In this document: positions 1 through 64,000 of the stretch, piece after piece
Layout of the letters: each line of letters begins with the position of its first letter
Position numbering within the stretch: the first letter of the stretch is position 1
IMG/VR virus record: IMGVR_UViG_3300048927_000157
Location: 1-64,000 of that record
Source of the DNA: a virus
Reading direction: 5' to 3' (one strand)
Length of the DNA: 64,000 bases
Program-made: the position numbers and the translations under genes
The notes under the pieces: model-generated
Told to the model about the DNA's origin: nothing
Databases searched by the model: none
The model's input: only the letters and a program-made list of their open reading frames with translations

Positions 1-531
1 CCAGTCCTTACCAACCTTGTCCATCTTGAAGAATGGGTGAATGTTGTCAAGTCCATAATCTACATAATCGGCAATGTTATCTAAGTCTTTTTGGGTTCCT
101 CCAATAACTGAATTAACCCTCAATTCCCCTCCATATTTTGTTGTGGCATTGAATGCTAACCAAGAGGAAATAAATACAGATTTGGTAATCCTTCTGGCTC
201 CTACTCCAACAATTCCTTTATTCTCTTCTTGAGCTCTAAATAAAGCTTGTTGCAGCATCCATTCATTATCTCTTAAATCTGGATTTGCTTTTATAGATGT
301 GAAGTTTCCATTCTCATCTGGTGGTAAATCTTTTAGGAACTTCCAAAAATTTACATGCCAGTATAACCAAGGGTGAATCTTAACTCCTCCAATGGTTATT
401 CCTTTCTGTAACTTTCTAGCTTCCTCAATATAAAACTGCTGAACAATTCTCTTCTGTTCTTCAAAAGTCTTATCCTTAGCCCATTTAGGCTTGTCGGTCA
501 TGTTAATATATAACTGGCTGCTATACTTCAT
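1..531 (-). CDS. putative terminase large subunit, N-terminal fragment (continues beyond window start)
   Basis: Frame open from ATG at 529-531 to position 1 (177 codons; absent from the ORF track because truncated). MKYSSQLY...HPWLYWHVNFWKF...GVGARRITKS is a Walker-A-like loop. Assignment rests on motif memory only. Confidence 0.4.
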   Translation of the reverse strand, partial: MKYSSQLYINMTDKPKWAKDKTFEEQKRIVQQFYIEEARKLQKGITIGGVKIHPWLYWHVNFWKFLKDLPPDENGNFTSIKANPDLRDNEWMLQQALFRAQEENKGIVGVGARRITKSVFISSWLAFNATTKYGGELRVNSVIGGTQKDLDNIADYVDYGLDNIHPFFKMDKVGKDW

Positions 532-540
532 ATACAAGAA

Positions 541-566
541 AACCCACTACTTTTGTAGTGGGAATA
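541..566 (-). terminator. rho-independent terminator-like hairpin
   Basis: On the minus strand, CCCACTAC-AAAA-GTAGTGGG followed by TTTTCTT, immediately after the stop of 572..937. Confidence 0.6.
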
Positions 567-571
567 AATTT

Positions 572-937
572 TTAATAGTCTTCATCGTCATCATTGTCAT
601 CGTCATTCTTATCATCTAACTCCCCAGACTTAAGCATGTCTGCATAAGCACTTTTGTTAGACCCTTTCCTAACCTCTTTCACATCTCCTGTGTTGGTTAA
701 ATCTTTTAATGTGGATACCATACCAGAAAGATCTGCATACTGTGTAATCCACGTTATGTAGTTGTTGAAAAGACCAGATTGGAATTTAAATTCCTTTTCC
801 ATGTCATCTTGATTATCCTTCTCAGTCCATTTAACTGTATTAAGATAATCATTACAGTCTTCTAATCTGTCTTTCAAAAGCTCCAAACAGTGCTCTACAT
901 AATCAATGTGTGGTGTTAAATTCTTAGCCTTTGCCAT
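572..937 (-). CDS. hypothetical protein with poly-acidic C-terminus
   Basis: ORF directly upstream of the terminase-like gene. C-terminal DDKNDDDNDDDEDY. No catalytic motif recognised. Confidence 0.6.
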   Translation of the reverse strand: MAKAKNLTPHIDYVEHCLELLKDRLEDCNDYLNTVKWTEKDNQDDMEKEFKFQSGLFNNYITWITQYADLSGMVSTLKDLTNTGDVKEVRKGSNKSAYADMLKSGELDDKNDDDNDDDEDY

Positions 938-1409
938 CCTCGTTGTTAAAAGTTCTTATTTTTTCAATGTAGTCATCATCCCTAGAATCAGGTTGACTCA
1001 TTTTTTCCATTACAAAATCCTCAGCTTCCTTACTGAAGAATACCACTTCTCCTTTATCCAGGATAAAAGTTGGTTTTACGTTTGCCAGGTTGAACTCTAA
1101 AATTTCAATATCTTCTGGAGGTAGTTGTGGTTCAAAATCTAAGTACTTCATGAATGAGTAAATTTCATTCATTATTCTTACATTTATACCAACTTCGTTA
1201 GATTTAACATAAGAAAAAGAGTTTATCTTTTTCATTTCTGTAACTAACTTTCTGTTATTGTCTCTATCTCTGTCTGTGGTTCCTGAAGCTTTAATCTCGT
1301 TGATGATCTCAGCAGTTCTAAATTTATGCTCAGAAGCCTGGGCTGATAGAGTTTTAGTTACTGTAACTAACTCCTGTAGTCTCTTTTCTAATAAATCTGT
1401 TATCTCCAT
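924..1409 (-). CDS. hypothetical protein
   Basis: Co-directional ORF overlapping its neighbours by a few nt. No motif recognised. Confidence 0.6.
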   Translation of the reverse strand: MEITDLLEKRLQELVTVTKTLSAQASEHKFRTAEIINEIKASGTTDRDRDNNRKLVTEMKKINSFSYVKSNEVGINVRIMNEIYSFMKYLDFEPQLPPEDIEILEFNLANVKPTFILDKGEVVFFSKEAEDFVMEKMSQPDSRDDDYIEKIRTFNNEDGKG

Positions 1410-1645
1410 TATTTAGATTCTTCTGTATTTAAAGGTTCGTCCTGTTCAAATTTTATTGACTTTTCAATTGATTGGTAAATCTCTTGGTCACTTAATGCTC
1501 TTATGTCCTGTAATGTTTTTCCTGACAGCTCATTTTGTCTAAGGAAAGAATACATGATTTCCCCGAAGCTCATTTCAGGAAAAGTAATCTGGAAGTCTTT
1601 AAGTGAGGAAATAATAAGAGTTCCGTAGTTTTTTCTATCACTCAT
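1409..1645 (-). CDS. hypothetical protein
   Basis: Co-directional ORF with ATGA-type overlap with the downstream gene. Confidence 0.55.
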   Translation of the reverse strand: MSDRKNYGTLIISSLKDFQITFPEMSFGEIMYSFLRQNELSGKTLQDIRALSDQEIYQSIEKSIKFEQDEPLNTEESK

Positions 1646-1649
1646 TCTC

Positions 1650-2297
1650 TTATTGTTTAAATCCTGTTAATACTATTGTTGTTCTATGAGGAGTGTTTCC
1701 TACAATATATTCTACACCTACCTCTTTTGCAAACCTCCCTGCTCCAACAAATCCTAAATCAAGTCTAAAGTGAATAGTTCCTCTATTCTCAATTGTATGA
1801 AATTTAGTAACTGTGCAGCCACAAGTTGGGTTTACTGAATGTATTTTAAACGTTTCTGGTGAGTTGATATCTACTAACAATTCTACTTCAGTGGGATCTC
1901 CTAAATGAAGGAGTCCATAATCCAATACAAATTTGTTATTATCTAGCTTCAAATCTACCTTTACGTCTGATACGTTGGTTATATTTAAATCTTCGTTATT
2001 CATTGTTTCTAATCTGGTCTTAAACCATTTTTTTTCTTTATCTGCCATGTAAGCTGCACACTCTTCTAGAGGAGATTGAGTCTTCTCATGAATCTGGCAC
2101 TTGCAGAGAGTACAAAAGGCAGGAGTTATAGTACTTCTAAGATAGTCTATAGGACTTAATTGATCTGATGGTGTATTCACACTATTGTACTCACAGGCTC
2201 CACAAAGAGATCTTCTCTCTTCCTTCACCTTATCTGACACTGTTTCATCAGGAAAAAAGCCTTTGAAAATCTTTCTTGCTTTATTGATTTCCTTCAT
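1650..2297 (-). CDS. Cys-rich protein with DUF1573-like C-terminal domain
   Basis: N-terminal CGACEYN...CTLCKC...EECAAY cysteine cluster. C-terminal ...VNPTCGCTVTKF... resembles the sCGCT motif of Bacteroidetes DUF1573. Confidence 0.55.
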   Translation of the reverse strand: MKEINKARKIFKGFFPDETVSDKVKEERRSLCGACEYNSVNTPSDQLSPIDYLRSTITPAFCTLCKCQIHEKTQSPLEECAAYMADKEKKWFKTRLETMNNEDLNITNVSDVKVDLKLDNNKFVLDYGLLHLGDPTEVELLVDINSPETFKIHSVNPTCGCTVTKFHTIENRGTIHFRLDLGFVGAGRFAKEVGVEYIVGNTPHRTTIVLTGFKQ

Positions 2298-2821
2298 TAG
2301 TGGTTAATTGGCTTACCCTGTTTCTTATACCAGTTGTAAGCATAGTTGTTTTGCTGTTGTTCTGCCTCTTTCAGTTTCACCTTGTTGGTGTAATAACTAG
2401 CCTCAAACTTTGATGGTTTAAACATTGCATTTCTAGTTTTATTCAAAAATACTTTTGAAATCAAATCAGGATAGATGACCTTAAATTTCTCTTGTTCAAC
2501 CCTCATCCTTTTCTCTCTCACCTTAAAATTTTCCAGATATTGTTTGAGCTTTTGTTTTTTTATCTCGTCAGTCTCTTTATAGTGTTTATTGGTAAGTTTT
2601 CTGATGTTTTTATCCAGGTCTTTTTTATTGATAGACATTACTCCAAGGGGAGTTAATCCATAAAATAAATCATCTGTCTCCAGAATATGCTGCTTAAAAT
2701 CTTTCATGAAATCATTAAATACTTCCTTTACTAATGGCTCTTGCACTGAAATCCTCTTAGAAACCTCTCGGAAGATATCATTAGTAAACAAAATTTCTTT
2801 TTTAATTTCACCTTTCTTCAT
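2297..2821 (-). CDS. hypothetical basic protein
   Basis: Co-directional ORF, Lys-rich. No motif recognised. Confidence 0.6.
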   Translation of the reverse strand: MKKGEIKKEILFTNDIFREVSKRISVQEPLVKEVFNDFMKDFKQHILETDDLFYGLTPLGVMSINKKDLDKNIRKLTNKHYKETDEIKKQKLKQYLENFKVREKRMRVEQEKFKVIYPDLISKVFLNKTRNAMFKPSKFEASYYTNKVKLKEAEQQQNNYAYNWYKKQGKPINH

Positions 2822-3216
2822 TATTCAAAGTAGATTAAAATTGCTTTTCTAGTGTCAATTACTGGGGAAGCTAATGTTTCTTTCAATCTCAGAATATCTG
2901 GATGCAAATACTTTTTCCTAAAATTATTTTTATCTCTTATCAGGTATCCATTTCTGGTCAACTCTGCATTAATTTGTGTCAAATTGTCAGCAGAAATACC
3001 CAAGGTTTCAATAATCATTTTTTTAGTGTCAGGATTATATCCATTCAGAGCATAAAAGGCTAAAACATCTTCAAGTTTTCTTCTGATCTTAACTTTTCCT
3101 GTTCTAACTCTTTCCAGTGTAGCAAAGATGGCTACTGCTTTTTTCATAAGATCCAGTCTACTTTCAGTTTTAACTGGGTAGGCATAGACGTTATCTATTT
3201 TCTTTTCGTCACTCAT
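2821..3216 (-). CDS. putative winged-helix transcriptional regulator
   Basis: ...LAFYALNGYNPDTKKMIIETLGISADNLTQINAELTRNGYLIRD... is an HTH/wHTH-like segment. First gene of the minus-strand operon, next to inverted repeats. Confidence 0.5.
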   Translation of the reverse strand: MSDEKKIDNVYAYPVKTESRLDLMKKAVAIFATLERVRTGKVKIRRKLEDVLAFYALNGYNPDTKKMIIETLGISADNLTQINAELTRNGYLIRDKNNFRKKYLHPDILRLKETLASPVIDTRKAILIYFE

Positions 3217-3324
3217 ACTTTTAAGTTAAATAAAACAAAGGTCACCTATTTCTGACTTTTGCATAGTGGTTAATATAGTTATACTAAATAATTTAGATTA
3301 ACTATTACTGAAATAAACCAAAAG

Positions 3325-3368
3325 TTAAACCTAATACTAAAGGTTAAAATTAAACCTTTAAGGTTAAC
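3325..3368. promoter_or_regulatory. two inverted repeats with AACCT/AGGTT half-sites (candidate operator)
   Basis: TTAAACCT-N8-AGGTTAAA at 3325-3348 and TTAAACCT-TTA-AGGTTAA at 3350-3367, in the leader of the minus-strand operon. Confidence 0.45.
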
Positions 3369-3372
3369 GTTT

Positions 3373-3640
3373 GAACACACCTTCCCCTTATAGGGCTATG
3401 ATGTTTTCATTCCCTACTCTTTGGGGTTCGGTTGTGTTACTCTTGATTTTGGATTTAGAGAAACTTTTGCTGATTTAATTTAACTTTTACAATTTCCGAA
3501 CTGACTTATGTTTGAGGTATTTCCTCTCCCAGGCATTAAGTCTGTCACCTTGCCTACTCACTTTAGGGACCCTCATGGTAGTGAGTTTTTATCTTATGTT
3601 GCCACCGTATTCAACCGACCAACATAAGGAGTGTCACATT
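3373..3640 (-). ncRNA. candidate ~270-nt noncoding transcript or long structured 5' leader
   Basis: Consensus phage promoter on the minus strand at 3647-3680. The region is richer in G+C than its surroundings. The longest minus-strand ORF I found by eye is about 29 codons. Local hairpins are present (CTCACT..AGTGAG, GAGG-AAATA-CCTC). Confidence 0.3.
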
Positions 3641-3646
3641 TGACTT

Positions 3647-3680
3647 TGCAAATATAATACTTTTTTTTAACATGACCAAA
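3647..3680 (-). promoter_or_regulatory. phage consensus promoter (minus strand)
   Basis: The reverse complement reads TTTGGTCATGTTAAAAAAAAGTATTATATTTGCA. It matches the TTTGCATATGTCAAAA-N-TAnnTTTGCA motif seen throughout the window. Confidence 0.55.
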
Positions 3681-3791
3681 TACCTAATAAAAAATTTTAT
3701 CTTTTTGGTATTTTAATCAATCGTTTTGCAAATGTACGAAATTAATTTGAATTATGCAAGTATTATTTTTAAAAATATTTTTTGTTATAAA

Positions 3792-3825
3792 TTTGGTAGT
3801 TTCAAAATTTTTATATATCTTTGCA
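3792..3825 (+). promoter_or_regulatory. phage consensus promoter
   Basis: TTTGGTAGTTTCAAAATTTTTATATATCTTTGCA, 15 nt upstream of the ATG at 3840. Confidence 0.6.
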
Positions 3826-3839
3826 CAAAACAAACCACA

Positions 3840-4088
3840 ATGATAGTAAGTTACGATGAATTCTTCAATGACGTTTGGGATTATGTCTCTGAACACATTG
3901 TAGATGACGAATTATGGCAAAAACATGAAGATAAATTCTATGCTATGACCTTTGATCTATACGACTTGTACTCAAAGGCAAGCATCACTTTTCCTAACGG
4001 AGAAAGGCAAGAGTTACTCACACCAAAGGTATGTGCAAGGCTCATAGAATCATTCATAAAAAATTTCAAGTCAAGTATTAATTGTTAG
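3840..4088 (+). CDS. hypothetical protein
   Basis: Track ORF 3726..4088 trimmed to the first ATG downstream of the promoter (MIVSYDEFF...). Confidence 0.55.
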   Translation: MIVSYDEFFNDVWDYVSEHIVDDELWQKHEDKFYAMTFDLYDLYSKASITFPNGERQELLTPKVCARLIESFIKNFKSSINC

Positions 4089-4134
4089 TTAATTTGAGGA
4101 AGTATAAATTTTTTTGTACTTTCTCATTTTTTTA

Positions 4135-4168
4135 TTTGCATATGTCAGATTTTTTTCTTATATTTGCA
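4135..4168 (+). promoter_or_regulatory. phage consensus promoter
   Basis: TTTGCATATGTCAGATTTTTTTCTTATATTTGCA. Confidence 0.65.
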
Positions 4169-4180
4169 AAAAAGTAAATT

Positions 4181-4918
4181 ATGTTTTCAACAATAGATTT
4201 CGAGACAACAGGATTAAATCTCACATTAGATGAGATTTGTGAAGTAGCAGTTGTAAATTTTGACAAAGACTTTAACATAGAGAAAGAGTTTAGAACACTT
4301 TGTAGAACCTATAAACCCATACCTGAGGATGTAAGTAAAATTCATGGGATCACAAATGAAATGGTCCAGGATAAACCTTACTTCCATGAGGTTATTCCAA
4401 CGGTATTGCAGCTAATAAAGGGTAAGATCATCTGTGGACAAAACATCAGAAGATTCGATTTACCACTCTTAGCTGAGAAGTGCCTGTTGAGTGATTTCCC
4501 ATTCGATTTCAATGAATACAAAACTCTAGACACTTTGGTGATTGAGTCTGTATTAAAGCCTAGGAATCTCTCATTTCTGTATAAACAATATACTGGAAAA
4601 GACTTAGAGGATGCACACTCGGCACTGGTTGACTGTAAAGCTTCTATGGAGGTTCTAAAAGCACAAATAGAAACTAATAACCTAGATATTCACTCAGATG
4701 ATTTTAATGCAACTTTTGGCATTAAGGATGATGTTGTAGATCCTCTAGGTAAACTAAAATACATAGATGGAGTAGTTTGTTGGTCTATGGGGAAAAATAA
4801 AGATCAGGCAATCAGTAAAGATGTAGCTTATGCTAGATGGGCTCTTACGGCTGACTTCCCTAAATCAACAAAATTCTACATTCAAAAAGAATTAGACAAA
4901 ATAGACAAAGTAAAATAA
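4181..4918 (+). CDS. DnaQ-like DEDDh 3'-5' exonuclease
   Basis: Exo I IDFETTGL, Exo II CGQNIRRFDLPLL, Exo III HSALVDC. Confidence 0.85.
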   Translation: MFSTIDFETTGLNLTLDEICEVAVVNFDKDFNIEKEFRTLCRTYKPIPEDVSKIHGITNEMVQDKPYFHEVIPTVLQLIKGKIICGQNIRRFDLPLLAEKCLLSDFPFDFNEYKTLDTLVIESVLKPRNLSFLYKQYTGKDLEDAHSALVDCKASMEVLKAQIETNNLDIHSDDFNATFGIKDDVVDPLGKLKYIDGVVCWSMGKNKDQAISKDVAYARWALTADFPKSTKFYIQKELDKIDKVK

Positions 4919-4919
4919 T

Positions 4920-5885
4920 ATGGCAGAAAAGAAATTAAGTTTAGATGAGTTCCTAACATCAATGAATAAAAGTTTTGGGGAAGGAAGTTTAATAGTTCTA
5001 GGAAATGCTAACACTCAGAAAGTAGATTGTAATCCTGTTGGAGTTTATTCTATTGACGATTGTATGGGTGGTGGATTTGCTAAAGGTAGAATCATTGAAA
5101 TCTACGGTCCAGAATCTTCTGGTAAAACTTCATTAACCTTAATGGCTATTGCAGAAGCTCAAAAAGAAGGTAAGATTTGTGCTTTCGTAGACGTTGAGCA
5201 AGCCTTTGATGCAAGCTATGCAAAAAAATTAGGAGTAGATCTAGATAAACTGGTTGTAAACCAACCTGGATTTGGGGAAGAAGCTTTACAGATTTTAGAT
5301 AAAATGATTGAGTCAGGATTGTTTGACATCATTGTATTTGATTCTATTGCAGCAGTAACTCCTAAATCAGAACTAGAGGACGAAATGGGAACCAAGAAAA
5401 TGGGAGAGGTAGCAAGGCTTATGGCTCAGGCACTAAGAAAAATTACAGCTAAGACAAATGAGACCCATACTACTGTAATCTTTATCAATCAGTTGAGAGA
5501 AAAGATTGGTATTATGTTTGGTAATCCAGAGACCACAACAGGTGGTAATGCAATGAAGTTCTATGCTTCTCAAAGAATTGATGTAAGAAAAGGTCAACTA
5601 ATCAAAGAGGGAGACAATGTTATTGGTTATTTGATGAAAATTAAAGTAATCAAAAATAAGATTGCTGCTCCTTTTAAAGAAACAATTGTAAGTGTATATT
5701 ACAACGAGGGAGTTGATAAGATGCAGGACTTACTTGAGTTTGCCATCAAAAATGGTGTTGTCCAAAAGAATGGATCTTGGATAAGCTATGAAGGAACAAA
5801 CATTGCACAAGGGGCTCAGAAGGCAGCACAAATGCTAAAAGATAATCCAGAACTAGTGGATGAGATTATCTCTAAATTAAAATAA
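4920..5885 (+). CDS. recA: RecA recombinase
   Basis: GPESSGKTSLTL Walker A, IIVFDSIAA Walker B, and typical RecA length and L1/L2 region (FINQLREKIG...GNPETTTGGNAMKFYAS). Confidence 0.95.
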   Translation: MAEKKLSLDEFLTSMNKSFGEGSLIVLGNANTQKVDCNPVGVYSIDDCMGGGFAKGRIIEIYGPESSGKTSLTLMAIAEAQKEGKICAFVDVEQAFDASYAKKLGVDLDKLVVNQPGFGEEALQILDKMIESGLFDIIVFDSIAAVTPKSELEDEMGTKKMGEVARLMAQALRKITAKTNETHTTVIFINQLREKIGIMFGNPETTTGGNAMKFYASQRIDVRKGQLIKEGDNVIGYLMKIKVIKNKIAAPFKETIVSVYYNEGVDKMQDLLEFAIKNGVVQKNGSWISYEGTNIAQGAQKAAQMLKDNPELVDEIISKLK

Positions 5886-5891
5886 ACACAA

Positions 5892-6350
5892 ATGAATTGG
5901 ACTCTTAAAGGAAGGGAAGTCAAACACATAAAAGACTTCCCTGAAGGAGCCATCGGATTTATTTACATGCTTCACTTCTCAAACGGGAAGAAATACATTG
6001 GAAGAAAATCTTTATACTCTTATACTAAAAGAAATTTTGGTAAGAAAGAGTTGGCTCTTATTACAGACAAAAGGTTGAAAACTTATGAAATTGTCAAAAA
6101 AGAAGTTAAGTGGCAAAGTTATACTGGTTCCTCTGGAAGAGAAGCTAAAGGAGCAATGGATGACGGTGCTCACCTGGTTAAAAAAGAAATACTAAAAATA
6201 TGCTTTACCAAGAAGCAGATTACATATTATGAGACACAATGTTTGTTTGCATATGGTACTCTTGAAGGTGATGACTACTACAATGACAATATCTTAGGTA
6301 AATTTTATAGAAGAGACTTAGATTATGATAAAGAGATTTTATTGGAATGA
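5892..6350 (+). CDS. GIY-YIG-like nuclease domain protein
   Basis: GFIYMLHFSNGKKYIGRKS (GIY...YIG spacing), with downstream E and N residues. Confidence 0.5.
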   Translation: MNWTLKGREVKHIKDFPEGAIGFIYMLHFSNGKKYIGRKSLYSYTKRNFGKKELALITDKRLKTYEIVKKEVKWQSYTGSSGREAKGAMDDGAHLVKKEILKICFTKKQITYYETQCLFAYGTLEGDDYYNDNILGKFYRRDLDYDKEILLE

Positions 6351-6822
6351 TGAACTAAACGAAGAAACTTTTGAGGCTTTTCTTCAGTTCCAGAATGAAC
6401 TTCCTGAAGGTATGAAGTTCGAAGTGTGGTTAGATTCACCAGGAGGTAAGTGTATTATTGCAGAAATGCTAAGGGAAATCTTTGAGTCATATGACCCAGA
6501 ACAGTTTCAATTGGTTGCTTGTGGTAATATTTTTAGTGCAGCCTTTGATCTATTTGTTACTGTAAAATGTCCGAAGTATCTTGTTCCTGGAACATCAGGA
6601 ATGGTTCATACTACTTCTAGGAGAGTATCAGTAAGACCCGTTACAGGTAAGATAAAATTAGATTTCACAGAGGATAAGTTGCTTTATAAAATGAAGTATC
6701 CTATCGTTGAGGAAGTTGAGGCAAAATTACCAAGTATTCTAAGCAAAGAAGAGTTTGAAGCATACGAAAATGATGAGGACATATTCTTAACAACAGAAGA
6801 GATAAAAAAATTTTTAACATAA
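6325..6822 (+). CDS. ClpP/SppA-family serine protease-like protein (short)
   Basis: WLDSPGGKCIIAEML (ClpP INSPGG-like), GNIFSAAFDLF (Ser) and GMVHTT (His). Confidence 0.55.
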   Translation: MIKRFYWNDELNEETFEAFLQFQNELPEGMKFEVWLDSPGGKCIIAEMLREIFESYDPEQFQLVACGNIFSAAFDLFVTVKCPKYLVPGTSGMVHTTSRRVSVRPVTGKIKLDFTEDKLLYKMKYPIVEEVEAKLPSILSKEEFEAYENDEDIFLTTEEIKKFLT

Positions 6823-6837
6823 AATTAACTTTCATAT

Positions 6838-6871
6838 ATTTGCATATGTCAAAATAATATTGTACATTTGC
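6838..6871 (+). promoter_or_regulatory. phage consensus promoter
   Basis: TTTGCATATGTCAAAATAATATTGTACATTTGCA. Confidence 0.65.
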
Positions 6872-6908
6872 AATCTAATAAATAACTAATTAATAAAAAG
6901 TTTATAAC

Positions 6909-7730
6909 ATGGCAAAAGAATTCGGAACAGGAAGAAATTTCACATTTCTAAGAATCAATTCTAAAGGAGAATTATACGAGAGCTCAAAAGACCCTAAAGA
7001 AGGTTTTAATGAGATAGTTTTAGATCCAGGTACTCCAAATGAAAGAAAGACTTATCAAAAGTCTTATAAAAGTACCGATTATGGTAAGGTATCTTACCTT
7101 GCAATAACTGAGAAAAATTTCCCAAAAGGAAAGGTTAATTATGTGGAATTGTCAGTACAATCAGATGAAGATCCAACTGGAGTAGATGTGATTCAATTAC
7201 CACTAAGAAGCTTGAAAGGTGGATTAAATGATGAGGTAAAAAAATTGATTGCTATCCTACCAAGCTTAGATTACTCTAAGTCGATTATAATCTCTTCTAA
7301 TAGAGAGAAAAATCTGAGAGGATATGTAGACAAAATTTTGTATTTCAGATACAAACAAGAAGAAGGGCAAGATAAAGATACTCCAATTAAATTCTCATTG
7401 AAGTTCGGTGAAAAGGGAAATGTTCCTATGTTCTTAATTGAAGAGGACCCAATTAATCCGAGTCAGAAAACAATGAACTACAAAGATCAAGATAAATTTT
7501 TGTCTCAAGTTCTTATGTATGAGTTAAAAAGATACGAGGACTTTAAAGCTGGAAATGTATACCAATCTGAGTTTTACAAAGAGTGGGAACCAACTGAGGC
7601 TGATACAACAACTCCTCAAGCAACTACAGCACAACCAGCAGCTTCTCAAACTCCAGTTACAGCTACTACAACAGGTGAAAATCCTTTTGCAGCTAATGCA
7701 GTAGAGGAAGACGGGGATCTGCCATTCTAA
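6909..7730 (+). CDS. putative ssDNA-binding protein with SSB-type acidic C-terminal tip
   Basis: A Pro/Thr/Gln/Ala linker followed by ...EEDGDLPF at the extreme C-terminus (compare bacterial SSB DDDIPF). Located next to RecA and the exonuclease. Confidence 0.5.
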   Translation: MAKEFGTGRNFTFLRINSKGELYESSKDPKEGFNEIVLDPGTPNERKTYQKSYKSTDYGKVSYLAITEKNFPKGKVNYVELSVQSDEDPTGVDVIQLPLRSLKGGLNDEVKKLIAILPSLDYSKSIIISSNREKNLRGYVDKILYFRYKQEEGQDKDTPIKFSLKFGEKGNVPMFLIEEDPINPSQKTMNYKDQDKFLSQVLMYELKRYEDFKAGNVYQSEFYKEWEPTEADTTTPQATTAQPAASQTPVTATTTGENPFAANAVEEDGDLPF

Positions 7731-7741
7731 AAATTTGAAGT

Positions 7742-8005
7742 ATGAAAGGCTTATATGATATGGCTTTCCATAATCATTGGCTAAATGTAATAAGAAAAAT
7801 GAAGGGGGTTAAAAGTGTAATGCACATAAGAACTGCTACTAAACCCCCTAAATTCTTACTACATACAGTCTTGAATAATGGAAACGGAAGAGAAGTGATA
7901 AATTATAGATTAGACGAGGAACCTTCTACTAATATGGAAGACGAATATCTATTTATAATTAATGACCTAAAAAAGAAAGGTTATGGAGAACAACCCAAAA
8001 ATTAG
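7742..8005 (+). CDS. hypothetical protein
   Basis: Co-directional ORF with a TAG stop. Confidence 0.5.
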   Translation: MKGLYDMAFHNHWLNVIRKMKGVKSVMHIRTATKPPKFLLHTVLNNGNGREVINYRLDEEPSTNMEDEYLFIINDLKKKGYGEQPKN

Positions 8006-8195
8006 AGATCTGTATGATACGTTTCTTGATTCAGGTGAGTTACTGGTTATTATGCCAGAAGCAACTTGCATTTGGGACAAAGACAAAACTCTATTTAGCA
8101 GCATTTATTCAAATTTAGATGATACCTTGCTGCATATCAATGATTTATATGAAGAAGACGAAGAAGATTTTTTCTTTGATGAAGACTACTTTTAA
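7983..8195 (+). CDS. hypothetical acidic protein
   Basis: Co-directional ORF. C-terminal EEDEEDFFFDEDYF. Confidence 0.5.
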   Translation: MENNPKIRDLYDTFLDSGELLVIMPEATCIWDKDKTLFSSIYSNLDDTLLHINDLYEEDEEDFFFDEDYF

Positions 8196-8211
8196 TAAAA
8201 AGTTTTAGGTA

Positions 8212-8245
8212 TTTGCATTTTAGGATTTTATTTCTTATCTTTGCA
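8212..8245 (+). promoter_or_regulatory. phage consensus promoter (first of a tandem pair)
   Basis: TTTGCATTTTAGGATTTTATTTCTTATCTTTGCA. Confidence 0.55.
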
Positions 8246-8278
8246 TTACTAAAATTTAACAAAAATTTAACCAATTAA

Positions 8279-8313
8279 ATTTGCATATCTCGAAAGTATT
8301 TCGTATCTTTGCA
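8279..8313 (+). promoter_or_regulatory. phage consensus promoter
   Basis: TTTGCATATCTCGAAAGTATTTCGTATCTTTGCA, preceded by TTTAACAAAAATTTAAC. Confidence 0.65.
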
Positions 8314-8329
8314 AAGTAAATAAAACATA

Positions 8330-8446
8330 ATGAAAACATCTTATAACTTTTATTCGTTTGCCTTTAACCCTAGTGTACTGGGGGCAGATAAGTTATGGGA
8401 TAATAGCTCTACAATAGTAGGATTAAATATAAACACACAAACATGA
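8330..8446 (+). CDS. 38-codon ORF, or a short RNA, between promoter and terminator
   Basis: ATG 17 nt after the promoter (MKTSYNFYSFAFNP...). A terminator lies 35 nt downstream. Coding status unproven. Confidence 0.3.
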   Translation: MKTSYNFYSFAFNPSVLGADKLWDNSSTIVGLNINTQT

Positions 8447-8481
8447 TTTTGGTTCATAGTTTTAGTTTTTTGATTATTTAA

Positions 8482-8518
8482 ATCCCTACTTAGTAAAATT
8501 CGTAGGGATTTTTATTTT
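8482..8518 (+). terminator. rho-independent terminator
   Basis: ATCCCTAC-N12-GTAGGGAT followed by TTTTTATTTTT. Confidence 0.7.
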
Positions 8519-8527
8519 TATATAACT

Positions 8528-8603
8528 CGTGGTATATGCTCCATTGGATGGGGATTTAGACTGTCACTCTTCAAAAACGAGGGTTCGAATCCCTCTATCA
8601 CGG
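8528..8603 (+). tRNA. tRNA-Asp(GTC), weak anticodon and D stems (possibly degenerate)
   Basis: Acceptor CGTGGTA/TATCACG, T arm GAGGG-TTCGAAT-CCCTC, anticodon loop CTGTCAC. Only 3 bp of anticodon stem. Confidence 0.55.
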
Positions 8604-8610
8604 CAAACAT

Positions 8611-8682
8611 ACGTCTCTGGTGTTAATGGTAGCATAGGAGTCTCCAAAACTTTTGGTACGGGTTCGAATCCTGTGGGACGTG
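8611..8682 (+). tRNA. tRNA-Trp(CCA)
   Basis: Acceptor ACGTCTC/GGGACGT, loop CTCCAAA, T arm ACGGG-TTCGAAT-CCTGT. Confidence 0.85.
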
Positions 8683-8689
8683 CAAATTC

Positions 8690-8762
8690 GGGAGAATAGC
8701 TCCAGTGGTAGAGCAAGGGGCTGTTAACCTCTAGGTCGTGGGTTCGAATCCCACTTCTCCCT
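8690..8762 (+). tRNA. tRNA-Asn(GTT)
   Basis: GGGAGAA/TTCTCCC, D arm GCTC-CAGTGGTA-GAGC, loop CTGTTAA, T arm GTGGG-TTCGAAT-CCCAC. Confidence 0.9.
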
Positions 8763-8814
8763 CAATGATGTGCAGTCAAGCCTCTTTCCTATTTGGAAAC
8801 GTAACTGTACGATT

Positions 8815-8889
8815 GGGTCTAAGGTGTAATTAAGGTCTGCACGATAGTCTGAAAAACTGTAGGACTGGGTTCGATTCCCAGTGGACCCA
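8815..8889 (+). tRNA. tRNA-Phe(GAA)
   Basis: GGGTCTA/TGGACCC, loop CTGAAAA, T arm CTGGG-TTCGATT-CCCAG. CCA is encoded. Confidence 0.85.
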
Positions 8890-8895
8890 CCAATT

Positions 8896-8960
8896 CGGGT
8901 GGAAAGGTATTAGTGGAGTCGTGCACGGCTTACTAGGAGATTCAATTTCTCCCTGCTCGA
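8896..8960 (+). ncRNA. 65-nt tRNA-like element without an anticodon loop
   Basis: Acceptor CGGGTGG/CTGCTCG (with G-U pairs), T arm GGAGA-TTCAATT-TCTCC. The anticodon arm is replaced by AGTCG-TGCA-CGGCT (tetraloop) and the D region is truncated. Confidence 0.3.
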
Positions 8961-9030
8961 CAATTATGGGACTGTTACTAATTTATAGAATTCCTTAAAT
9001 GGAAATGAGCATAAAATTAGATTTTAAATT

Positions 9031-9111
9031 GGGTACTGAAAGTCATTTGGATATGGCAGCTTGTCTGTAAAACAGGTCTCTAGGGGAGTGGTTCGAGTCC
9101 ACCAGGACCCA
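9031..9111 (+). tRNA. tRNA-Tyr(GTA), long variable arm
   Basis: GGGTACT/AGGACCC (one mismatch), anticodon arm CTTGT-CTGTAAA-ACAGG, T loop TTCGAGT. CCA is encoded. Confidence 0.8.
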
Positions 9112-9117
9112 CCATAA

Positions 9118-9189
9118 CGGGTAGTATATCAATGGTCGATTACTTGCATTGGAAGCAAGAGGATGCAGGTTCGAGTCCTGTCTACCCGA
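9118..9189 (+). tRNA. tRNA-Pro(TGG)
   Basis: CGGGTAG/CTACCCG, CTTGC-ATTGGAA-GCAAG, GCAGG-TTCGAGT-CCTGT. Confidence 0.9.
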
Positions 9190-9301
9190 CAAAAATCCGT
9201 CAGTTAAAGCTGTAAGCCTTGAGGCAAGGTCGTTTTCGAGGATTAAGAAATCTAGGCAGTATATGTTTCGGGTTCGATTTCTGCTCTAAATCGAAAGAAA
9301 A

Positions 9302-9375
9302 GCTCCTATAGCTGAATTGGTTAAAGCAACATCCTTTTAAGATGTAGACTGAAGGTTCGAGTCCTTCTGGGGGCA
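9302..9375 (+). tRNA. tRNA-Lys(TTT)
   Basis: GCTCCTA/TGGGGGC, ACATC-CTTTTAA-GATGT, GAAGG-TTCGAGT-CCTTC. Confidence 0.9.
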
Positions 9376-9392
9376 CAATTAAAATTAATATT

Positions 9393-9590
9393 ATGTGGGC
9401 ACAATGCAACTTTAAGAAAAAAGATTCTGAAAAAACAACCCAAGGATGGATTCCTTTGAAACATGCTAAGGTTGGAAAATTCATGCAATTGCTCGACTTA
9501 GGTACTGACTTTTGGGAGGTAACTTTTGTAGGTACAACTACAGACAAAGATCCATCTATCAGTTATAGAACCTGGAATAACAACATTTAA
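9393..9590 (+). CDS. hypothetical protein
   Basis: 65-aa ORF filling the gap between tRNA-Lys and tRNA-Val. Confidence 0.45.
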   Translation: MWAQCNFKKKDSEKTTQGWIPLKHAKVGKFMQLLDLGTDFWEVTFVGTTTDKDPSISYRTWNNNI

Positions 9591-9648
9591 CTACCTACGG
9601 GTTCCAGTAAAAGTGAGATAAGTTTAGTTAGGACTCACATAGTTGTAT

Positions 9649-9719
9649 GCCTCGTTGATGTAATGGTAGCTTCCTTGTCTTACATACAAGTGGAAAAGGT
9701 TCGATTCCTTTACGAGGTA
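9649..9719 (+). tRNA. tRNA-Val(TAC)
   Basis: GCCTCGT/ACGAGGT, CTTGT-CTTACAT-ACAAG, AAAGG-TTCGATT-CCTTT. Confidence 0.9.
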
Positions 9720-9721
9720 CA

Positions 9722-9991
9722 ATGAAATATATTTGTGATAACAAAAGACATCTAGTCTGTTTGCCATATTCTAAACAGAATCTGCATAAAATGGCTAGAG
9801 ACCTTGGGATAAACATTTGCTGGTTTCATAAAAATCATTACGATATACCCAAGAGTAGAATTCAAGATGTGATGGAACGATGTACAGTAGTATCACCAAA
9901 GGACATAGTAAGAATTATAAAAGGAGAGTATGAAATTAAAGAACATAGTAATAGCATTGAAGGAGCAGCTTCCACTAAAGAGATTTATTAA
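9722..9991 (+). CDS. DUF4031-like protein
   Basis: ...LHKMARDLGINICWFHKNHYDIPKSRIQDVMERCTVVSPKDIVRII matches the remembered DUF4031 pattern (eLh.fA..lGi....f...HYDv). Confidence 0.55.
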   Translation: MKYICDNKRHLVCLPYSKQNLHKMARDLGINICWFHKNHYDIPKSRIQDVMERCTVVSPKDIVRIIKGEYEIKEHSNSIEGAASTKEIY

Positions 9992-10022
9992 GAATTTCTT
10001 TATAACCAGAAATGCCTGGGGA

Positions 10023-10205
10023 ATGTTCCATAAGAATTCTCATCAAAGATCTGATACAGGTAAACCTAAGGTAATGTATAATACCAGGGAGACTGCTTTG
10101 AAGTCAGCAATTAGTATGGGGAAAAAGAAAGGAGTACACTTTAGTACTTACAAATGTGTCTTCTGTGATGGTTATCACATAGGAAGAAACAGAGATAACA
10201 AATAA
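10023..10205 (+). CDS. small basic protein with C-terminal CxxC...H motif
   Basis: Track ORF 9930..10205 trimmed to MFHKNSHQRS... C-terminal YKCVFCDGYHIGRNR. Confidence 0.45.
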   Translation: MFHKNSHQRSDTGKPKVMYNTRETALKSAISMGKKKGVHFSTYKCVFCDGYHIGRNRDNK

Positions 10206-10207
10206 CT

Positions 10208-10280
10208 GGGCTGGTAGTTTAATTGGCTAAAACCAAAGTTTTGCAAACTTTAAACCAGGGTTCGATCCCCTGTCGGTCCA
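10208..10280 (+). tRNA. tRNA-Ala(TGC)
   Basis: GGGCTGG/TCGGTCC with the G3:U70 identity pair, AAAGT-TTTGCAA-ACTTT, CAGGG-TTCGATC-CCCTG. Confidence 0.9.
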
Positions 10281-10286
10281 CAAAAT

Positions 10287-10366
10287 GCTCTCATGGTGGA
10301 ATTGGTAGACACGTAAGACTTAAAATCTTATCCTTCGGGGTCTGGGTTCGAGTCCCAGTGGGAGTA
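10287..10366 (+). tRNA. tRNA-Leu(TAA)
   Basis: GCTCTCA/TGGGAGT, TAAGA-CTTAAAA-TCTTA, long variable arm, CTGGG-TTCGAGT-CCCAG. Confidence 0.9.
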
Positions 10367-10483
10367 CAAAGCCTATCCGAATTGAAGGAGTAGGGTATTG
10401 ATGAACTAGGGGTTCGATTCCCCTGACTTATGAAGGTTCGTAGCCTGACAGTGGTTGGTATCAAAAAGCAATTAGGGGTAATT

Positions 10484-10564
10484 GCCCATATGGTGGAATG
10501 GTAGACACGGCTGTCTTAGAAGCAGTTCCCGAAAGGGGTGTAGGTTCGAGTCCTACTATGGGTA
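10484..10564 (+). tRNA. tRNA-Leu(TAG)
   Basis: GCCCATA/TATGGGT, GCTGT-CTTAGAA-GCAGT, long variable arm, GTAGG-TTCGAGT-CCTAC. Confidence 0.9.
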
Positions 10565-10587
10565 CAATAATAATCAAAAGAGAAATA

Positions 10588-10971
10588 ATGAAAGCAATAG
10601 TAGCAAAAAACAATCTGTCAGTTATTGGTAATCATCATATGTTACCTTGGAAATGTAAGGAAGACTTGAAATTATTTAAGAGTCTAACCTTAGGACAAAA
10701 ATGTTTGGTAGGGTATAACACCTTTATCAACCTTCCTAAGTTAAAAGATAGAGAACTTATCCTGGATAAAAGAGGAGTTGAATTAATTACAGAGCCAGTT
10801 GACTGGTGTATTGGAGGAGCCAAAACTTATGAAAAGTATTGTCACTTATTTACAGAGTTGCACATTTCTATAATTGATAACAATTCTACAGGAGATACAA
10901 TATTTCCTAATCTACAAAACTTAAACAAAGATTGTAAAATAATCTTCCATTATTTCTCGGAAGATAAATAA
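10588..10971 (+). CDS. folA: dihydrofolate reductase
   Basis: MKAIVAKNNLSVIGNHHMLPW..EDLKLFKSLTLGQ..GYNTF...IGGAKTYEKY...GDTIFP is a classic DHFR motif order. The track ORF start at 10498 lies inside tRNA-Leu, so it was trimmed. Confidence 0.9.
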   Translation: MKAIVAKNNLSVIGNHHMLPWKCKEDLKLFKSLTLGQKCLVGYNTFINLPKLKDRELILDKRGVELITEPVDWCIGGAKTYEKYCHLFTELHISIIDNNSTGDTIFPNLQNLNKDCKIIFHYFSEDK

Positions 10972-10982
10972 AAGTTAAAACA

Positions 10983-11495
10983 ATGAAAAAAGTAGATTTT
11001 CGTAAATGCTTGGTACTTGATTCACAGTATTTACCTAGACAAATTGTGACATCTGAAAGAGCTTATGTAGTTTCTCTTAAAGGTAATGCAGATATTCTAC
11101 ATGAACACCCTGAGAGATTCGGGTTAGTAAACCCAGAATTGGAGATCTTCAGACCGTCCGTAATAAGAGTTCCGAGATTCATCAATCTGGATATCCACAA
11201 GGTTCCTTGTAACAGGGACAATGTTTTCAAAAGAGATAATTACACATGTGTGTACTGTGGAGAGGATGATGCAAGAGCAATGACTATTGACCACGTAATC
11301 CCTAAATCTAAAGGTGGAAAGGATACTTGGGACAACTTAGTAACTGCTTGTAAACCTTGTAACTCAGACAAAAATGACTTAACAATAGAAGAGTGGGGTA
11401 AGGAGAATCCAAATCCTAGAAGACCACACTACTTGATGTTTATCAAACATCTAGGTGCTATTCCAAAAGATTGGGAGCAGTACTTACTAAAATAA
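10983..11495 (+). CDS. HNH endonuclease
   Basis: CVYCGEDDARAMTIDHVIPKSKGGKDTWDNLVTACKPCNSDKN. Confidence 0.9.
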   Translation: MKKVDFRKCLVLDSQYLPRQIVTSERAYVVSLKGNADILHEHPERFGLVNPELEIFRPSVIRVPRFINLDIHKVPCNRDNVFKRDNYTCVYCGEDDARAMTIDHVIPKSKGGKDTWDNLVTACKPCNSDKNDLTIEEWGKENPNPRRPHYLMFIKHLGAIPKDWEQYLLK

Positions 11496-11579
11496 AAATA
11501 TCAATCCCCCAGATGCCTCTGCTTGTATGCACACTTTCTGGGGCTTGTAATCGGAGGGAATCTGGCTGGATGAAGAGCT

Positions 11580-11936
11580 ATGGATAATAAAACAATGTAT
11601 TCTCAATTAGGTGAGATAAAAGTAATGGCTGATTTAGCTAGTAAAGGTTATCACATTTTTAATCAAGTGAGTGGTAAAGCACCTTTTGATTTGTTCGTCT
11701 ATAAAGATGGAGAGTCTAAAAGAGTATCTGTTAAATCAACTATCAAAGATCCAAATAGTTTGGGCAAATATAACATAGAGCTAAGAAGAATTAGATCAAA
11801 CAAAAATACTAATACTATCTATAAAATAGAAGTTGATGAGTTTGACATTTTAGCCATCTATATACAAAAAGAAGATAGAATTGTCTACCTAAATATAGAC
11901 GAAGTTATTGGTAAGACGGCTATCTTTGTAAAATAA
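11580..11936 (+). CDS. PD-(D/E)XK-family endonuclease-like protein
   Basis: GEIKVMADLASKGYHIF...APFDLFVYKDGESKRVSVKST shows the D...(S/E)-x-K core typical of small PD-(D/E)XK or Hjc-like nucleases. Confidence 0.55.
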   Translation: MDNKTMYSQLGEIKVMADLASKGYHIFNQVSGKAPFDLFVYKDGESKRVSVKSTIKDPNSLGKYNIELRRIRSNKNTNTIYKIEVDEFDILAIYIQKEDRIVYLNIDEVIGKTAIFVK

Positions 11937-11942
11937 CAATTC

Positions 11943-12023
11943 GGAGGATTGGCAGAATGGTATTGCAGCAGTCTTGAAAACTGTGACCCTCTGGGTCTGA
12001 GAGTTCGAATCTCTCATCCTCCT
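11943..12023 (+). tRNA. tRNA-Ser(TGA)
   Basis: GGAGGAT/ATCCTCC, GCAGT-CTTGAAA-ACTGT, long variable arm, GAGAG-TTCGAAT-CTCTC. Confidence 0.9.
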
Positions 12024-12031
12024 CATATTAT

Positions 12032-12115
12032 GGAAGTTAAATCTATCGGGGTATAGACTTTGTTTGCTAAACAAATGGGACCTCAGGGTCTGGGAATCGT
12101 GCTCTCTGGCTTCCT
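12032..12115 (+). tRNA. tRNA-Ser(GCT) with a non-canonical T loop
   Basis: GGAAGTT/GGCTTCC, D arm TCTA-TCGGGGTA-TAGA, TTTGT-TTGCTAA-ACAAA, long variable arm. The T arm GGGA-ATCGTGC-TCTC lacks TTC. Confidence 0.55.
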
Positions 12116-12132
12116 CACTTAAATTATTTTTT

Positions 12133-12381
12133 ATGAGTAGAACTTACAGAAGACCATCTCAACATAGATGGATGGGTGTAAATCACTTAAAAACAGTAAG
12201 AGATGGTAGTAGAACGAGACCATCTAAATTTTGTGAGCATAATGGTGGATGCAATATTTGTGAGGGCAATAGAATGCATAAACATCAGAAACAGAGAACA
12301 TTAACACAGGAGATAGACCTATTTAACGAAGAGGAATACTGGATGTTTTTCGAGGATGAATACTGGGTTTATTTCTTTTAA
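12133..12381 (+). CDS. small basic protein with Cys/His cluster and aromatic-acidic tail
   Basis: Track ORF trimmed to MSRTYRRPSQHR... Contains CEHNGGCNICEGNRMHKH. The original start lay inside tRNA-Ser. Confidence 0.5.
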   Translation: MSRTYRRPSQHRWMGVNHLKTVRDGSRTRPSKFCEHNGGCNICEGNRMHKHQKQRTLTQEIDLFNEEEYWMFFEDEYWVYFF

Positions 12382-12412
12382 CAAAACTTTAACTAATAAT
12401 TTCTATTAGAAA

Positions 12413-12446
12413 TTTGCATATGTCAAAAACATTTTGTATATTTGCA
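12413..12446 (+). promoter_or_regulatory. phage consensus promoter
   Basis: TTTGCATATGTCAAAAACATTTTGTATATTTGCA, with upstream AACAAAACTTTAAC. Confidence 0.7.
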
Positions 12447-12463
12447 GAAGTAAAAATTTAAAC

Positions 12464-12553
12464 ATGACAACAACTAGACAACATATTGAGATAACTATTG
12501 GCTGCCAAGGGCAATCAACAGGGATTAGTTTGTCTGATGTCATCTATGATTAG
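12464..12553 (+). CDS. 29-codon ORF, or a short RNA, between promoter and terminator
   Basis: MTTTRQHIEITIGCQGQSTGISLSDVIYD with a TAG stop. Same cassette layout as 8279-8518. Confidence 0.3.
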   Translation: MTTTRQHIEITIGCQGQSTGISLSDVIYD

Positions 12554-12583
12554 ACAAATCAAATTTATTCTTCATAAATTTTA

Positions 12584-12628
12584 ATCCCTTGTGAATCCTC
12601 AACCGACTTTGCAGGGGATTTTTTATTT
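12584..12628 (+). terminator. rho-independent terminator
   Basis: ATCCCTTG...CAGGGGAT followed by TTTTTATTTT. Confidence 0.6.
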
Positions 12629-12629
12629 T

Positions 12630-12700
12630 GCCTCATTAGTATAATGGTATTATAGCTGCTTTGTAACCAGTAGATGTAGGTTCGATTCCTACATGAGGCT
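12630..12700 (+). tRNA. tRNA-Thr(TGT)
   Basis: GCCTCAT/ATGAGGC, loop TTTGTAA, GTAGG-TTCGATT-CCTAC. CCA is encoded. Confidence 0.8.
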
Positions 12701-12706
12701 CCAAAT

Positions 12707-12777
12707 GTGCTGTTGGTCGAGTGGTTAGACACTGCTCTGCAAAAGCAGGTACACTGGTTCGAATCCAGTACAGCACT
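12707..12777 (+). tRNA. tRNA-Cys(GCA)
   Basis: GTGCTGT/ACAGCAC, CTGCT-CTGCAAA-AGCAG, ACTGG-TTCGAAT-CCAGT. Confidence 0.9.
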
Positions 12778-12783
12778 CTAAAC

Positions 12784-12855
12784 AGACCTATCGTACAACG
12801 GTTAGTACACCTGACTTTGACTCAGGGTATCTAGGTTCGAATCCTAGTAGGTCTA
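12784..12855 (+). tRNA. tRNA-Gln(TTG)
   Basis: AGACCTA/TAGGTCT, CCTGA-CTTTGAC-TCAGG, CTAGG-TTCGAAT-CCTAG. Confidence 0.9.
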
Positions 12856-12877
12856 CAATGTTAAAGTTTGTTAAAAA

Positions 12878-12910
12878 CTTGCATATGTGAAAAAGTTTTT
12901 TTATCTTTGT
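12878..12910 (+). promoter_or_regulatory. phage consensus promoter
   Basis: CTTGCATATGTGAAAAAGTTTTTTTATCTTTGT. Confidence 0.6.
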
Positions 12911-12926
12911 AAAATTAATATCACAA

Positions 12927-13685
12927 ATGATACAAAAAAAATTTTATACAGAAAAAGAAGGAAGAGATCCAAATATCTACTTAGGTATTGATGAAAGTCA
13001 CATTCCTATTGAGTATGTAAAAGGAATATTTAGTGATGCAGGAAATGTCTACACTGATGACCCATTATGGGGAGAAGTACAATTTATAGTAACAGAAGAT
13101 GAAAAATCTTTAATACTGGTAACTACTAATCCTAACAGTTATGTAACAAAAGAAGATTTACAAAGCACTGATGTTTGGCATAAAATAGGATTTGCCTTTC
13201 CAGAGTATCAGGAGTTCACAAACTGGAGAAGTATCCAGGAATCCTTTGACTTAACTCCATTAGGTATATTGCTTAAAAGGTATAAAGCAGGAGAAACAGG
13301 TCTTTTAGAGTACGAAGAAAAGAAGTTTAATGATAAGGGTGAGTACATGAGGATTTATAGATCTTTTGATACAAGACCTCATCCAACAACTCCAGATGTT
13401 AGGGATACATTAAGAAGACACATTAATTTTGTGTATGCTGATGAACCCACTACAATGTGGCAGGACAGAGAAATGATTGTTAAGAGTAATACTAATAACA
13501 TCATGGAGCTTCTAAATTTAGAAGTTAAACCTCAGATTGATACATTGGCAGCAAATGGATTATTAAAGGTTTCAGAAGACCAAGAAAATAAAATTCAATT
13601 TATAATGGTCCCTAGTATGGGTAAACTCCAACTAGAATTTGATGAAACAATAGAAGATTTCTTCGTAACTAAAATAGATAAATAA
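12927..13685 (+). CDS. hypothetical protein
   Basis: 252-aa ORF following a promoter. No motif recognised. Confidence 0.65.
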   Translation: MIQKKFYTEKEGRDPNIYLGIDESHIPIEYVKGIFSDAGNVYTDDPLWGEVQFIVTEDEKSLILVTTNPNSYVTKEDLQSTDVWHKIGFAFPEYQEFTNWRSIQESFDLTPLGILLKRYKAGETGLLEYEEKKFNDKGEYMRIYRSFDTRPHPTTPDVRDTLRRHINFVYADEPTTMWQDREMIVKSNTNNIMELLNLEVKPQIDTLAANGLLKVSEDQENKIQFIMVPSMGKLQLEFDETIEDFFVTKIDK

Positions 13686-13922
13686 ATGAGTAAAACATTA
13701 GGACAAAAAAGAATTGGTGATTTCAACCCTTCAGGTGAAGGAGTAATTGATGGAATTAAACAAAGAGCTATTGAGCTTTTCGACTACATTAATGATAATG
13801 TGACAGCAGATTTAAATCCAGATGAAGCTTCTGAAATTTTGAGTTTGAAAACTTTAGCTTTGAGACTTGTAGAAGATGCAGCCATGAAAGGAGTGAAATC
13901 TTACATTCACTACAAAAAATAA
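13686..13922 (+). CDS. hypothetical protein
   Basis: The ORF abuts the previous stop. A hairpin ACCAGG-GAAA-CCTGGT follows it. Confidence 0.55.
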   Translation: MSKTLGQKRIGDFNPSGEGVIDGIKQRAIELFDYINDNVTADLNPDEASEILSLKTLALRLVEDAAMKGVKSYIHYKK

Positions 13923-13947
13923 AACATACCAGGGAAACCTGGTTTAA

Positions 13948-14021
13948 CTCCAGTTAGCTCAGTCTGGTAGAGCACTTCTCTGATAAGGAAGTTGTCATAG
14001 GTTCAAATCCTATACTGGAGA
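13948..14021 (+). tRNA. tRNA-Ile(GAT)
   Basis: CTCCAGT/ACTGGAG, GCTC-AGTCTGGTA-GAGC, CTTCT-CTGATAA-GGAAG, ATAGG-TTCAAAT-CCTAT. Confidence 0.9.
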
Positions 14022-14118
14022 CAAATAATAGTTGCCCACAAAACTTTCTACTTATGGACGGATGTCTATTAGGTGCACGAATCACTTTAATGTGAGAGTA
14101 GTTTGTCTATTATTAATT

Positions 14119-14190
14119 GCAGAATTCGTATAGGGGTTAATACTTCTGACTTCCAATCAGAAGACGTGAGTTCGAGTCTCACATTCTGCA
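14119..14190 (+). tRNA. tRNA-Gly(TCC)
   Basis: GCAGAAT/ATTCTGC, TCTGA-CTTCCAA-TCAGA, GTGAG-TTCGAGT-CTCAC. Confidence 0.9.
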
Positions 14191-14204
14191 CAAAATAAAA
14201 AACA

Positions 14205-14513
14205 ATGGATAGCTTATACTACGAATACAAAGATGTTTATGACACTTCAATGAAACAAATTCAAAACCTATTATTAATAGATTTGAAGCTTTCAGCATCA
14301 GGTAATACTCCAAAGGATTATATGCCACTTCACTCTGAAGATATAAAGTTTGAAGGAGATGTATTGAAGTCAATAAAGGTAAGACAAATGCCATTCTTAA
14401 TAAGTCCAAAGTTTGTTGACCAAGTAGATAATTTGTTAGGGTTAGCAAGATGGGCAAAGGAAAAAATGGAAAAAGAGCATATTAATGGGATTAGATATTC
14501 TACCTTACCATAA
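14205..14513 (+). CDS. hypothetical protein
   Basis: Co-directional ORF. The antisense ORF 14179..14457 is discounted. Confidence 0.55.
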   Translation: MDSLYYEYKDVYDTSMKQIQNLLLIDLKLSASGNTPKDYMPLHSEDIKFEGDVLKSIKVRQMPFLISPKFVDQVDNLLGLARWAKEKMEKEHINGIRYSTLP

Positions 14514-14514
14514 T

Positions 14515-14757
14515 ATGGCTGAAGTAAAAATTACAAATAAAGAAAAGCCTACTACATTCTTTGGGTTTAAAAGTAGACACTTTAAACTCTTAACAGATTT
14601 GTATTGGGTAGTAGATGTAAATTTTGAATCTGATACTAATTTTTATAACTATGTATGGCAAGGATTCAACCCAGAAATTTGGGAACTTAAAAATAGAAAT
14701 TATGTCCTTATAAAAGGACAACCCTATAGGGAATATTTATCAAGCAGAAAATTTTAA
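14515..14757 (+). CDS. hypothetical protein
   Basis: Track ORF trimmed to MAEVKITNKEK..., starting 1 nt after the previous stop. Confidence 0.55.
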   Translation: MAEVKITNKEKPTTFFGFKSRHFKLLTDLYWVVDVNFESDTNFYNYVWQGFNPEIWELKNRNYVLIKGQPYREYLSSRKF

Positions 14758-14777
14758 AATCAAAAAATAAAAGTAAA

Positions 14778-15200
14778 ATGGAATCAAAAATCAGAGAAGA
14801 CTATGTAAAAGCTTTAAAAGCAAAAGATGCAGTAACAAAGAGCACACTATCACTTTTAATTAGTGCAGTGGATAATGAAAAGATTGCTCTTAGAAGAGAT
14901 TTAACAGTAGATGAAGTTACCAAACTTATCTCAAGGGAAATAAAGAAAAGGAATCAATCTATTGAAGCCTACACCCTTTCCAAGAGAATTGATCTTGCTG
15001 TTAAGGAAGAATCAGAATTAAAAGTTCTTGAGTCTTACCTACCTCAGGCTTTAACTTATCCTGAATTAATCTCTTTGGTTAGACTAACTAAAGCAACTAA
15101 CCCAGGAATCCATGAAGGTAAACTATTTGGTTTAATCAACAAGGAATGTAAAGGTGTTACAAAAGCAGAGGAAATTAAAAAAGCAATAGCTGAAGCTTAA
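14778..15200 (+). CDS. GatB/YqeY-domain protein
   Basis: IREDYVKALKAKD...TLSLLISAV...EVTKLISREIKKRNQSIEAY...ELKVLESYLPQ follows the YqeY family pattern. Confidence 0.8.
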   Translation: MESKIREDYVKALKAKDAVTKSTLSLLISAVDNEKIALRRDLTVDEVTKLISREIKKRNQSIEAYTLSKRIDLAVKEESELKVLESYLPQALTYPELISLVRLTKATNPGIHEGKLFGLINKECKGVTKAEEIKKAIAEA

Positions 15201-15592
15201 TGAAAGTTATTATTGCAGGAGGAAGAGAGTTCAATAATTATGGACTTGTTAAAACCAAGTGTGATTACTTTCTAAAGAATCATGGTGACATCGAAATAGT
15301 TTCAGGCAGATGTTCTACGGGAATAAAAACATTCACAACATCAGACGGTATTAACGTATTTGGTGCAGATGGTCTCGGAGAATTATATGCTGCCGAAAAC
15401 AATTATAAAGTTCTACCCTATCCAGCCGATTGGAAAATGCATGGTAAAGCAGCAGGACCGATCAGAAATGAGCAAATGGCTCAGGAAGCTCATGTGCTTA
15501 TAGCTTTCTGGGACGGGATTAGCAAAGGAACAAAAGGAATGATAGATTATATGAAAAGTATGGGTAAACCAGTACGAGTAGTGTACTACTGA
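15200..15592 (+). CDS. SLOG-family (DUF2493-like) protein
   Basis: MKVIIAGGR...VSGRCSTG..GADGLGELYA...PADWKMHGKAAGPIRNEQM...LIAFWDGISKGTKGMI. Confidence 0.65.
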   Translation: MKVIIAGGREFNNYGLVKTKCDYFLKNHGDIEIVSGRCSTGIKTFTTSDGINVFGADGLGELYAAENNYKVLPYPADWKMHGKAAGPIRNEQMAQEAHVLIAFWDGISKGTKGMIDYMKSMGKPVRVVYY

Positions 15593-15648
15593 TAAACTTC
15601 GGGATAGTTTTGTATCTTTCAACCCCGTAAATAAAAGATACTTTATAT

Positions 15649-15721
15649 GGTGGTATTATTGTAGTGGTTAGCATGTTAGACTGTGACTCTGACGGGAAGG
15701 GTTCGAATCCCTTATATCACC
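15649..15721 (+). tRNA. tRNA-His(GTG) with encoded G-1
   Basis: G-1 plus GTGGTAT/ATATCAC and discriminator C, TTAGA-CTGTGAC-TCTGA, AAGGG-TTCGAAT-CCCTT. Confidence 0.85.
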
Positions 15722-15744
15722 CAAACTACAAGAAGGTAGATTAG

Positions 15745-15790
15745 ATGTTGTTAGTATGTGAAGTCTTATATTAACAACATTTTTATTTTA
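15745..15790 (+). terminator. rho-independent terminator
   Basis: ATGTTGTTA...TAACAACAT followed by TTTTTATTTT. Confidence 0.65.
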
Positions 15791-15891
15791 AAAAACATTA
15801 TGAGTTGGATTTATAAAATACCAGTCGAGAACATTGTTTTCATTGTCTTCTCAATCATCGAAAAACTTTAACAAAATTTTAACAAAAAATA

Positions 15892-15925
15892 TTTGCATAT
15901 TAAGAAAAGTTTTTATATCTTTGCA
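15892..15925 (+). promoter_or_regulatory. phage consensus promoter with upstream TTTAACAAAATTTTAAC element
   Basis: TTTGCATATTAAGAAAAGTTTTTATATCTTTGCA. The upstream element lies at 15866-15883. Confidence 0.7.
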
Positions 15926-15962
15926 AAGTAATAATTAATCAATAACCAAAAATCATAATAAG

Positions 15963-17639
15963 ATGTTCGACAGCAAACAAAAAAGTTTATTTGAAGTTAC
16001 TTCAAAAAACAAACCAGCAACATCTGCATTCGTTAATGCAGCTTTAAAGAAAGGAGCAGAAACACTATCGGGTAACGGAGCCCTAAAATATTCCTCAACA
16101 GGATCAGCATTAGTTGACCAGTTCGGAGTTATGGGTAAGTTCAAAGCACCAAGATCTTTCCAGGATATCAGTAGAGATGCTGAATTACTTTGGGCAGACG
16201 ATAAGTGGGATGCAGTAGCATTCTCTGTCTTCGTGAGAATGATCTCAAGACAGACTATGTATCAGGATGGTACAATGACTTCTGTTTCACAAAAAGGAGG
16301 AGAGCTTAGACATGAAGGTATCATGAGATTCTTATGGTTACACTTCAAGGATGAGAAAACTTTCTGGACTAACGTAGGTCTAATGATCTCAGCAGGATCA
16401 TGGAAAGATATCTTCACGATGCTTTCTTATGACTTAGTACACCACGGGTGGAATGGAAGAAAGTTAAACTGGAAAAAGTTTGGAGAACTTATCCTTTCAG
16501 GATTAGAAAATTCAAACACTAGTGACTTAATTAAAAAGTATCTTCCACAGATCAAAGCTAAATCTTCTTGCAAAACTGTTGAGGCTCAGGCTGATACAAT
16601 CATTGCTAAATGGATTTGCTCATTAGTATTCGGTACAAAAGAAAATGCAGGATCTACTTACAAACAGTACAGAAAATTAAAAACTTCTGGTACTGCTCAT
16701 GAATGGCAGAAGTTAATTTCTACAAAGCAATTTGATAGAATTGATTTCAACAAAGTTCATGGTAGAGCTCTTTCTAAACTTGTACAAGGTAAGTTCTTGT
16801 TCAACCAAAAACTTTCTGACAAGTATGCAGAGTGGATCAAGGCTCCAGAAACTAAAGAAGTTAAATACACAGGTTTCGTTCACGAGTTGTTCGAAGGTCT
16901 AGGTAAGAGAGCTAGAAGAAAAGTTACTTCTCAAGAGGAAGAAACTATTAACAAGCAATTTGCTACTCTTGTTAAAAAAGGTGGAGAGACTGGTCAAACT
17001 AGTCTAATTGTAGTAAGAGATACATCAGGATCTATGAGCTCACCAGCTACTGGAACTACGATGAGCTGCTACGATATTGCTAAGGCACTTGCCCTTTACT
17101 TCTCTGAATTCTTAACAGGTAGATTTGCAGATGCATGGATCGAGTTCAACTCAGATGCTCAGATGCATACTTGGAAAGGTCAGACTCCAGTAGACAAGTG
17201 GAAAAACGATCACTCAAGTTACGTTGGTGGTACTAACTTCCAATCAGTAATTAACCTTTTCGTTAATCTGAAGCAAAAAGGAATTTCAGAAGAAGATTTC
17301 CCAACAGGAATCTTATGTATCTCTGATAGTGAATTCAACCCAACTTCGTTAGGTAAAACTAACGTTGAAACTGCAAAGGAAACTTTGAGAAGAGCTGGGT
17401 TCTCTAAAGAGTATGTGGATAACTTTGTGATTGTTCTTTGGAACCTACAGTCAGGATACTACGGTAGAGGGACTGGAGAGAAGTTTGAAACTTATGGAGA
17501 CGTTAAAAACGTATTCTATTTCAGTGGATACTCTGCTACCACTGTAGGATTCTTGACTAACACCAAGATCAAAACAGCAGAAGAATTAGTAAGAGAGGCA
17601 TTGTCTCAGGAGCTGATTCAAAGAGTAGAAGTTCTATAA
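15963..17639 (+). CDS. DUF2828-like protein: helical N-terminal domain plus C-terminal vWA/MIDAS domain (Ro60-like architecture)
   Basis: N-terminal ...LSGNGALKYSSTGSALVDQFG... (remembered DUF2828 signature). A vWA MIDAS motif VVRDTSGSMSS sits near residue 350. 558 aa. Confidence 0.7.
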   Translation: MFDSKQKSLFEVTSKNKPATSAFVNAALKKGAETLSGNGALKYSSTGSALVDQFGVMGKFKAPRSFQDISRDAELLWADDKWDAVAFSVFVRMISRQTMYQDGTMTSVSQKGGELRHEGIMRFLWLHFKDEKTFWTNVGLMISAGSWKDIFTMLSYDLVHHGWNGRKLNWKKFGELILSGLENSNTSDLIKKYLPQIKAKSSCKTVEAQADTIIAKWICSLVFGTKENAGSTYKQYRKLKTSGTAHEWQKLISTKQFDRIDFNKVHGRALSKLVQGKFLFNQKLSDKYAEWIKAPETKEVKYTGFVHELFEGLGKRARRKVTSQEEETINKQFATLVKKGGETGQTSLIVVRDTSGSMSSPATGTTMSCYDIAKALALYFSEFLTGRFADAWIEFNSDAQMHTWKGQTPVDKWKNDHSSYVGGTNFQSVINLFVNLKQKGISEEDFPTGILCISDSEFNPTSLGKTNVETAKETLRRAGFSKEYVDNFVIVLWNLQSGYYGRGTGEKFETYGDVKNVFYFSGYSATTVGFLTNTKIKTAEELVREALSQELIQRVEVL

Positions 17640-17676
17640 GGTGAAAATCCTTTAACATAAAATTAACACTGCAAAA

Positions 17677-17710
17677 TTTGCATATCTCAAAAAGATTTTG
17701 TATCTTTGCA
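17677..17710 (+). promoter_or_regulatory. phage consensus promoter driving the tRNA-like array
   Basis: TTTGCATATCTCAAAAAGATTTTGTATCTTTGCA, with upstream TTTAACATAAAATTAAC. No ORF follows for about 1.06 kb. Confidence 0.7.
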
Positions 17711-17935
17711 GTGTTATTAATGAGGTTACTATCAGCAAATACACAACAAAAACATATAATTGATTCAAAAATAAGTAACGTAGAATGCAAAAGCACAGCC
17801 ATCTCTACACTTCGAGTCCTGTATGTGAGAAGTAAAATTGTATAGGAAGGTCTTGAGATGACTTTAAAAGCAAGCAGAGGATTAAAACCCTTGGTAACCT
17901 GTCTATAAAAACTCATACAGCAACTATAAAGCAAC

Positions 17936-18032
17936 GGTATCATAAACCCCAGTCAGAGGTTCGAATCCTCTCCTCCCAACAAAGTTAAATCTTAAAAAAT
18001 ACATCGGGAGGTAGTGAAGTGGTTATCACGGG
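17936..18032 (+). ncRNA. circularly permuted tRNA gene, initiator-like tRNA-Met(CAT): 3' half, 25-nt linker, 5' half
   Basis: 17936-17979 GGT-ATCATAA-ACCCC-AGTC-AGAGG-TTCGAAT-CCTCT-CCTCCCA-A; 18005-18032 CGGGAGG-TA-GTGA-AGTGGTTA-TCAC-G-GG. Joined, they give a 72-nt cloverleaf with a C1xA72 mismatch and anticodon stem GGGGT/ACCCC. Confidence 0.65.
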
Positions 18033-18085
18033 TAAAAGCAAAAAGTGAGTTTTGATAAAGTTTCATACAGCAAACACACAGTTAA

Positions 18086-18179
18086 GCATTGAAAGCCGTT
18101 GGTCGGGGGTTCGAGTCCTTCCTCCCAAACAAAGTTAAATCTAGAAATCTTTGGGAGTAGCTCAGTTGGTAGAGCAACG
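18086..18179 (+). ncRNA. circularly permuted tRNA gene, anticodon TGA with short variable arm: 3' half, 21-nt linker, 5' half
   Basis: 18086-18129 GC-ATTGAAA-GCCGT-TGGTC-GGGGG-TTCGAGT-CCTTC-CTCCCAA-A; 18151-18179 TTGGGAG-TA-GCTC-AGTTGGTA-GAGC-A-ACG. Joined, every stem is fully paired (73 nt; G-U pairs in the T stem). Confidence 0.65.
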
Positions 18180-18497
18180 TTAAAACAAAAAATGAAACTT
18201 GAATAAGAACAGTAACAGCAAATTTTATCACAGAAACTACCATCTTAAGTTTTATGGTGTAACAGGTAGCACACTGGGAATAAGAATCCCAGAGGTTTTG
18301 GTTCGAATCCATCTTAGATAATCTGTTCTGACAAGATTGCTAACAGCAAATTAAACAAACACTTGAATTTTAATCAAACCTAGTTTAGTATGCAATCTGA
18401 AAAAATTACCTACAGCAAACTAAAACAAAATCAAAATAGGAAATTTGAAAAACAAAAGGTAATTTGATAAAGCTACACACAGCAAATAAACGTTTAT

Positions 18498-18599
18498 AAA
18501 TTTTTATTTGGATTAAAAACGATTTGGGTTCGAATCCCGAAGCCCTTGACCGAGGCACTTGGATGTGGAATATCGGTGTCAACAAGACCTGTAGCTTGT
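18498..18599 (+). ncRNA. degenerate permuted tRNA-like module (anticodon arm, T arm, closed helix, D-like hairpin)
   Basis: TTTTA-TTTGGAT-TAAAA (TGG loop), TTGGG-TTCGAAT-CCCGA, helix TTGACCGA/TCGG(TG)TCAA capped by a 19-nt loop, then CAAG-ACCTGTAG-CTTG. The geometry is imperfect. Confidence 0.3.
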
Positions 18600-18603
18600 A
18601 TTT

Positions 18604-18675
18604 GGTCCGTTCGTCTATCGGTGAGGACATTAGATTTTCGATCTAAGAAGATGGGTTCGATTCCCATACGGACTA
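18604..18675 (+). tRNA. tRNA-Glu(TTC)
   Basis: GGTCCGT/ACGGACT, TTAGA-TTTTCGA-TCTAA, ATGGG-TTCGATT-CCCAT. Confidence 0.9.
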
Positions 18676-18680
18676 CAATT

Positions 18681-18754
18681 GGTTCTTTAGCTCAACTAGG
18701 TAGAGCAGCAGTCTCTAAAACTGTGTGTTATGGGTTCGAATCCCATAAGAATCA
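18681..18754 (+). tRNA. amber suppressor tRNA, anticodon CTA
   Basis: GGTTCTT/AAGAATC, GCTC-AACTAGGTA-GAGC, GCAGT-CTCTAAA-ACTGT, GTGTT, ATGGG-TTCGAAT-CCCAT. The 7-nt loop has U33, CTA and A37. Confidence 0.85.
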
Positions 18755-18774
18755 CAACCAAAATTTTATACATT

Positions 18775-19134
18775 ATGAAAAAAGGAGACGAATTAGTAGG
18801 TTAGGTTGGAAATGAATTCCTAACTATTATTACAAGAGAAGACCTGAAACCAGGTTACAAATGTGTGCAAAGTGCACATGCATTGGCTGATTTTGCAGTC
18901 AAGTTTGAAGATGAATTTAAGCAGTGGCAGTTGGGTAGTAATTACCTGTGTTGCCTGGAAGCTTCGGAATCCAAAATTGAAAGGATACTCCACAGATTAG
19001 ATGACTTAAAAATTAAGTACCATAAATTCTTGGAACCTGATATCGGAAACCAAATGACAGCAGTAGCTGTTGAAGCAATCTCCAGAGAACAACATAAAAA
19101 ACTTTTTAAGAATTTACAACTAACATTAAATTAA
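18775..19134 (+). CDS. PTH2-like (peptidyl-tRNA hydrolase 2 family) protein with an in-frame TAG at codon 10
   Basis: ATG 18775, then MKKGDELVG-TAG(18802)-VGNEFLTIITREDLKPGYKCVQSAHA... The LTIITREDL..G.K.VQSAHA block matches the PTH2 N-terminus and lies upstream of the GTG (18865) used in the track. There is no in-frame start between 18805 and 18864. Confidence 0.5.
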
Positions 19135-19141
19135 AATTATC

Positions 19142-19417
19142 ATGAAAAAATTTGAGGCAATCAGACAAGCAATAAAAACATTATCAGAGGACCAAAAAAA
19201 ATACAAGCCTTTGAGAAAACCTTCTAACATTAAAGCAGATGACCCAGACTCTCCAGAATGGTATCAGCAAGCTGTTAGAAGTAACAAATATGAGCTAAGA
19301 CACTTATTCCAGGCTTACTCTGTACTGAAAGGAAAGCAAAGGCAGGAAACAAAAAGAAAGGAGATCTCCGAATCTTATGTAACTAAACTTGTGCAGCAGT
19401 ATGGAGACAATTTGTAA
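19142..19417 (+). CDS. hypothetical protein
   Basis: Co-directional ORF. No motif recognised. Confidence 0.55.
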   Translation: MKKFEAIRQAIKTLSEDQKKYKPLRKPSNIKADDPDSPEWYQQAVRSNKYELRHLFQAYSVLKGKQRQETKRKEISESYVTKLVQQYGDNL

Positions 19418-19649
19418 AAGTTCCAGGATAGTGTTCCACTTCAATAAGAAACACAATGAAGACAAAGATGTCCCAGCATGGGTGGTGAAGTGTAAAGGTG
19501 AGACGTACTATGTGGATCATTTAGATTCCAGGGTCGGCTTCACAACTAAGGAGACTCCAGACAACAGTCATACAAAAGGAAGTCTTCAGTTTAAAGGCTC
19601 ATTAAAAATTATTAAAGAAAACAACATGACTACTGCTCTTATTGAGTAG
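19401..19649 (+). CDS. hypothetical protein
   Basis: Track ORF 19389 trimmed to METICKSS... Ends in a tandem TAG TAG. Confidence 0.55.
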   Translation: METICKSSRIVFHFNKKHNEDKDVPAWVVKCKGETYYVDHLDSRVGFTTKETPDNSHTKGSLQFKGSLKIIKENNMTTALIE

Positions 19650-19827
19650 TAGTCTATTATAAGCAGAGTGTACCATTAGGTGTGGGTTTAGTGTGCAAGC
19701 TAAACGAAAGTTTGCTGCCGAGTAGAAAGAATTCAAAGTTACAAAGGAGTCATGACTGGAGTAATGAGAAGGGCAACTACAGAGTTTCAAACGGAAGTGG
19801 TTCGATTCCTCCTCTCTGCTCCAATAT

Positions 19828-19900
19828 TGCTACATGGAGAAATAGGTTACCTCGTCAGTCTCATAAGCTGAAGATCCAGGTTCGAGTCCTGGTGGAGCTA
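19828..19900 (+). tRNA. tRNA-Met(CAT)-like, weak acceptor stem
   Basis: TCAGT-CTCATAA-GCTGA and CCAGG-TTCGAGT-CCTGG are perfect. Acceptor TGCTACA/TGGAGCT pairs at only 5 of 7 positions. Alternative 5' strand TGCTCCA at 19817. Confidence 0.55.
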
Positions 19901-20089
19901 CTAATCCCTTGAAAGAGTTCAGCCTTTGAGTGAGGTGTGTAAGGTTAAATAACACTGGGCACGAGAGGTACTTTATGAGTTTTTGTGTTTAAAAAACTTA
20001 GGTTTGGTTGCAGTGTGCTGCCTTTCCCTTAAAAATGGAAGCAAGAAGTAAAAGAGGATATCAGCCTGATTAGCTTCACGTCCTCATTT

Positions 20090-20161
20090 CCTGATATGGT
20101 ATAGTGGCTATTACGTGACCCTCATAAAGTCAACAGCCAAGTTCGATTCTTGGTATCGGGA
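20090..20161 (+). tRNA. tRNA with CAT anticodon (elongator Met or Ile2)
   Basis: CCTGATA/TATCGGG, loop CTCATAA, CCAAG-TTCGATT-CTTGG. Confidence 0.8.
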
Positions 20162-20269
20162 CAAAAATAACTGAAGTAAAATAGAGTATCTGAGGAGTCC
20201 TTTTTAGGGGGTGTTGATACAGAGAGGGTAGCCCTGTTACAAGGGTGTAGTTTGAAAGTTATTTTATTT

Positions 20270-20342
20270 GCCCTCATAGCTCAACTGCATAGAGCAACTC
20301 CCTTCTAAGGTGTCGATACAGGTTGGAATCCTGTTGGGGGCT
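20270..20342 (+). tRNA. tRNA-Arg(TCT)
   Basis: GCCCTCA/TGGGGGC, GCTC-AACTGCATA-GAGC, loop CTTCTAA, ACAGG-TTGGAAT-CCTGT. Confidence 0.85.
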
Positions 20343-20355
20343 CAAAATTAAAATT

Positions 20356-20865
20356 ATGAATAATTGTTTGCACTGTGGTACAGAGACTACAAATCCAAAA
20401 TATTGTTGTAGGTCATGTTCTGCTAAGCATACAAATGTTAAATTTCCTAAAAAGAAATTAACTAGGACTTGTAGTAAGTGTAGCTCAGTTGTAAAATCTT
20501 ATAAACATAGTTTATGTGAATTCCATCATGAAGAATTAAAACAAACAAAGTATGAGGTTACAAAAAATTTAACTCTACAAGATTACTGGAATAAAAAATC
20601 ATTAGATGGTTTACATACTTCTTCAAAAAATGCACATATAAGACAGTTAGGTCGAACTAAATTTAAAGACCTTTTGAGAAAGCCTTGTGCTAATTGTGGG
20701 TATTCTAAACATGTGGAGTTATGTCATATTAAACCAATAAGGGATTTTAAACCAACTGATAAAGTAGACCTAGTCAATGCAAGAGATAATGTGATACAAC
20801 TTTGTCCAAACTGTCACTGGGAATTTGATAATGGATATTTAAAATTGTTAAGGCAATTATTATAA
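20356..20865 (+). CDS. HNH homing-type endonuclease
   Basis: N-terminal Cys clusters. C-terminal CANCGYSKHVELCHIKP...NVIQLCPNCHWEFDNG. Sits between two tRNA genes. The track start at 20323 is inside tRNA-Arg. Confidence 0.75.
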   Translation: MNNCLHCGTETTNPKYCCRSCSAKHTNVKFPKKKLTRTCSKCSSVVKSYKHSLCEFHHEELKQTKYEVTKNLTLQDYWNKKSLDGLHTSSKNAHIRQLGRTKFKDLLRKPCANCGYSKHVELCHIKPIRDFKPTDKVDLVNARDNVIQLCPNCHWEFDNGYLKLLRQLL

Positions 20866-20940
20866 GGCTTCTTAGCTCAGCCTGGTCAGAGCAGCTCCCT
20901 CATAAGGAGAAGGTCACAGGTTCAAATCCTGTAGGAGCCA
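20866..20940 (+). tRNA. tRNA-Met(CAT)
   Basis: GGCTTCT/AGGAGCC, GCTC-AGCCTGGTCA-GAGC, loop CTCATAA, ACAGG-TTCAAAT-CCTGT. Starts 1 nt after the HNH stop. Confidence 0.85.
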
Positions 20941-20956
20941 CATCAAAAATTTAAAA

Positions 20957-21241
20957 ATGAAACAAGAGAGATTAAATGAACTAGGATTTCATGTCCATGT
21001 GATAAAAAAAGAAACTCCTATGCTTGGAAAAGTAATATTCAGAAAAAAAGGATTTTCTCACGGGTGGGAACTTACTCTTCCTTATACAACACATCACGGA
21101 TCTTTTCTTGGGAATGACATCCAACTTACTTCCACACTATATAAAGTAACAGGAGACCAAAGAGAACTTTTAGTTCAAGTTAAAGGAGATCTTTCTGATG
21201 CAGCTATGGAAGAAATAATCACCAATGCAATAAGGGAGTAA
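20957..21241 (+). CDS. hypothetical protein
   Basis: Co-directional ORF. Confidence 0.55.
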   Translation: MKQERLNELGFHVHVIKKETPMLGKVIFRKKGFSHGWELTLPYTTHHGSFLGNDIQLTSTLYKVTGDQRELLVQVKGDLSDAAMEEIITNAIRE

Positions 21242-21714
21242 TGTACGAAGCAAGAAAATTTTCTCAGGAGAGTTACAATAAGTACAATGACTCTACAATC
21301 AATAAAGTAATCACTCACTTAGAATCATTAGGTTACAAAATAATCAGAAGAGATGAAACTTTCTCCCATGATTTAATCATTCAAAAAGCTGATGGACCAG
21401 AAGTATACGTTGAAGTAGAAGCAAGTGCTGCCTGGGAATTTACAACAAGGGACACTTACAAATATCCAAATGTTAACTTTCTTGGAAGAAAACAAAAGAT
21501 GCACATTGAACATCCCTTCATGTATATCATTGTCTGTGTAAAAACAGACTGGGCTTTAGCATGTGATTCTAATGTTATCTATAATACAGGAAGAAGAAAA
21601 GAGATTCATGTAAACTCTCAATTCAAGAAAGGCTCTGATGAAGTCTTCTATCTTCCAAAAGATAAAGTATCATTTTTCAAATTAAATCTTGATGGGTCCA
21701 AACAGACACAATAA
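21241..21714 (+). CDS. hypothetical protein (possible PD-(D/E)XK-like core)
   Basis: ...SHDLIIQKADGPEVYVEVEAS... is weakly nuclease-like. Otherwise unassigned. Confidence 0.55.
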   Translation: MYEARKFSQESYNKYNDSTINKVITHLESLGYKIIRRDETFSHDLIIQKADGPEVYVEVEASAAWEFTTRDTYKYPNVNFLGRKQKMHIEHPFMYIIVCVKTDWALACDSNVIYNTGRRKEIHVNSQFKKGSDEVFYLPKDKVSFFKLNLDGSKQTQ

Positions 21715-21847
21715 AAGAAAACAGAAGAAAGGTTGTGGATGCAAACTCTGCAAACCTCATAAAGGAGTTTGGGCTCCTTTCCATAAAGAAAAATTCAGAG
21801 CCAAAATGAAGGCTCAGTTACAAGACATTACCAATCCAATCTGGTAA
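21692..21847 (+). CDS. small basic Cys-containing protein
   Basis: MGPNRHNKRKQKKGCGCKLCKPHKGVW..., 51 aa, not in the track (<60 aa). A terminator follows. Confidence 0.4.
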   Translation: MGPNRHNKRKQKKGCGCKLCKPHKGVWAPFHKEKFRAKMKAQLQDITNPIW

Positions 21848-21859
21848 TTTTCATTTTGT

Positions 21860-21889
21860 CCTATCTGCACTAACAGGTAGGATTTTTTA
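21860..21889 (+). terminator. rho-independent terminator
   Basis: CCTATCTG-CACTAA-CAGGTAGG followed by ATTTTTT. Confidence 0.7.
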
Positions 21890-21896
21890 TTAGATA

Positions 21897-21929
21897 CTTG
21901 CACATAACAAAAAAATTTCTTATCTTTGT
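21897..21929 (+). promoter_or_regulatory. phage consensus promoter
   Basis: CTTGCACATAACAAAAAAATTTCTTATCTTTGT. Confidence 0.6.
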
Positions 21930-21949
21930 GATATAAAAATCAATAATAC

Positions 21950-23869
21950 ATGGCAACATTTCAGGGACCTGGAATCAAGGTCTTAAAACAATATCAAGGG
22001 CAGGACGGTAAAACTTATGTGCAGTTAAGCACAGGAGAAACCCTGGCAACCGATTCTATGGACTACCAGGATTACTATGCAGAAGGTCTTCTTTACGGTG
22101 AAGATGAAAGAGGAAATTTCTATCCTCAGGAAGGAGCACACGATATACTGAAACAATATCAGCAGCTTACCCAACAAAACAGTTTTGAAAATTATATGAA
22201 GCCTTACTTTGAGGATGAGATGACTGGAGCAATAGCCAGAGGTCTTGGTCAAAGTATGGACAAGTTCTGGGATGTGAATCCTTCTTATAAACAAAACTAT
22301 GATAATCAGATCCAGCAGCAACTGGTAGATCAATATCTGAAAAACAATCCAAGACAGGATGATGAAGCTAGAGGAGCCTACTTCAACAGAATAAATAAAA
22401 TGCTTCCAAATGAAGTAAGAGACTTTATCATGGACTCAGGAAACCCTGGAGTAGAACCTGGATACTGGGCAGATTTCAGAAGAGGTCTTTACACGACTCT
22501 TGCAGACCAAATGGGTGGAGGAGATCAGCAGCTTATCAGAAGTATAAACCAAGATCCTAACCTAACCAATAGTGAAAGAAACAGATTAAGCTATGACATT
22601 CAAGAAGGCAGCTATGGTGGGATGAGAAAGGTAGGAGATAAGCTTGGAATACTTGCTCCCCTGGCAGTTCCAGCAAAGGTTGTGCAGTCTGCTTACATGA
22701 ATGACTATCAATTTGAGGATGCCATAGCTGGTAGAAAGAACAATGCAACTTTGGCTGAAGATATCTTAACTGACCCACTAACTTATGCAGGTCTTGGAAT
22801 AGCTGAGAATGCTGGAAAGATTTCAGGAGCAGTAGGTAGAGTTGCCAGTAAGATCCCAACTGAAGCAGAAGCAATAGCAGCCATCGACAGGTTTGGTAAT
22901 GCCAATCTTCCTAATGCTTACAAGTACAATCCATTTGCTTTCAGACCAAAATCAAATGCTTTCTACAGACAGCTTGAAGGAGATGCAGTAGGAGCCCTGG
23001 ATGAAACTATGGGACTAGTGAAAGGATCAGACTATGGTCCAGCCTCATTTACCAAAGGGTCTCTTTACACAGGAAACAATACTCCAGAGATGTTGATTGA
23101 AGCCAGAAACCAAGCAAGTAACTTTACTCCTGTCGATGATCTTATTTCTGATGCCAACAATGTTTACCTATCAAACAGAGATGTAGACATTCTAGGACCA
23201 GATGTATCCAGATACGAGAGAAACTGGCTATCAGGTTACAAAAGAATGGGACAGCCTAATGGAGTAGAAGTAGATCTAGGAGGAGGGCAAAAGATGAGAA
23301 GAATGGCTTCTAATCCAAATGATATTTCGGTCTACCAAAGAGTACCAGAGTGGGACCCGATAGACGAGATGGAATATCTAAAGGCAGAAGAGGTAAGGCT
23401 CCAAAAGTACGAACATGAAGGAGAGGATTTCTATAACTTCTATGCCAACATGCCCTCATCAAAACTTAAAGCAGGAAAGGCTTATCATGCATTAGATAAA
23501 TTCATTCCAGTAGGAGGTAAGCTAAGAGAACCAGGCTCACTAAGCTGGGACTCCTTCCAGAACATTCTAAAGAAAGCCCAGGAAGGTAAAAAGTTTGAAG
23601 CCTCTCAGGATGGGTTTATCCCAATGAATGGAATGAGCCAGAATGAGAAAAAGGCATATCCTTTCTTTGGGAGCCAGGAAAAGATGGACGAAGTTCTAGG
23701 AGAGCTTTACCCTAAACTAGATGAGTTAGGATTTGACAGACCTAGGCTGCTGGAAGACAGTAATGACAAATTCAAGTCGATTAGAAAGAGAGCCAATTTT
23801 CCAAACATTGTACTGAAGAAAAACTATGAACAGGGAGGAATGATCCTGCCTGACTGGTTGTTCGAATAA
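21950..23869 (+). CDS. large hypothetical protein (639 aa)
   Basis: Long uninterrupted ORF with its own promoter. No motif recognised. Antisense ORFs inside it are discounted. Confidence 0.75.
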   Translation: MATFQGPGIKVLKQYQGQDGKTYVQLSTGETLATDSMDYQDYYAEGLLYGEDERGNFYPQEGAHDILKQYQQLTQQNSFENYMKPYFEDEMTGAIARGLGQSMDKFWDVNPSYKQNYDNQIQQQLVDQYLKNNPRQDDEARGAYFNRINKMLPNEVRDFIMDSGNPGVEPGYWADFRRGLYTTLADQMGGGDQQLIRSINQDPNLTNSERNRLSYDIQEGSYGGMRKVGDKLGILAPLAVPAKVVQSAYMNDYQFEDAIAGRKNNATLAEDILTDPLTYAGLGIAENAGKISGAVGRVASKIPTEAEAIAAIDRFGNANLPNAYKYNPFAFRPKSNAFYRQLEGDAVGALDETMGLVKGSDYGPASFTKGSLYTGNNTPEMLIEARNQASNFTPVDDLISDANNVYLSNRDVDILGPDVSRYERNWLSGYKRMGQPNGVEVDLGGGQKMRRMASNPNDISVYQRVPEWDPIDEMEYLKAEEVRLQKYEHEGEDFYNFYANMPSSKLKAGKAYHALDKFIPVGGKLREPGSLSWDSFQNILKKAQEGKKFEASQDGFIPMNGMSQNEKKAYPFFGSQEKMDEVLGELYPKLDELGFDRPRLLEDSNDKFKSIRKRANFPNIVLKKNYEQGGMILPDWLFE

Positions 23870-24272
23870 TATTTATACTTAAGCCCTGGGGAGAGATCCC
23901 TGGGGTTTTCTATTTTATTACTGATACCCCTGTATTATTTAAGGTCGAATTTTAATGGTAAGTGATACCCTGATAGCATTTAGTGAAACCCCATTATATG
24001 TGTACTTCGAGTACCCATATAGAAAACAACCCCTCCCCCTCTTCAGACTTTTTGGCACACCCCCATGAAATGAAGTGACTTTTTGGCAGGGATTTTTATC
24101 CAGTCTAAATAAATTTAATTTTCTGAGTTTTTATTTTTTGGGTTTTCTGGTTTTATCTGTGCTCAGTGGTAGCCGTGAGAGGTGACAATGTGACAGCCTG
24201 AAAAGTCCATTTTGACATTCTGACAAAAACAAATGTGATGACTAATTTATATTTAGTCTAAATAATAATTTT

Positions 24273-24534
24273 AATTGCAAATTGATTTTAACAAATTTTA
24301 ACTAAATTGCTATTGTGTATTCCAAATTGCCTTTAAATTGCTTATCTCTTCATAGGTGGATACGTAACACATAATAATTATTTGAGGCTTTATTTGAGCT
24401 TATAAACTATGTTTTTAACACTTTAATTTGTCAGAATTGAGTGAAGCCGTTATTTAATTGCTGGATAGTATGCAATGAATAGTTAAAAAAGCAAAAGTTT
24501 AAACTAAATAGTTTGGTGATGTCATTTTAATTGC
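24273..24534 (+). repeat. six same-orientation (A/T)AATTGC repeats in an ORF-free region (iteron-like)
   Basis: AATTGC at 24273, 24305, 24325, 24336, 24456 and 24529. Confidence 0.5.
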
Positions 24535-25090
24535 TTAAAGGGATCACAAATAAAAAAATCGGGTCAATCATACTGACAAAACAAAAGAGGTACACAAATA
24601 CACATACACACTAAACACTCTCACGGGGTCGGGTCGGCACAGGCTAAAAGCCTGTTTATAGGGGTTTACACTGTGTTGGATTCGGTTTAAACATTATCAA
24701 ATCAATAATAAATCAATTGTTTTGTTAAATTATTTACATTGAAGGCTCGATTTTCCACGGGGTTAATACTTTAATGTAACAGAAATTAATTGTTTTCATT
24801 ACGAAATTCATAATTATTATTTTTAATTGGGTTTTATGTCGGTGAAAAGTGGGGTGTATCCCTTTCGAGGGGTGGGAATGTATAATTGTTTCTGAACTTT
24901 CAATAATTACTGAAACTTTGATAAATTACCCTTGTAAAGCCACACATCTAATATTTTACATATTAACACACTGATAATCAATGAGTTATTAAAAACAAAT
25001 GGCAGATTGATAAAAATATGTTCCCTTTTATGCTGGTTTACATTATCAATGCTATATCTTTGCACCACTAACAAACAAATACATATTATC

Positions 25091-25282
25091 ATGACTACAT
25101 TTAAAAGCTATTCCGATTTATTACAGGCTATTCCAGAGGCTCAGTATTGTGACATTGAATTTAACCAATTAACGGGCTTATGGGAGTACAATAAACAGGA
25201 ATCTAAAACAGAGTTGTTTTTATTGGGGCTTGCTTCCATTGTGTTAACTCTTATTAGTATTACTATTTATACACTGTGTTAA
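25091..25282 (+). CDS. small membrane protein
   Basis: MTTFKSYSDLL... with a C-terminal hydrophobic helix LFLLGLASIVLTLISITIYTL. A -7 element TATATCTTTGCA lies at 25053-25064. Confidence 0.45.
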   Translation: MTTFKSYSDLLQAIPEAQYCDIEFNQLTGLWEYNKQESKTELFLLGLASIVLTLISITIYTLC

Positions 25283-25304
25283 ACACTATCTGAAACAAAA
25301 CCTT

Positions 25305-25336
25305 TAAGGCTTGCATTAACTTGTAAGCCTTTTTTA
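25305..25336 (+). terminator. rho-independent terminator
   Basis: TAAGGCTT...AAGCCTT followed by TTTTAT. Confidence 0.6.
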
Positions 25337-25826
25337 TGTTTTAAGGGGTAAATAAGCCTGTTTAATGGCTTCAATCTATTTAGTAAGGTGTTTATACTAC
25401 TTTAAAAAGATAATTGATTTTAGAGGGGTTTATGTGTGTTTTAATGTATTCTATTGTATTGTATTATAACTACTCTTTTATTTCAGTAAGGATTTGCCCA
25501 TTTTTCAGGGTTATTTAATCACATTCAACACTCACAACATAAGAGCCAAAAAATAAATGAAATTTTTCTCACTGATTTTCAATCACTTACATAAAAAAGA
25601 TAAAATTTTTTCAAATCTATTTTTAAAAATTGAGGTCCCTATTCATGGGCTTTTCCAAAGGTTTTTCTTCTGTAACACCGATAAACAGGGCATTTGTTTG
25701 GTATTACTTAATTTCACATCTTTGCAATGTCAAAACGACAGAGCAACAGTTTTTAAACATCAAAACCACGGGAACACTGATTAATACAGGGTTTTTAAAA
25801 ATAAATGAAAATTTTTTTACATTTTA

Positions 25827-25859
25827 TTTGGTGGTTTAAAATTTAATTGTAACTTTGCA
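25827..25859 (+). promoter_or_regulatory. phage promoter variant (TTTGGTGGT type)
   Basis: TTTGGTGGTTTAAAATTTAATTGTAACTTTGCA. The same -33 variant occurs at 55988. Confidence 0.55.
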
Positions 25860-26583
25860 ACAGAAACACAGAGAGACAATAAGTAAGGCACTGACAGCCA
25901 AGTCACTATATAATAGTTATAAGCCTTATTAAAACTCTGAAACGTAGGGTAAAACCGAGAGCAGAATTCTTTGAAAATTGGGACTTTATAAAATAGATTA
26001 ACTTATCAGCCCTCACGGGTTTAATGTTTAAGTATTGGGATTAATAAAGTCGTTTTTGTTTGAAATTTCAGGTGAAGGAAATATAGCAGAAAATCTACTA
26101 TATGACAATGCAAAAGATAATGAATACCTGACAGAGTAAAGAATGAAACAAACTAATAAGTAGGAGTTTTCCCACCCTTTGGGGTCGGGGTCTTTGAATT
26201 CAACGGGATAAATAGGTGTGCAACGGGATTGCATAGGTTTTTAGTAATAGGCAAGCATATTAAAGAGGGTACGAATTATGGCAAATTCTGAGGGGCTTTA
26301 ATACATAGATTTTTGTTTGCTGAAAGGTGTAGCTCTAATAAAGGCAGTAAGAGGCACGGGACTATTAAGAAAATCTGATTTTATCAGCACGGGCATGACG
26401 TGTTTAAAGCAAACATGCAACGGGTGTACTCATAGGAGTTATTTCTCACACATGAAATTAAGTGAAGTGCCGTCCCTAATGGCAGACGGTCTTACCCAAC
26501 GAAGTACGTACAAAGTAATGATACAGAATAGGGGCATTCGGTTGCCTCACACCCACAATATTAATCAAAAAATACATACAAAA
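25860..26583 (+). ncRNA. candidate ~720-nt structured noncoding RNA or long leader
   Basis: Promoter-proximal, with no convincing ORF (the only long frame needs a TTG start at 26317). Locally higher G+C. Six CA(A)CGGG motifs and several local hairpins (CCGTC..GACGG, GCATG..CATGC, GCAA-CGGGA-TTGC). Confidence 0.3.
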
Positions 26584-27018
26584 ATGAATACAGGAGCTAT
26601 TAAAACAGGTTACGAATATGCACAACTACATGGAGGGGTGACATTCAACGGATTTGAATTAAATCCAGATTTGGGGTACATGGTATCATTCCCAGGATTA
26701 GAGCTAAAATTGAATATAAATGAGTTTAGTTTAAGAGCCCTTGAAAGGTTTGTCAGTGAGAATTTACCGATTTTAGAGAGTGTTTCAAACTCATTTGTCG
26801 GTGTGTGGCTTAATCCAGACGATAATTGCTATTATTTAGACATATCTGAGCAGTTATTTGACAAAGAACATGCTTTAAGAACTGGTATGTTAAGGGATCA
26901 ACTTGCAATTTTCGACCTGAGTGAAGGTAAAACAATCAATCTGCCTTCCAGACAGAAAACAGGCACAGAATATCAGCAAAAAACATACATTAATCAGGTA
27001 GTAAGAGGGCTTTTATAA
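26584..27018 (+). CDS. hypothetical protein
   Basis: Track ORF 26317..27018 trimmed to the first ATG (MNTGAIKTGYEY...). Confidence 0.55.
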   Translation: MNTGAIKTGYEYAQLHGGVTFNGFELNPDLGYMVSFPGLELKLNINEFSLRALERFVSENLPILESVSNSFVGVWLNPDDNCYYLDISEQLFDKEHALRTGMLRDQLAIFDLSEGKTINLPSRQKTGTEYQQKTYINQVVRGLL

Positions 27019-27045
27019 GTCCTCTTTAACCATAAATTAAACAAA

Positions 27046-27267
27046 ATGAAATTAGATCACTTTAATTTTGCAATTCGTATTATTACGTTTCATCATACCT
27101 CAGAAATAGTTATAAATCATACTGAGCCGAATGGACAGGTAAAAAACGACCCAGAAAATCCCACACTACACATAAAAAAATGCTGTCCTTCGGTGGTATC
27201 AAAACTCATTGAAAATGGCTATTCACTTGGTATGGATGGGGGATTAATGAGTGTAAATAAGTATTAA
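27046..27267 (+). CDS. hypothetical protein
   Basis: Co-directional ORF. Confidence 0.5.
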   Translation: MKLDHFNFAIRIITFHHTSEIVINHTEPNGQVKNDPENPTLHIKKCCPSVVSKLIENGYSLGMDGGLMSVNKY

Positions 27268-27338
27268 ACAACACCCGTTTGAACGTTAATAACGTGCATT
27301 ACACAGTGAGAGTGTAAACGGGTCAAAATATTAGTAAA

Positions 27339-27581
27339 ATGGATCTAGTAATACAATTTCTAAACAAGTTCGGGTTCCAATATGTACCTGAAAATGCAGA
27401 AGACGAAACAGAATATTTCACGTTTACAGATTTTCAGCATGAGTGTGAAGAGGCTTTTGCAGATAATCCAGAGTTAAGAGAGAAATTTGCAGATAGTAAT
27501 GCACTATTGTCTCACATGATAGATAATATAGAATGGGAATTCCCTTCTACCTTTATTGAAGACCAAATAAATTTCGACTAA
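27339..27581 (+). CDS. hypothetical acidic protein
   Basis: Co-directional ORF. Confidence 0.5.
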   Translation: MDLVIQFLNKFGFQYVPENAEDETEYFTFTDFQHECEEAFADNPELREKFADSNALLSHMIDNIEWEFPSTFIEDQINFD

Positions 27582-27766
27582 TGGAGGAAATTAACAAATT
27601 AAAGAAGGGTGACGTTTTTAAACGTACAGAAAAGGCAAAAGAGGTTTATGTGTATGACGGTTATAACCGTTTTACACGTAAATATTCGGCACATAAATTT
27701 GACGATATTAGTGCCTATATGGAATTTAAAAAGGGAAAACAAGTATTTATTAACTTTGAATTTTAA
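27581..27766 (+). CDS. hypothetical protein
   Basis: ATGA overlap with the previous gene. Confidence 0.5.
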   Translation: MEEINKLKKGDVFKRTEKAKEVYVYDGYNRFTRKYSAHKFDDISAYMEFKKGKQVFINFEF

Positions 27767-27769
27767 GCA

Positions 27770-28378
27770 ATGGCAGCAAAGATCACATTTAAGCATAAGG
27801 AGTATACATTGAACAAAGTAACTAAAAACATAATGAGTGTTTTCATGTTGTGTAGTGATAAGGATAAATATGACTGGTATAAAGAAGCTCACAATTTTGC
27901 TATCTATTTAAGTCAGGCATATAATGTACAATTGTTTGTTGCATGTGGTGTAATTGCTGCCCTATCACCTGTCAAAAGATGGGACGATAATAAAAGAATT
28001 GCAGAATTGTTTATTAAATCCAGAGGCAAAGAACGTTCTCATATGAGACAATTCTGTGAAAAGGCTCAAAACATTATGGATTTGGCATTAAATGAAGAGC
28101 AGGTTTATAAAATCCTTAATGGTAGAAAAATAACTGCCTTTTGTAAGAATATATTGCACCCTAACAATGGAGAAAATATCACCATTGACAGGCATGCTTT
28201 AAGCATTGCAACGGGTATTGTTTGCACTGATGACTTTTATCAGGGTATGACAAAGATACAATACGAGTTCTTTGTATCTGCTTATCAAAAGGCAGGTGAA
28301 AAACTAAATGTAAGCCCTTTAATTGTACAGTCTGCTACATGGGTTTATTTCAGAAATAATAAAACCGATTTTAAATAG
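27770..28378 (+). CDS. hypothetical protein
   Basis: 202-aa ORF with a TAG stop. Confidence 0.6.
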   Translation: MAAKITFKHKEYTLNKVTKNIMSVFMLCSDKDKYDWYKEAHNFAIYLSQAYNVQLFVACGVIAALSPVKRWDDNKRIAELFIKSRGKERSHMRQFCEKAQNIMDLALNEEQVYKILNGRKITAFCKNILHPNNGENITIDRHALSIATGIVCTDDFYQGMTKIQYEFFVSAYQKAGEKLNVSPLIVQSATWVYFRNNKTDFK

Positions 28379-28384
28379 AATATC

Positions 28385-28558
28385 ATGGTACGGGATAACT
28401 CATATAAGATCACAGAAAAACAGTACAATTATTTATTGCCTGTGTTTGGTCTATCTGCAAAAGGAGTGACTAAATTGCACACTTCTAGAGGTCAATATTA
28501 CTTTATTGGAACCTATGAAGACTACAAAGATATGTTAAACAGATGTAAATACCTTTAA
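28385..28558 (+). CDS. hypothetical small protein
   Basis: 57-aa ORF MVRDNSYKITEKQ..., in frame with and 2 codons after the TAG at 28376. Confidence 0.4.
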   Translation: MVRDNSYKITEKQYNYLLPVFGLSAKGVTKLHTSRGQYYFIGTYEDYKDMLNRCKYL

Positions 28559-28560
28559 TC

Positions 28561-28935
28561 ATGGATAATATCATTGAAAATAACTTATTAATTGCCCAAT
28601 TTATGGGTGGAAAACTCAAAGATAAAACTATCATAAGCATAGATCAGAATGAAATTTGGCTGCCTTATCATGGGGTTTGTAGGTTTGATAGATACGGCAT
28701 AGGTAGTGGAAAATCCCTCCTATATCACACATCATGGGACTGGCTTATTCCTGTAGCTATAAAGTGTAGAAACACAATGCAATTTCATGAGAAGGATCAC
28801 CCAGATGAAATAAAAAATATGGCAGGGTGGTTTGGTATATCTTTAACAACATTAGACATTGAAAGAATATACAACTCTATAATTGAGTTTATAAATTGGT
28901 TTAATACAAACATTCAAAACAATGAAACTAATTAA
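28561..28935 (+). CDS. hypothetical protein, paralog of 34886..35224
   Basis: Shares SWDW...and ...IEFI(N/K)WFN... with the ORF at 34886. Confidence 0.6.
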   Translation: MDNIIENNLLIAQFMGGKLKDKTIISIDQNEIWLPYHGVCRFDRYGIGSGKSLLYHTSWDWLIPVAIKCRNTMQFHEKDHPDEIKNMAGWFGISLTTLDIERIYNSIIEFINWFNTNIQNNETN

Positions 28936-29278
28936 AACAGAGAAGGTTAACACCTGTAACGGTTGGGGTTTTGGTGGCTGGGCTGGTAAGGCTGAGACAT
29001 ATGATAATGGAATGGTTTTTGAGAGTGGTAAACAATATTACAGGCATTCAAAACCTTCTACCTTCAAACGTTGGTTGTTTCCTTATAATGACTATCTCTG
29101 GGATCTTCGTAATGATAAGACAGCAAAGCATAAATTTGCAGTCATGTATCATTGTGTTACTCCTGAGTATACGAGTAGAAAGGCAGCACTTTTCACTGAA
29201 ACAGAAATTGAGCCTTTTACAGAAGAGTACAGAGGCATTAACCTCGAATACGAAATTGTTAAAATCATAGAGTTATGA
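28922..29278 (+). CDS. hypothetical protein
   Basis: Co-directional ORF. The alternative-frame ORF 28971..29270 is discounted. Confidence 0.55.
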   Translation: MKLIKTEKVNTCNGWGFGGWAGKAETYDNGMVFESGKQYYRHSKPSTFKRWLFPYNDYLWDLRNDKTAKHKFAVMYHCVTPEYTSRKAALFTETEIEPFTEEYRGINLEYEIVKIIEL

Positions 29279-29436
29279 CAAATTATAAAGTAACTATTGA
29301 GACTTCAATCTCACAACGTAGACATTTTATTAACCAGAAAGAAACGGCTGACTGGTTAAACATAAAGAACTCATCTAAAAAGGCAATAGAAGCCCGTGCA
29401 AAGAAATTCGGGTACACTGTAATATATAACGATTAA
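29275..29436 (+). CDS. small hypothetical protein
   Basis: 53-aa ORF MTNYKVTIETS... with ATGA overlap. Confidence 0.35.
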   Translation: MTNYKVTIETSISQRRHFINQKETADWLNIKNSSKKAIEARAKKFGYTVIYND

Positions 29437-29440
29437 AATC

Positions 29441-29746
29441 ATGGCAGAAAAAATAACTTCTGAGCAGTTCAAAGAAAACACTTTAAGGCTTAAAATTGAG
29501 AGCCGTGGGGGTGGAATAGAGATTGATCTAAAAGACTTCGGTTTTGCAGGTCGTATGACAGCACACCAACATTATTTGGGTGGTGGTATGTTGGGTAGCA
29601 TTAAGAATGATTGCACCATAAAAGACTGGAAAACTATTCCTGAATTAAATCAGATAGCCTCACAATTAGCTGAATATTATCACCAATTAAGAGAAGACGG
29701 CACAGAGTTTGAAGAGGTTCAAACATTGCCTCACAGTGCTTATTAA
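29441..29746 (+). CDS. hypothetical protein
   Basis: Co-directional ORF. Confidence 0.55.
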   Translation: MAEKITSEQFKENTLRLKIESRGGGIEIDLKDFGFAGRMTAHQHYLGGGMLGSIKNDCTIKDWKTIPELNQIASQLAEYYHQLREDGTEFEEVQTLPHSAY

Positions 29747-29772
29747 ATTGTATAATCTAAAAATTAAATATC

Positions 29773-29898
29773 ATGTCACTAGAATCATTAGAAATAGAAA
29801 AAGAAGAGTTTATCATTGCAGGTGAAATTGCATTGAGTGAAATTGAAAAAGAATATCCTGAGCCTGTAGAAGACGAAAGGGAAGCAATAATTTTTTAA
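29773..29898 (+). CDS. small acidic hypothetical protein
   Basis: 41-aa ORF MSLESLEIEKEE... Confidence 0.3.
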   Translation: MSLESLEIEKEEFIIAGEIALSEIEKEYPEPVEDEREAIIF

Positions 29899-29981
29899 CC
29901 AAAATCATTTTGACTGGTAAAAGGAGGGGATAAATTTTCCCCTCTGTATTCCAGCCTGTAAACATCAAAAAACGAAGTATC

Positions 29982-30749
29982 ATGGCAAGTAGAAAAGAAA
30001 TATTAGCACAGTACTTAAAAGTAAATAGTGATCTTATTGAATATTTAGGCAGTGGCAACTTTGCAGAGGCTTATTTATACAATAAGAGAGTATATAAAAT
30101 TACTCGTGATTTGGATGACTACCTTATGGCAACAAAGCTAGTTAAGGAGGGCAAAAGATTTGATTGTTTTGTCAAAGTATATAAGACTAGAATATTCAAC
30201 GTACTGGAAAATAACAGAACTCAGGAACTGTATCTAATTGTTTCAGAACATGTTACACCACTTGACAAGTCACCTGACAGGACAGCTAAAAGAATATGGC
30301 AGGAACTTTGTGAAACCAATGATACTAGGGATATTTTGAGTGGTGAGCAGGATGAATTGGCATTTCCTTTATTCCTTTCCAGAACTCCATTAGCAGAACA
30401 TCTTTATAATGAAATGGACAGAATATTGAAGCTTTACAAAAGATGGGGTATGAAGTGTTGGGATAATCCACCACGTAATCTTGCCTACATTGATGGTAAA
30501 ATAAAGATCTTTGACTTCGGATTCTCTGCCCTGAAAGGTAAGGGTAATTATAGATACAGTAAAAGAAAAACTGTTACCTTTAATTTTAAAAAGGAGATTC
30601 CTAAGAAAGATCCCATTCCAGAGCCTGAACTTGAAAGTACAACTTTCAGATTAATTGATCTTAAATCTTCACCATTATTCACAACAGGTAGAAGACCTTC
30701 ATTAACCTTTCCTACTTTTACAGAATTTTGTAGAATGTTACAACACTAA
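29982..30749 (+). CDS. protein kinase-like fold protein
   Basis: Gly-rich loop LGSGNFAEAY, Lys in RVYKITRD, catalytic-loop-like CWDNPPRNL, and DFG in KIFDFGFS. Confidence 0.55.
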   Translation: MASRKEILAQYLKVNSDLIEYLGSGNFAEAYLYNKRVYKITRDLDDYLMATKLVKEGKRFDCFVKVYKTRIFNVLENNRTQELYLIVSEHVTPLDKSPDRTAKRIWQELCETNDTRDILSGEQDELAFPLFLSRTPLAEHLYNEMDRILKLYKRWGMKCWDNPPRNLAYIDGKIKIFDFGFSALKGKGNYRYSKRKTVTFNFKKEIPKKDPIPEPELESTTFRLIDLKSSPLFTTGRRPSLTFPTFTEFCRMLQH

Positions 30750-30763
30750 TAAATTACATCATT

Positions 30764-31657
30764 ATGAAACCAAGAGAAACAGTTTTTTTAAACAAAGAAT
30801 TCCAGAATGATAATGTCTATGGAGACGTTATTGCAGTGCCAACCTCTGATTATTTTGGAGGTATGCCAGTGGCAAAGAAAATGTCACAAACAATTATCTC
30901 GAATGGTACAGTGGTACACACAGGCTCACCGACCTACGGATTGCTACCAAATAAGGACTTTTTCGGCAGAATGGAACACGAACTCATTGAGCAGAATATA
31001 AACTACAAACAACGTTCTTTTAACCTTGAGGAAAGCCGTTTCTATGTAGACTACATTCTGGATGATGAAAGTAAGATCATCACCATCAATGGCAACACTC
31101 AGGCAGGTGTAGATGATACCATTGTACCAATGATAAGATTAACAAACTCTTATGACGGTACATTGAAGAAAGCAGGTTATCTTGGTTTTTTCAGAAAGGT
31201 TTGTCACAACGGTATGCACATGACCCACACACAGATTGAGTTCTCAATCAAAGCTACCAAAGGTAACATGCAGTCATTCGTTCCGAAGATTGATGACATT
31301 GTGAAACGTTTTCTGGATAATGAAATGTACTCAATCAAAGATAAGATTGATAAGATGAAAGTATGTTTCATTGATGAGAAAAAGATCTTTGACTGGATTA
31401 AAGATCTTAATGAGCAGGACAAAGTTTTCAGGTTTGATAAATCAGATAAGAATGATGCTCCTTCTCTGAATTCGGAACTGGTTCACGACATTGTTATTCG
31501 TGATGCTATTGCCACGGGAACCGAGCCTAATGCATGGCTTGTTTACTCTGCCTTCAATGAATTAATTCATGGTAAATTGCAGAAAAACTTCACAGATCAG
31601 AAGGCACTGGATACAAAAGTCTTCAATACTATTAATCAAATGGTGGGGGCTTTATAG
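30764..31657 (+). CDS. DUF932-like protein
   Basis: ...IVPMIRLTNSYDGTLKKAGYLGFFRKVCHNGM... matches the remembered DUF932 core (l.NShDGs...G.fR.vC.NG). Confidence 0.55.
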   Translation: MKPRETVFLNKEFQNDNVYGDVIAVPTSDYFGGMPVAKKMSQTIISNGTVVHTGSPTYGLLPNKDFFGRMEHELIEQNINYKQRSFNLEESRFYVDYILDDESKIITINGNTQAGVDDTIVPMIRLTNSYDGTLKKAGYLGFFRKVCHNGMHMTHTQIEFSIKATKGNMQSFVPKIDDIVKRFLDNEMYSIKDKIDKMKVCFIDEKKIFDWIKDLNEQDKVFRFDKSDKNDAPSLNSELVHDIVIRDAIATGTEPNAWLVYSAFNELIHGKLQKNFTDQKALDTKVFNTINQMVGAL

Positions 31658-31681
31658 CCTCTACCTTTAAAACTAAATAAA

Positions 31682-32056
31682 ATGAAAAAGTCAACATTTA
31701 TAGCAATGGTTCAGAAGGAACTGGACAATATAAAGGAAAAGGCTACACCAAAAGAATTAAAAAGACTTGTCTTCAAAGATTTTAATCCTGCAAGTGGTTT
31801 TGGTTGTGTGTATGGTTTATTAACAGGAGTGTGGCATACAAAAAGAGCTAAAGAGTTTCAAAAGAAATTCTTTCAGCATCTACATGGGTTTGGTGGTAAT
31901 TCTTTTGACTGTCATAACCTAGATAAGAAAGTAGCAGGTACTACAGGTTACACAGCCCTTGAAAAATATATTCTGATGGTGAAGCCTTCTAAGAATAGAG
32001 AGATCTTCCAATACCTAAAAGGAAAAAGAGAAACAATTGATTTAAACGTTATATAA
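31682..32056 (+). CDS. hypothetical protein, tandem paralog 1 of 3
   Basis: Shared pattern F(I/V)..VQKEL..IK..ATP.EL..L......C(V/I)YG(L/Q)(L/M)TG...RA..F......(Y/F)TALEK(Y/F)...........YLKGK.ETI.L. Confidence 0.65.
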   Translation: MKKSTFIAMVQKELDNIKEKATPKELKRLVFKDFNPASGFGCVYGLLTGVWHTKRAKEFQKKFFQHLHGFGGNSFDCHNLDKKVAGTTGYTALEKYILMVKPSKNREIFQYLKGKRETIDLNVI

Positions 32057-32065
32057 ATTATCATC

Positions 32066-32446
32066 ATGAAAAAAGAGAAATTCATAGCAAAAGTGCAAAA
32101 AGAGTTAGCAAAAATTAAAAAATTAGCAACTCCTGAGGAATTAGCCAAGTTAAAATTCAAAATGTATGATCCAAATGATCCAAGCTATTGCATTTATGGA
32201 TTGATGACAGGAAATGCTGGTAGTGACAGGGCTAAGGTATTTAAAAAGAAACAATTCCAGTTTGTAGGTCAACTTCCTAATTCAGGTAAAGACTCAAGAA
32301 AATTTGAAGATCACTCTTTTGATAAAGGAGAGAAATTCACAGCCCTTGAGAAGTTCCTAATGATGGTTGAAGGTAAGAAAGAAGTAAAGGGACTTTTTAA
32401 ATACCTTAAAGGTAAAACAGAAACCATTAACTTAGATCTTATTTAA
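32066..32446 (+). CDS. hypothetical protein, tandem paralog 2 of 3
   Basis: Same family as 31682..32056. Confidence 0.65.
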   Translation: MKKEKFIAKVQKELAKIKKLATPEELAKLKFKMYDPNDPSYCIYGLMTGNAGSDRAKVFKKKQFQFVGQLPNSGKDSRKFEDHSFDKGEKFTALEKFLMMVEGKKEVKGLFKYLKGKTETINLDLI

Positions 32447-32449
32447 ATC

Positions 32450-32815
32450 ATGGAAAGAACAGAATTTGTACAACAGGTAATTGCAGAAGTTGAAAATCTC
32501 AAACTAAATGCAACAGAAGTGGAGAAGGCAAAGCTAGATAGATCTAGTTTAAGACATTATACAGCAGGAGGCTGTATCTATGGTCAATTAACAGGTGCTT
32601 CATTTAGTGAGAGAGCTCACGAATTAAGCCCAAAAATTTATGAGAATGCAACTGGGAAAATGAAATTATTTGATACTCAATATGAGGACTTAGATTTCAG
32701 TAAAGGTGTATGGTTCACAGCCTTAGAGAAATACCTGTATATCATCACACAGGAAGAGAGAATTCACATACTGGATTACATCAAAGGAGATACTGAAACC
32801 TTAAATATCAAATAG
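32450..32815 (+). CDS. hypothetical protein, tandem paralog 3 of 3
   Basis: Same family, more divergent. TAG stop. Confidence 0.65.
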   Translation: MERTEFVQQVIAEVENLKLNATEVEKAKLDRSSLRHYTAGGCIYGQLTGASFSERAHELSPKIYENATGKMKLFDTQYEDLDFSKGVWFTALEKYLYIITQEERIHILDYIKGDTETLNIK

Positions 32816-32816
32816 A

Positions 32817-32921
32817 ATGGAAAAACTAAAATTAAAACCACAGTTTGCAGAGGTTATAAATAACACAGATAAAGTCAGATACATTGAGGCACGATTTATA
32901 ACACAAAACGAGGGGAAATAA
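32817..32921 (+). CDS. 34-codon ORF
   Basis: MEKLKLKPQFAEV... The stop lies in the loop of hairpin AGGGG-AAATAA-CCCCT. Confidence 0.25.
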   Translation: MEKLKLKPQFAEVINNTDKVRYIEARFITQNEGK

Positions 32922-32931
32922 CCCCTCACAC

Positions 32932-32994
32932 ACCACTTCTCAGGTTTGAGGTTCTGAAATAATAGGAACGGAGGTTCGATTCCTTCTTGTGGTA
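32932..32994 (+). ncRNA. compact 63-nt tRNA-like element (pseudo-tRNA or att-like relic)
   Basis: T arm GGAGG-TTCGATT-CCTTC, acceptor ACCACTT/TTGTGGT (5 of 7), short D hairpin CTCA-GGTT-TGAG, and GTTC-(11-nt loop)-GAAC in place of an anticodon arm. Confidence 0.3.
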
Positions 32995-33013
32995 CTAAAT
33001 AAAATAAGAAATC

Positions 33014-33253
33014 ATGACAATATTAGAAATTACAGGGAGTTTAGAGTTAATATTCTCTGACCCTCACTCAGGAAAACCATTATCAGCAGAAGAAACTTCT
33101 ATGATAACAGAGAAATTGCAGACAGGTGAATTTTGTATCACCTTAGCACAGGGAGAAGTTAGAGATGTTGAAACAATGAGACATGTAGCTGACTTCACCT
33201 TTGAGGTACTGGATGACACAGAGTATAATTTTGTAGAAGAAAAAGAAGATTAA
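33014..33253 (+). CDS. hypothetical protein
   Basis: Co-directional ORF. Confidence 0.5.
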   Translation: MTILEITGSLELIFSDPHSGKPLSAEETSMITEKLQTGEFCITLAQGEVRDVETMRHVADFTFEVLDDTEYNFVEEKED

Positions 33254-33254
33254 C

Positions 33255-33509
33255 ATGAAAAATTTCTTATCAATCTTAGGAATGATTGCACTTGTAATAT
33301 TTGCATTCTCCTTTTCAGACAGTGGTGTGATGGTTACAAAACCTGCTACACCTAGACAAACAGCCTTTCTAACTGTAGATACTTTTGGAAATCATATTGA
33401 GCAAAGTAAAGCTGATTTGTTAAAGTATGCCAAGGCAGGTTGGATAGTATCAGAGACTATTACAAATGGTCAGTCAGATAGAGTAATTGTAGTACTTGTT
33501 AAATATTAA
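33255..33509 (+). CDS. hypothetical protein with N-terminal signal/TM segment
   Basis: MKNFLSILGMIALVIFAFSF... Confidence 0.55.
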   Translation: MKNFLSILGMIALVIFAFSFSDSGVMVTKPATPRQTAFLTVDTFGNHIEQSKADLLKYAKAGWIVSETITNGQSDRVIVVLVKY

Positions 33510-33513
33510 GATC

Positions 33514-34302
33514 ATGGGAAGACCTAAAAGAGTCATATTTGAGAACTTTTCTCAATACAACAAATTTCATACAATCAAACAAAAAATGTATTGTGGTGTG
33601 GAATTAACAGTTTTACATCCAATTAAAGAAACAGCTCAATTCTGGATGAGTCCTGAGGTTTGGGCTTGGTGTGCTACTAAGTTTAGAAAGAAAAAGAAAT
33701 TTCTTTCAGAATTGAGTGTTGATATTCCTGTTTTAACTGATGAAAAGGCTTTAGCACACCTTGATAAAAGGGCTTGGCATGATTGGGTTGCTAAAGAAAG
33801 AAAGGACACGGATATTAAAGAGGCTATCCAATATATGAAACAACTTTTCCCTAACCATGAGTACATTTATTTTTATGAGTTAGACAGAATAATTTCAGAA
33901 TTTACTAATGGTAGTCTAATTCCAGATAAAACCCCTACAGAACATATGAAGTGGGTTAATATGCACATTGGGAATAAAAATGACTGGATGATTCAATACC
34001 CAGAAGTTAAAGCTAAATTTGAGGCTTATTCAAATTGCAAGGGTAGTGAAGATAAAAAGTCAAAACTTTATTCTGAATACTCAGATTTAGCAGAACAAGT
34101 AGCATGGGATAAACAAAATATGATGTCTGTTCTAAACACAATAGGTGAGAACACAGTTTGTTATCCTGTAGCCTTTTCAAGAGGTACAGCAGAATGGGCA
34201 ATTGAAAAATATGGTAAACCAATGTCCTATTCAAATGCAGGAGAGATATTCTTCATAGTAACTCCTGATAGAATATACTTTGAAACTAAAAGACACTATT
34301 AA
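33514..34302 (+). CDS. hypothetical protein
   Basis: Track ORF trimmed to MGRPKRVIFENF... Confidence 0.6.
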   Translation: MGRPKRVIFENFSQYNKFHTIKQKMYCGVELTVLHPIKETAQFWMSPEVWAWCATKFRKKKKFLSELSVDIPVLTDEKALAHLDKRAWHDWVAKERKDTDIKEAIQYMKQLFPNHEYIYFYELDRIISEFTNGSLIPDKTPTEHMKWVNMHIGNKNDWMIQYPEVKAKFEAYSNCKGSEDKKSKLYSEYSDLAEQVAWDKQNMMSVLNTIGENTVCYPVAFSRGTAEWAIEKYGKPMSYSNAGEIFFIVTPDRIYFETKRHY

Positions 34303-34304
34303 TC

Positions 34305-34448
34305 ATGTCAAAAACTAGAAAAGACAATACACTTAGAGAGGTGACATTCACCATGCAAGAGATCTGGCAACACACAATGCCAAAGGTACAAAAATCAAAG
34401 AAAGCTTATCAACGTAAACCAAAACATAAAAACAAAGGTTATGAATAA
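34305..34448 (+). CDS. small basic hypothetical protein
   Basis: 47-aa ORF MSKTRKDNTLRE...KPKHKNKGYE. Confidence 0.3.
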   Translation: MSKTRKDNTLREVTFTMQEIWQHTMPKVQKSKKAYQRKPKHKNKGYE

Positions 34449-34875
34449 TACAAGAATACCTTCTGTAGTAATATGTGCCAATTGTAAAACCTTTTGGCAC
34501 TCTTCCAAAGAAGTATGCACTGAATGTGGATGCTCTACATTAGAACCAACCTCAGAACTCAATGCTGAAAGAATTAAATGGATTCTCACAGATCCTGATA
34601 ACTTTCAATTAGGTAGACAGATTGGTGACAGGTTATATGAATTCAAAGAATTCACAGGAATGATAACTGAGGGGATGTCTCTAGATGAGGCATTAACCAG
34701 ACAGTTTGACTGGACTGAATATAACGTTGATTTAGATGACTATTCAGAGGCTGAAAGGGAAAAGGTAGCCGAAGGCTATTATGGAAGCTTAGATGAGCTA
34801 AAAGAGCAATGTGGAGACTCATGGGAGTGGATACTTGCTGAGTGTATCTTTGAACAGGAAACAGGTTTATATTAA
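34441..34875 (+). CDS. hypothetical protein with N-terminal zinc-ribbon-like CxxC...CxxC
   Basis: CANCKTFWHSSKEVCTECGC. Confidence 0.6.
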   Translation: MNNTRIPSVVICANCKTFWHSSKEVCTECGCSTLEPTSELNAERIKWILTDPDNFQLGRQIGDRLYEFKEFTGMITEGMSLDEALTRQFDWTEYNVDLDDYSEAEREKVAEGYYGSLDELKEQCGDSWEWILAECIFEQETGLY

Positions 34876-34885
34876 ACAACATATT

Positions 34886-35224
34886 ATGACTAGAGATAAC
34901 GAGAAACTAATTGAAGGCTTCTTTGGATTTAAAGACTGTCCTTGTGGGTGTAGCTTACTACTAACTGGTGAGGGAGATCCCATGTATGATTTTTACACTG
35001 AATCCTGGGACTGGGTTATGGCTGTAGTTTCTAAGATTGAGGAACTGGGATATGATGTAGACATTACTTATTCCAGAATTGAGAAGACTCATTTTTGTAA
35101 AATCACAGATGATGCTGACGTTATTTTCTCATCTAGTGATAATGACAAGATGGTAGCCATTCAAGATGCTACTATAGAGTTTATTAAATGGTTTAACGAA
35201 AAAAATATAATTACCCATGAGTAA
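34886..35224 (+). CDS. hypothetical protein, paralog of 28561..28935
   Basis: Track ORF trimmed to MTRDNEKLIEGF... Contains ESWDWVMAVVSKIE and ATIEFIKWFNEKN. Confidence 0.6.
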   Translation: MTRDNEKLIEGFFGFKDCPCGCSLLLTGEGDPMYDFYTESWDWVMAVVSKIEELGYDVDITYSRIEKTHFCKITDDADVIFSSSDNDKMVAIQDATIEFIKWFNEKNIITHE

Positions 35225-35465
35225 GAGAATGTTTTTAATAGTACTATTAGGTGAGAGAAAAGATGATAAAGTTTACACCTTTTCTTTTTCCCTAGACACA
35301 GTGTTTGACAAGTTCAATAATAATCAGGAGTTGTGTGATACAGAATTGGCATACACTTTGATAGATGACATTGACTTCCTTTTAGATTTAAAGGAAGGAG
35401 AAACAGTCCAGTATTTCTCTGATAGAGCAAAAGAATTTCCTTGCCTACTAAAGAGAACAAATTAG
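35217..35465 (+). CDS. hypothetical protein
   Basis: Co-directional ORF with a TAG stop. Confidence 0.5.
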   Translation: MSKRMFLIVLLGERKDDKVYTFSFSLDTVFDKFNNNQELCDTELAYTLIDDIDFLLDLKEGETVQYFSDRAKEFPCLLKRTN

Positions 35466-35505
35466 TCACAATAATTATTCAAAAAACTAAATACATTTTT
35501 CTATT

Positions 35506-35832
35506 ATGAAAATTTCAATCAAACAAATTTATATTGTTGGAATCGTAAAGCCAGTGGCTTTTGTATCAGAAGGATTATTCGGAAATAATCATTCAACAGG
35601 TTATAAGTGTGTAGTTGGTGTTGGTGTAATGGTAGTAGGGGTAAATGTAGCTCACCTAGCTGAGGTTGTACATTTTGGTGGTCAAGTATTCGATTTAATT
35701 GGATATTTGATTCACGGTGCAGGTGGAATTCCTTTTATTGAAGGAATTCACAAGTGGACAGACAAAATGATGTCTGAGTCAGAACAAGAGGTTCAAGAAA
35801 TTAAAAGCTTTGAAAATCATGGTGCTGAATAG
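35506..35832 (+). CDS. membrane protein, Gly/Val-rich
   Basis: GYKCVVGVGVMVVGVNVAHLAEVVHFGG... Confidence 0.55.
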   Translation: MKISIKQIYIVGIVKPVAFVSEGLFGNNHSTGYKCVVGVGVMVVGVNVAHLAEVVHFGGQVFDLIGYLIHGAGGIPFIEGIHKWTDKMMSESEQEVQEIKSFENHGAE

Positions 35833-35972
35833 AAAGAAAAAACAAACCGTTAAGCAAGAGCTTGACGAGTTTAAACAGGACGTAGAGTTTGAGATTCACC
35901 ATGTATTTTTCATGGTGATCTCTCTACTAGGATTATGTGTAGTCTTTTCATGTGTAGCTTAAATTATACAAA

Positions 35973-36146
35973 ATGAAATTCAAATTACTTAAAATAAAAA
36001 AGAGAACTCCAAAGGTTCAAGATACTACGAATGATTTAATTCCTCAGGGAATAAACAAAACAGTAGGAGAGAAATTACCATTCAATGAAATGGGAGCAAA
36101 GCAATTACCATCAACAACAAAGTACACTAACATTTCAAATGATTAA
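35973..36146 (+). CDS. small hypothetical protein
   Basis: 57-aa ORF MKFKLLKIKKRTPKV..., not in the track. Confidence 0.3.
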   Translation: MKFKLLKIKKRTPKVQDTTNDLIPQGINKTVGEKLPFNEMGAKQLPSTTKYTNISND

Positions 36147-36312
36147 TATGAGAGGATTATTAATAGCAGGAATAGTTTGTACATTATTAGGGTTCACATT
36201 TTGTTATGTGATAGCTGATACTATGTTTGAGTTATCATATTGGTGTGGTGTAATAATGTGTTCAATAGGAGGATCTATGATTGGATCATATGTATTTAGT
36301 AGAAAAAATTAA
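36085..36312 (+). CDS. small membrane protein
   Basis: Two hydrophobic helices (LLIAGIVCTLLGFTFCYVIA, WCGVIMCSIGGSMIGSYVF). The true start may be the ATG at 36139. Confidence 0.5.
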   Translation: MKWEQSNYHQQQSTLTFQMINMRGLLIAGIVCTLLGFTFCYVIADTMFELSYWCGVIMCSIGGSMIGSYVFSRKN

Positions 36313-36332
36313 CTAAAGTTTAACAGATAAAA

Positions 36333-36366
36333 TTTGGCATTGTCAAATTTTTTAATAATATTTGCA
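36333..36366 (+). promoter_or_regulatory. phage consensus promoter
   Basis: TTTGGCATTGTCAAATTTTTTAATAATATTTGCA. Confidence 0.6.
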
Positions 36367-36368
36367 AA

Positions 36369-36926
36369 ATGAAAGTAGAAGTAAACGTTGAAAACATACT
36401 GAAACAGATCGGAGAAGGTGACAAACCAGCTTATTCATTAAAAGTCGTAAAAGAAGTAGCCAATAAAGTTGAGTACTTATTCAGAAAAGCTGGATATGGT
36501 ATTGACACTGGATCACCTGTAATTGTACAGCCTGTTACTCTTCCAACAGTAGTTGAGTCTGAGGCAGACAAGTGTGATAATGATCCTCACTCTTATGTAC
36601 CGAAATTTAAAAGGTGTAAACCTAACCATATTAAGAAAGGAGACCTGTTCTTAGGATTCTCAGTCAATGGTAAGGGACGACCTGTGGTAGTAGCCAAAAT
36701 TGTTAAGGACATTGCCTATTGTATTGCCCTTACAACTACCGAAGATGAGTACACATTGATGCCTCACAATTCAAGATTCTTGGAAGAAGGGTTTTTCTCT
36801 AACTCATTCATGGTGGCTAAGACTTCCTACATCAAACAAAACTTTATTGGGGTGATGGATGACACCAGAACTCTGAATAAAGCAATCAAAATCATCAAAG
36901 AAAAAGTAAAAGCAGATCTAAAATGA
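36369..36926 (+). CDS. hypothetical protein
   Basis: ORF 3 nt after the promoter's -7 element region. No motif recognised. Confidence 0.6.
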   Translation: MKVEVNVENILKQIGEGDKPAYSLKVVKEVANKVEYLFRKAGYGIDTGSPVIVQPVTLPTVVESEADKCDNDPHSYVPKFKRCKPNHIKKGDLFLGFSVNGKGRPVVVAKIVKDIAYCIALTTTEDEYTLMPHNSRFLEEGFFSNSFMVAKTSYIKQNFIGVMDDTRTLNKAIKIIKEKVKADLK

Positions 36927-37456
36927 AAAAAGCATACCTAGACAACGTAAATAAGAGACTTAAAGTAGAAATAGTAGGGGAAACTTTCACTATTGAACTT
37001 AAAGGAGAGGCAGTAGAATCTGGTTTAATTAGAACCAAGCAAGGTAATTATATCACTAGGTTTGATTTCAGTGATGTTCTGCCTGAATTTTCAATTATAA
37101 AAGACAATGTGGTTGGAGAGTACCTTCAAAAGGGTGATTTTAGTGCTCTTCTTGGAGAAAGAGAAGACTACAATGTCATTCAAGACAGAGGCTCTCGTGA
37201 GGATTACTTTGGACTATCATTTCCGAATGGATACATTTCATACATGGAAACCTATGGAATTATGATGAGAGAAATTTCTTATTCTCCTGAGTATGACAGA
37301 TGGGCTTCTAATCAGGGTTCTATATACATGTTAGAGGTAGTAAGAAAGTGGGCTTTAGAGTTTGAAAAAGCCCACGAAAACACTCAGTGGGAAGAAGAGG
37401 AAACTGATTGGGACGAACAAGTAATTCAATTTTTAGACCTAAAATTAAGAGACTAA
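36923..37456 (+). CDS. hypothetical protein
   Basis: ATGA overlap. No motif recognised. Confidence 0.6.
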   Translation: MKKAYLDNVNKRLKVEIVGETFTIELKGEAVESGLIRTKQGNYITRFDFSDVLPEFSIIKDNVVGEYLQKGDFSALLGEREDYNVIQDRGSREDYFGLSFPNGYISYMETYGIMMREISYSPEYDRWASNQGSIYMLEVVRKWALEFEKAHENTQWEEEETDWDEQVIQFLDLKLRD

Positions 37457-37653
37457 TGAAAAACAAAGGAAGACGACATAAATCAGGTCGAGGTCCCTAT
37501 GCTGATGGTAATTGTAAAGGGATGTTGTGTGGTATCACTAGACCCATCAATCAAATGGGACATAGAGATTCTTTTGATAAATTTGCTAAGAGTAAATGGC
37601 AAAAAAGAATTCGAGGGTATTTCAAATCTAAAATTAAATCACTTTTAAACTAA
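37456..37653 (+). CDS. small basic Cys-containing protein
   Basis: MKNKGRRHKSGRGPYADGNCKGMLCG... Resembles the 21692 and 12133 products in composition. Confidence 0.45.
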   Translation: MKNKGRRHKSGRGPYADGNCKGMLCGITRPINQMGHRDSFDKFAKSKWQKRIRGYFKSKIKSLLN

Positions 37654-37658
37654 ACAAA

Positions 37659-37928
37659 ATGAACTACAGAGATATTAGCACAATTGTGCAACAACAATCA
37701 GTACCAACAGATATTCAAACTGATGTACTAAAGAAAGCCAAAGCATTCATCAACGATGGATTAGAAGTAGAGGCTGTAGTGAGCACCAACACCATTACTT
37801 TAGATGTGTATGATGAGCAAGGTGTGAGAGTAGATAGAATCAACACTACCTTCTCCAAGATGCCAGTGATCCAAGACGACTCAGACGAAGAAATTATTAA
37901 CCCAGAAGATGTAGAAATTACAGATTAA
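37659..37928 (+). CDS. hypothetical acidic protein
   Basis: Co-directional ORF. Confidence 0.55.
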   Translation: MNYRDISTIVQQQSVPTDIQTDVLKKAKAFINDGLEVEAVVSTNTITLDVYDEQGVRVDRINTTFSKMPVIQDDSDEEIINPEDVEITD

Positions 37929-38033
37929 TGAAGATACTATTTTTAATTATCCTTGTCTTCGTTATTCTTCCCCTTGCAGTAGGAAACCAAGTAGAATACA
38001 AAAAAAGAGAATTTAAAAATCATAATAAAAACA

Positions 38034-38543
38034 ATGAGAAATCCAAACAGAATTCCAATACTCCTTGATGTGTATCAAAGAGAGACAGTGAAAGAGTCCT
38101 ACCTTAAAAACGTGGTGGGATTGGCTTCCAAAGCTGATGTCACACGATTCCTTAACAAATGGAACTTGAAAGAGTCCCAAGGTGAGGTTGAAAAGGTGTG
38201 GAAAGAGAATCCAGACTTTAGAATGAGTCAGGTTCTTATAGCTGCCAAAGTTCTACCTAATTTTGCAGGGTCTTGGTTTAACACAGAAGACGAAAAGTTC
38301 ATGAAACAGTACGGTATTGCTGATGAAAGGCTTACCACAGTCTGGAACAAGAAAGATGGAGACCTAAAAGAAAGAGGAATCCCTTTGAAAAGTATCTCTG
38401 ATAGAGATTTATTTCTACTTAAACAAGAAGTTGGAGAGGAAAACTTCCCTGTTTACTTAGAAAAAGAGATTGAATACCGAAAAGGAAACGGTATCAAAGT
38501 AACAGAAACAAATAACCCGTATTATAGTTTAGACATTGACTAA
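38034..38543 (+). CDS. hypothetical protein
   Basis: Co-directional ORF. Confidence 0.6.
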   Translation: MRNPNRIPILLDVYQRETVKESYLKNVVGLASKADVTRFLNKWNLKESQGEVEKVWKENPDFRMSQVLIAAKVLPNFAGSWFNTEDEKFMKQYGIADERLTTVWNKKDGDLKERGIPLKSISDRDLFLLKQEVGEENFPVYLEKEIEYRKGNGIKVTETNNPYYSLDID

Positions 38544-39181
38544 TGCAAGAAACATTTACAGTAACTAAAGATCAAGTATTAGAGGCATTTGATGCCTCTA
38601 ATCATACTTGGAAGATTAAGATCAAAGAGTGGTTTCCAGAAGCCTTTAAAACCGAGTTAATTATCGGAAATTGGTACAAAACCCACATTAATTCAAGTGG
38701 AGGATTTCTACTTTTCATTTGGAGTGGTAATTATGGAAACTATACTCAGAAAGGCTTTGATATAAATGGAGATTGGAAAGATAAACTTGGATTTCATGAA
38801 TATGATACAGTAGAAGATGCTGATGAAGATGAAGTTGTAGTTGCTCTTACTGAGGAATATAAAAAGAGAGGTTTCAATAAAGGAGCTAAGTTCAAGTGTT
38901 TATCTGCTCCAACCGAAACCTACACTGTGACTGTGGAGAACCCTATATTTTGGAATTTAGATGATCCAAAAGTAGAGAATGATCCAAACAAATATAACAT
39001 TTCAGGAACTAAAACTCCTGGGGGTGTAATATTTAGAAAGGGTGAGTGGGCTAAACTTGTGTCTCCAGTGGTTGAAGACTCATCAGCCAGTATGAAAGAG
39101 GAAGAAGTACCTCCTACTCAGGAAGAAATTCAGAGAGTTCTTAAACATCTAATTAGTGAAAGAGTTTCTAAACAAAATTAA
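38543..39181 (+). CDS. hypothetical protein
   Basis: Co-directional ORF with ATGA-type junction. Confidence 0.6.
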   Translation: MQETFTVTKDQVLEAFDASNHTWKIKIKEWFPEAFKTELIIGNWYKTHINSSGGFLLFIWSGNYGNYTQKGFDINGDWKDKLGFHEYDTVEDADEDEVVVALTEEYKKRGFNKGAKFKCLSAPTETYTVTVENPIFWNLDDPKVENDPNKYNISGTKTPGGVIFRKGEWAKLVSPVVEDSSASMKEEEVPPTQEEIQRVLKHLISERVSKQN

Positions 39182-39194
39182 AAAAGAAAATTAA

Positions 39195-39704
39195 ATGAAA
39201 TTAACAGTAGACGAAAATTCATTAAACTATCCTTGCTCAGTGGTTACCATTGGGCAGGTGTATGATATTCCTAAAGCAGATCCGTTTAACTACGGAAATG
39301 GTAGAGTATATGATGAAACGACTAGTCCTACAGGAAAAGAGTTAAAAGAGTTTTTCTCTAAAATTGAAGCTAATACAGCCAATCAACATGAAATAAAAAA
39401 GTTCAAAGAATTTTTAATTAAACCAAACAAAATTATGACTATTACAAAAGAAAATTTATTAGCATTAGGATTTGATGCTAGAGAGGATGATGACACAGTT
39501 TTTGGATTAGATTTAAAACAATCTGATGTAGAAAATGGACTAACAACTGAGAAATCTATGTTAGAAGTAGATTTGGAGCTAGAGCTTGTATCACTGTTTA
39601 TATTTAACACAGATACTGAGGAAGAGGGAAGATTGGTTTTTTTCAACAATATTCAAACAGATGCCCAACTGACAAGTTTTGTCAATCTGATAGTTAAGAA
39701 ATAA
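39195..39704 (+). CDS. chimeric protein: first ~28 aa duplicate the RNA ligase N-terminus, remainder unrelated
   Basis: MKLTVDENSLNYPCSVVTIGQVYDIPKAD versus MRLSVSEDSLNYPCSVVTIGQVFDIKNAD at 40450. Confidence 0.55.
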   Translation: MKLTVDENSLNYPCSVVTIGQVYDIPKADPFNYGNGRVYDETTSPTGKELKEFFSKIEANTANQHEIKKFKEFLIKPNKIMTITKENLLALGFDAREDDDTVFGLDLKQSDVENGLTTEKSMLEVDLELELVSLFIFNTDTEEEGRLVFFNNIQTDAQLTSFVNLIVKK

Positions 39705-39763
39705 TTTTATCTATTTGGATTTGTAAGTAAAATGTAGTACTTTTGTATTACAAATTACCTATA

Positions 39764-39916
39764 ATGAAAGATGAACTTTTACAAGTGAGGGTTTCCACCG
39801 AGACAAAGGAAACCCTCCAAATTATGGCAAAACAGTTGGGATTAACCACCAGTGCATTTATCAGAATGATATTACTTCAAAAAATAAAAGATGAAGCAAA
39901 GAAAACTAATAGATGA
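39764..39916 (+). CDS. ribbon-helix-helix (CopG/Arc-like) small protein
   Basis: MKDELLQVRVSTETKETLQIMAKQLGLTTSAFIRMILLQKI... shows a beta-alpha-alpha RHH pattern. 50 aa, not in the track. Confidence 0.45.
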   Translation: MKDELLQVRVSTETKETLQIMAKQLGLTTSAFIRMILLQKIKDEAKKTNR

Positions 39917-40460
39917 GACTGGTAATGTTTATGGTAAACTAACAGTAGTATCAAGAGCTGACAATGACAAAAATGGATTTGGAAAATGGATATGTAAATG
40001 TGATTGTGGAAATAAGTCTATAGTAGCAGGGATTAATCTGAGAAAAGAAAAAGGAACAAGGTCTTGTGGGTGCTTAAAAAATGAAATAATGTTTACTAAA
40101 AGGAGTGGGAATGCAGTTTTTGGAATCATCCTAAGAAACATTAAAAGTGATTGTAAAAAGAGAAATCTACCTTTTAACATAACCTTAGAGGATGTAAAAG
40201 AGATTACTGTTCAACCTTGTAGTTATTGTAAGAGAGAACCTTATGAATTAAAATGTAGGTATCAAAGACCAGATTCCACTGTAGAGAATGACTGTTTACT
40301 TTTGAATGGTATAGATAGAATCATACCATCAAAAGGTTATACTAAAGGAAATATTACTCCCTGTTGTAAGTACTGTAACAGAGCTAAAAGTGATTTGACT
40401 TTAGATGAATTTAAAAATTTAATCAAATTAATTTATAAAAACTATATTAATGAGACTTAG
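39891..40460 (+). CDS. HNH-type homing endonuclease-like protein
   Basis: CKCDCGN...CGC Cys cluster. C-terminal NGIDRIIPSKGYTKGNITPCCKYCNRAKSD. Confidence 0.6.
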   Translation: MKQRKLIDETGNVYGKLTVVSRADNDKNGFGKWICKCDCGNKSIVAGINLRKEKGTRSCGCLKNEIMFTKRSGNAVFGIILRNIKSDCKKRNLPFNITLEDVKEITVQPCSYCKREPYELKCRYQRPDSTVENDCLLLNGIDRIIPSKGYTKGNITPCCKYCNRAKSDLTLDEFKNLIKLIYKNYINET

Positions 40461-41736
40461 TGTTAGTGAAGATTCACTTAATTACCCTTGTTCAGTTGTA
40501 ACAATTGGACAAGTTTTCGATATAAAAAATGCCGATAACATCAAAAGAGTAGTTCTGTATGGAAACAACGTAATTGTCTCTAAAGACGTTAAACAGGGAG
40601 ACACAATGCTTTACTTTGTAGCAGGTACACAATTGTCAGAGGATCTTTGCTTCAATAACAACCTTTATGATGAGGTCCAGCTTAACAAAGATGTGACAGA
40701 TAAGAAAGGTTACATTTCTGCCAAAAGAAGACTTGTAAAAACTCTTAAACTAAAAGAAACTCTTTCTGATGGAATGTTACTTCCTATTGAAGCTCTAAAC
40801 TACTTAGAGGAGGGTAAACTTGATGCTAAAGGATTCTTGAAAATTGGGGATACATTCACTCACATTGGAGACACTATGATTTGTCAGAAATATGTTCCAC
40901 CAGTTAAGCAATCTGGACTACCAAAAGGTGAGAAGCAGCCTAAAGAAAATAGATTGAAAGATCTACTATTGGATAATCAATTCAGATTCCACTCAGACAC
41001 AGCTCATTTTGCCAGAAATCTGGATAAGTTTGGAGCAGGAACTCAAATTGTTGTGACTAGGAAGTATCATGGGTCTTCATTGATCCTAAGTCATGTGTTA
41101 GTGAAGAAAGAGCTTAACTGGTTTGAGAAATTGATTGACAAGTATATTACTCCACTTCCTAAAACTCAATGGGGGTACATTCACTCATCTGGTAAACCTA
41201 AATCAAGACTGCCTAAAGGGGTGGAAGCTGAGCAGGTTGGATGGACTTCTCACACTCCTAGTTTCTACTCTGCCAATATTTGGAAGAGAGCAATGGAAAT
41301 GCATAAACACAACCTTGAGAAAGGAATCACTATTTATGGTGAAATTGTGGGTCAGGGAGTTCAGGGTGAGGGTTTCACTTATGGTTTCGAGTATGAGATC
41401 TTTGTGTATAGAATCACTTATACCAACCCAGATGGACAGGTTTACGAGTTCTCATGGGAGGCAGTGAAGAGGTACTGTGATAAGTATGGAATCAAGTATG
41501 TTGAAGAGTACTTCTCAGGTAAAGTACATGAAATAGTAGGAAAACAAGGAACTACAGAAGATCTGTTGGAGAGATTAAAGGATGCTTATCTTGATAAATC
41601 CTACCCAGACTGTAAGGTTGATGAGGGAATCTGTATCAGAGTAGCTGAGACGGATGAGATCTTCAAACTAAAATCTCCTAAGTTTATTGATGGGGAATCT
41701 AAGGAATTAGAGCAAGGAATCTCCGATGGAGAATAA
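40450..41736 (+). CDS. RNA ligase (Rnl-family nucleotidyltransferase)
   Basis: Motif I TRKYHGSS (K-x-H-G, as in Rnl2 KIHGTN), motif IV-like DEGICIRV, motif V FKLKSPKF. Confidence 0.7.
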   Translation: MRLSVSEDSLNYPCSVVTIGQVFDIKNADNIKRVVLYGNNVIVSKDVKQGDTMLYFVAGTQLSEDLCFNNNLYDEVQLNKDVTDKKGYISAKRRLVKTLKLKETLSDGMLLPIEALNYLEEGKLDAKGFLKIGDTFTHIGDTMICQKYVPPVKQSGLPKGEKQPKENRLKDLLLDNQFRFHSDTAHFARNLDKFGAGTQIVVTRKYHGSSLILSHVLVKKELNWFEKLIDKYITPLPKTQWGYIHSSGKPKSRLPKGVEAEQVGWTSHTPSFYSANIWKRAMEMHKHNLEKGITIYGEIVGQGVQGEGFTYGFEYEIFVYRITYTNPDGQVYEFSWEAVKRYCDKYGIKYVEEYFSGKVHEIVGKQGTTEDLLERLKDAYLDKSYPDCKVDEGICIRVAETDEIFKLKSPKFIDGESKELEQGISDGE

Positions 41737-41771
41737 TTAACAAAACTTTAACATAAAAGACACCTGTAAAA

Positions 41772-41805
41772 TTTGCAGGTGTCAATTTTTTTACATATAT
41801 TTGCA
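41772..41805 (+). promoter_or_regulatory. phage consensus promoter
   Basis: TTTGCAGGTGTCAATTTTTTTACATATATTTGCA, with upstream AACAAAACTTTAAC. Confidence 0.65.
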
Positions 41806-41823
41806 TCATTAAATTAAAAAAAT

Positions 41824-42516
41824 ATGAAACCAACATCAAAACATTCACAATACGTTGTAATCTGTAAGAGTTCTTACGAAGTAAACACAGTTTTATCATT
41901 CCTGAAAGGAAAAGTAACACATTATGGTAATTGGGTGTATGTCTTCAACTCTGAGAAAAAAGCTGGAGCAACCAGTAAATTAGTCGGGTATCAAAAGAAG
42001 CTGCCAGTGTTAACCTTTGGAGAATGGCAAACATTACCAGATTCAGAACTTGGTACTTTTAAGTTTCCAACAGAAACTGCTCCTTTACAGGAGAAAAACT
42101 TAATGGTACAGCCAAGATTTAAGAAAGTATTTGAAACTCTGGTTGCTGCCGAATTCCCGTTCAAAATCAATCCTGATAGAATCTTCGGAGCCACTGAGCA
42201 GGTTGTTAGAACAATCAACAAATTAGGATTCTCAAGTATCTTCACTGAGATTAGAGCCCCAAGGCTGCCAAGACTACATTTATTCCCTAACATTGACGGG
42301 GTGGTAGAAAAGGCTGAGAACCTTACAGTTTTTAGATACGGAAAGAATCTTCTTAATAGGGGTTGGTTCATTGGCAACTCGGCAGGAGCACCACTGGCAA
42401 TCACTCTTCAAAATGGATTAGTTATCCAAGAAGGAGACATCACACGAATCAGAGAATATCTGAAAGAAGTGTACAACTACGAAACATTAGCATCAACTAA
42501 AATCAATAAAAATTAA
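41824..42516 (+). CDS. hypothetical protein
   Basis: 230-aa ORF. The antisense ORF is discounted. Confidence 0.65.
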   Translation: MKPTSKHSQYVVICKSSYEVNTVLSFLKGKVTHYGNWVYVFNSEKKAGATSKLVGYQKKLPVLTFGEWQTLPDSELGTFKFPTETAPLQEKNLMVQPRFKKVFETLVAAEFPFKINPDRIFGATEQVVRTINKLGFSSIFTEIRAPRLPRLHLFPNIDGVVEKAENLTVFRYGKNLLNRGWFIGNSAGAPLAITLQNGLVIQEGDITRIREYLKEVYNYETLASTKINKN

Positions 42517-42520
42517 TTTT

Positions 42521-42733
42521 ATGGCAATTTACAATCCAATCGAAACACCTGAACAAACAGAACAATGGATCAACTGGCTAGAAAACGTAGCTAAAGATCT
42601 TAACGGAATGGAGCCTAATGGTGAACCTTCCAGAGAAATTCTGAACACGGAGGAAGGAGACCTGCATGAGTTCAAAAACATGGTAGGTAATTTCCTAGCA
42701 ACGTTGAAAAAGCAAATCGTAATCATTCAATAA
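42521..42733 (+). CDS. hypothetical protein
   Basis: Co-directional ORF. Confidence 0.5.
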   Translation: MAIYNPIETPEQTEQWINWLENVAKDLNGMEPNGEPSREILNTEEGDLHEFKNMVGNFLATLKKQIVIIQ

Positions 42734-42750
42734 AACAAGCAACTAAATTT

Positions 42751-43545
42751 ATGAAAAACATATTCAAACTCCTTTTAGGATTAACACTATTTATTAGCAC
42801 AGTATCGTGCAGACAGAACAGACAGCCGTATCATGAGGTGGTTTACAATGCTCAGGGAGAGCAAATGGTTAAAGTCCAGGACTATGACCAGAATGGTAAT
42901 CTGATCGAGTATTACATTGCTTATGCAATGTTCAACCAATTGTATAACAATGGTGGCTACAGATCGGTGAATCATTACTATTATGACAACAGACCTGCTT
43001 TTGATAGAAGCTATGTAAATTATGACAGAGCCTATCAATATGATACTAATCCAAGGCAGACATACCAAGATCAGAATGTAGCTGTTACTGAGCCTCAGAA
43101 ACCAGCTTACAGACCATCTTCACCGAAAACCTCGAATGTAACATATACTGATAGTAAACCAACGAAAGTAACTTACAGACCAAGTAGTCCTACAACTTCA
43201 AGTTATACAACTACAAAACCTGTGACTTATAGACCTTCGTCTCCAACTACTACATCAAGTTATAGACCGAGCAGCCCGTCATCAACAACTTCTTCTTACA
43301 GGTCTTCTTCACCGAGTTCCAGTTACAAGAGCAGCTCTTCATACAGTAGTTCATCATACAGAAGTAGCTCACCAAGTTCTTCAAGTTCAAGTAGCTATAG
43401 AAGTAGTTCACCTTCTTCTTATTCATCTTCATCATCTTCTTCGTATAGGAGTTCTTCACCAAGTTCTTACTCTTCATCAAGTAGTTCTTACAGAAGTTCG
43501 TCTCCAAGCTCTAGTTCAAGCTACAGCTCATCTTCAAGAAGATAA
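42751..43545 (+). CDS. lipoprotein with a long Ser/Pro/Tyr/Arg tandem-repeat tail
   Basis: Lipobox MKNIFKLLLGLTLFISTVSC. C-terminal half consists of YRPSSP / YRSSSPSS(S)n repeats. Confidence 0.7.
   Translation: MKNIFKLLLGLTLFISTVSCRQNRQPYHEVVYNAQGEQMVKVQDYDQNGNLIEYYIAYAMFNQLYNNGGYRSVNHYYYDNRPAFDRSYVNYDRAYQYDTNPRQTYQDQNVAVTEPQKPAYRPSSPKTSNVTYTDSKPTKVTYRPSSPTTSSYTTTKPVTYRPSSPTTTSSYRPSSPSSTTSSYRSSSPSSSYKSSSSYSSSSYRSSSPSSSSSSSYRSSSPSSYSSSSSSSYRSSSPSSYSSSSSSYRSSSPSSSSSYSSSSRR
43108..43545 (+). repeat. coding low-complexity tandem repeats (YR[PS]SSP-Sn)
   Basis: At least 10 iterations of TAYAGR-(C/A)CN-AGY-TCN-CCN followed by Ser codons. Confidence 0.8.
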
Positions 43546-43555
43546 TTATATGGAT

Positions 43556-43641
43556 CAGTGTATAACTCAATGGTAGAGTCTTGCTGGGATGAGTAGAAAT
43601 ACTCGGAGTGAGGTTAGGGGGTTCGATTCCCCCTTACACTA
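43556..43641 (+). ncRNA. tRNA-like gene whose anticodon loop is replaced by a GAAA-capped extension
   Basis: Acceptor (C)AGTGTA/TACACT(A), D arm ACTC-AATGGTA-GAGT, T arm GGGGG-TTCGATT-CCCCC, stem TTGCT/AGTGA enclosing GGGAT-[GAGTA-GAAA-TACTC]-GG. No 7-nt anticodon loop. Confidence 0.4.
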
Positions 43642-43654
43642 CAAATTTTAGAGT

Positions 43655-43861
43655 ATGATTATAAAAATAACTAATTGTACAACAACTACAGGTGGTGGTA
43701 AAGGTACACCACTTAGATGGAGACAAAATCAGAATGTCACTATTGTAATTTCTGATAATAGTGATCCTTATAAATGGGCTAAACCTAACAGAATGTTTAT
43801 TATTCGAGGTAGACCATATTATACCACAAAAGAGTCAAAAAGTATTATAATAAAAAATTAA
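43655..43861 (+). CDS. hypothetical protein
   Basis: Co-directional ORF. Confidence 0.5.
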   Translation: MIIKITNCTTTTGGGKGTPLRWRQNQNVTIVISDNSDPYKWAKPNRMFIIRGRPYYTTKESKSIIIKN

Positions 43862-43864
43862 ATT

Positions 43865-44206
43865 ATGACACATACAATAACTTTAGACACTCCAATGAAT
43901 TTTTTGGAAGCCATGCAGTATCTTGCTGATGGTAAATGTGTGGGAATTAAACCAAAGGGAAACTCTCATTATTTAGTTCCATACAGACCTCATTTTTGGA
44001 ATGCTAAGGATAAAAGAATAGCTTTAGCTTGGTATAGGTCTTACAAAGATGGAACAGTTAGCAACACAATATCTGATGAGTCTTATTTAGGAGAGTGGTT
44101 TCCTGTAGTACTTGATACTAGAAGGTTACCAATAGAAATTAAACACAGCTTATTGCTGGAGAATATTACAGGGGTTTTAGATAATTTAACCTACGAAAAA
44201 AATTAA
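43865..44206 (+). CDS. hypothetical protein (possibly DUF2829-like)
   Basis: MNFLEAMQYLADGKCVGIKPKG... resembles the remembered DUF2829 N-terminus. Weak. Confidence 0.5.
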   Translation: MTHTITLDTPMNFLEAMQYLADGKCVGIKPKGNSHYLVPYRPHFWNAKDKRIALAWYRSYKDGTVSNTISDESYLGEWFPVVLDTRRLPIEIKHSLLLENITGVLDNLTYEKN

Positions 44207-44208
44207 AT

Positions 44209-44394
44209 ATGACAAAGTTAACACTATTTAGAATCACATTAATTGTCACAGTTGTGATGATGATGCTTGGAGGAGCCTTGATGACAGCTAAGACTGTAGG
44301 CTTGGGAATTATATTGGTGGTATTAGGAATTGTAGGATTTATCTGTTCTCCTTTTATCAGTCAATTAGGAAAAGATGACGATAATAAATCTTAA
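44209..44394 (+). CDS. small membrane protein
   Basis: Two hydrophobic helices. Confidence 0.5.
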   Translation: MTKLTLFRITLIVTVVMMMLGGALMTAKTVGLGIILVVLGIVGFICSPFISQLGKDDDNKS

Positions 44395-44398
44395 AATT

Positions 44399-44797
44399 AT
44401 GAAAAAATTACTTTTAATACTGATGATGACACTATCTTTTATTGGGTGTTCTTCATCAAATGACGAACAATTAGTTCAACCTAACAAACAGTACTTTCAC
44501 CCACCAACGTGGATTCAAGGTACTTGGGTTATTTCTGGAACTAACACTCAGTATTTCAAATTCACCTTGGATGACTTCATCCTGATATCACCATATACTA
44601 GCTATACTGAAGTGATGCAGAAAGCAGCAGCCACAGGACAAACAGCCAAAGTTGATGAGCAAATAAGTGAGACAAATTACACATTCTCAATGACAGCAGG
44701 AATATCATATGGGACTTATATCTTCACAAAGATCAGTCCAACAAAGATACAGAGATCTGGGAATGGTTCATCAATTGTTTACTTTGATAAATTATAA
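44399..44797 (+). CDS. lipoprotein
   Basis: MKKLLLILMMTLSFIGCSSS lipobox. Track start trimmed. Confidence 0.6.
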   Translation: MKKLLLILMMTLSFIGCSSSNDEQLVQPNKQYFHPPTWIQGTWVISGTNTQYFKFTLDDFILISPYTSYTEVMQKAAATGQTAKVDEQISETNYTFSMTAGISYGTYIFTKISPTKIQRSGNGSSIVYFDKL

Positions 44798-44803
44798 AAT
44801 TAT

Positions 44804-45169
44804 ATGAGCTTAATTTTCAATCCAGAAGTTAGAAAATGCTTTGCACCATGTGCAGAATCTCTCAGAGGAGAGTGGTGTCAATGCCAAATGCCACGACCTG
44901 TAGAAAATGTTGAGGTAAATAAAGTAAAAACCTTTGAAGAAGTTGCAGAAGCCTTTAAGCAGCAGATGATAAAAGAAAACAAAGACAATGCTGAGAAGGG
45001 AGATATTTTAACATTCACCAACGTAGATCAGGCTTTATTAGAGCTTGAGTATCACAAGTCAAAGTTATACTTTGCATTAAAAGCCCAGAAGCCTGAAAGG
45101 GTTAAGGAGTATCTAGCAGACTGTGCTAACTTCCTTCTTACTATTGGTAATGCCTGGGAATTATATTAA
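44804..45169 (+). CDS. hypothetical protein
   Basis: Co-directional ORF. Confidence 0.55.
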   Translation: MSLIFNPEVRKCFAPCAESLRGEWCQCQMPRPVENVEVNKVKTFEEVAEAFKQQMIKENKDNAEKGDILTFTNVDQALLELEYHKSKLYFALKAQKPERVKEYLADCANFLLTIGNAWELY

Positions 45170-45189
45170 TCAAAATCAAAATTAAAACT

Positions 45190-45585
45190 ATGTTAACACA
45201 CATTTTTTACCTTATAGGAGGGTTCTTAATTATTATGGAACTCAGTGATCTTTTCAACGTCAAAGCAGTAGTCAAAAAGACTGAGGAGTTGGAGAAGTGG
45301 GATATGGATAATCCTGATGTAGATTATGAAAACAAACCTAAGTTCTACATAGATTTCATCCAGTCAAGAACGGTATTCACTTGGACATTCTTACTGTGGG
45401 CTATTTTAGGCTTATTTACGAAGTATTATATGGATTTCATATTCTTCTTCGTCATGACTCTTTTGGTTTATCCTAAGGTCTCTAGTGCACTACATGGAAG
45501 ACCATTCAGATTAATATTCAGTGCTGTGAATTCACTTTTTGTCATTGGATTCATAATGTACGAAATCATAAAACATTATCATTAA
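45190..45585 (+). CDS. integral membrane protein
   Basis: Four predicted hydrophobic segments. Confidence 0.6.
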   Translation: MLTHIFYLIGGFLIIMELSDLFNVKAVVKKTEELEKWDMDNPDVDYENKPKFYIDFIQSRTVFTWTFLLWAILGLFTKYYMDFIFFFVMTLLVYPKVSSALHGRPFRLIFSAVNSLFVIGFIMYEIIKHYH

Positions 45586-46364
45586 TGAAAAATTACAAAT
45601 TATATAAAGTAGGAGGGTGTATCAGAGATGCACTATTGGGAGTCAGAAGTAAGGACATTGATTTTACTTTTGAATTTTCACAAGAGTTTGTGGATTCAAT
45701 CCATAGAAAATCTGATGTTACGGCTGAGTGGTTTTACCATTCAATGAACAACATTCTAAAACAAGATGGATTCGATATCAAGCTTGAAGTTCCAGAAGCC
45801 TTTACTACAAGAGCTTTATTTCCAAAGGATCACAAGTATGCTGGACTAGGAGCAGACTTCGTTCTGGCTAGAAAAGAGACTTACCCTGATCCTGAAACAA
45901 GAATGCCAAAGGTAGAAATTGGCACACTGTTTGATGATCTACAGAGAAGGGATTTTACAGTAAATGCTATTGCTGAAGATGAAGATGGTATTTTGATTGA
46001 CCCATTTGGAGGTCAGGCAGATTTGAAGCAAGGCATTTTGAGATGTCCCATTTCAGCCCAAACCTCTTTCAATGATGATCCTCTAAGAATGTTGAGAGCT
46101 CTTAGATTCTCTATCACAAAGAACTTTACAATGGATTCATCTATTGAGAGAGTGATTCTTAAAGATCAGGAGATGTGGATGAAGTTTTTAAATGTAGTTT
46201 CTGAAGAAAGAATTAGAGATGAAGTTTATAAGATGTTCAAGCATGACACGATAAAGACACTTAGATTACTAAGTGATCTGGAAAAATTGACAGATATTTC
46301 TGTATTAAAATACATATTCGGTGAAAACATGTGGTTGGAGCCGACAACTAAAAAAAGAAAGTAA
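45585..46364 (+). CDS. tRNA nucleotidyltransferase (CCA-adding enzyme / poly(A) polymerase family), short form
   Basis: YKVGGCIRDALLG...KDIDF, RRDFTVNAIA, DPLRMLRALRF. Confidence 0.85.
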   Translation: MKNYKLYKVGGCIRDALLGVRSKDIDFTFEFSQEFVDSIHRKSDVTAEWFYHSMNNILKQDGFDIKLEVPEAFTTRALFPKDHKYAGLGADFVLARKETYPDPETRMPKVEIGTLFDDLQRRDFTVNAIAEDEDGILIDPFGGQADLKQGILRCPISAQTSFNDDPLRMLRALRFSITKNFTMDSSIERVILKDQEMWMKFLNVVSEERIRDEVYKMFKHDTIKTLRLLSDLEKLTDISVLKYIFGENMWLEPTTKKRK

Positions 46365-46576
46365 TGAAAATTTTATCAATTGAGGAAGAAGTACCAAGAC
46401 CAAGTAAGTTGCCTAATGGTAGATATACAGGAACTTGGGGAGGAAATATAATTAAAATCTTCTGGGAAGGAAGAGCTTATAGTCTTACAACAGAAGAAGG
46501 GGTAAGAGGTATAGGATTCAGGGTTGTAGTAACCATTGATGGTGAAAATATGACATTCGAAGAACTTAAAAATTAA
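46364..46576 (+). CDS. hypothetical protein
   Basis: ATGA overlap. Confidence 0.5.
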   Translation: MKILSIEEEVPRPSKLPNGRYTGTWGGNIIKIFWEGRAYSLTTEEGVRGIGFRVVVTIDGENMTFEELKN

Positions 46577-46592
46577 CCTAAATAGAAAATAA

Positions 46593-46814
46593 ATGAACAA
46601 AATTGTCGAAACCATTGTACTAGGTTTAATAGTACTAGTTATTGTAGCATTCTTTGCTTTACTACTGGCATTCCCAACTATGGTGTTGTGGAACTGGTTA
46701 ATGCCTGTGATCTTTGGATTAACCAAGATTACATTCTGGCAAGCTGTAGGGATTAACTTTTTGAGTGGGATTCTGTTTAAAAGCAGCTCCAGCTCAGCTA
46801 AATCTTCTAGCTAA
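46593..46814 (+). CDS. small membrane protein
   Basis: Two to three hydrophobic helices and a Ser-rich tail. Confidence 0.5.
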   Translation: MNKIVETIVLGLIVLVIVAFFALLLAFPTMVLWNWLMPVIFGLTKITFWQAVGINFLSGILFKSSSSSAKSSS

Positions 46815-47515
46815 TGGATAAGAAAACAAGGATTTTCTTGATTGTGATTGGAGCACTACTACTTTGTAGTGCTCTTCTTACCTTGAAGACATGTAGAGAT
46901 GCTGATAAAGTTGCTGAGCAATCAGGACTTATCAATAGTTTGAATGACACAGTGAAGATTTGGAAGGATAAAAACGGTTTAAGCAACACAAAAACATCTG
47001 TTGTTACTACACAAGACCCGAAAGATTTCATCAAACTGAAAAATCAGGATGAGACTATCCAAAAACTTCAAGCTGAAGTAAAAAAATACGAGAAACAACT
47101 TAAAAAAGGAGGTAATGTTACCAACTTTACAAGTGAAACTAAGATATCTACTACTGTTCCGACCAAAGTTGACACAGTTTATACTGTAGAACAGGCTAAA
47201 AAGTTAATATATAGAAGTGAATTCAATAAAGAAGGGTGGGTATTTGGTAATACAGTGGCTACTCCAGACTCTACTACTATCAATATTCATACTAAAGATG
47301 AGTACACTGTAGTGGTAGGATTTGAGAATACTGGCTTCCTAGGACTAGGTAAAGGTACACCATTTAGTTTGGTGAATAATAAAAACCCATATTCTACTAC
47401 TCCTGAGCTTAAAACCTATCAGGTTACTATCCAAAATAAGAAATACACTTGGGTGATGCCTGTAGCAGTAGCTTTAGCTTTGGGGATTATAGGAGGAGTT
47501 TTAATAGCAAAATAA
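46814..47515 (+). CDS. membrane-anchored protein (N- and C-terminal TM segments)
   Basis: IFLIVIGALLLCSALL at the N-terminus, MPVAVALALGIIGGVLIA at the C-terminus, and a coiled-coil segment. Confidence 0.6.
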   Translation: MDKKTRIFLIVIGALLLCSALLTLKTCRDADKVAEQSGLINSLNDTVKIWKDKNGLSNTKTSVVTTQDPKDFIKLKNQDETIQKLQAEVKKYEKQLKKGGNVTNFTSETKISTTVPTKVDTVYTVEQAKKLIYRSEFNKEGWVFGNTVATPDSTTINIHTKDEYTVVVGFENTGFLGLGKGTPFSLVNNKNPYSTTPELKTYQVTIQNKKYTWVMPVAVALALGIIGGVLIAK

Positions 47516-48177
47516 TGGATAACACACTAGAAAACAAAGAGAAGTTTATATCTCAATACTGGGGTCAAGTTTTAATTTCTGATTTAACGAATGGAGGAGT
47601 AAGGACTTTATATCCTATAGGACATAGTAACTTATATAATTTAGATGAGATCTACTTAGAATTGAAACCTATTTCTCAGATGACTCTGAAGGAAGGTCAG
47701 AAATTTTTAGAGGCTTTCTTTAGATTCAATACAAAAAGTGAAGTTGTCAACATTATTGTGATACCTGAAAAATGCTTCATTATTGAGTTTAAATATCCAG
47801 ACAACGAAACTCCTGAAGATGACGAAGGATTTTCTTACAGTTCAGTAACTATTGATGCAGAAAGAACTTCTTATGAACATATTGATTGGTTAAGGTATCA
47901 TGGTTTTGCCGTAACTTGGATGGGATTAGATGTTCCCACACTTTTAAGCTATGGTTGGATCAAACTAAAAGAGCTGCCCAGTTTACGAAAGCATGTTACC
48001 AAAAAGAGAAAGGTTGATGAAAAACCAGAGTATTGTCCTGAGGAAGATGGTGATGGAGATACTTGCAAAGAATGTTCTTTTCTTAGTTCTGAGAGAGTAG
48101 GACACCCAGGAGGTTCCAGTTATCATTCAGTAGACAAATTCACATGTACTCTAGGGTACTGGGAAGATAATTTTTAA
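47515..48177 (+). CDS. hypothetical protein
   Basis: Track ORF trimmed to MDNTLENKEKF... C-terminal Cys cluster CPEEDGDGDTCKEC. Confidence 0.6.
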   Translation: MDNTLENKEKFISQYWGQVLISDLTNGGVRTLYPIGHSNLYNLDEIYLELKPISQMTLKEGQKFLEAFFRFNTKSEVVNIIVIPEKCFIIEFKYPDNETPEDDEGFSYSSVTIDAERTSYEHIDWLRYHGFAVTWMGLDVPTLLSYGWIKLKELPSLRKHVTKKRKVDEKPEYCPEEDGDGDTCKECSFLSSERVGHPGGSSYHSVDKFTCTLGYWEDNF

Positions 48178-48187
48178 ACTAAACATT

Positions 48188-48370
48188 ATGATTTACATTT
48201 TAATTGCACTCGTATGGGTTATGTATGGAGCTATTGCTGCTATACAAGATAAAACTACTGAAGATAGTACTCAAGATGTGATAATATTCAAGTGGTGTGT
48301 AATGATTGTTCTAGCCCCTGCAATTTTTGTAGGCAAATGTTTGTATGGAGCATTTAAAGAATATCATTAA
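48188..48370 (+). CDS. small membrane protein
   Basis: Two hydrophobic helices. Confidence 0.5.
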   Translation: MIYILIALVWVMYGAIAAIQDKTTEDSTQDVIIFKWCVMIVLAPAIFVGKCLYGAFKEYH

Positions 48371-48390
48371 TTTTAACAAAATTTTAACAG

Positions 48391-48419
48391 TGAGATTCTT
48401 GTGAGTCTCATTTTTTTTA
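48391..48419 (+). terminator. rho-independent terminator
   Basis: TGAGA...TCTCA hairpin followed by T8. A -7 element TTATATTTGCA follows at 48420-48431. Confidence 0.65.
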
Positions 48420-48449
48420 TTTATATTTGCACTATCAATAATCGAAACT

Positions 48450-48740
48450 ATGGAAAGACCAAATTTAAAAATAGCAAAGTTTACCAATCCAAACCAAACT
48501 TTCATCACTGAAAGGTATGTGGTAGAGAATGAAGAAGATCTCAAACTCTTACTGGCAGAATTCCCTCAGTTAGATAACAATGCAATGGGAGTAGCTGGCA
48601 ATTGGCAGCAAGCCTTAGATGAAGGTAGAATTCTATTAATCACAGATGAATCTTGGATTGGGTATCCAACTTATCAATTCGAGTCTCCAGTAGGATCAAC
48701 TCATCCAAGTTGTTTAATTAGAGTAACACTTGATACATAA
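48450..48740 (+). CDS. hypothetical protein
   Basis: Co-directional ORF. Confidence 0.55.
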   Translation: MERPNLKIAKFTNPNQTFITERYVVENEEDLKLLLAEFPQLDNNAMGVAGNWQQALDEGRILLITDESWIGYPTYQFESPVGSTHPSCLIRVTLDT

Positions 48741-48991
48741 TGAATCCAAAGGTTAAGAAACTGTACAAAGACACTCTGAAAGATTTGTTATCTCAATGTA
48801 CAGAAGATGAGCAAATGGTTTTTAAGAGAATGTATTCTCACAAAAACTTAGAGTTGGATATCAATACAGTTGTTGACAACATGGATGAGAGTAAGTATGA
48901 TTGGGCTATCACCCAGTGTGAGCAAACTATAGCAAGCAAAAAGAAAGTATTAAGTAAATCTTTAACCAATGACACCAATACAAAAACTTAA
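48740..48991 (+). CDS. hypothetical protein
   Basis: Co-directional ORF. Confidence 0.55.
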   Translation: MNPKVKKLYKDTLKDLLSQCTEDEQMVFKRMYSHKNLELDINTVVDNMDESKYDWAITQCEQTIASKKKVLSKSLTNDTNTKT

Positions 48992-49292
48992 AGAAGAGAA
49001 TATGATTCTTAGAAAAGGTTTGAACGATACCTTAGAAAAATTGAATCAAGTTCATGATGAGTCTGTCAGAGCTATTGAAAAATTGAATCACAATGAAAGA
49101 GAGTATGATAAGTTCAATAAAATAAATAATATGTATGATGTTGATCTTAGCTATATGATGAGAACTGGAAGATTTGCTTGGGGAGAAAGAGGAAAACAAA
49201 TAGCAGGATTTTATGTAAGACCTGTAATCATGAACACATTAGACAAATTAAAAAAATTAAATGAAAGTACTAGTAATTCATCCACAGGATAG
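48969..49292 (+). CDS. hypothetical protein
   Basis: Co-directional ORF. Alternative start at 49002. Confidence 0.55.
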   Translation: MTPIQKLKEENMILRKGLNDTLEKLNQVHDESVRAIEKLNHNEREYDKFNKINNMYDVDLSYMMRTGRFAWGERGKQIAGFYVRPVIMNTLDKLKKLNESTSNSSTG

Positions 49293-49782
49293 CACAACAG
49301 ATTTCTTATGTCCTACTTACACAAAGGACTTCACAGTAATTAGAACTGAAATTGGAGATTCCTTGTTAAAAAGTTTAATTAGGCAACATGATGTCATCAT
49401 AATGATGGGTCACGGGGATACCAGAGGACTATATGGATTTGATAGACACATTGTAGATGCTTCCTTTGTTGATGAGTTAAGAAAGAAGATCTGTATTTGT
49501 ATCTGGTGCTATGCTGCTGACTTTGTTGAACATTATGATCTTAAATCTCCATTTTCAACTGGAATGTTTATTTCAGAATCAGAAGAAGCCGATGCTTTAG
49601 GAGAAGAGTATGATGAGGGAGACATAGAAGAGTCAAACTTTTGGTTTACAGAAGCTTTGAAAGGTTTTTTCTCAGACTTAGAAAAATACGATTACAAGAA
49701 ACTAAACCGATGCTACAACGTAGGATTAAACAGTATCACAGAATATAACAGAAAACAATTTATACAAACATGGCACACTTAA
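49261..49782 (+). CDS. hypothetical protein with His-Gly ... Cys pattern
   Basis: VIIMMGHGDTRGLY ... ICICIWCYAADF. Very tentatively caspase-fold-like. Confidence 0.55.
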   Translation: MKVLVIHPQDSTTDFLCPTYTKDFTVIRTEIGDSLLKSLIRQHDVIIMMGHGDTRGLYGFDRHIVDASFVDELRKKICICIWCYAADFVEHYDLKSPFSTGMFISESEEADALGEEYDEGDIEESNFWFTEALKGFFSDLEKYDYKKLNRCYNVGLNSITEYNRKQFIQTWHT

Positions 49783-50912
49783 AAGCACAGGATTTCGAGA
49801 CAGAGAAGGAAAACTTCAGAAAGATGATTCCTTGGATTGAAGAGTCAAGAAACGTTAAAATCCTTCTGGCATTCGTAAGAGGAAGCCATATGTATGGAAC
49901 CAACACGGAGCAGTCAGATGTAGACATTACTTTTGTTTATCAGCAGCCAACCAATGAGATCCTGAAAAACAATTACAAGAAAGATATGAGTATTGGGGGA
50001 GATGATGTAGTTGGGTTTGAGATCCAGAATTTCATGGAACTTCTGGTTAAGAACAACCCAAACATGATTGAGGCTCTTGATATTCCAGATGAGTGTATAA
50101 TCTACAAAAACCCAGTAATGCATGTATTTGATGATTCCAAGCCTTGGATCACAACACTTACTGAAAAAACCATTTTGGGTTATGCAGACTCTCAGATCAA
50201 GAAAGCAACAGGACTTAATAAGAAGATGAATAATCCTCAGCCAAAAGAGAGAAAATCAATTTTGGATTTCTGTTATGTTATCTCAGGTCATAATTCAATT
50301 CCACTCCTAAGATGGGCAGACCAGTTGAATATCAATTTGGATACTTGTGGATTAGTGGATCTTCCAGTAGGAAAAGGACTTCATGGTCTTTATGTAGACA
50401 ATGAAAATAAGTATCAGCTTAGAGGTCTGATTAAAGATGAGGATTCAGTTAACCTGAGACTTTCTTCTATCCCTAAAGAGCTGGCAACAAATTTTGAAGC
50501 TGTCACCATGTATTACAACTTAGATGGTTTCCAAGTTCATTGTAAGGATCATAAAGAGTACTGGGAATGGGAAGCTAAAAGAAATGAAGAAAGATTCAAT
50601 GCTAACCAAAAGGCAGGGCAAGGAGTTGATCTTAAAAATATGTCTCACCTATTCAGACTTCTTGATATGGCTGATAACATTTCCACAGGAAAAGGTCTTA
50701 AAGTGAAATCAGATAACGTGGAGTTCTTGAGAGCTATTAGAGCAGGAGAGTACAACTATGAAGATCTGATGAAACAGGCTGAGGAAAGGTTTCATACCAT
50801 CAAAGGAAATTACATCACAGTTGATCTTCCAGAAGAAGTGGATATCAGCAGGATGAAAGATCTTCTATTACAGTTTAGATTAAATACAGTAAACAGTGGA
50901 ACAAAGTTTTAA
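49770..50912 (+). CDS. RlaP-like nucleotidyltransferase (Pol-beta superfamily, RNA-repair associated)
   Basis: LLAFVRGSHMYGTNTEQSDVDITFVY fits the GS..YG......SD.D motif of the ligase-associated nucleotidyltransferase family. Confidence 0.6.
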   Translation: MAHLKAQDFETEKENFRKMIPWIEESRNVKILLAFVRGSHMYGTNTEQSDVDITFVYQQPTNEILKNNYKKDMSIGGDDVVGFEIQNFMELLVKNNPNMIEALDIPDECIIYKNPVMHVFDDSKPWITTLTEKTILGYADSQIKKATGLNKKMNNPQPKERKSILDFCYVISGHNSIPLLRWADQLNINLDTCGLVDLPVGKGLHGLYVDNENKYQLRGLIKDEDSVNLRLSSIPKELATNFEAVTMYYNLDGFQVHCKDHKEYWEWEAKRNEERFNANQKAGQGVDLKNMSHLFRLLDMADNISTGKGLKVKSDNVEFLRAIRAGEYNYEDLMKQAEERFHTIKGNYITVDLPEEVDISRMKDLLLQFRLNTVNSGTKF

Positions 50913-51186
50913 AATAGAAACAGTTTGGGGAGATAAGTTAATTCCCACCGTTAGAACAACAAACGGTAGGACAGATTATTCTCCTAAAGATTTAGAAGGT
51001 AAACTGGTCTATAACAAAAGTCAAGATGTTACAGGGATCTTCAGAGCAGCAGGAAGTCATACTTCCAGAGGTGGTCATGGAGAAGGAGACTGGACAACAA
51101 ATGACTATGTTATAGTAACAGGGAAATATGAACTCAAGTGGGTTCGAGATGGAAATATCTTAATCCTTAAAAACGGTAAAATTTAA
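50896..51186 (+). CDS. hypothetical protein
   Basis: Co-directional ORF. Confidence 0.55.
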   Translation: MEQSFKIETVWGDKLIPTVRTTNGRTDYSPKDLEGKLVYNKSQDVTGIFRAAGSHTSRGGHGEGDWTTNDYVIVTGKYELKWVRDGNILILKNGKI

Positions 51187-51190
51187 TGCA

Positions 51191-51967
51191 ATGAGTGCAA
51201 AATTAAAATCAGAATTACAAAAAGTAAAACAAAAAGAAAATGCTCCTATTGAGAGTGTTATGGACCAAGTAAAAACTCTACTTATCGGATATGATAATGA
51301 GTCTGAGAAGATTCTAAAGCAAGCTGGATTGTCAAGTAATCCTGTTGAGCCTAGGCTCACAGAAGACTACAAGAGAACCAAAGCAGTTGAAGAAAGATAC
51401 AAAGTAGAGTCTTATACTGGATCTCAGATTAAAGAGCTTTGTAATATGTATAACTTGAGAATGCTGCCAACTTCTTATTACAAGGGAACTGTTCCTGCTG
51501 ATACGGCTGACTACATCAAGGATTTCTGTGATAAAAACAACCTAGTGATTACCAACAGAGATATGTTTATCCTGGCTCCAGTAGAAATGTTTGAAACTAA
51601 ACAATTTTATGTGGATAGAGACCCCATTCTGTTTTATAGAACAGACAAGAGAAACTCTTACAATGATAAAGCTCAACTAGATGATGTTTTCTCTCAGGTT
51701 CACAATTGGGGAAATGATTTTCAAGAATCAAGAAAATTATGGTTCTTAGGGGATAGAGTTAACAGGGATTTTATGTCTAATAGAGCAAGATTCATACTAT
51801 TTATGGCTATGATAACTTTATTTTTAGTATCTATAGCTATTGGGTTTGGTCCTTTTATAGGAATTGCTGCATTTAGTTTATTAACAGCTACCCTGTTTTT
51901 TTCATTCACTAATATTTCTAACCTTAAAAATGACGAGCCGTGGAATACAGACGTAATATTCTCCTAA
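51191..51967 (+). CDS. hypothetical protein with C-terminal TM segments
   Basis: FILFMAMITLFLVSIAIGFGPFIGIAAFSLLTATLFF. Confidence 0.6.
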   Translation: MSAKLKSELQKVKQKENAPIESVMDQVKTLLIGYDNESEKILKQAGLSSNPVEPRLTEDYKRTKAVEERYKVESYTGSQIKELCNMYNLRMLPTSYYKGTVPADTADYIKDFCDKNNLVITNRDMFILAPVEMFETKQFYVDRDPILFYRTDKRNSYNDKAQLDDVFSQVHNWGNDFQESRKLWFLGDRVNRDFMSNRARFILFMAMITLFLVSIAIGFGPFIGIAAFSLLTATLFFSFTNISNLKNDEPWNTDVIFS

Positions 51968-51969
51968 AA

Positions 51970-52236
51970 ATGATTCTTCCTGTCCTGATTTTAATACCTA
52001 TTTTAATCTGGTTTAGACTAACTCCATCAAGTTATGAACAAATGGTTACTGTCAGAGAAGTTGTACCTCAGGAGAAGCTAATCAAAAACAACAAAGAAAT
52101 TGACATCAACAAAGAGTATTATACTGAGGAAATGATGCTGGTTAAAAAAGAAAGAACTTGGATTCCTTTCTATACCAGAACAGTAGATACAATTCAAACA
52201 ACAGGTAAAAAGGGCTGGAGCAGACCAAGAGAATGA
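51970..52236 (+). CDS. small membrane-anchored protein
   Basis: Track ORF trimmed to MILPVLILIPILIWF... Confidence 0.5.
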   Translation: MILPVLILIPILIWFRLTPSSYEQMVTVREVVPQEKLIKNNKEIDINKEYYTEEMMLVKKERTWIPFYTRTVDTIQTTGKKGWSRPRE

Positions 52237-52439
52237 TAAAAATAATCACATTTTGTATAGGAGTGGATGTCCTAGGATTTCCACTCTTTCATCAGCACAG
52301 GTTAAAGTTTAGAACTGAAAGTAAATATATCATAGGTTATGATAAAATTTCAGGAACTGGTGACAGTATAGGTGCTTTTTATAATACTCAAACAGGGGAA
52401 AGAGGAATAATTCAAAGAAAACATTTAGATAAAGAATAA
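52233..52439 (+). CDS. hypothetical protein
   Basis: ATGA overlap. Confidence 0.5.
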   Translation: MIKIITFCIGVDVLGFPLFHQHRLKFRTESKYIIGYDKISGTGDSIGAFYNTQTGERGIIQRKHLDKE

Positions 52440-52465
52440 ATTTAACAAAGTTTTAACTAAAAAGA

Positions 52466-52499
52466 TTTGCATATGTCAATTATTTTTCCTACCTTTGCA
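52466..52499 (+). promoter_or_regulatory. phage consensus promoter
   Basis: TTTGCATATGTCAATTATTTTTCCTACCTTTGCA, with upstream TTTAACAAAGTTTTAAC. Confidence 0.7.
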
Positions 52500-52533
52500 A
52501 TCTAATTAATCAACTAACTAAAACATCAAGCCT

Positions 52534-53460
52534 ATGAGTTTAATCACCGTTTTAATCGGTATATCTGGAGCAGGAAAAACAACATTTTCAACTCCTTTAC
52601 TAAAAGATAAAAATACTATCAGAGTAAACAGGGATGATGCCAGAACCATGTTATTTGGAGTAAGTCAATCAGATCAGACTTATTACAACAGAAAAGACAT
52701 TAGAGCATGTGAGGATCTGGTTTCAGAAACCATTGAAGACACAGTTTATAATGCCTTGAATAAAGGAAAAAACATTGTTTTCGATAACACTCATCTTCAA
52801 AAGAAGTATATTGATGAGATTTTATTCAAGTATAATCACTTGGCTGACATTGAGTTAGTATTTTGTGATGTTCCTTTGAAGGAAGCTCAAGATAGAGTTG
52901 TTAAAAGAAACTCATTGGCTTCAGTCCCTGTATACATTGAGAAACACTACAATGACTACATCAAGCTTAAAAAAGCAATGCATGGTCAGCAGTTATTCTA
53001 CCCTCAAACAGCTCCCCAAGTTAAATTCAATTCTTCTCTTCCAGACACTTACATAGTGGATATTGATGGAACGGTTGCTTTGAAAGGAGATAGAGATATC
53101 TTTGATGACTCTAAGCTTCACTTGGATACTGAAATTAAAGAGGTTGGGCACATTATTAGAGCACTCCATAAAGATGGTTTCAAGATAGTGTTTGTATCGG
53201 GAAGACAAGATTCCTGCAAAGATACTACCACTCAATGGTTAAAGGATAAAAACCTCTGGATGACAGATTCTGAAATCTTCATGAGGAAAGCCAAAGACCA
53301 AAGAAATGACAGTATTGTCAAAGAAGAAATAGTATTAAGAGACTTGCTACCAAGATTCAACGTTGTTGGAGTATTGGATGACAGAATAGGGGTGACTAGA
53401 AACTTCCACAAGTTGGGAATGTTCGTCCTGAATGTAAATCAAGGTTTCGTAAAATTTTAA
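52534..53460 (+). CDS. polynucleotide 5'-kinase / 3'-phosphatase (Pnkp, T4 Pnk-like)
   Basis: N-terminal P-loop LIGISGAGKTTF. C-terminal HAD phosphatase motifs IVDIDGTVA, VSGR and LDDR. Confidence 0.85.
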   Translation: MSLITVLIGISGAGKTTFSTPLLKDKNTIRVNRDDARTMLFGVSQSDQTYYNRKDIRACEDLVSETIEDTVYNALNKGKNIVFDNTHLQKKYIDEILFKYNHLADIELVFCDVPLKEAQDRVVKRNSLASVPVYIEKHYNDYIKLKKAMHGQQLFYPQTAPQVKFNSSLPDTYIVDIDGTVALKGDRDIFDDSKLHLDTEIKEVGHIIRALHKDGFKIVFVSGRQDSCKDTTTQWLKDKNLWMTDSEIFMRKAKDQRNDSIVKEEIVLRDLLPRFNVVGVLDDRIGVTRNFHKLGMFVLNVNQGFVKF

Positions 53461-53474
53461 AAGTAATTATTATA

Positions 53475-54329
53475 ATGAGTATCAAATTTTTTGAAAAAGC
53501 ATTAGCTTCATTTAAGAAAGCTAATTTATTAAGAAGAGACAAATTAGCTAAGGAAGCTGGGTATGCAAATGCAGATCTTTATAAGGCTTTCTTAGAGGGC
53601 ATGATTGGATCACCATCACAAACCATTTCTGATGCTAAAGTAGATGCAACACCAAAACCAGCCAAAGTTAAAAAAGAAAAAGTGGTAAAGGTAAAACCAA
53701 GGATCGTTATGATTGACATCTTAGATGTTAGTACTTCAATGAGAGATGGTGATAAAATTGGAAAAGCTGTATCTGGAATTAAAGAAGCATTAGTAGCCTT
53801 AAAAGGCAGCAAAGAACCAGTAGATTATTTCTATGGAATTACAACTTTCAGTTACCCTCAATACATTGATGTAGCTAGAATTGAGAAATTATCTAGCAGT
53901 ACAGCAGTTCCAAAGTTTGAAATGAGAGGTGCAACAGCCCTTTACGATGCTATTGGAAAAACTCTCAACATGTTAACTGACATGAAAAGATCTGCTGACT
54001 TCAAGGATGCTAAAGTTCTGGTAAACATCTACACGGATGGAGAAGAAAATTCTTCTAAAGCATTCAGAAGTGCAACCATCAAAAGTATGATTTCTGAGTT
54101 GGAAAAAGATGGATTTACCATCACTTTCGTAGGAACTCATGAGGATGTAAAAGAGATTCAAAAAGACATCAACATCCATGCTTCAAACACATTAGGATAT
54201 GATGGTACAGCAAAAGGTTTACAGACAGCTATGTCAGTAACATTAGACTCTAGGTTTGCCTACGTTTCAAATGTAGTTCAAGGAAAAGAGGTAACAAGAG
54301 GATTTTACAAAACAGTTAACAAAAAGTAA
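53475..54329 (+). CDS. vWA-domain protein
   Basis: MIDAS DILDVSTSM...; ...YTDGEENSS. Confidence 0.7.
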   Translation: MSIKFFEKALASFKKANLLRRDKLAKEAGYANADLYKAFLEGMIGSPSQTISDAKVDATPKPAKVKKEKVVKVKPRIVMIDILDVSTSMRDGDKIGKAVSGIKEALVALKGSKEPVDYFYGITTFSYPQYIDVARIEKLSSSTAVPKFEMRGATALYDAIGKTLNMLTDMKRSADFKDAKVLVNIYTDGEENSSKAFRSATIKSMISELEKDGFTITFVGTHEDVKEIQKDINIHASNTLGYDGTAKGLQTAMSVTLDSRFAYVSNVVQGKEVTRGFYKTVNKK

Positions 54330-54339
54330 TATTACAGCA

Positions 54340-54927
54340 ATGAGTAAACAAACATTCAAAAAAGGAGACATTTTATCAGAAACAGCTTATTATGTTGTTG
54401 AAAAATCTGATGGTAAAGGAGGAGTTATCGTAAATGATGACATGGGTAACGAGATTACCTTGAGTAAAGATTATGTGGATAGTGATATCCTAGTTTCAGG
54501 AGACTACTTTGCTTCTCAAGAAGACAAGACTGCCACTGAATTAGCCGAGCTTTTCTTGGCAAATCCTTACAGAGTTCTGACAGTGTGTTTCATCCCACAA
54601 GGAAAAGAAAAAGGTAAAACTGCCTTAGCAAAAGAAAGAGCAGCATGGGCTGAGGAAGTTGGAAAAGCTTTCATGGCTAAAGGTGCAAGTGCAATCGAGG
54701 AGTATGCTTCAAAGCCAGTTGAACTGAGAGAGAAGACAGATCCAAGAGTCATGAGAGGAAGATGGCACGGAGCTCAGGATAACTTTGGTAGAGTAAACTT
54801 CGTTGATATGGAGAAACCTCTTCCAGCTCCAGGAGCTACTTATGACAGTAGACTAAGACAGGTTGATACAAGAACGATCCAGTATCTAATTGTAGACAAC
54901 GTGAAGTACAACTTGAAAAAGAAGTAA
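54340..54927 (+). CDS. hypothetical protein
   Basis: Co-directional ORF. Confidence 0.6.
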   Translation: MSKQTFKKGDILSETAYYVVEKSDGKGGVIVNDDMGNEITLSKDYVDSDILVSGDYFASQEDKTATELAELFLANPYRVLTVCFIPQGKEKGKTALAKERAAWAEEVGKAFMAKGASAIEEYASKPVELREKTDPRVMRGRWHGAQDNFGRVNFVDMEKPLPAPGATYDSRLRQVDTRTIQYLIVDNVKYNLKKK

Positions 54928-54928
54928 G

Positions 54929-55222
54929 ATGCAGAAACTCATTAGAATTTTAGATCATAATCCACATGATGCTGATGAGTTGAATGAATACCTTTCAACT
55001 GGGTGGGAAGTAGTAAACTTTATTACTTTCCCCCACGGTACTCATTTTTTAATTCAAGAAAAGGATGATTCTAACGTAACCTTAAAACTCTTGATGGGTA
55101 ATAAAGGTTTGAATTACAAAGGAAACATTGAAGTTGAGCATCCACAAATTCCAGAAGGCAGTTTAATAATCACAGATCTGGACAAAAGAATAACAACCTG
55201 CTACTCAGTAGGTAAAAAATAA
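54929..55222 (+). CDS. hypothetical protein
   Basis: Co-directional ORF. Confidence 0.55.
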   Translation: MQKLIRILDHNPHDADELNEYLSTGWEVVNFITFPHGTHFLIQEKDDSNVTLKLLMGNKGLNYKGNIEVEHPQIPEGSLIITDLDKRITTCYSVGKK

Positions 55223-55273
55223 AAGAACAATTCAAATTTAAACAAAACAATTTTTTAAAACATTTTAATTATT

Positions 55274-55909
55274 ATGGCAAATCCTAAAGCAACAACAGCA
55301 AGAAAAACAAACGTAGCAACAGAAACAGTAATCGGAGCATCGGCTCAGGCTCTATCTAAGGCAGTGTCTGAATTCAAGTCAGCAATCTCTCATGTAGATG
55401 GGTTAGAAGACAGAGCAGCAGAGCTTTCTCTTCAAGTAGCAAACAAAACTGCTGAAGTAGAAGGGTTGGATACAATCTACTCTGAGAAATTAAGACAAAA
55501 AGAAGTTGAATTTGGATTGCAGTTCAAAGAAAATTCGGAAAAAGTAGTAAACGATCATCTGGCAACAAGTGGTAAGATAGCTATCTCAAAGGCTGACTTC
55601 CAAGCTCTTCAAAGTGACCTAGAAGCTGCTAGAGCAAACACTAAGAAAGAAGTAGATGCTGCTACAGCTATCGTAGGAAACACGTTGAAGTCTCAGTATG
55701 AAGCAGCAGCTAAATTAGCTGAAGCCAACCACAAGACTGATACAATTGAGAGCAAGTCTCAAATTGCTTCTCTAACTGAGAAAAATGAGTTCTTGGAAAA
55801 ACAGAACAACCAGTTAATTGAACAGTTAAATGCTGAAAGACAGGCTTCTATCGAAAGAGCAAAAGCTGGTGCAATCGGTACTATTAGTGTTAACGGTGCT
55901 GCAAAGTAA
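55274..55909 (+). CDS. Ala-rich coiled-coil protein
   Basis: Heptad-like, low-complexity A/E/K/Q sequence. A terminator follows. Confidence 0.6.
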   Translation: MANPKATTARKTNVATETVIGASAQALSKAVSEFKSAISHVDGLEDRAAELSLQVANKTAEVEGLDTIYSEKLRQKEVEFGLQFKENSEKVVNDHLATSGKIAISKADFQALQSDLEAARANTKKEVDAATAIVGNTLKSQYEAAAKLAEANHKTDTIESKSQIASLTEKNEFLEKQNNQLIEQLNAERQASIERAKAGAIGTISVNGAAK

Positions 55910-55930
55910 TCGTACACTCTCTAAACAATT

Positions 55931-55958
55931 ATCCCTTGCTTCGGTGAGGGATTTTTTG
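55931..55958 (+). terminator. rho-independent terminator
   Basis: ATCCCT-TGCTTCGGTG-AGGGAT followed by TTTTTGTTT. Confidence 0.75.
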
Positions 55959-55987
55959 TTTATAAAGGTAAAATTAATTCAAATAAA

Positions 55988-56021
55988 TTTGGTGGTCTGG
56001 ATATTTTTTCGTATCTTTGCC
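55988..56021 (+). promoter_or_regulatory. phage promoter variant (TTTGGTGGT type)
   Basis: TTTGGTGGTCTGGATATTTTTTCGTATCTTTGCC. Confidence 0.6.
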
Positions 56022-56037
56022 TTCTAACAGTAACGAG

Positions 56038-56676
56038 ATGAGAAAATTATTATTAAAGCTTCAAGGGTATGTTCAGATTGACGAGGTGAATGCTGAGTGG
56101 GAGATCTTACAATACAACCTAGATGGAGAAGCTGTGAGTGATGTAGACTACTCTAAATACTATATATTTTACAACCCAAGAAAAGATCATTACGACATGA
56201 TTGTAGGAGGATTCAGACCTTTCAAGAATCTTATGCATACAGAACTTAGATCAATTCTGAATTTCATCAATACAAAGCCAGCAGCCAGTAAGATTAAATT
56301 CTGGGAAAATAGCCAAGACTACTTCATTCAAAAGGCAAACCTTGAGAAGATGATTCAAGAATCTTATGAAGTGGACATGGAATCTAAACAACCCGAACAA
56401 AAGGAACCTGAGCAGAATAACACTGACATGATGAACAGAGTAAGGGTGGTTAGGGCAGATCTCACCAACTACAAGGATAACTTAGATAAAATGAGGTCCA
56501 AAGATCAGAGATTAATTAATACTATGCAGGAGTACAAGAAAAATGTACTTCAAAAAAATCCAACAGTTGATATCTGGGAAGATTACGGAAACGTGATTAT
56601 CACTTCAGAAGGATGCTACTTTTCAACTTACCACAAATATTTAGATTTTAATGGGGACAACAACGAAAAAGAATAA
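56038..56676 (+). CDS. hypothetical protein
   Basis: Track ORF trimmed to MRKLLLKLQGYV... Confidence 0.6.
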   Translation: MRKLLLKLQGYVQIDEVNAEWEILQYNLDGEAVSDVDYSKYYIFYNPRKDHYDMIVGGFRPFKNLMHTELRSILNFINTKPAASKIKFWENSQDYFIQKANLEKMIQESYEVDMESKQPEQKEPEQNNTDMMNRVRVVRADLTNYKDNLDKMRSKDQRLINTMQEYKKNVLQKNPTVDIWEDYGNVIITSEGCYFSTYHKYLDFNGDNNEKE

Positions 56677-57613
56677 CAGTTTTGTTTTAACACAAAAGGA
56701 TGAGAAATCAGAGTTTACTTTGATAGAAGAACCTTTAAAAGAACTACCAAAAAAGATATACGGAGAAATTGATAAAAAGGCTACCAAAATTCTGACAACT
56801 TTCAAAGATAGACCAACTAACCTGGGAGTTCTTTGTTCAGGTCTTAAAGGTAACGGAAAAACCCTTGTGTGCCTTATGACATGTAGAATGGCAATGGAGC
56901 AGGGAACCAGAATTGTAATGATAACAGAAGCCTTCACAGGAGATAAGTTCAAAAACTTTGTCAATACCTCAGAGAATACTCTTTTCTTTATTGATGAGTT
57001 TGAGAAGATTTATAACACTCAGGAACTGCAAGATGAATTCTTAACGATCCTAGATGGAGCCTCTGGAGGAAAAAAACTTTTTCTCTTCACTTCTAATAGT
57101 GGAAAGATCAGTCAATATCTGAAGAATAGACCAAACAGGATTTTCTATCACCTAGAATATGAGAATCTAGCTGAATCTACAGTAGATGACATCATAGATA
57201 AGGAGTTAAAAGAAAAGCAGTTTGAGCAGGATTTAAGAGAACTTCTTATTATCCTTGGGACAGTTTCTTTTGATGTACTCCTTAATTTGATAGATGAAAT
57301 CAATAGGTACAAAGAGTCTCCTAAAAAATTAATTCAGGATTTGAATATCCAAGTCGAGCAGACTAACTTCGATGTAACAATGTTCCTTAACGGAAAAAGG
57401 TATAAAACTCAGATTGAGTATAATCCTCTTACTGTTCAAAGGTTTGACATTGACTATAAGAAGCCAGGAAAAGAAGGTTGGGAAGCTTGGGGATACTTCA
57501 ATGATGCCGTTTCCAATTATGAAATGTACACTGACAGGGGTGCTTTCATCTTTGAGAATGGAACCAACAAACTGGTCTTTAGACCATATAAACCATTTAA
57601 ATTTCAATTATGA
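56651..57613 (+). CDS. AAA+ ATPase
   Basis: Walker A GLKGNGKTLV, Walker B LFFIDEFE. Confidence 0.75.
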   Translation: MGTTTKKNNSFVLTQKDEKSEFTLIEEPLKELPKKIYGEIDKKATKILTTFKDRPTNLGVLCSGLKGNGKTLVCLMTCRMAMEQGTRIVMITEAFTGDKFKNFVNTSENTLFFIDEFEKIYNTQELQDEFLTILDGASGGKKLFLFTSNSGKISQYLKNRPNRIFYHLEYENLAESTVDDIIDKELKEKQFEQDLRELLIILGTVSFDVLLNLIDEINRYKESPKKLIQDLNIQVEQTNFDVTMFLNGKRYKTQIEYNPLTVQRFDIDYKKPGKEGWEAWGYFNDAVSNYEMYTDRGAFIFENGTNKLVFRPYKPFKFQL

Positions 57614-57861
57614 GTAAAACAGAGTATTTAGCAACCGTATTAAAGTTGGCAGGATTTAGTAATATCAAAATAGATATGGAAAGAGGTGATGGAGTTTCTT
57701 ATTCAGGAGAGGGACATAGAATCCATCCAGACGGTGAAAGAGAAGTTGTATCTTTTCATGGAACTAATTTTCCTACAGCTTTGGCTAGTTTACTAGCAAT
57801 TTTGTATGATACAGATAATATTGATTTTGAAACAAATGCTGCTCTTATATTTGGAGATTAA
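57610..57861 (+). CDS. hypothetical protein
   Basis: ATGA overlap. Confidence 0.5.
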   Translation: MSKTEYLATVLKLAGFSNIKIDMERGDGVSYSGEGHRIHPDGEREVVSFHGTNFPTALASLLAILYDTDNIDFETNAALIFGD

Positions 57862-57863
57862 TT

Positions 57864-58394
57864 ATGATAAGAAAATTGCCAATCAAAACCAAAAAGAAAA
57901 AGTGTGTGATCTGTGGGGAAGAGACAATCATCTGGAGTAAACACAGATGTAAGGCTTGCACCATGAAACAGGATGCTAAACCTCTCACCAGATCCACTAC
58001 AACAACTATTAAAAAGACTCCTAAACCTAAAAACAAACAGTTGGAAACATATTTTGAGAAGCACATTGAGGAATTATATAAATTTAAAGTAAGTGAGGAA
58101 TCGGGACAGAGAATTCCTTATCCAACAAAAGTCAACATCTGTCATCTTTTCCCAAAGAGAAATCATAAGTCAGTTGAATCTCACGATCAAAACTGTATCT
58201 ATCTAACTTGGGATGAACATACTAAATTGGACTCTACTTATCTTGATAAGCACAACTTTGCTGGATTGAAAGAAGGATTCCCCAACTCATGGAAGCTAAT
58301 AATTAGAAGAATGAGGATTGTGAGATTAGGTATTACAGAAAAGACCAATTTCGTAGAATCTTTTGATAAGTTTAATGAAACTTTAGACTTTTAA
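57864..58394 (+). CDS. zinc-finger protein, possibly NinG/Rap-like endonuclease
   Basis: CVICGEE...HRCKAC at the N-terminus and ICHLFPKRNHKSVESHDQNCIYLTWDEH at the C-terminus. Weak family assignment. Confidence 0.45.
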   Translation: MIRKLPIKTKKKKCVICGEETIIWSKHRCKACTMKQDAKPLTRSTTTTIKKTPKPKNKQLETYFEKHIEELYKFKVSEESGQRIPYPTKVNICHLFPKRNHKSVESHDQNCIYLTWDEHTKLDSTYLDKHNFAGLKEGFPNSWKLIIRRMRIVRLGITEKTNFVESFDKFNETLDF

Positions 58395-58416
58395 CAAAAT
58401 TTTAACACAAAGAAAC

Positions 58417-58449
58417 TTGCAGGATTCAAAAATTATACGTAGATTTGCA
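58417..58449 (+). promoter_or_regulatory. phage consensus promoter
   Basis: CTTGCAGGATTCAAAAATTATACGTAGATTTGCA, with upstream TTAACAAAATTTTAAC. Confidence 0.6.
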
Positions 58450-58498
58450 GAGTTAAGTTTTCAAAGAAACAATAAAATTAATTAAAACAAACAAAATT

Positions 58499-59086
58499 AT
58501 GAGTACACACGATCAAAATCAAACAGACAACCAAAGTGCACTAATTCTTGCTTTAATGCAAGCAGCAGCAAAATCGGCTGAACTTAGAAAAAGAGCAGCT
58601 TTGGAAGGTAAGGAAGTAAGAACAAATATTGAAGATGCTGCCCATGTACCACCAGCAGAAATTAGAAATGCTGCATTAAATGCAATAGGTACTACACAGC
58701 CAGAAGGACACATAACTCCAGGTGCTCCAGTACATGATAAGTCTGACTTTATGAACAGTCCTTTTGTTCAGCATTTAATTGAGTTAGCAGAAATTCAAAA
58801 TAGACCTACAGGAACAGAATTGAAAGGAGAGATTGAGTTTCTTAAAGAGGACTACAGAAATAAAAAAATCTCTATCAAGATTGCTGTTACAGACACAGAG
58901 ACTGGAGACAAGCAAAAATCTAAAATCAATATTGGAGTTAATAAGAATGGATCTGCCTCTTTCAAAGGAGATACAGGACTTACAGAAGCTGAAACTCCTT
59001 TAGAGAGAGCCAGTGTAGTTGTCTTCTCAACAGTAGTTGATGCCTTGAAAGACTTTGTAGAAGAATTAACCTCAGGAGACGACTAA
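58499..59086 (+). CDS. hypothetical protein
   Basis: Co-directional ORF. Confidence 0.6.
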   Translation: MSTHDQNQTDNQSALILALMQAAAKSAELRKRAALEGKEVRTNIEDAAHVPPAEIRNAALNAIGTTQPEGHITPGAPVHDKSDFMNSPFVQHLIELAEIQNRPTGTELKGEIEFLKEDYRNKKISIKIAVTDTETGDKQKSKINIGVNKNGSASFKGDTGLTEAETPLERASVVVFSTVVDALKDFVEELTSGDD

Positions 59087-59087
59087 T

Positions 59088-59534
59088 TTGGAAATCTACA
59101 CTGATGGAGCATGTCAAATGTCCACCCGAAATGGAGGGTGGGCTTTTGTTGTAGTTAAGGATGACGAAGCTTTATCTGAGTTGTGGGGGAATACTAAAGA
59201 GACGACCAACAATGTTATGGAACTGACAGCTTTAAGAAATGGGCTGTTATTTGGTCTTGAAACTTTAGAAAAAGAATCCACCACAAAAGATAAGTTCTCA
59301 GAGATAACGATTTTTACAGATTCTCAGTATTGCTCGAAAGGGTACAATGAATGGTGTAAGAATTGGGAGAAAAAGAATTGGAAAACTTCTACCAATAAGA
59401 AAGTTGAAAATTTGGAATTGTGGCAAGAAATTCACAAACTGAGGCATCCTTATATTAAGGTTCAGTGGGTGAGAGGTCATGATGGAAATAAATGGAATGA
59501 ATATTGTGACAGTTTAACTAGAAATTATGAGTAA
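59088..59534 (+). CDS. rnhA: ribonuclease HI
   Basis: EIYTDGAC, NNVMELTAL, FTDSQY, VQWVRGHDGN..NEYCDSL (DEDD residues in order). TTG start. Confidence 0.9.
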   Translation: MEIYTDGACQMSTRNGGWAFVVVKDDEALSELWGNTKETTNNVMELTALRNGLLFGLETLEKESTTKDKFSEITIFTDSQYCSKGYNEWCKNWEKKNWKTSTNKKVENLELWQEIHKLRHPYIKVQWVRGHDGNKWNEYCDSLTRNYE

Positions 59535-59949
59535 CCAACTAATAAAATTTAAAACAGCCCAATTAGCCAAGAAAAAAGGTTTTGACATTCCTGTGAATAA
59601 CTACTACGACAGAATTTCTGGATTAGATAACGGGGATGGAGACTGTGAGTTTATTAATTTGAACCACAACAAGTATGATGAGCTGCATTCAGCTCCTACA
59701 CAAACTACCTTACAAACATGGTTAAGAGTCGAGCATAACATAGAAGTAGTTGTGCATAGAGATTTAGAAGTTCATTATCAAAATGAAGTCAAATGGGTAG
59801 TTTCAGTTAATAACTGGAATGCTGTAGCAGAGATTAATACTCCTATAGCTGTTCTATCCAGACCTCAATATACAAATAAAATTGACTTTACTTCTTATGA
59901 AGATGCTTTAGAAGAAGGATTAAGAATTGGATTAAACTATATACCATGA
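59527..59949 (+). CDS. hypothetical protein
   Basis: Co-directional ORF. Confidence 0.55.
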   Translation: MSNQLIKFKTAQLAKKKGFDIPVNNYYDRISGLDNGDGDCEFINLNHNKYDELHSAPTQTTLQTWLRVEHNIEVVVHRDLEVHYQNEVKWVVSVNNWNAVAEINTPIAVLSRPQYTNKIDFTSYEDALEEGLRIGLNYIP

Positions 59950-60194
59950 AAAAGATAATTGCAGTTGTAGGATTATTTAGTTTAATAGCTTGTACTCCTT
60001 CTACCCCGAACAAAGGGGACACAACACAGACCTATGGAGACTTTAAACTTAGAGTCATTGATAGCTGTGAATACATTGAGTATGATAGGACTTTAGGAGT
60101 TGATGGTCAATACTCACTAACTCATAAAGGAAATTGTAAATTTTGTAAAGAAAGAAACGAAAAAGTATGGAAAGGTTTAATTCAAAAGCATTAA
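59946..60194 (+). CDS. lipoprotein
   Basis: MKKIIAVVGLFSLIAC lipobox. Confidence 0.55.
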   Translation: MKKIIAVVGLFSLIACTPSTPNKGDTTQTYGDFKLRVIDSCEYIEYDRTLGVDGQYSLTHKGNCKFCKERNEKVWKGLIQKH

Positions 60195-60694
60195 CATCGG
60201 CTATTAATAAAGCTGTATCAGAGACAAGTTATACTCTTAAAGGTACTAGTTATAGTTCAGAAAGAGAAGTAATACCAGCAATTTTACATGAACCATATGG
60301 TGAACTAAGATCCCAATTCGTCCCATTTATAGAGGCTTTTCAATTGAAACAATTAGGATTTGATGAAGAGTGTTTTGGGGCTTGGATAAAAGATAGTCGT
60401 CACCCATCAATGGGTTATTATAGAGATCAAGTAATGGCAGACCTATCTAATGGTTGTTTAGCTCCACTTTGGGAACAGGCTTTTGACTTCTTTTTTAAAA
60501 AGTATAAACTTAGTAGTTTTAGGAGGCAATCTAAATCTTTGGCTCCTACAGAGCATATTCTTTATTGGTGGACAATTAAAATACTAGAAACTGAAAAAGA
60601 AATAAAAGGTTATTCAAATCACAGTATTAATCTTGAGATGTCAAAATTAGATTGTTTAAGAAAATTAATTGATTTAGCAGAGAATGGATACTAA
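60167..60694 (+). CDS. hypothetical protein
   Basis: Co-directional ORF. Confidence 0.55.
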   Translation: MERFNSKALTSAINKAVSETSYTLKGTSYSSEREVIPAILHEPYGELRSQFVPFIEAFQLKQLGFDEECFGAWIKDSRHPSMGYYRDQVMADLSNGCLAPLWEQAFDFFFKKYKLSSFRRQSKSLAPTEHILYWWTIKILETEKEIKGYSNHSINLEMSKLDCLRKLIDLAENGY

Positions 60695-62987
60695 AACTTA
60701 CTTCGTTGCCAAGTATAAAGTAGAGGGAGTTGAAGATTATGCCACCATTCAGGACTGTTATGAGTTCATCAAAAATAAGAAGCTCCTAGGACTCGATATA
60801 GAGACCACAAGGAAGTTCCAGGATAGGAAAGAAGCCAAGGGAGAGGTTTACAAAGGAGGTTTAGATCCTTATCTATCAAATGTAGTAATGCTTCAGATAG
60901 GGAACCTTGAGAGAATCTACGTTATAGACGTTAGAGATTTTAGCAAAAAAGAGCTTAAACCTATCATCAAGTTCATCAATTGGAATAAGCAATGTACCTT
61001 CATTGGAGTTAATCTAAAGTTTGAGGGAAAACACTTGAGACACACTTATGGAATCAGGTTGAAAAAAGTCTGGGATTGTATGATTGCTGAAATGTGTTTA
61101 TACAATGGAATGCAGAGAGGTTTCTCCTTGGCTGGTATGGCTGCCGAATACTTAGGAGTTAAAAAGGTTGAGGATATCAACTTATTTGAGTCTGAGAAAG
61201 AAGCAACTCTTAATGATGAATTCATTGCTGAGAATGAATACTTACTGACTCCTTTCGAGATTGCTAACACAGAACAGATTGACAAGTCTACAAGGATGGA
61301 GTTTGTTACAATTGGTATCAGAAACTTTACAGCAAAACAAATTCTCTATGGATCGGATGACATTTTGTATCCTATCCTAATAATGGAGAGACAACTACTG
61401 GGAAGAAAACTTCCAAATGGTGAGGTTTATTTGCCTCATAAATTATTCAGAATGGAAAATTCCTTTACTCAGTGTATTGCTGACATGGAGTTGAACGGAA
61501 TGCCATTCAGTGAAGAGGTTTGGTTAGAGATAGCAGTAGCTCAGGAGGCTATTTATGATGAAAGATTTGCTATCATCAATAAGTATGTAGAGCAGCTTTA
61601 TCCTAAATTTGTTGAACCACCCAATCTTTTCGATTTCCATCAAAGATGTAAAATTGAATGGACCTCATCAACCCAGGTTGTGGAATTCTTCAGATACCTT
61701 GAAATATGCCCGAAAGAGTTCAGTAAACAGACTAAAAAGATGGATTGGACAGTAGGAGCCACAGCCTTACTAAAAACCCTAGGAAATGACCTTAAAACGG
61801 CTTATCTGGAACAGACATGGTTAGGGTTTGAAACCAATGAAGATGGAACTTATGTTGAAGATCACCAGAGACTGATTCTAGCTTATCTCTTATTTAAGAG
61901 ATCAGAACAGAACACAACTACCTTTGGAAGAAAATGGCTTAAGTATGTTCATCCAATCACTGGAAGAGTTCACACCAACTTTAGACAGATCCTTAACTCA
62001 GGAAGGATGGCAAGTTCCTCTCCAAATGTCCAACAAATTCCTGGAGGTATCTATAGAGATGCTTTCAAGGTGCTTGAGGACTTTAAAACTTTGATCTTTG
62101 CCGATTTCAGTAACCAGGAGGTTAGAACAGTGGCATGTTTGGCTGAAGAGGACGTAATGATTGATTTCTTCATTAACGGTCACCCGATCTATGGAGATGA
62201 TATGCACACGTATACAGCTAACAACATGAATAAGGCTCACGACCCAGGTGCTGCTGATTTTCCTCATGCTAAAGATCCGTCATTTACTTCTTTCCACAAA
62301 AAGAAAAGAGGAGAAGCTAAGATTATCTCTTTTGGTCTTCTGTATGGAAAAGAAGCCAAGGGCTTTGCTGAAGACTTTGGTCTTACTCCTGATGAAGCTC
62401 AGGTATTCATTGATAACTTCTTTGATGCTTACCCTAAGTTAAGAGAAGCAATGGAGAAATGGGCTGCCCACACCTTCAAGAATCAATACATCCAGATTGA
62501 CCAAGTGGTTGACAGAAGATGGTTTAGTGTTGATTTCGAGGAGATGGAAGCAACTAATGAAGAGGTAAGAGAATACTATCCTGAAGAGTATTTCAAAAGA
62601 GGAGAAATGAGTAAGGAAGAAAAGGCTGCCTTAAAAGAGGAATTAAATGAGCAGTATCCTGAGATTAAACAACTTTGGAGAAAATTCTTTGGTATCAAAG
62701 GTTCTCTTCAGAGAAAATCAACCAACTACAGAATTCAGGGAACAAGTAGTTCGGAAACTAAGACAGCTCTAATCATGATGAGAAATGAATTGATTGAGAA
62801 AGAGATTGAAGATGTCTTATTAATCGTTGCAGTCCATGATGAAATTGGATTGGAATCGTTAAACCCAGAAAGAAATGATTTCTGTAAAGAGTTTATTGAA
62901 AGAAATATGATGGAGGGAGCCAATGTGTTCTTAAATCCTCCTATTATGAAAGCAGAAGCTGTTCAAGGAAATCACTGGATTCACTAA
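60684..62987 (+). CDS. polA: family-A DNA polymerase with 3'-5' exonuclease domain
   Basis: Exo LGLDIETT, motif A IFADFSNQEVR, motif B RGEAKIISFGLLYG, motif C VAVHDEI. Confidence 0.95.
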   Translation: MDTKTYFVAKYKVEGVEDYATIQDCYEFIKNKKLLGLDIETTRKFQDRKEAKGEVYKGGLDPYLSNVVMLQIGNLERIYVIDVRDFSKKELKPIIKFINWNKQCTFIGVNLKFEGKHLRHTYGIRLKKVWDCMIAEMCLYNGMQRGFSLAGMAAEYLGVKKVEDINLFESEKEATLNDEFIAENEYLLTPFEIANTEQIDKSTRMEFVTIGIRNFTAKQILYGSDDILYPILIMERQLLGRKLPNGEVYLPHKLFRMENSFTQCIADMELNGMPFSEEVWLEIAVAQEAIYDERFAIINKYVEQLYPKFVEPPNLFDFHQRCKIEWTSSTQVVEFFRYLEICPKEFSKQTKKMDWTVGATALLKTLGNDLKTAYLEQTWLGFETNEDGTYVEDHQRLILAYLLFKRSEQNTTTFGRKWLKYVHPITGRVHTNFRQILNSGRMASSSPNVQQIPGGIYRDAFKVLEDFKTLIFADFSNQEVRTVACLAEEDVMIDFFINGHPIYGDDMHTYTANNMNKAHDPGAADFPHAKDPSFTSFHKKKRGEAKIISFGLLYGKEAKGFAEDFGLTPDEAQVFIDNFFDAYPKLREAMEKWAAHTFKNQYIQIDQVVDRRWFSVDFEEMEATNEEVREYYPEEYFKRGEMSKEEKAALKEELNEQYPEIKQLWRKFFGIKGSLQRKSTNYRIQGTSSSETKTALIMMRNELIEKEIEDVLLIVAVHDEIGLESLNPERNDFCKEFIERNMMEGANVFLNPPIMKAEAVQGNHWIH

Positions 62988-62988
62988 T

Positions 62989-63315
62989 ATGAAGAAAGTA
63001 TATACAGTTAGAGAGTACTTTGTAAGCCCAGTACTCGGACCTATGTATGCAGGTCAAAATGTCCAAGAGTATCTTCTTGGATATTTAACCCCTGCTGAAA
63101 GATCAAAACTAGATGTTAAGGAACTATCTACAGATTTTTCAGTATTTGGTTATGGCTTAATTTTCTACAGTACCGAGATGCCGTTCCCAGATGAAGTACC
63201 AGATGAGACGTATGAAGAAATGGAATGTAGAATATTGAATGAAATGAATGATTGTTGTCCACCTGGCAACGATAAACCCTTTTTAAACGAAGAAACAAAT
63301 GGAGAGACAAATTAA
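62989..63315 (+). CDS. hypothetical protein
   Basis: Co-directional ORF. Confidence 0.55.
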   Translation: MKKVYTVREYFVSPVLGPMYAGQNVQEYLLGYLTPAERSKLDVKELSTDFSVFGYGLIFYSTEMPFPDEVPDETYEEMECRILNEMNDCCPPGNDKPFLNEETNGETN

Positions 63316-63691
63316 ACACATTAGAGAATTTCAAGAGAAAATTGCTGAAAAAGAAGAAGGCAGCCTAGTAAAAGATTTACCAACAGGAACACTACTGGAA
63401 GCAATTAAACTCAGAGAAGATCTTTTGATGGAGGAAGTAAGAGAGCTTAACAAAGCCATGAATGAATTGGATGAGGTTGAAATTCTGGATGCTGGAGTAG
63501 ATATCCTGTACATTGTTCTTGGAACAATGCATGAAGCAGGAGTACTGGATAAGTTTTCACAAGCTTGGGATCTGGTACACTTCAATAACATGACTAAACT
63601 TGATGAACATGGAAAAGTTCACAAAAATGAAAACGGAAAGGTCATCAAACCAGCAAATTACAAACCAGTTAATTTAAACCAACTATTCTAA
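63299..63691 (+). CDS. MazG-like nucleotide pyrophosphohydrolase family protein
   Basis: LMEEVRELNKA...EILDAGVDILYIVLG is an all-alpha NTP-PPase EExxE...D pattern. Confidence 0.55.
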   Translation: MERQIKHIREFQEKIAEKEEGSLVKDLPTGTLLEAIKLREDLLMEEVRELNKAMNELDEVEILDAGVDILYIVLGTMHEAGVLDKFSQAWDLVHFNNMTKLDEHGKVHKNENGKVIKPANYKPVNLNQLF

Positions 63692-63954
63692 TGACAATCT
63701 TAAAATTTTACGGAGACTGGTGTGCTCCTTGCAGAACACTAACAACAATGCTAGATGGAGCAAATTTTCCCATCAAATCAATCAACACAGACTTAGAACC
63801 AGAACAATCAATAAAGTACAATATTAGGAAAGTTCCTACTCTTGTGTTTGTCAACGAAGCTGGAGACGAACTACACAGAGAAACAGGAATAGTTTCTATG
63901 GAAAAAGTAAAAGAGATTCTGGATGGATTACAAGACAATAAAACAGCACAATAA
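63691..63954 (+). CDS. thioredoxin-fold protein
   Basis: KFYGDWCAPCRTL (WCxxC) and VPTLVF (cis-Pro loop). Confidence 0.85.
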   Translation: MTILKFYGDWCAPCRTLTTMLDGANFPIKSINTDLEPEQSIKYNIRKVPTLVFVNEAGDELHRETGIVSMEKVKEILDGLQDNKTAQ

Positions 63955-64000
63955 GAAACTAAAAGAACCATTTAAAAAAGTAAATTTCACGGAAGAGGGT

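What the first reader, a model, noticed from the sequence alone, without database searches (positions are those of the whole stretch)
15963..18603. Ro60-like (helical domain + vWA/MIDAS) gene immediately upstream of the permuted tRNA-like array: a possible phage Ro/Y-RNA-type module
The 558-aa product of 15963..17639 has a roughly 340-aa helical N-terminal region followed by a vWA domain with a DxSxS MIDAS motif (VVRDTSGSMSS). That is the size and domain order of Ro60/Rsr (TROVE + vWA). Its N-terminus carries the NGALxYSSTGSALVDxF-type signature I associate with DUF2828.

In bacteria, rsr genes sit next to Y RNA genes (YrlA). As I recall, the YrlA effector domain is a tRNA mimic in which the T arm precedes the D arm and the acceptor helix is closed by a loop. 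That is the topology of the modules at 17936-18179 and 18498-18599 if they are not processed.

The module at 18545-18582 also contains a bulged helix, TTGACCGA/TCGG(TG)TCAA. It shares the UUGACC strand of the conserved Ro-binding helix of Y RNAs (GGUCCGA/UUGACC with a bulge). The array could therefore encode RNA partners of this protein rather than, or as well as, translatable tRNAs.
Basis: inference. Interest (0 to 1): 0.8.

Follow-up and report, generated by a model that had tools for sequence, protein, structure and literature searches.

The report
Phage Ro60-like protein with partner RNAs
A phage gene for a Ro60-shaped RNA-binding protein sits next to six tandem small-RNA genes that share a closing stem and an ACAGCAA box, some carrying tRNA look-alikes. 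The same gene-plus-RNA pairing recurs in very different phages, which points to a widespread and so far undescribed ribonucleoprotein.

Summary
The ORF 15963-17639 is real and belongs to the DUF2828/DUF7788 family (PHROG 850). Its full-length AlphaFold model matches Ro60 structures as the nine best PDB hits. The helical N-domain alone gives no Ro60 hit, and profile comparison aligns only the vWA/MIDAS domain.

The downstream "permuted tRNA-like array" is really six tandem units at 17908-18597. Each has a 7-9 bp terminal stem, an invariant ACAGCAA box just after the 5' strand, a variable payload and a 4-nt linker. Units 1 and 2 carry a YrlA-like T arm, closed acceptor and D arm. Unit 6 has a T arm plus hairpin, unit 3 a degenerate tRNA, and units 4 and 5 are about 65 nt.

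The same units flank homologous genes in 75 of 80 metagenomic phage loci and in all 11 isolate-phage loci examined. Many of those loci have no tRNA genes nearby. A unit-like element also overlaps the gene's own start codon.

The helix it proposed as the Ro-binding site is not. The RNA family is absent from Rfam 15 and resembles Dictyostelium Class I RNAs. No binding has been shown.

The parts
15963..17639 (+). Gene for a 558-aa DUF2828/DUF7788 protein: helical N-domain (about residues 22-340) followed by a vWA domain with a DxSxS MIDAS motif (D353, S355, S357). The overall predicted architecture is Ro60-like.
   Evidence: Foldseek against PDB gives Ro60 as the top nine hits. BFVD hits are DUF7788/DUF2828 proteins and a 'Ro-like RNA binding protein'.
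15961..16025 (+). Unit-like element overlapping the start of the gene. The stem is AGAUGUU (contains the AUG) paired with AACAUCU, and ACAGCAA lies at 15970-15976 (codons 3-5). It is a candidate translational operator for autoregulation.
   Evidence: The covariance model R1, which was not trained on this element, hits 15960-16028 at 27.8 bits, E 1.5e-3. RNAfold keeps the stem. ACAGCAA lies at +8 in 12 of 61 loci scored (the window, L001 and 59 IMG/VR loci), and an AGAUGU/ACAUCU stem of 6-8 bp occurs in about 15 of them.
17665..17715 (+). Perfect 11-bp inverted repeat AACACTGCAAA / TTTGCAGTGTT just after the stop codon. Its role is unknown.
   Evidence: Read directly from the sequence. It was not called as a terminator.
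17725..17779 (+). Possible degenerate seventh unit with box UCAGCAA and a 6-bp stem GUUACU/AGUAAC.
   Evidence: R1 gives a weak hit of 19.3 bits, E 0.13. The fold is not better than shuffled sequence.
17908..18053 (+). Unit 1. Stem AAAACUCAU/GUGAGUUUU, ACAGCAA box, and a payload of a 4-bp junction helix, T arm, closed acceptor hairpin and D arm (a YrlA-like tRNA mimic).
   Evidence: The RNAfold MFE structure is a four-way junction, z = -2.05.
18058..18200 (+). Unit 2. Stem AAGUUUCAU/AUGAAACUU, ACAGCAA box, and a payload of T arm, 7-8 bp closed acceptor and D arm.
   Evidence: Rfam YrlA RF02553 scores 36.2 bits at 18097-18180, below the gathering score of 69.
18206..18329 (+). Unit 3. Stem AGAACAG/CUGUUCU, ACAGCAA box, and a payload that is a degenerate normal-order tRNA-like sequence with a mismatched acceptor and a 9-nt anticodon loop.
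   Evidence: Aragorn calls 'Leu-aag' at 18248-18321. Rfam tRNA scores only 32.8 bits, with non-canonical pairs marked in the acceptor.
18334..18398 (+). Unit 4. A short 65-nt unit with stem AGAUUGC/GCAAUCU and an ACAGCAA box.
   Evidence: R1 scores 53.0 bits. Rfam Dicty_Class_I_RNA scores 27.9 bits, below the gathering score of 41.5. Fold.
18403..18465 (+). Unit 5. A short 63-nt unit with stem AAAUUACC/GGUAAUUU and an ACAGCAA box.
   Evidence: R1 scores 53.3 bits. Rfam Dicty_Class_I_RNA scores 21.3 bits. Fold.
18470..18597 (+). Unit 6. Stem AAGCUAC/GUAGCUU, ACAGCAA box, and a payload of a T arm plus a hairpin in the acceptor position. Its 19-20-nt loop is conserved.
   Evidence: orthologs in L002 and L003 covary in the helix and keep the loop. 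Fold z = -2.42.
18604..18755 (+). Canonical tRNA-Glu (18604-18676) and a tRNA with a CUA anticodon (18681-18755), starting 6 nt after unit 6. The units are embedded in the tRNA transcription region.

Best explanation
The window carries one copy of a widespread phage module with two parts.

Part 1 is a DUF2828/DUF7788 protein. Its predicted architecture, an alpha-helical solenoid closed by a vWA/MIDAS domain, is that of Ro60.

Part 2 is a tandem array of small RNAs that play the role Y RNAs play for Ro60. Each RNA is closed by a 7-9 bp terminal stem that usually begins AG and ends CU. A single-stranded ACAGCAA box follows the 5' strand within 0-2 nt. A variable payload comes next, and neighbouring units are usually 4 nt apart (GAUA).

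Inferred mechanism:
- The protein recognises the terminal stem plus ACAGCAA box. This parallels Ro60, which recognises a short 5'-proximal motif in the Y RNA stem.
- The payloads act as effector modules. In units 1 and 2 the payload is a tRNA mimic whose anticodon arm is replaced by the protein-binding module, exactly the YrlA design. Such a payload could recruit or decoy tRNA-recognising host factors, or tether a nuclease as in Ro60/Y RNA/PNPase complexes.
- A copy of the element built around the gene's own AUG would let free protein repress its own translation.

Shown: the gene family, the fold similarity of the full-length model, the RNA family with its covarying stems, and the gene-RNA co-occurrence. 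Inferred: binding, autoregulation and the cellular role.
For: Protein:
- Foldseek of the pLDDT 86 / pTM 0.86 model gives Ro60 (Thermus phage phiLo, Xenopus, human) as ranks 1-9. E values run from 2e-5 to 2e-3 and TM scores up to 0.55.
- Relatives in mycobacteriophages are annotated 'Ro-like RNA binding protein'.

RNA family:
- In the window plus 81 related loci (795 kb), ACAGCAA occurs 383 times on the gene strand and 58 times on the other strand.
- 257 of the 383 have an exact closing stem of at least 7 bp. Decoy arms give about 10%, and the opposite strand gives 3 of 58.
- Every stem position shows changes on both sides of the pair. 89% of cells are paired, against 32-41% when partners are slid.
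- The linker between adjacent units is 4 nt in 88 of 106 cases.

Co-occurrence:
- 75 of 80 IMG/VR loci have at least one unit on the gene strand, and 60 of 80 have at least two. The opposite strand has a unit in 3 of 80.
- Units lie beside the gene in the Leptolyngbya phage, E. coli Felixounavirus Alf5, Enterococcus EFDG1 and mycobacteriophage LeBron.
- They also lie beside the gene in Campylobacter, Sinorhizobium, Bacillus, Listeria and Aeromonas phages, in Staphylococcus phage Alsa_2 and in uncultured L155.
- Several of these loci have no tRNA genes near the gene.
- Among 120 loci picked by a DNA pattern alone, those with at least 3 units carry the gene in 3 of 3 cases. Those with 0-1 unit carry it in 0 of 114 cases.

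Payloads and operator:
- Payloads with T arm, acceptor-like hairpin and D arm recur in Alf5, EFDG1, LeBron and Bacillus PJN02. Where scanned with Rfam (EFDG1, LeBron) they give sub-threshold full-length YrlA hits of 34-45 bits.
- The operator-like element is detected by a covariance model that was not trained on it.
Against: - No binding data exist for any member of this family.
- The N-terminal domain modelled alone has a weaker model (pTM 0.59) and gives no Ro60 hit.
- Sequence and profile searches find no TROVE signal. Profile-profile comparison with a Ro60 family aligns only the vWA domain.
- Bas63 gp130 expressed alone, or inserted into T7, rescues T7 on the ppl defence system. At least that activity therefore does not need phage-encoded RNAs.
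- The stem statistics come from units that were pre-selected for exact stems.
- The operator element has the exact box in only 12 of 61 loci scored, and it overlaps conserved codons.
- Fold z-scores of single units are modest, from -0.7 to -2.4.
Confidence: 0.65

Rival explanations
1. The ACAGCAA units are independent small RNAs, or processing and punctuation signals of the phage's RNA-gene region, for example sites for a host or phage endonuclease. They have no physical link to the DUF2828 protein, and co-location only reflects a shared early 'RNA island'.
For: - The units are embedded in a tRNA region in the window and in several relatives.
- The regular 4-nt linkers suggest precise processing.
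- gp130 works without phage RNAs against ppl.
Against: - The units follow the gene rather than the tRNAs. 34 of 60 related loci have no canonical tRNA within 4 kb, yet 75 of 80 carry units.
- The Staphylococcus, Bacillus and LeBron loci have units but no nearby tRNAs.
- The box is conserved across phages of Actinobacteria, Firmicutes, Proteobacteria, Campylobacterota and cyanobacteria. That argues for a phage-encoded reader rather than a host enzyme.
- A unit-like copy sits on the gene's own start codon.
Confidence: 0.17
2. The protein is a vWA/MIDAS protein-binding factor, such as an anti-defence or chaperone-like protein, and not an RNA-binding protein. Its likeness to Ro60 is an architectural convergence of a helical solenoid plus a vWA domain.
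For: - There is no TROVE signal by sequence or profile.
- The N-domain alone matches only generic HEAT/ARM solenoids.
- The ppl phenotype does not require phage RNAs.
Against: - The full-length model aligns to Ro60 over about 550-590 columns with TM 0.4-0.55. Isolated vWA domains reach only TM about 0.19 when normalised by the query.
- Basic and aromatic residues in the N-domain are invariant across 22-24% identity: R64, R92, R96, K192, Y236, R237, Y288, K301.
- The tight linkage to a conserved RNA family is otherwise unexplained.
Confidence: 0.12
3. Units 1, 2 and 6 are true circularly permuted or split tRNA genes. They would be matured by end-joining at the closing stem plus RNase P and RNase Z processing into functional tRNAs.
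For: - The 3' half precedes the 5' half, with a 7-8 bp acceptor stem and good T and D arms.
- Related phages encode RtcB or RNA ligases near the gene.
Against: - No anticodon stem-loop can be assembled. Only a 4-bp junction helix leads into the ACAGCAA module.
- The same frame encloses payloads with no tRNA features at all: 157 short units, and 18 long units without T or D signatures.
- Unit 6 lacks a D arm.
- The 3' acceptor strand is not followed by CCA.
Confidence: 0.04

Closest known systems
Ro60 (Rsr, TROVE + vWA) with bacterial or phage Y RNAs: YrlA/YrlB, and Thermus phage phiLo phiRo60 with Yrl1/Yrl2
   Same: - A ring-type helical domain plus a vWA/MIDAS protein, encoded on the same strand as, and within a few kb of, several small RNAs.
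- The RNAs have paired 5' and 3' ends and a short conserved 5'-proximal motif.
- One RNA class carries a tRNA mimic in the order T arm, closed acceptor, D arm (PMC4201824; PMC12135203).
- Rfam YrlA gives full-length but sub-threshold hits on the tRNA-like units.
   Different: - The protein belongs to PF11443/PF25043, not to PF05731/PF25045, which mark true Ro60.
- No TROVE signal is found by sequence or profile.
- The RNA motif is ACAGCAA next to a short terminal stem, not GNCGAA(N)G / CGAA in a long bulged stem.
- Arrays hold up to about 10 units with fixed 4-nt linkers.
- Most units are only about 55-70 nt and have no tRNA-like part.
Dictyostelium Class I RNAs (Rfam RF01414)
   Same: [quoted passage not shown]
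- Starts with (A)AG and ends with CUG(U); the rest is variable and A/U-rich (PMC7919456).
- RF01414 is the only Rfam family besides tRNA, tmRNA and YrlA that hits the units repeatedly, at 21-39.7 bits.
   Different: - No phage unit reaches the gathering score of 41.5.
- The A/U-rich composition inflates scores.
- Class I RNAs are Pol II/III transcripts with DUSE promoters and are reported only in Dictyostelia.
- Their one shown direct binder is the RRM protein Rnp1A/CIBP.
- Whether dictyostelids have a DUF2828 protein could not be tested here.
Bas63 gp130 (PhageMaP preprint 10.1101/2024.10.10.617714)
   Same: - Bas63 belongs to the Felixounavirus group, and gp130 lies directly upstream of the tRNA stretch.
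- Felixounavirus genomes carry a clear homolog of the window protein in the same position.
   Different: - That work named no RNA partner. Here, specific unannotated ACAGCAA-box units are identified between the tRNAs (Alf5 locus L082, boxes at 5368, 5534 and 6075).
- The identity of gp130 with the Alf5 gp043 ortholog is inferred from taxonomy and position and was not checked by sequence.

Membership tests
DUF2828/DUF7788 (PF11443 + PF25043; PHROG 850) | Match to the C-terminal DUF7788 (vWA-like) profile above Pfam's cut-off | tested here: met
   PF25043 scores 50.9 bits against a cut-off of 27.1, over residues 349-546. PHROG 850 matches at E 1e-38 over residues 23-550.
DUF2828/DUF7788 (PF11443 + PF25043; PHROG 850) | Match to the N-terminal DUF2828 profile (PF11443) | tested here: inconclusive
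   No PF11443 hit on the window protein at E<=1. Homologs of 62-67% identity carry a precomputed PF11443.14 hit. Distant phage homologs are annotated DUF2828.
Ro60 / TROVE family (PF05731 + vWA) | TROVE domain detectable by sequence or profile | tested here: not met
   No PF05731 hit. No Ro60 among PDB sequence or profile hits. hhalign against human Ro60 and against a 21-sequence Ro60 profile aligns only the vWA/MIDAS region, at probability 3.7% and 39%.
Ro60 / TROVE family (PF05731 + vWA) | Ro60-like three-dimensional architecture: helical repeat ring closed by a vWA domain | tested here: inconclusive
   The full-length model has Ro60 as ranks 1-9, with TM up to 0.55 over about 550-590 columns. 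The N-domain model alone (pTM 0.59) gives no Ro60 hit; its best hit is at E 0.28.
Ro60 / TROVE family (PF05731 + vWA) | MIDAS motif DxSxS in the vWA domain | tested here: met
   D353-T-S355-G-S357 is invariant across the family. It aligns to the DVSGSM/DVSASM motif of Ro60.
Ro60 / TROVE family (PF05731 + vWA) | Binds Y RNA or misfolded RNA | not testable with these tools
   Requires RIP, EMSA or a structure.
YrlA-type bacterial Y RNA (Rfam RF02553) | Score at or above the Rfam gathering threshold of 69 bits | tested here: not met
   36.2 bits in the window. 44.9, 39.8, 34.2 and 33.3 bits in relatives.
YrlA-type bacterial Y RNA (Rfam RF02553) | tRNA-like domain in the order T arm, acceptor-like stem-loop, D arm, with the ends paired in a protein-binding stem, encoded near and on the same strand as the protein gene | tested here: met
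   Window units 1 and 2. 24 T-then-D units among relatives. Also in Alf5, EFDG1, LeBron and PJN02.
YrlA-type bacterial Y RNA (Rfam RF02553) | GNCGAA(N0-1)G motif near the 5' end | tested here: not met
   The conserved 5'-proximal motif is ACAGCAA, with variants ACAGCGA, ACAGCYA and GCAGCAA.
Dictyostelium Class I RNA (Rfam RF01414) | Score at or above the gathering threshold of 41.5 bits | tested here: not met
   Best scores are 39.7 (L017) and 39.3 (L001). The window reaches 27.9 and 21.3.
Dictyostelium Class I RNA (Rfam RF01414) | Short terminal stem, CCUUACAGCAA-type box next to the 5' strand, AAG start and CUGU end, length about 60 nt | tested here: met
   The consensus of 257 units is (A)AG-stem-(0-2 nt)-ACAGCAA...stem-CU-GAU, with a main length mode of 55-70 nt. 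The family description is in PMC7919456.
Dictyostelium Class I RNA (Rfam RF01414) | DUSE promoter, dictyostelid origin, Rnp1A binding | not testable with these tools
   These are phage sequences and no eukaryotic genome data were on hand.
Circularly permuted tRNA genes | A complete anticodon stem-loop can be reconstituted by joining the transcript ends | tested here: not met
   Only a 4-bp junction helix leads into the ACAGCAA module.

The most novel reading that the evidence does not exclude
The ACAGCAA-box RNAs and the Class I RNAs of Dictyostelium are one RNA class. Its conserved protein partner would be the DUF2828/DUF7788 Ro60-like protein, a family also found in eukaryotes and in giant viruses of protists. 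That would make a second, Ro/Y-like ribonucleoprotein system spanning phages, giant viruses and eukaryotes. It would also give Class I RNAs, whose function is unknown and which are thought to be unique to Dictyostelia, a candidate partner and an origin.
Probability: 0.15. Interest if true: 0.92.

Novelty: new variant of a known kind. Interest (0 to 1): 0.78.

Why it matters
- Homologs of this gene occur in 535 phage records, including FelixO1-like, Listeria P100-like, Staphylococcus Twort-like and Enterococcus phages. They are annotated at best as 'RNA-binding protein' with no known RNA.
- This work names the likely RNA partners. They form a conserved family absent from Rfam 15 and found in none of the literature searches here. 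In deposited genomes they lie in unannotated gaps, and in Alf5 one lies under an annotated minus-strand CDS.
- The work supplies a covariance model and exact coordinates in culturable E. coli phages, so the hypothesis can be tested directly by RIP-seq, EMSA or deletion.
- One family member, Bas63 gp130, is reported to counter the ppl defence system, so the ribonucleoprotein may bear on phage anti-defence.
- The recurrent tRNA-mimic payloads extend the Ro/Y-RNA design principle to a second protein family.
- The resemblance to Dictyostelium Class I RNAs gives a concrete lead on an RNA class that has lacked an explanation since 2004.

Tried and rejected
- PDB sequence and profile searches with the protein and with a 67-sequence profile found no Ro60.
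- hhalign of a 20-sequence diverse profile against human Ro60 aligned only the MIDAS segment. The human sequence was first checked against 9nen.
- hhalign against a 21-sequence Ro60 profile aligned only the vWA domain, at probability 39%.
- The N-domain-only AlphaFold model searched with Foldseek gave no significant hit.
- Scanning IMG/VR with the pattern GATAAG-N7-10-ACAGCAAA was poorly designed. Most of the 120 stretches returned were single chance matches. It was still usable as a reverse-association control.
- The promoter and terminator scan of 15500-19200 found nothing above the shuffled expectation.
- Literature searches for DUF2828, PF11443, UCP015417 and 'ACAGCAA' found nothing on these RNAs.
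- Avesson 2011 is not held in the library.
- DDB_G0281243, the protein of unknown function pulled down with a Class I RNA, could not be characterised.
- The reading as true permuted tRNA genes was rejected.


Full report
**Observation**

The ORF at 15963-17639 (+ strand, 558 aa) is present as described. It contains GNGALKYSSTGSALVDQF at residues 37-54 and IVVRDTSGSMSS at 349-360.

Pfam detects the C-terminal DUF7788 vWA-like domain at 349-546 (50.9 bits). PHROGs places the whole protein in phrog_850 'RNA-binding protein' (E 1e-38). PF11443 (DUF2828) is not detected on this protein itself. It is recorded for several homologs of 62-67% identity and for distant phage homologs.

The family is large. 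There are 2,126 clusters at E<=1e-5 among the candidates scored and 535 phage records. The closest isolate is Leptolyngbya phage Lbo-JY46 at 46% identity. The window has 35% G+C and carries at least 23 tRNA genes between 8.6 and 21 kb.

**Is the protein Ro60-like?**

An AlphaFold2 model built from a 67-sequence alignment is confident, with pLDDT 85.9 and pTM 0.86. Helices span residues 22-340 and an alpha/beta domain spans 348-546.

Foldseek against the PDB returns Ro60 as ranks 1-9:
- The hits are Thermus phage phiLo Ro60 (9l5y), Xenopus Ro (1yvr, 2i91, 1yvp) and human Ro60 cryo-EM entries.
- E values run from 2e-5 to 2e-3, with 533-596 aligned columns and TM scores of 0.35-0.55.
- The next hits are isolated vWA domains, with TM about 0.19 when normalised by the query.

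Against BFVD, the fold recurs in DUF7788/DUF2828 proteins of phages and of giant viruses. It also matches a Gordonia phage 'Ro-like RNA binding protein'.

Three tests weaken the case for TROVE homology:
- PDB sequence and profile searches find no Ro60.
- hhalign of a diverse 20-sequence profile against human Ro60 aligns only the MIDAS segment. Against a 21-sequence Ro60 profile it aligns only the vWA domain (probability 39%, E 3e-4).
- A model of residues 1-345 alone is less confident (pLDDT 77, pTM 0.59). It retrieves only generic HEAT/ARM solenoids, with the best hit at E 0.28.

I therefore call the protein Ro60-like in architecture. Homology of its N-domain to TROVE is unproven.

**What the array really is**

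Reading 17900-18600 shows six head-to-tail units rather than a set of permuted tRNAs. Each unit has:
- a terminal stem of 7-9 bp;
- the heptamer ACAGCAA 0-2 nt after the 5' strand;
- a variable payload;
- the 3' strand, followed by a linker that is 4 nt (GAUA) between units 1 and 2 and between 4 and 5, and 4-5 nt elsewhere.

The coordinates are 17908-18053, 18058-18200, 18206-18329, 18334-18398, 18403-18465 and 18470-18597.

RNAfold keeps the closing stem in all six and leaves the box largely unpaired. Units 1 and 2 fold as four-way junctions of T arm, closed acceptor hairpin and D arm.

The payloads differ:
- Unit 2 matches Rfam YrlA at 36.2 bits, below the gathering score of 69.
- Units 4 and 5 match Dicty_Class_I_RNA at 27.9 and 21.3 bits, below the gathering score of 41.5.
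- Unit 3 encloses a degenerate normal-order tRNA-like sequence.
- Unit 6 has a T arm plus a hairpin.

A weak seventh unit may lie at 17725-17779.

**Is the pattern more than chance?**

The test set was the window plus 81 related loci: the Leptolyngbya phage and 80 IMG/VR loci with homologs of 45-93% identity, 795 kb in total.
- ACAGCAA occurs 383 times on the gene strand and 58 times on the opposite strand.
- 257 of the 383 have an exact closing stem of at least 7 bp within 260 nt. The rate is about 10% when the arm is shifted, or reversed without complementing, and 3 of 58 on the opposite strand.
- In an alignment of 66 short units, all nine stem positions show changes on both sides of the pair. 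89% of cells are paired, against 32-41% when the partners are slid. These units were selected for exact stems, so the decoy comparison is the fairer test.
- Adjacent units are exactly 4 nt apart in 88 of 106 cases.
- The consensus is (A)AG-stem-ACAGCAA...stem-CU-GAUA. Lengths have modes at 55-70 nt and at 90-145 nt.
- Of 107 long units, 24 have a T loop followed by a D loop, 44 have a T loop only and 13 have D before T. The 157 short units almost all lack tRNA features.

**Linkage to the gene**

In the metagenomic set, 75 of 80 IMG/VR loci carry at least one unit on the gene strand within about 4 kb, and 60 of 80 carry at least two. The opposite strand carries a unit in only 3 of 80.

The same arrangement is found in every more distant lineage examined, where the proteins are only 21-27% identical to the window protein:

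| Phage | Units | Position relative to the gene |
|---|---|---|
| E. coli Felixounavirus Alf5 | three, one with a T arm, acceptor-like hairpin and D arm | downstream |
| Enterococcus EFDG1 | three | upstream |
| Mycobacteriophage LeBron | three | downstream |
| Campylobacter NCTC12673 | two | upstream |
| Sinorhizobium phiM12 | one | about 1.9 kb upstream |
| Bacillus PJN02 | five | upstream |
| Listeria LP-083-2 | three | upstream |
| Aeromonas 4_4572 | about eight | upstream |
| Staphylococcus Alsa_2 | three, box variants ACAGCCA and ACAGCUA | downstream |
| Uncultured clade L155 | four | around the gene |

Reverse test: 120 loci were chosen by a DNA pattern alone. Those with at least three units carry the gene in 3 of 3 cases, and those with 0-1 unit carry it in 0 of 114 cases.

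The link is to the gene rather than to tRNA arrays. 34 of 60 related loci have no canonical tRNA or tmRNA within 4 kb. The Staphylococcus, Bacillus and LeBron loci also lack nearby tRNAs.

**An element on the gene's own start**

The sequence AG-AUG-UUC-GAC-AGC-AAA places the start codon inside a 5' stem strand (AGAUGUU). ACAGCAA falls at codons 3-5, and the complementary AACAUCU lies 56 nt downstream of the AUG.

The covariance model R1, built only from short intergenic units, hits 15960-16028 at 27.8 bits, E 1.5e-3.

Among the 61 loci scored, the exact box at +8 is present in 12, and a 6-8 bp AGAUGU/ACAUCU stem is present in about 15. Both arms overlap conserved codons, so this is suggestive and not decisive. 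It fits translational autoregulation by operator mimicry.

The helix UUGACCGA/UCGG(UG)UCAA in unit 6 is real. It sits where the acceptor hairpin sits in units 1 and 2.

In the 93% and 74% identical relatives it reads UUGGUUGA/UUAACUAA and UUGACUGG/UCAGUUAA. It covaries, has no bulge, and UUGACC is not conserved. Its loop is conserved instead. It is not a credible homolog of the Ro-binding helix.

**Mechanism**

The shown facts are:
- a Ro60-shaped protein family;
- a conserved, strand-specific RNA family with covarying stems;
- tight genomic coupling of the two across phages of very different hosts;
- YrlA-type tRNA mimicry in a subset of the RNAs.

From these I infer that the protein binds the terminal stem plus ACAGCAA box. 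Real bacterial Y RNAs offer a parallel: they have a short 5'-proximal motif, GNCGAA(N)G, that is thought to be the Ro60 contact. The payloads would then recruit or decoy other factors.

For phiLo, Ro60, a Y-like RNA and host PNPase assemble together. Nearby genes for RNA repair or tRNA-related functions fit an RNA-metabolism role:
- YqeY and a SLOG protein in the window;
- RtcB, an RNA ligase and an HD hydrolase in the Listeria phage;
- Rnl2 in the Aeromonas phage.

Against an obligatory RNA requirement, Bas63 gp130 alone rescues T7 on the ppl defence system.

**Comparison with what is known, and novelty**

Ro60/Y-RNA modules with true TROVE proteins are known in phages: mycobacteriophages, CcrColossus, Bacillus phage G and phiLo. 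The Ro60 likeness of this second family has been noticed before.

What appears new is the RNA family. Nothing in Rfam 15 reaches its gathering threshold on these units. My literature searches found no description of it. In deposited genomes the units lie in unannotated gaps, and in Alf5 one lies under an annotated minus-strand CDS.

I classify this as a new variant of a known kind.

**The Dictyostelium resemblance**

The only Rfam family other than tRNA, tmRNA and YrlA that hits the units repeatedly is Dictyostelium Class I RNA. Scores range from 21 to 39.7 bits, just under the gathering score of 41.5.

Class I RNAs are described as follows:
- about 60 nt long;
- a 6-bp terminal stem;
- the box CCUUACAGCAA next to the 5' strand;
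- starting with AAG and ending with CUGU;
- unknown function, and 'not found outside Dictyostelia'.

The positions most conserved in Dictyostelia (C6, C9, A10 and A11 of the box) all fall in the phage core. DUF2828/DUF7788 folds occur in giant viruses of protists, and papers that cite the family concern plants and a tardigrade.

One of the four proteins pulled down with Class I RNA DdR-21, DDB_G0281243, has no known function. I could not examine it. A/U-rich composition inflates the scores, so convergence or chance remains the more likely explanation. I give a true relationship about 15%.

Noticed in passing
window 18681-18755 (also L002 6820-6893, L003 6711-6782, L032, L033, L038): A well-formed tRNA with a CUA anticodon (Aragorn 'Pyl'; Rfam tRNA 67 bits), that is, an amber-suppressor-type tRNA. 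It is conserved in related phages and may indicate TAG recoding or suppression.
   Followed up: no
L054 4001-5698 (codon 239): The homolog in this IMG/VR contig has an in-frame TGA inside an otherwise intact gene. This may be a sequencing error or stop-codon recoding.
   Followed up: partly
window 8815-8889: Rfam calls a tRNA here (54.5 bits) that Aragorn did not report.
   Followed up: no
window 17665-17675 / 17705-17715: A perfect 11-bp inverted repeat (AACACTGCAAA / TTTGCAGTGTT) lies immediately after the gene's stop codon. It is not followed by a T-run and its function is unknown.
   Followed up: no
window 17980-17992 and 18130-18142 (acceptor-closing loops of units 1 and 2); also L002 and L003: The loops that close the acceptor-like hairpins share the sequence CAAAGUUAAAUCU, which suggests a conserved site such as a processing or binding site. 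The 19-20-nt loop of unit 6 (GGCACUYGGWGUGGARUAU) is likewise conserved.
   Followed up: partly
L082 (E. coli phage Alf5, NC_031082) 5967-6290 and 5598-5671, 6423-6496, 6825-6903, 7502-7588: An annotated minus-strand hypothetical CDS (BIZ90_gp133) overlaps a 126-nt ACAGCAA unit and is probably spurious. Several tRNA-like genes detected by Rfam are not annotated in the record.
   Followed up: partly
L083 (Enterococcus phage EFDG1) 3330-3760: Each of the three units is preceded by a conserved hairpin (GTTCC...GGAAC) followed by AUAAAG. This may be a promoter, a processing element or an extra structural module specific to this clade.
   Followed up: no
L045 6922-7281, L050 6806-7208, L083 59-409, L048 466-785: Phage-encoded tmRNA genes lie close to the gene. 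In L045 and L050 they sit just downstream of the unit arrays. In L083 and L048 they sit about 3.5 kb upstream of the gene.
   Followed up: no
L209 (Listeria phage LP-083-2) 7118-11350; L210 (Aeromonas phage 4_4572) 9657-10580; window 14778-15592: Genes for RNA repair or tRNA-related functions cluster near the Ro60-like gene: an RtcB-like ligase, an RNA ligase, an HD phosphohydrolase and a 'tRNA amidotransferase' in the Listeria phage; Rnl2 in the Aeromonas phage; YqeY and a YspA/SLOG protein in the window.
   Followed up: partly
L028 2958-3030, L030 839-911, L047 5752-5825, L060 839-911: Aragorn reports tRNAs with four-base anticodons (gcgt, gtgt, tttt) in related phage contigs. These are possible frameshift-suppressor-like or degenerate tRNAs.
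   Followed up: no
BFVD hits to the window protein model: The same fold is predicted for DUF2828/DUF7788 proteins of giant viruses of protists, including Pithovirus, Cafeteria roenbergensis virus, ChoanoV1, Marseillevirus, Mimivirus-like viruses and Bodo saltans virus. The family therefore spans phages and eukaryotic viruses.
   Followed up: no

What the first reader, a model, noticed from the sequence alone, without database searches (positions are those of the whole stretch)
17716..18603. Promoter-driven, ORF-free tandem array with conserved processing-site-like motifs around each tRNA-like module
A consensus promoter (17677-17710) is followed by about 0.9 kb without a credible ORF. This stretch holds seven copies of (A/T)CAGCAA, at 17732, 17917, 18067, 18215, 18343, 18412 and 18479. 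In six of the seven, an anticodon-arm-like hairpin (roughly 4-5-bp stem, 7-9-nt loop) begins at or within a few nt of 12 nt downstream of the motif. For the two intact permuted units, the structurally defined first nucleotide of the 3' half is at exactly +13 (17936 and 18086).

Each 5' half is followed by T(T)AAAA(G)CAA. Both linkers begin CAAAGTTAAATCT. Spacers share TTTGATAAAGnTnCAnACAGCAA. The unit length of about 148-150 nt equals 44 + linker + 28/29 + 53. Later units (18215-18599) are shortened or degenerate, being hairpin-only or irregular.

Fixed distances between conserved motifs and structural boundaries look like recognition sites for an endonuclease or ribozyme that would free the termini later joined in the anticodon stem.
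Basis: seen in the sequence. Interest (0 to 1): 0.85.

Follow-up and report, generated by a model that had tools for sequence, protein, structure and literature searches.

The report
Phage Y-RNA-like array with tRNA mimics
This phage non-coding operon encodes seven small RNAs that share one conserved "handle", two of them carrying a rearranged tRNA look-alike. They are most likely the so far unidentified RNA partners of the Ro60-like protein encoded next door, a pairing that recurs in many phages including Felix O1.

Summary
All seven CAGCAA motifs, both circularly permuted tRNA cloverleaves, the shared linkers and the 148-150-nt period sit at the stated coordinates.

Each of seven tandem units (17723-18597) is closed by its own 7-9-bp basal helix. 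CAGCAA lies just inside the 5' strand and an A-rich run just inside the 3' strand. Units are joined by 4-7-nt GAUA-like linkers.

This handle also encloses payloads that are not tRNA-like. It also overlaps the start codon of the upstream 558-aa gene, whose predicted fold matches Ro60 (HEAT ring plus vWA).

In a scan seeded only by a DNA pattern, 31 of 39 arrays lay beside a homologue of that gene, all on the same strand. None of 75 chance-like hits did. The same units occur unannotated in Leptolyngbya phage Lbo-JY46 and between Felix O1 tRNA genes.

Best reading: an undescribed Y-RNA-like family partnered with a Ro60-like protein, with YrlA-like tRNA mimics as payloads.

The handle also occurs as an intron-like insert in normal-order tRNAs, and the phage encodes PNKP and an RNA ligase.

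The parts
15892..15923 (+). Bacteroidota-type promoter (TTTG-N19-TAnnTTTG) of the Ro60-like gene
   Evidence: one of 15 such sites on the + strand against 0.6 expected. Nearly identical to the array promoter.
15961..16025 (+). Handle unit overlapping the start codon of the Ro60-like gene (AGAUGUU-cga-CAGCAA ... AACAUCU); candidate autoregulatory operator
   Evidence: A model built only from other phages' units scores it 35.9 bits, E=9e-6, the second-best hit in the whole window. The same arrangement occurs in L001, L002, L005, L007, L031, L079, L099 and L107.
15963..17639 (+). Ro60-like protein (558 aa; Pfam DUF7788, homologues also DUF2828; phrog_850 'RNA-binding protein'; vWA MIDAS motif DTSGS)
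   Evidence: AlphaFold2 model pLDDT 79. The top 7 Foldseek PDB hits are all Ro60, aligned full length, E 5e-6 to 1e-4.
17677..17708 (+). Bacteroidota-type promoter of the array
   Evidence: No sigma-70-type site here.
17723..17900 (+). Unit 1: handle (basal helix AGGUUACUA/UGGUAACCU) with a 178-nt unit whose payload holds a T-loop-like element
   Evidence: Orthologues in L001 (86%) and L002 (76%).
17908..18053 (+). Unit 2: handle plus permuted tRNA-like payload. 3' half 17936-17979, closing loop 17980-18004, 5' half 18005-18032. Loop AUCAUAA (CAU), C1.A72 mismatch, break at position 28/29.
18058..18200 (+). Unit 3: handle plus permuted tRNA-like payload. 3' half 18086-18129, closing loop 18130-18150, 5' half 18151-18179. 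Loop AUUGAAA (UGA), break at position 29/30.
   Evidence: Rfam YrlA partial hit, 36.2 bits, E=5.7e-6, tRNA-like core only. Also.
18206..18329 (+). Unit 4: handle plus normal-order tRNA-like payload (D arm, arm with a 9-nt loop, T arm) with poor acceptor pairing. Contains the ARAGORN call 'tRNA-Leu(aag)' at 18248-18321.
   Evidence: (32.8 bits). No orthologue in L001 or L002.
18334..18398 (+). Unit 5: handle plus short hairpin payload
   Evidence: Model R1 E=1e-4. L001 orthologue 95% identical.
18403..18465 (+). Unit 6: handle plus short hairpin payload
   Evidence: Model R1 49.6 bits, E=6e-9.
18470..18597 (+). Unit 7: handle plus T arm plus an ACCGAGG...GGAAUAUCGGU element. This unit type is conserved in L001, L002, L003, L022, L033, L052 and L077.
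18604..18755 (+). tRNA-Glu(UUC) and amber-suppressor tRNA(CUA), directly downstream of the array. The scan found no terminator-like site between the last unit and these tRNAs, so they are probably co-transcribed.

Best explanation
The region is a non-coding operon of seven tandem Y-RNA-like small RNAs.

Unit anatomy: each unit is closed by its own 7-9-bp basal helix. The 5' strand begins A-G and the 3' strand ends C-U. On the 5' side the helix is followed by N0-2-A-CAGCAA-A and about 12 A/C/U-rich nucleotides. On the 3' side it is preceded by an A-rich run, (U)AAAACAAAAA. Units are joined by 4-7-nt GAUA-like linkers.

Proposed partner: this handle is proposed to be the binding site of the Ro60-like ring/vWA protein encoded immediately upstream. 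That protein also appears to control its own translation through a copy of the handle that sequesters its start codon.

Payloads: the variable interior gives each RNA its specificity. In units 2 and 3 it is a complete tRNA mimic in permuted order: anticodon hairpin, T arm, loop-closed acceptor stem, D arm. This is a more complete version of the tRNA-like domain of bacterial YrlA Y RNAs. The handle leaves the tRNA body from the anticodon stem.

Likely role: by analogy with Ro60-Y RNA particles, the RNAs would tether or gate the Ro-like ring with respect to tRNA-recognising enzymes or nucleases. The context is a phage carrying about 24 tRNA genes and a tRNA-repair kit. They may also act as decoys against host defences.

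Shown here: the architecture, the covariation, strand-specific RNA-level pairing, co-occurrence with the protein, and the protein's Ro60-like fold.

Inferred: protein binding, autoregulation, processing at the linkers, and the biological role.
For: - Basal helices are real. Complementarity between the 12 nt upstream of each CAGCAA and the region before the next unit reaches at least 7 bp in 75 of 121 cases, against about 20 with shuffled partners.
- They covary. All 9 pairs show changes on both sides; covariation score 0.796 against 0.209 for shuffles and at most 0.146 for slid registers (with a selection caveat).
- Pairing is at RNA level on the + strand. Among 127 array stems chosen without favouring G.U, the single internal mismatches are 11 G.U and 0 A.C.
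- Unconstrained folding closes all seven units by their basal helix.
- RNAalifold on 10 permuted units recovers the basal helix, T arm, closed acceptor stem and D arm; 20 of 23 pairs have compensatory changes.
- Rfam YrlA gives consistent sub-threshold hits on the tRNA-like core in the window and five other loci.
- The neighbouring protein has a Ro60 fold. tblastn hits include mycobacteriophage genes annotated 'Ro-like RNA binding protein'.
- Association holds when sampling starts from DNA alone. Of 39 loci with at least 3 units, 31 hold a homologue, all on the same strand. Of 75 loci with 0-1 units, none does.
- It spans homologues down to 24% identity and hosts from Bacteroidota to cyanobacteria (Lbo-JY46) and enterobacteria (Felix O1).
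- A model trained only on other phages finds the start-codon unit at E=9e-6.
- The Felixounavirus Bas63 homologue gp130 is reported as Ro60-like, sits upstream of the tRNA genes and counters the ppl defence. Its RNA partners were only guessed at (PMC11482910).
- An RNA-repair kit lies in the window.
Against: - No binding data exist.
- The protein has no Pfam TROVE hit, and the TM-scores to Ro60 are only 0.40-0.46.
- Well-formed 7-nt anticodon-like loops with U33 and a purine at 37, and 7-bp acceptor stems with 22-26-nt closing loops, go beyond what a simple mimic would need.
- The handle also occurs as an intron-like insert in normal-order tRNAs. One such case, in a 735-kb phage, has no Ro-like gene within the 12 kb examined.
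- Eight of the 39 arrays had no homologue in the stretch fetched, though several of those lie at a locus edge or in a very short locus.
Confidence: 0.55

Rival explanations
1. Genuine permuted (and, elsewhere, handle-interrupted) tRNA genes. The handle acts as a protein-recognised splice or permutation junction, analogous to the archaeal and eukaryotic bulge-helix-bulge motif. An endonuclease cuts at the leader/payload and payload/trailer boundaries. Phage PNKP and RNA ligase then seal the nick in the anticodon stem. In the permuted form, RNase P, 3' trimming and the CCA-adding enzyme open the acceptor loop to give a working tRNA.
For: - De-permuted sequences are canonical cloverleaves with U33 and a purine at 37.
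- The break always lies in or at the anticodon stem, positions 26-30.
- CAGCAA-to-junction spacing of 12 nt recurs.
- The same handle sits as a roughly 45-nt hairpin insert at position 28/29 or 29/30 of normal-order tRNA-Arg(TCT)-like and tRNA-Thr(TGT)-like genes. So both topologies of one structure exist.
- The window encodes an RNA ligase, PNKP, a RlaP nucleotidyltransferase and a CCA/poly(A)-polymerase-family enzyme.
- M. smegmatis YrlA is cut by RNase P and receives CCA (PMC4201824).
Against: - The handle also encloses short hairpins and T-arm-only payloads, where ligation would give nothing tRNA-like.
- The anticodon loop is the most variable part among orthologous units, and 9-nt loops and an ATT 'anticodon' occur.
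- The anticodons duplicate normal tRNAs in the same genome: window Met x3 and Ser-TGA; L156 has a normal Thr-TGT.
- Orthologous units differ far more than the 93%-identical neighbouring protein would predict.
- No endonuclease candidate was identified.
Confidence: 0.2
2. The handle is a processing, stability or terminator-like cassette, or the site of some other factor. It punctuates polycistronic small-RNA and tRNA transcripts. The Ro-like gene is merely syntenic with tRNA regions.
For: - Units lie between tRNA genes in Felix O1.
- Terminal units in some arrays end in CUGUUUUU.
- The 735-kb phage case has no Ro-like gene within 12 kb.
Against: - The 31/39 against 0/75 association and the 31/31 same-strand orientation are hard to explain by synteny, given hosts as different as Bacteroidota, cyanobacteria and enterobacteria.
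- A host factor is unlikely to recognise the same motif in all three.
- A copy lies over the Ro-like gene's own start codon.
Confidence: 0.12
3. The conserved flanks form a small self-cleaving ribozyme that releases each unit.
For: Conserved single-stranded motifs next to a helix, at fixed spacing.
Against: No Rfam ribozyme family matches, even at E up to 10. The conserved core is only CAGCAA plus an A-rich run, with no conserved tertiary-pairing candidates.
Confidence: 0.05
4. Decaying remnants of tandem tRNA genes, or DNA-level repeats or per-unit promoters, with no RNA function.
For: The region lies in a tRNA-rich stretch with HNH endonuclease genes. Array content turns over between relatives.
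Against: - Compensatory covariation in the basal, acceptor, T and D helices.
- The G.U against A.C asymmetry.
- Conservation of the handle across very distant phages.
- The motif lies inside the transcribed helix-bounded unit, not upstream of it.
Confidence: 0.04

Closest known systems
Bacterial YrlA Y RNAs with Rsr (Ro60) (Chen et al. 2014, PMC4201824; Rfam RF02553)
   Same: Small RNAs encoded beside a Ro60-type gene on the same strand. The 5' and 3' ends pair into a stem next to an internal loop. The interior is a tRNA-like domain in the order T arm, loop-closed acceptor stem, D arm. More than one Y RNA per locus. Genomic link to RNA-repair enzymes.
   Different: Scores only 32-39.5 bits against a gathering score of 69, and only the tRNA-like core aligns. 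There is no GNCGAAN0-1G motif; a CAGCAA/A-rich handle takes its place. Arrays hold up to nine units. Many units have no tRNA-like part. Several keep a full anticodon-like hairpin. The partner protein is DUF2828/DUF7788 and is not detected as TROVE by Pfam.
Thermus phage phiLo Ro60 with Yrl1/Yrl2 (PMC12135203)
   Same: A phage-encoded Ro60-type protein with phage-encoded Y-like RNAs next to its gene, forming higher-order particles.
   Different: There the protein is a recognisable Ro60 and the RNAs carry the CGAA motif. There are two RNAs rather than an array, and no permuted tRNA cloverleaf was reported.
Felixounavirus Bas63 gp130 (PhageMaP preprint, PMC11482910)
   Same: It holds the same genomic position, directly upstream of the tRNA genes, as the Felix O1 homologue. 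Described as Ro60-like by structure. Counters the ppl defence system.
   Different: The preprint only guessed that some annotated tRNAs might be its Y RNAs. The CAGCAA units between the Felix O1 tRNA genes were not described. That gp130 is the orthologue of FelixO1p079 is my inference from synteny and genus.
Circularly permuted tRNA genes of Cyanidioschyzon merolae and other algae, and archaeal split, permuted or non-canonical-intron tRNAs (own knowledge: Soma et al. 2007; Chan et al. 2011)
   Same: The 3' half lies upstream of the 5' half, and rejoining gives a canonical cloverleaf. The same junction element occurs both in permuted genes and as an intron in normal-order genes.
   Different: Those use a bulge-helix-bulge motif and the splicing endonuclease, which are absent from bacteria. 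Their products are essential, conserved decoders. Here the anticodons are redundant and unstable, and the junction element also surrounds non-tRNA payloads.

Membership tests
YrlA (Rfam RF02553) | Reaches the family's gathering score (69 bits) | tested here: not met
   36.2 bits for window 18097-18180. 32.4-39.5 bits in L001, L003, L019, L021 and L033. The Felix O1 unit is not detected at E<=0.1.
YrlA (Rfam RF02553) | tRNA-like domain in the order T arm, loop-closed acceptor-like stem, D arm | tested here: met
   cmscan alignments. De novo RNAalifold consensus with compensatory changes.
YrlA (Rfam RF02553) | Conserved GNCGAAN0-1G motif and Ro-binding stem (PMC4201824) | tested here: not met
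   No G-N-CGAA in 17716-18603; every CGAA there falls within a TTCGA stretch (three are T-loops of tRNA-like payloads). The model's terminal stems align with many non-canonical pairs.
Y RNAs in general (Ro60 partners) | Encoded near a Ro60-type gene (within about 4 kb) on the same strand | tested here: met
   The array starts 84 nt after the gene's stop. 31 of 39 pattern-found arrays have a homologue nearby, 31 of 31 on the same strand.
Y RNAs in general (Ro60 partners) | The 5' and 3' ends form a stem adjoining a large internal loop | tested here: met
Y RNAs in general (Ro60 partners) | Physically bound by the Ro60-type protein | not testable with these tools
   Needs RIP/CLIP or EMSA.
Ro60 / TROVE proteins | Sequence match to the TROVE domain | tested here: not met
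   Pfam gives only DUF7788, with DUF2828 in homologues. A PDB sequence search gives nothing.
Ro60 / TROVE proteins | HEAT-repeat ring plus C-terminal vWA domain with a MIDAS motif | tested here: met
   The top 7 Foldseek hits are Ro60 over about 590 columns, E 5e-6 to 1e-4, TM 0.40-0.46. An invariant D353-x-S355-x-S357 motif (RDTSGSM) is present.
Circularly permuted tRNA genes | 3' half upstream of 5' half; rejoining gives a canonical cloverleaf | tested here: met
   ARAGORN on the rejoined halves of two window units and of L001, L006 and L019.
Circularly permuted tRNA genes | Anticodon and body conserved among orthologues, filling a decoding need | tested here: not met
   Orthologous units carry CAT, TGA, TCA or 9-nt loops. 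The anticodons duplicate normal tRNA genes.
Circularly permuted tRNA genes | Circular intermediate and a mature, charged tRNA | not testable with these tools
   Needs junction-spanning RT-PCR or RNA-seq and acylation assays.
Known self-cleaving ribozymes (Rfam) | Match to a ribozyme covariance model | tested here: not met
   None at gathering score in the window, nor at E<=10 in 17600-18800.

The most novel reading that the evidence does not exclude
The CAGCAA handle is a protein-dependent tRNA splice or permutation junction, the first in viruses of bacteria. It marks both intron-like inserts in normal-order tRNAs and the termini of circularly permuted tRNA genes. The Ro60-like protein serves as the platform on which an endonuclease, phage PNKP and RNA ligase excise the handle and seal the anticodon stem. 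This would be a bacterial-virus analogue of bulge-helix-bulge splicing and of the permuted tRNA genes of red algae.
Probability: 0.2. Interest if true: 0.95.

Novelty: new variant of a known kind. Interest (0 to 1): 0.8.

Why it matters
A large phage protein family has been annotated only as "RNA-binding", "vWFA" or "hypothetical". The searches found more than 2,000 relatives, in 535 GenBank phage records, including Felix O1-like, Enterococcus, Staphylococcus, Campylobacter and mycobacterial phages.

One member, Bas63 gp130, was recently reported to counter a bacterial defence system. Its RNA partners are unknown.

The CAGCAA-handle units give concrete, testable candidates for those partners. 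They also supply a simple sequence rule for finding them, and culturable systems in which to test binding, processing and function (Felix O1 or Bas63 on E. coli and Salmonella; Lbo-JY46).

The work also shows that tRNA scanners miss or mislabel a class of tRNA-shaped RNAs in phage genomes. Examples are permuted units, handle-interrupted tRNAs, and the "tRNA-Leu(aag)" call inside unit 4.

If the minority reading is right, this would be the first protein-dependent tRNA splicing or permutation system in bacterial viruses.

Tried and rejected
- blastn of the array against GenBank phages returned only ordinary tRNA matches, apart from one lead to a 735-kb phage.
- A PDB sequence search with the protein gave nothing useful.
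- A literature search for DUF2828 returned only irrelevant plant papers.
- Searches for permuted tRNAs in phages, and for Ro-like proteins with tRNAs, found no prior description.
- The sigma-70 promoter scan found no site at the array.
- My first two G.U against A.C counts were flawed. They took the first permissive partner, so they counted spurious stems. They were replaced by the unbiased count.
- Brute-force de-permutation over 126 junction combinations per module was too permissive: ARAGORN found some 'tRNA' for most modules. I use only its closing-loop lengths.
- A check for TAG recoding found little evidence in this window.
- The de-permuted units are no closer than 69% to any of the phage's own tRNAs, so a recent origin from them is rejected.
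- The CAGCAA blocks as per-unit promoters was rejected, because the basal helix that covaries lies upstream of the motif and pairs at RNA level.
Full report
**1. Checking the observation**

The region 17716-18603 lies between a 558-aa ORF (15963-17639, + strand) and tRNA-Glu (18604).

- All seven (A/T)CAGCAA copies are at the stated positions. There are 7 CAGCAA in about 750 nt, against 20 in the remaining 63 kb of the + strand.
- The two permuted units are exact. The segments 17936-17979 plus 18005-18032, and 18086-18129 plus 18151-18179, rejoin into canonical cloverleaves by ARAGORN. Their anticodons are CAT (with a C1.A72 mismatch) and TGA.
- The shared linker start, the TTTGATAAAG blocks, the T(T)AAAA(G)CAA blocks and the 150/148-nt period are all present.
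- The promoter is not a sigma-70 consensus. It is a Bacteroidota-type TTTG-N19-TAnnTTTG site at 17677-17708. There are 15 such sites on the + strand against 0.6 expected, and a near-identical copy lies in front of the upstream ORF at 15892-15923. The consensus itself is from my own knowledge of Bacteroides promoters.

**2.

Printing the sequence between successive motifs in the window and in loci that encode homologues of the upstream ORF showed a common plan:

[helix 5' strand, A-G-N6-7] - N0-2 - A - CAGCAA - about 12 nt - payload - A-rich run - [helix 3' strand, ...C-U] - G-A-U-A-like linker - next unit.

The helix sequence differs in every unit but always pairs with its own partner. The evidence:

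- A test that does not presuppose pairing compared the best complementary run with the true partner and with shuffled partners. It found at least 7 bp in 75 of 121 cases against about 20, and at least 8 bp in 51 against 8.
- On an alignment of 44 short units from other phages, all nine pairs change on both sides. The covariation score is 0.796, against 0.209 for shuffles and at most 0.146 for slid registers. These units had been picked for at least 7 pairs, so percent paired is not informative, but the diversity of pair types is.
- Among 127 array stems chosen while allowing any single mismatch, the internal mismatches are 11 G.U and 0 A.C. That is the signature of pairing in RNA read from the motif strand. 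Two earlier versions of this count were flawed.
- Unconstrained folding closes all seven window units by this helix.

The window units are 17723-17900, 17908-18053, 18058-18200, 18206-18329, 18334-18398, 18403-18465 and 18470-18597. The linkers are GTCTATA, GATA, GAATA, GACA, GAAA and GATA.

**3. Payloads**

- Units 2 and 3 carry the permuted tRNA cloverleaf.
- Unit 4 carries a normal-order tRNA-like body with a 9-nt loop and poor acceptor pairing. ARAGORN and Rfam call it a weak tRNA-Leu(aag), 32.8 bits.
- Units 5 and 6 are short hairpins.
- Unit 7 has a T arm plus a conserved ACCGAGG...GGAAUAUCGGU element that recurs in several distant loci.
- Unit 1 is a 178-nt unit shared with L001 and L002.

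So the later units are distinct, conserved types rather than degenerate copies.

Array content turns over. Unit 4 is unique to the window, unit 5 is missing from L002, and units 2 and 3 are diverged paralogues.

**4. The tRNA-like payload compared with YrlA**

A permissive Rfam scan hit the Y-RNA-like family YrlA on unit 3 (36.2 bits, E=5.7e-6). It hit permuted units in five other loci at 32-39.5 bits. In every case only the tRNA-like core aligns: T arm, loop-closed acceptor stem, D arm. The model's Ro-binding stems do not align. All scores are below the gathering score of 69.

RNAalifold on ten permuted units from eight loci recovered the basal helix, T arm, closed acceptor stem and D arm de novo. 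Twenty of 23 pairs showed compensatory change.

The anticodon-like region is not part of that consensus. Loops read CAT, TGA, TCA, TCT and CTT, or are 9 nt long, and one locus has the whole arm in cis.

The loop that closes the acceptor stem ranges from 3-6 nt (GAAA in L033, AGGU in Felix O1) to more than 70 nt.

**5. The neighbouring protein is Ro60-like**

- Pfam sees only DUF7788, with DUF2828 in homologues. PHROGs calls the family 'RNA-binding protein'.
- An AlphaFold2 model (pLDDT 79) matched Ro60 structures as its top seven Foldseek hits, aligned over the full length, with E from 5e-6 to 1e-4 and TM 0.40-0.46. The next hits cover only the vWA domain.
- An invariant D-x-S-x-S (MIDAS-type) motif is present.
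- tblastn finds relatives in 535 GenBank phages. These include mycobacteriophage genes annotated 'Ro-like RNA binding protein', and FelixO1p079, which sits directly upstream of the Felix O1 tRNA cluster.

**6. The handle and the protein travel together**

I scanned viral contigs with a DNA pattern alone, CTGATAAG-N7-ACAGCAA, which gave 120 loci.

- Thirty-nine loci hold at least three units. Of these, 31 encode a homologue in the stretch fetched, always on the same strand. Several of the other eight have the array at the edge of the fetched stretch or are very short.
- None of the 75 loci with 0-1 units, which are mostly chance matches, encodes one.
- The association extends to homologues of only 24-31% identity.
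- The cultured Leptolyngbya phage Lbo-JY46 has an unannotated five-unit array right after its homologue (PP438436.1 6923-7274).
- Felix O1 has four units between its tRNA genes (NC_005282.1 23872-23938, 24039-24096, 24493-24560, 24580-24704). The last carries a permuted tRNA-like payload.
- A covariance model trained on units from other phages finds the three short Felix O1 units at E from 2.6e-4 to 4e-3. The YrlA model does not see the Felix O1 permuted unit at all.

**7. A handle over the protein's own start codon**

The same model, scanning the whole 64-kb window on both strands without filters, gave these top hits:

| Position | What | E-value |
|---|---|---|
| 18399-18469 | unit 6 | 6e-9 |
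| 15957-16029 | start-codon unit | 9e-6 |
| 18330-18398 | unit 5 | 1e-4 |

In the second hit the helix AGAUGUU/AACAUCU contains the ATG of the Ro60-like ORF, and CAGCAA supplies codons 3-5. The same arrangement is present in at least eight other loci. The protein's first 28 residues are predicted to be disordered.

I read this as a translational operator, which in turn points to the protein as the factor that binds the handle. This step is inference.

**8. Context**

The window also encodes:

- an RNA ligase (40450-41736);
- a RlaP-family nucleotidyltransferase (49770-50912);
- PNKP (52534-53460);
- a CCA/poly(A)-polymerase-family enzyme (45585-46364);
- RNase T (4181-4918);
- YqeY (14778-15200).

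This matches the known link between Ro60/Y RNA and RNA repair (PMC7824862; PMC7790460, listed). A 2024 preprint reports that the Felixounavirus Bas63 protein gp130 is Ro60-like, lies upstream of the tRNA genes and counters the ppl defence. Its authors guessed that some tRNAs are its Y RNAs (PMC11482910). I found no description of the CAGCAA units in Rfam 15 or in the paper library.

**9.

The single blastn lead to a 735-kb phage turned out to be a normal-order tRNA-Arg(TCT)-like gene. The handle sits in it as a hairpin (S'-GCAC-S-uca-CAGCAA-8 nt) inserted between positions 29 and 30 of the anticodon stem.

A clade with distant Ro-like homologues has the same kind of insert, capped by GAUA, at position 28/29 of a tRNA-Thr(TGT)-like gene.

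So one secondary structure exists in two chain topologies. In one, the ends are at the handle and the acceptor stem is capped. In the other, the ends are at the acceptor stem and the handle is capped. That is the relation seen between intron-bearing and permuted tRNA genes in red algae (own knowledge).

Three points argue against a decoding role:

- L156 also has a normal tRNA-Thr(TGT).
- The window already has three Met tRNAs and a Ser-TGA tRNA.
- Most units have no tRNA to mature.

**10. Verdict**

| Reading | Probability |
|---|---|
| Undescribed family of Y-RNA-like RNAs partnered with a Ro60-like phage protein, carrying tRNA mimics among other payloads | about 0.55 |
| Handle directs excision and ligation to make real tRNAs | about 0.2 |
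| Handle is a processing or stability cassette, or the site of another factor | about 0.12 |
| Self-cleaving ribozyme | about 0.05 |
| Decayed remnants, DNA-level repeats or per-unit promoters | about 0.04 |

Novelty: a new variant of a known kind.

Noticed in passing
window 40450-41736, 45585-46364, 49770-50912, 52534-53460, 4181-4918, 14778-15592: A full RNA-repair and tRNA-maintenance gene set: RNA ligase, CCA/poly(A)-polymerase-family enzyme, RlaP nucleotidyltransferase, PNKP, RNase T, YqeY and a YAcAr/SLOG protein.
   Followed up: partly
window 18681-18755: An amber-suppressor tRNA (anticodon CTA) lies directly after the array. In-frame TAG use in this window is minimal, so any recoding would concern genes elsewhere.
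   Followed up: partly
window 18248-18321: The ARAGORN and Rfam call 'tRNA-Leu(aag)' (32.8 bits, 9-nt loop, poor acceptor pairing) lies inside handle unit 4. It is probably a tRNA-like payload, not a decoding tRNA.
   Followed up: partly
window 8815-8889: A tRNA found by Rfam (54.5 bits) but missed by ARAGORN. Its anticodon loop reads GAA (Phe).
   Followed up: no
window 3792-55988, + strand: Fifteen Bacteroidota-type promoter motifs, many with the extended consensus TTTGCATATGTCAAAA...TAnnTTTG, against 0.6 expected. This points to a Bacteroidota host and host-polymerase transcription of this region.
   Followed up: partly
L159 about 6072-6189 (LR756501.1, 735-kb uncultured phage): A normal-order tRNA-Arg(TCT)-like gene with a roughly 44-nt CAGCAA-handle hairpin inserted between positions 29 and 30. 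ARAGORN does not detect it, and no Ro-like gene lies within the 12 kb examined.
   Followed up: partly
L156 7424-7541 and 8190-8300 (also L044, L048, L057, L066, L128, L144, L146): Handle-interrupted tRNA-like genes (a Thr-TGT type and a second type), lying 200-1000 nt upstream of distant Ro-like homologues and close to short handle units. A normal tRNA-Thr(TGT) is also present in L156.
   Followed up: partly
L019 499-694, L027 190-739, L033 6191-6547 and 6540-6755: Phage-encoded tmRNAs (one of them permuted) and a group I intron lie close to the arrays in related loci.
   Followed up: no
L028 7018-7257 and 8447-9243; L019 3641-3707; L031 3502-3551: Stand-alone or terminal units often use an AGAUGU... 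helix and end in CUGUUUUU. This suggests the basal helix doubles as an intrinsic-terminator stem or gives a U-rich 3' end.
   Followed up: no
window 10983-11495 and 20323-20865; L158 6517-7882: HNH endonuclease genes are interspersed in the tRNA and small-RNA regions of both this phage and Felix O1.
   Followed up: no
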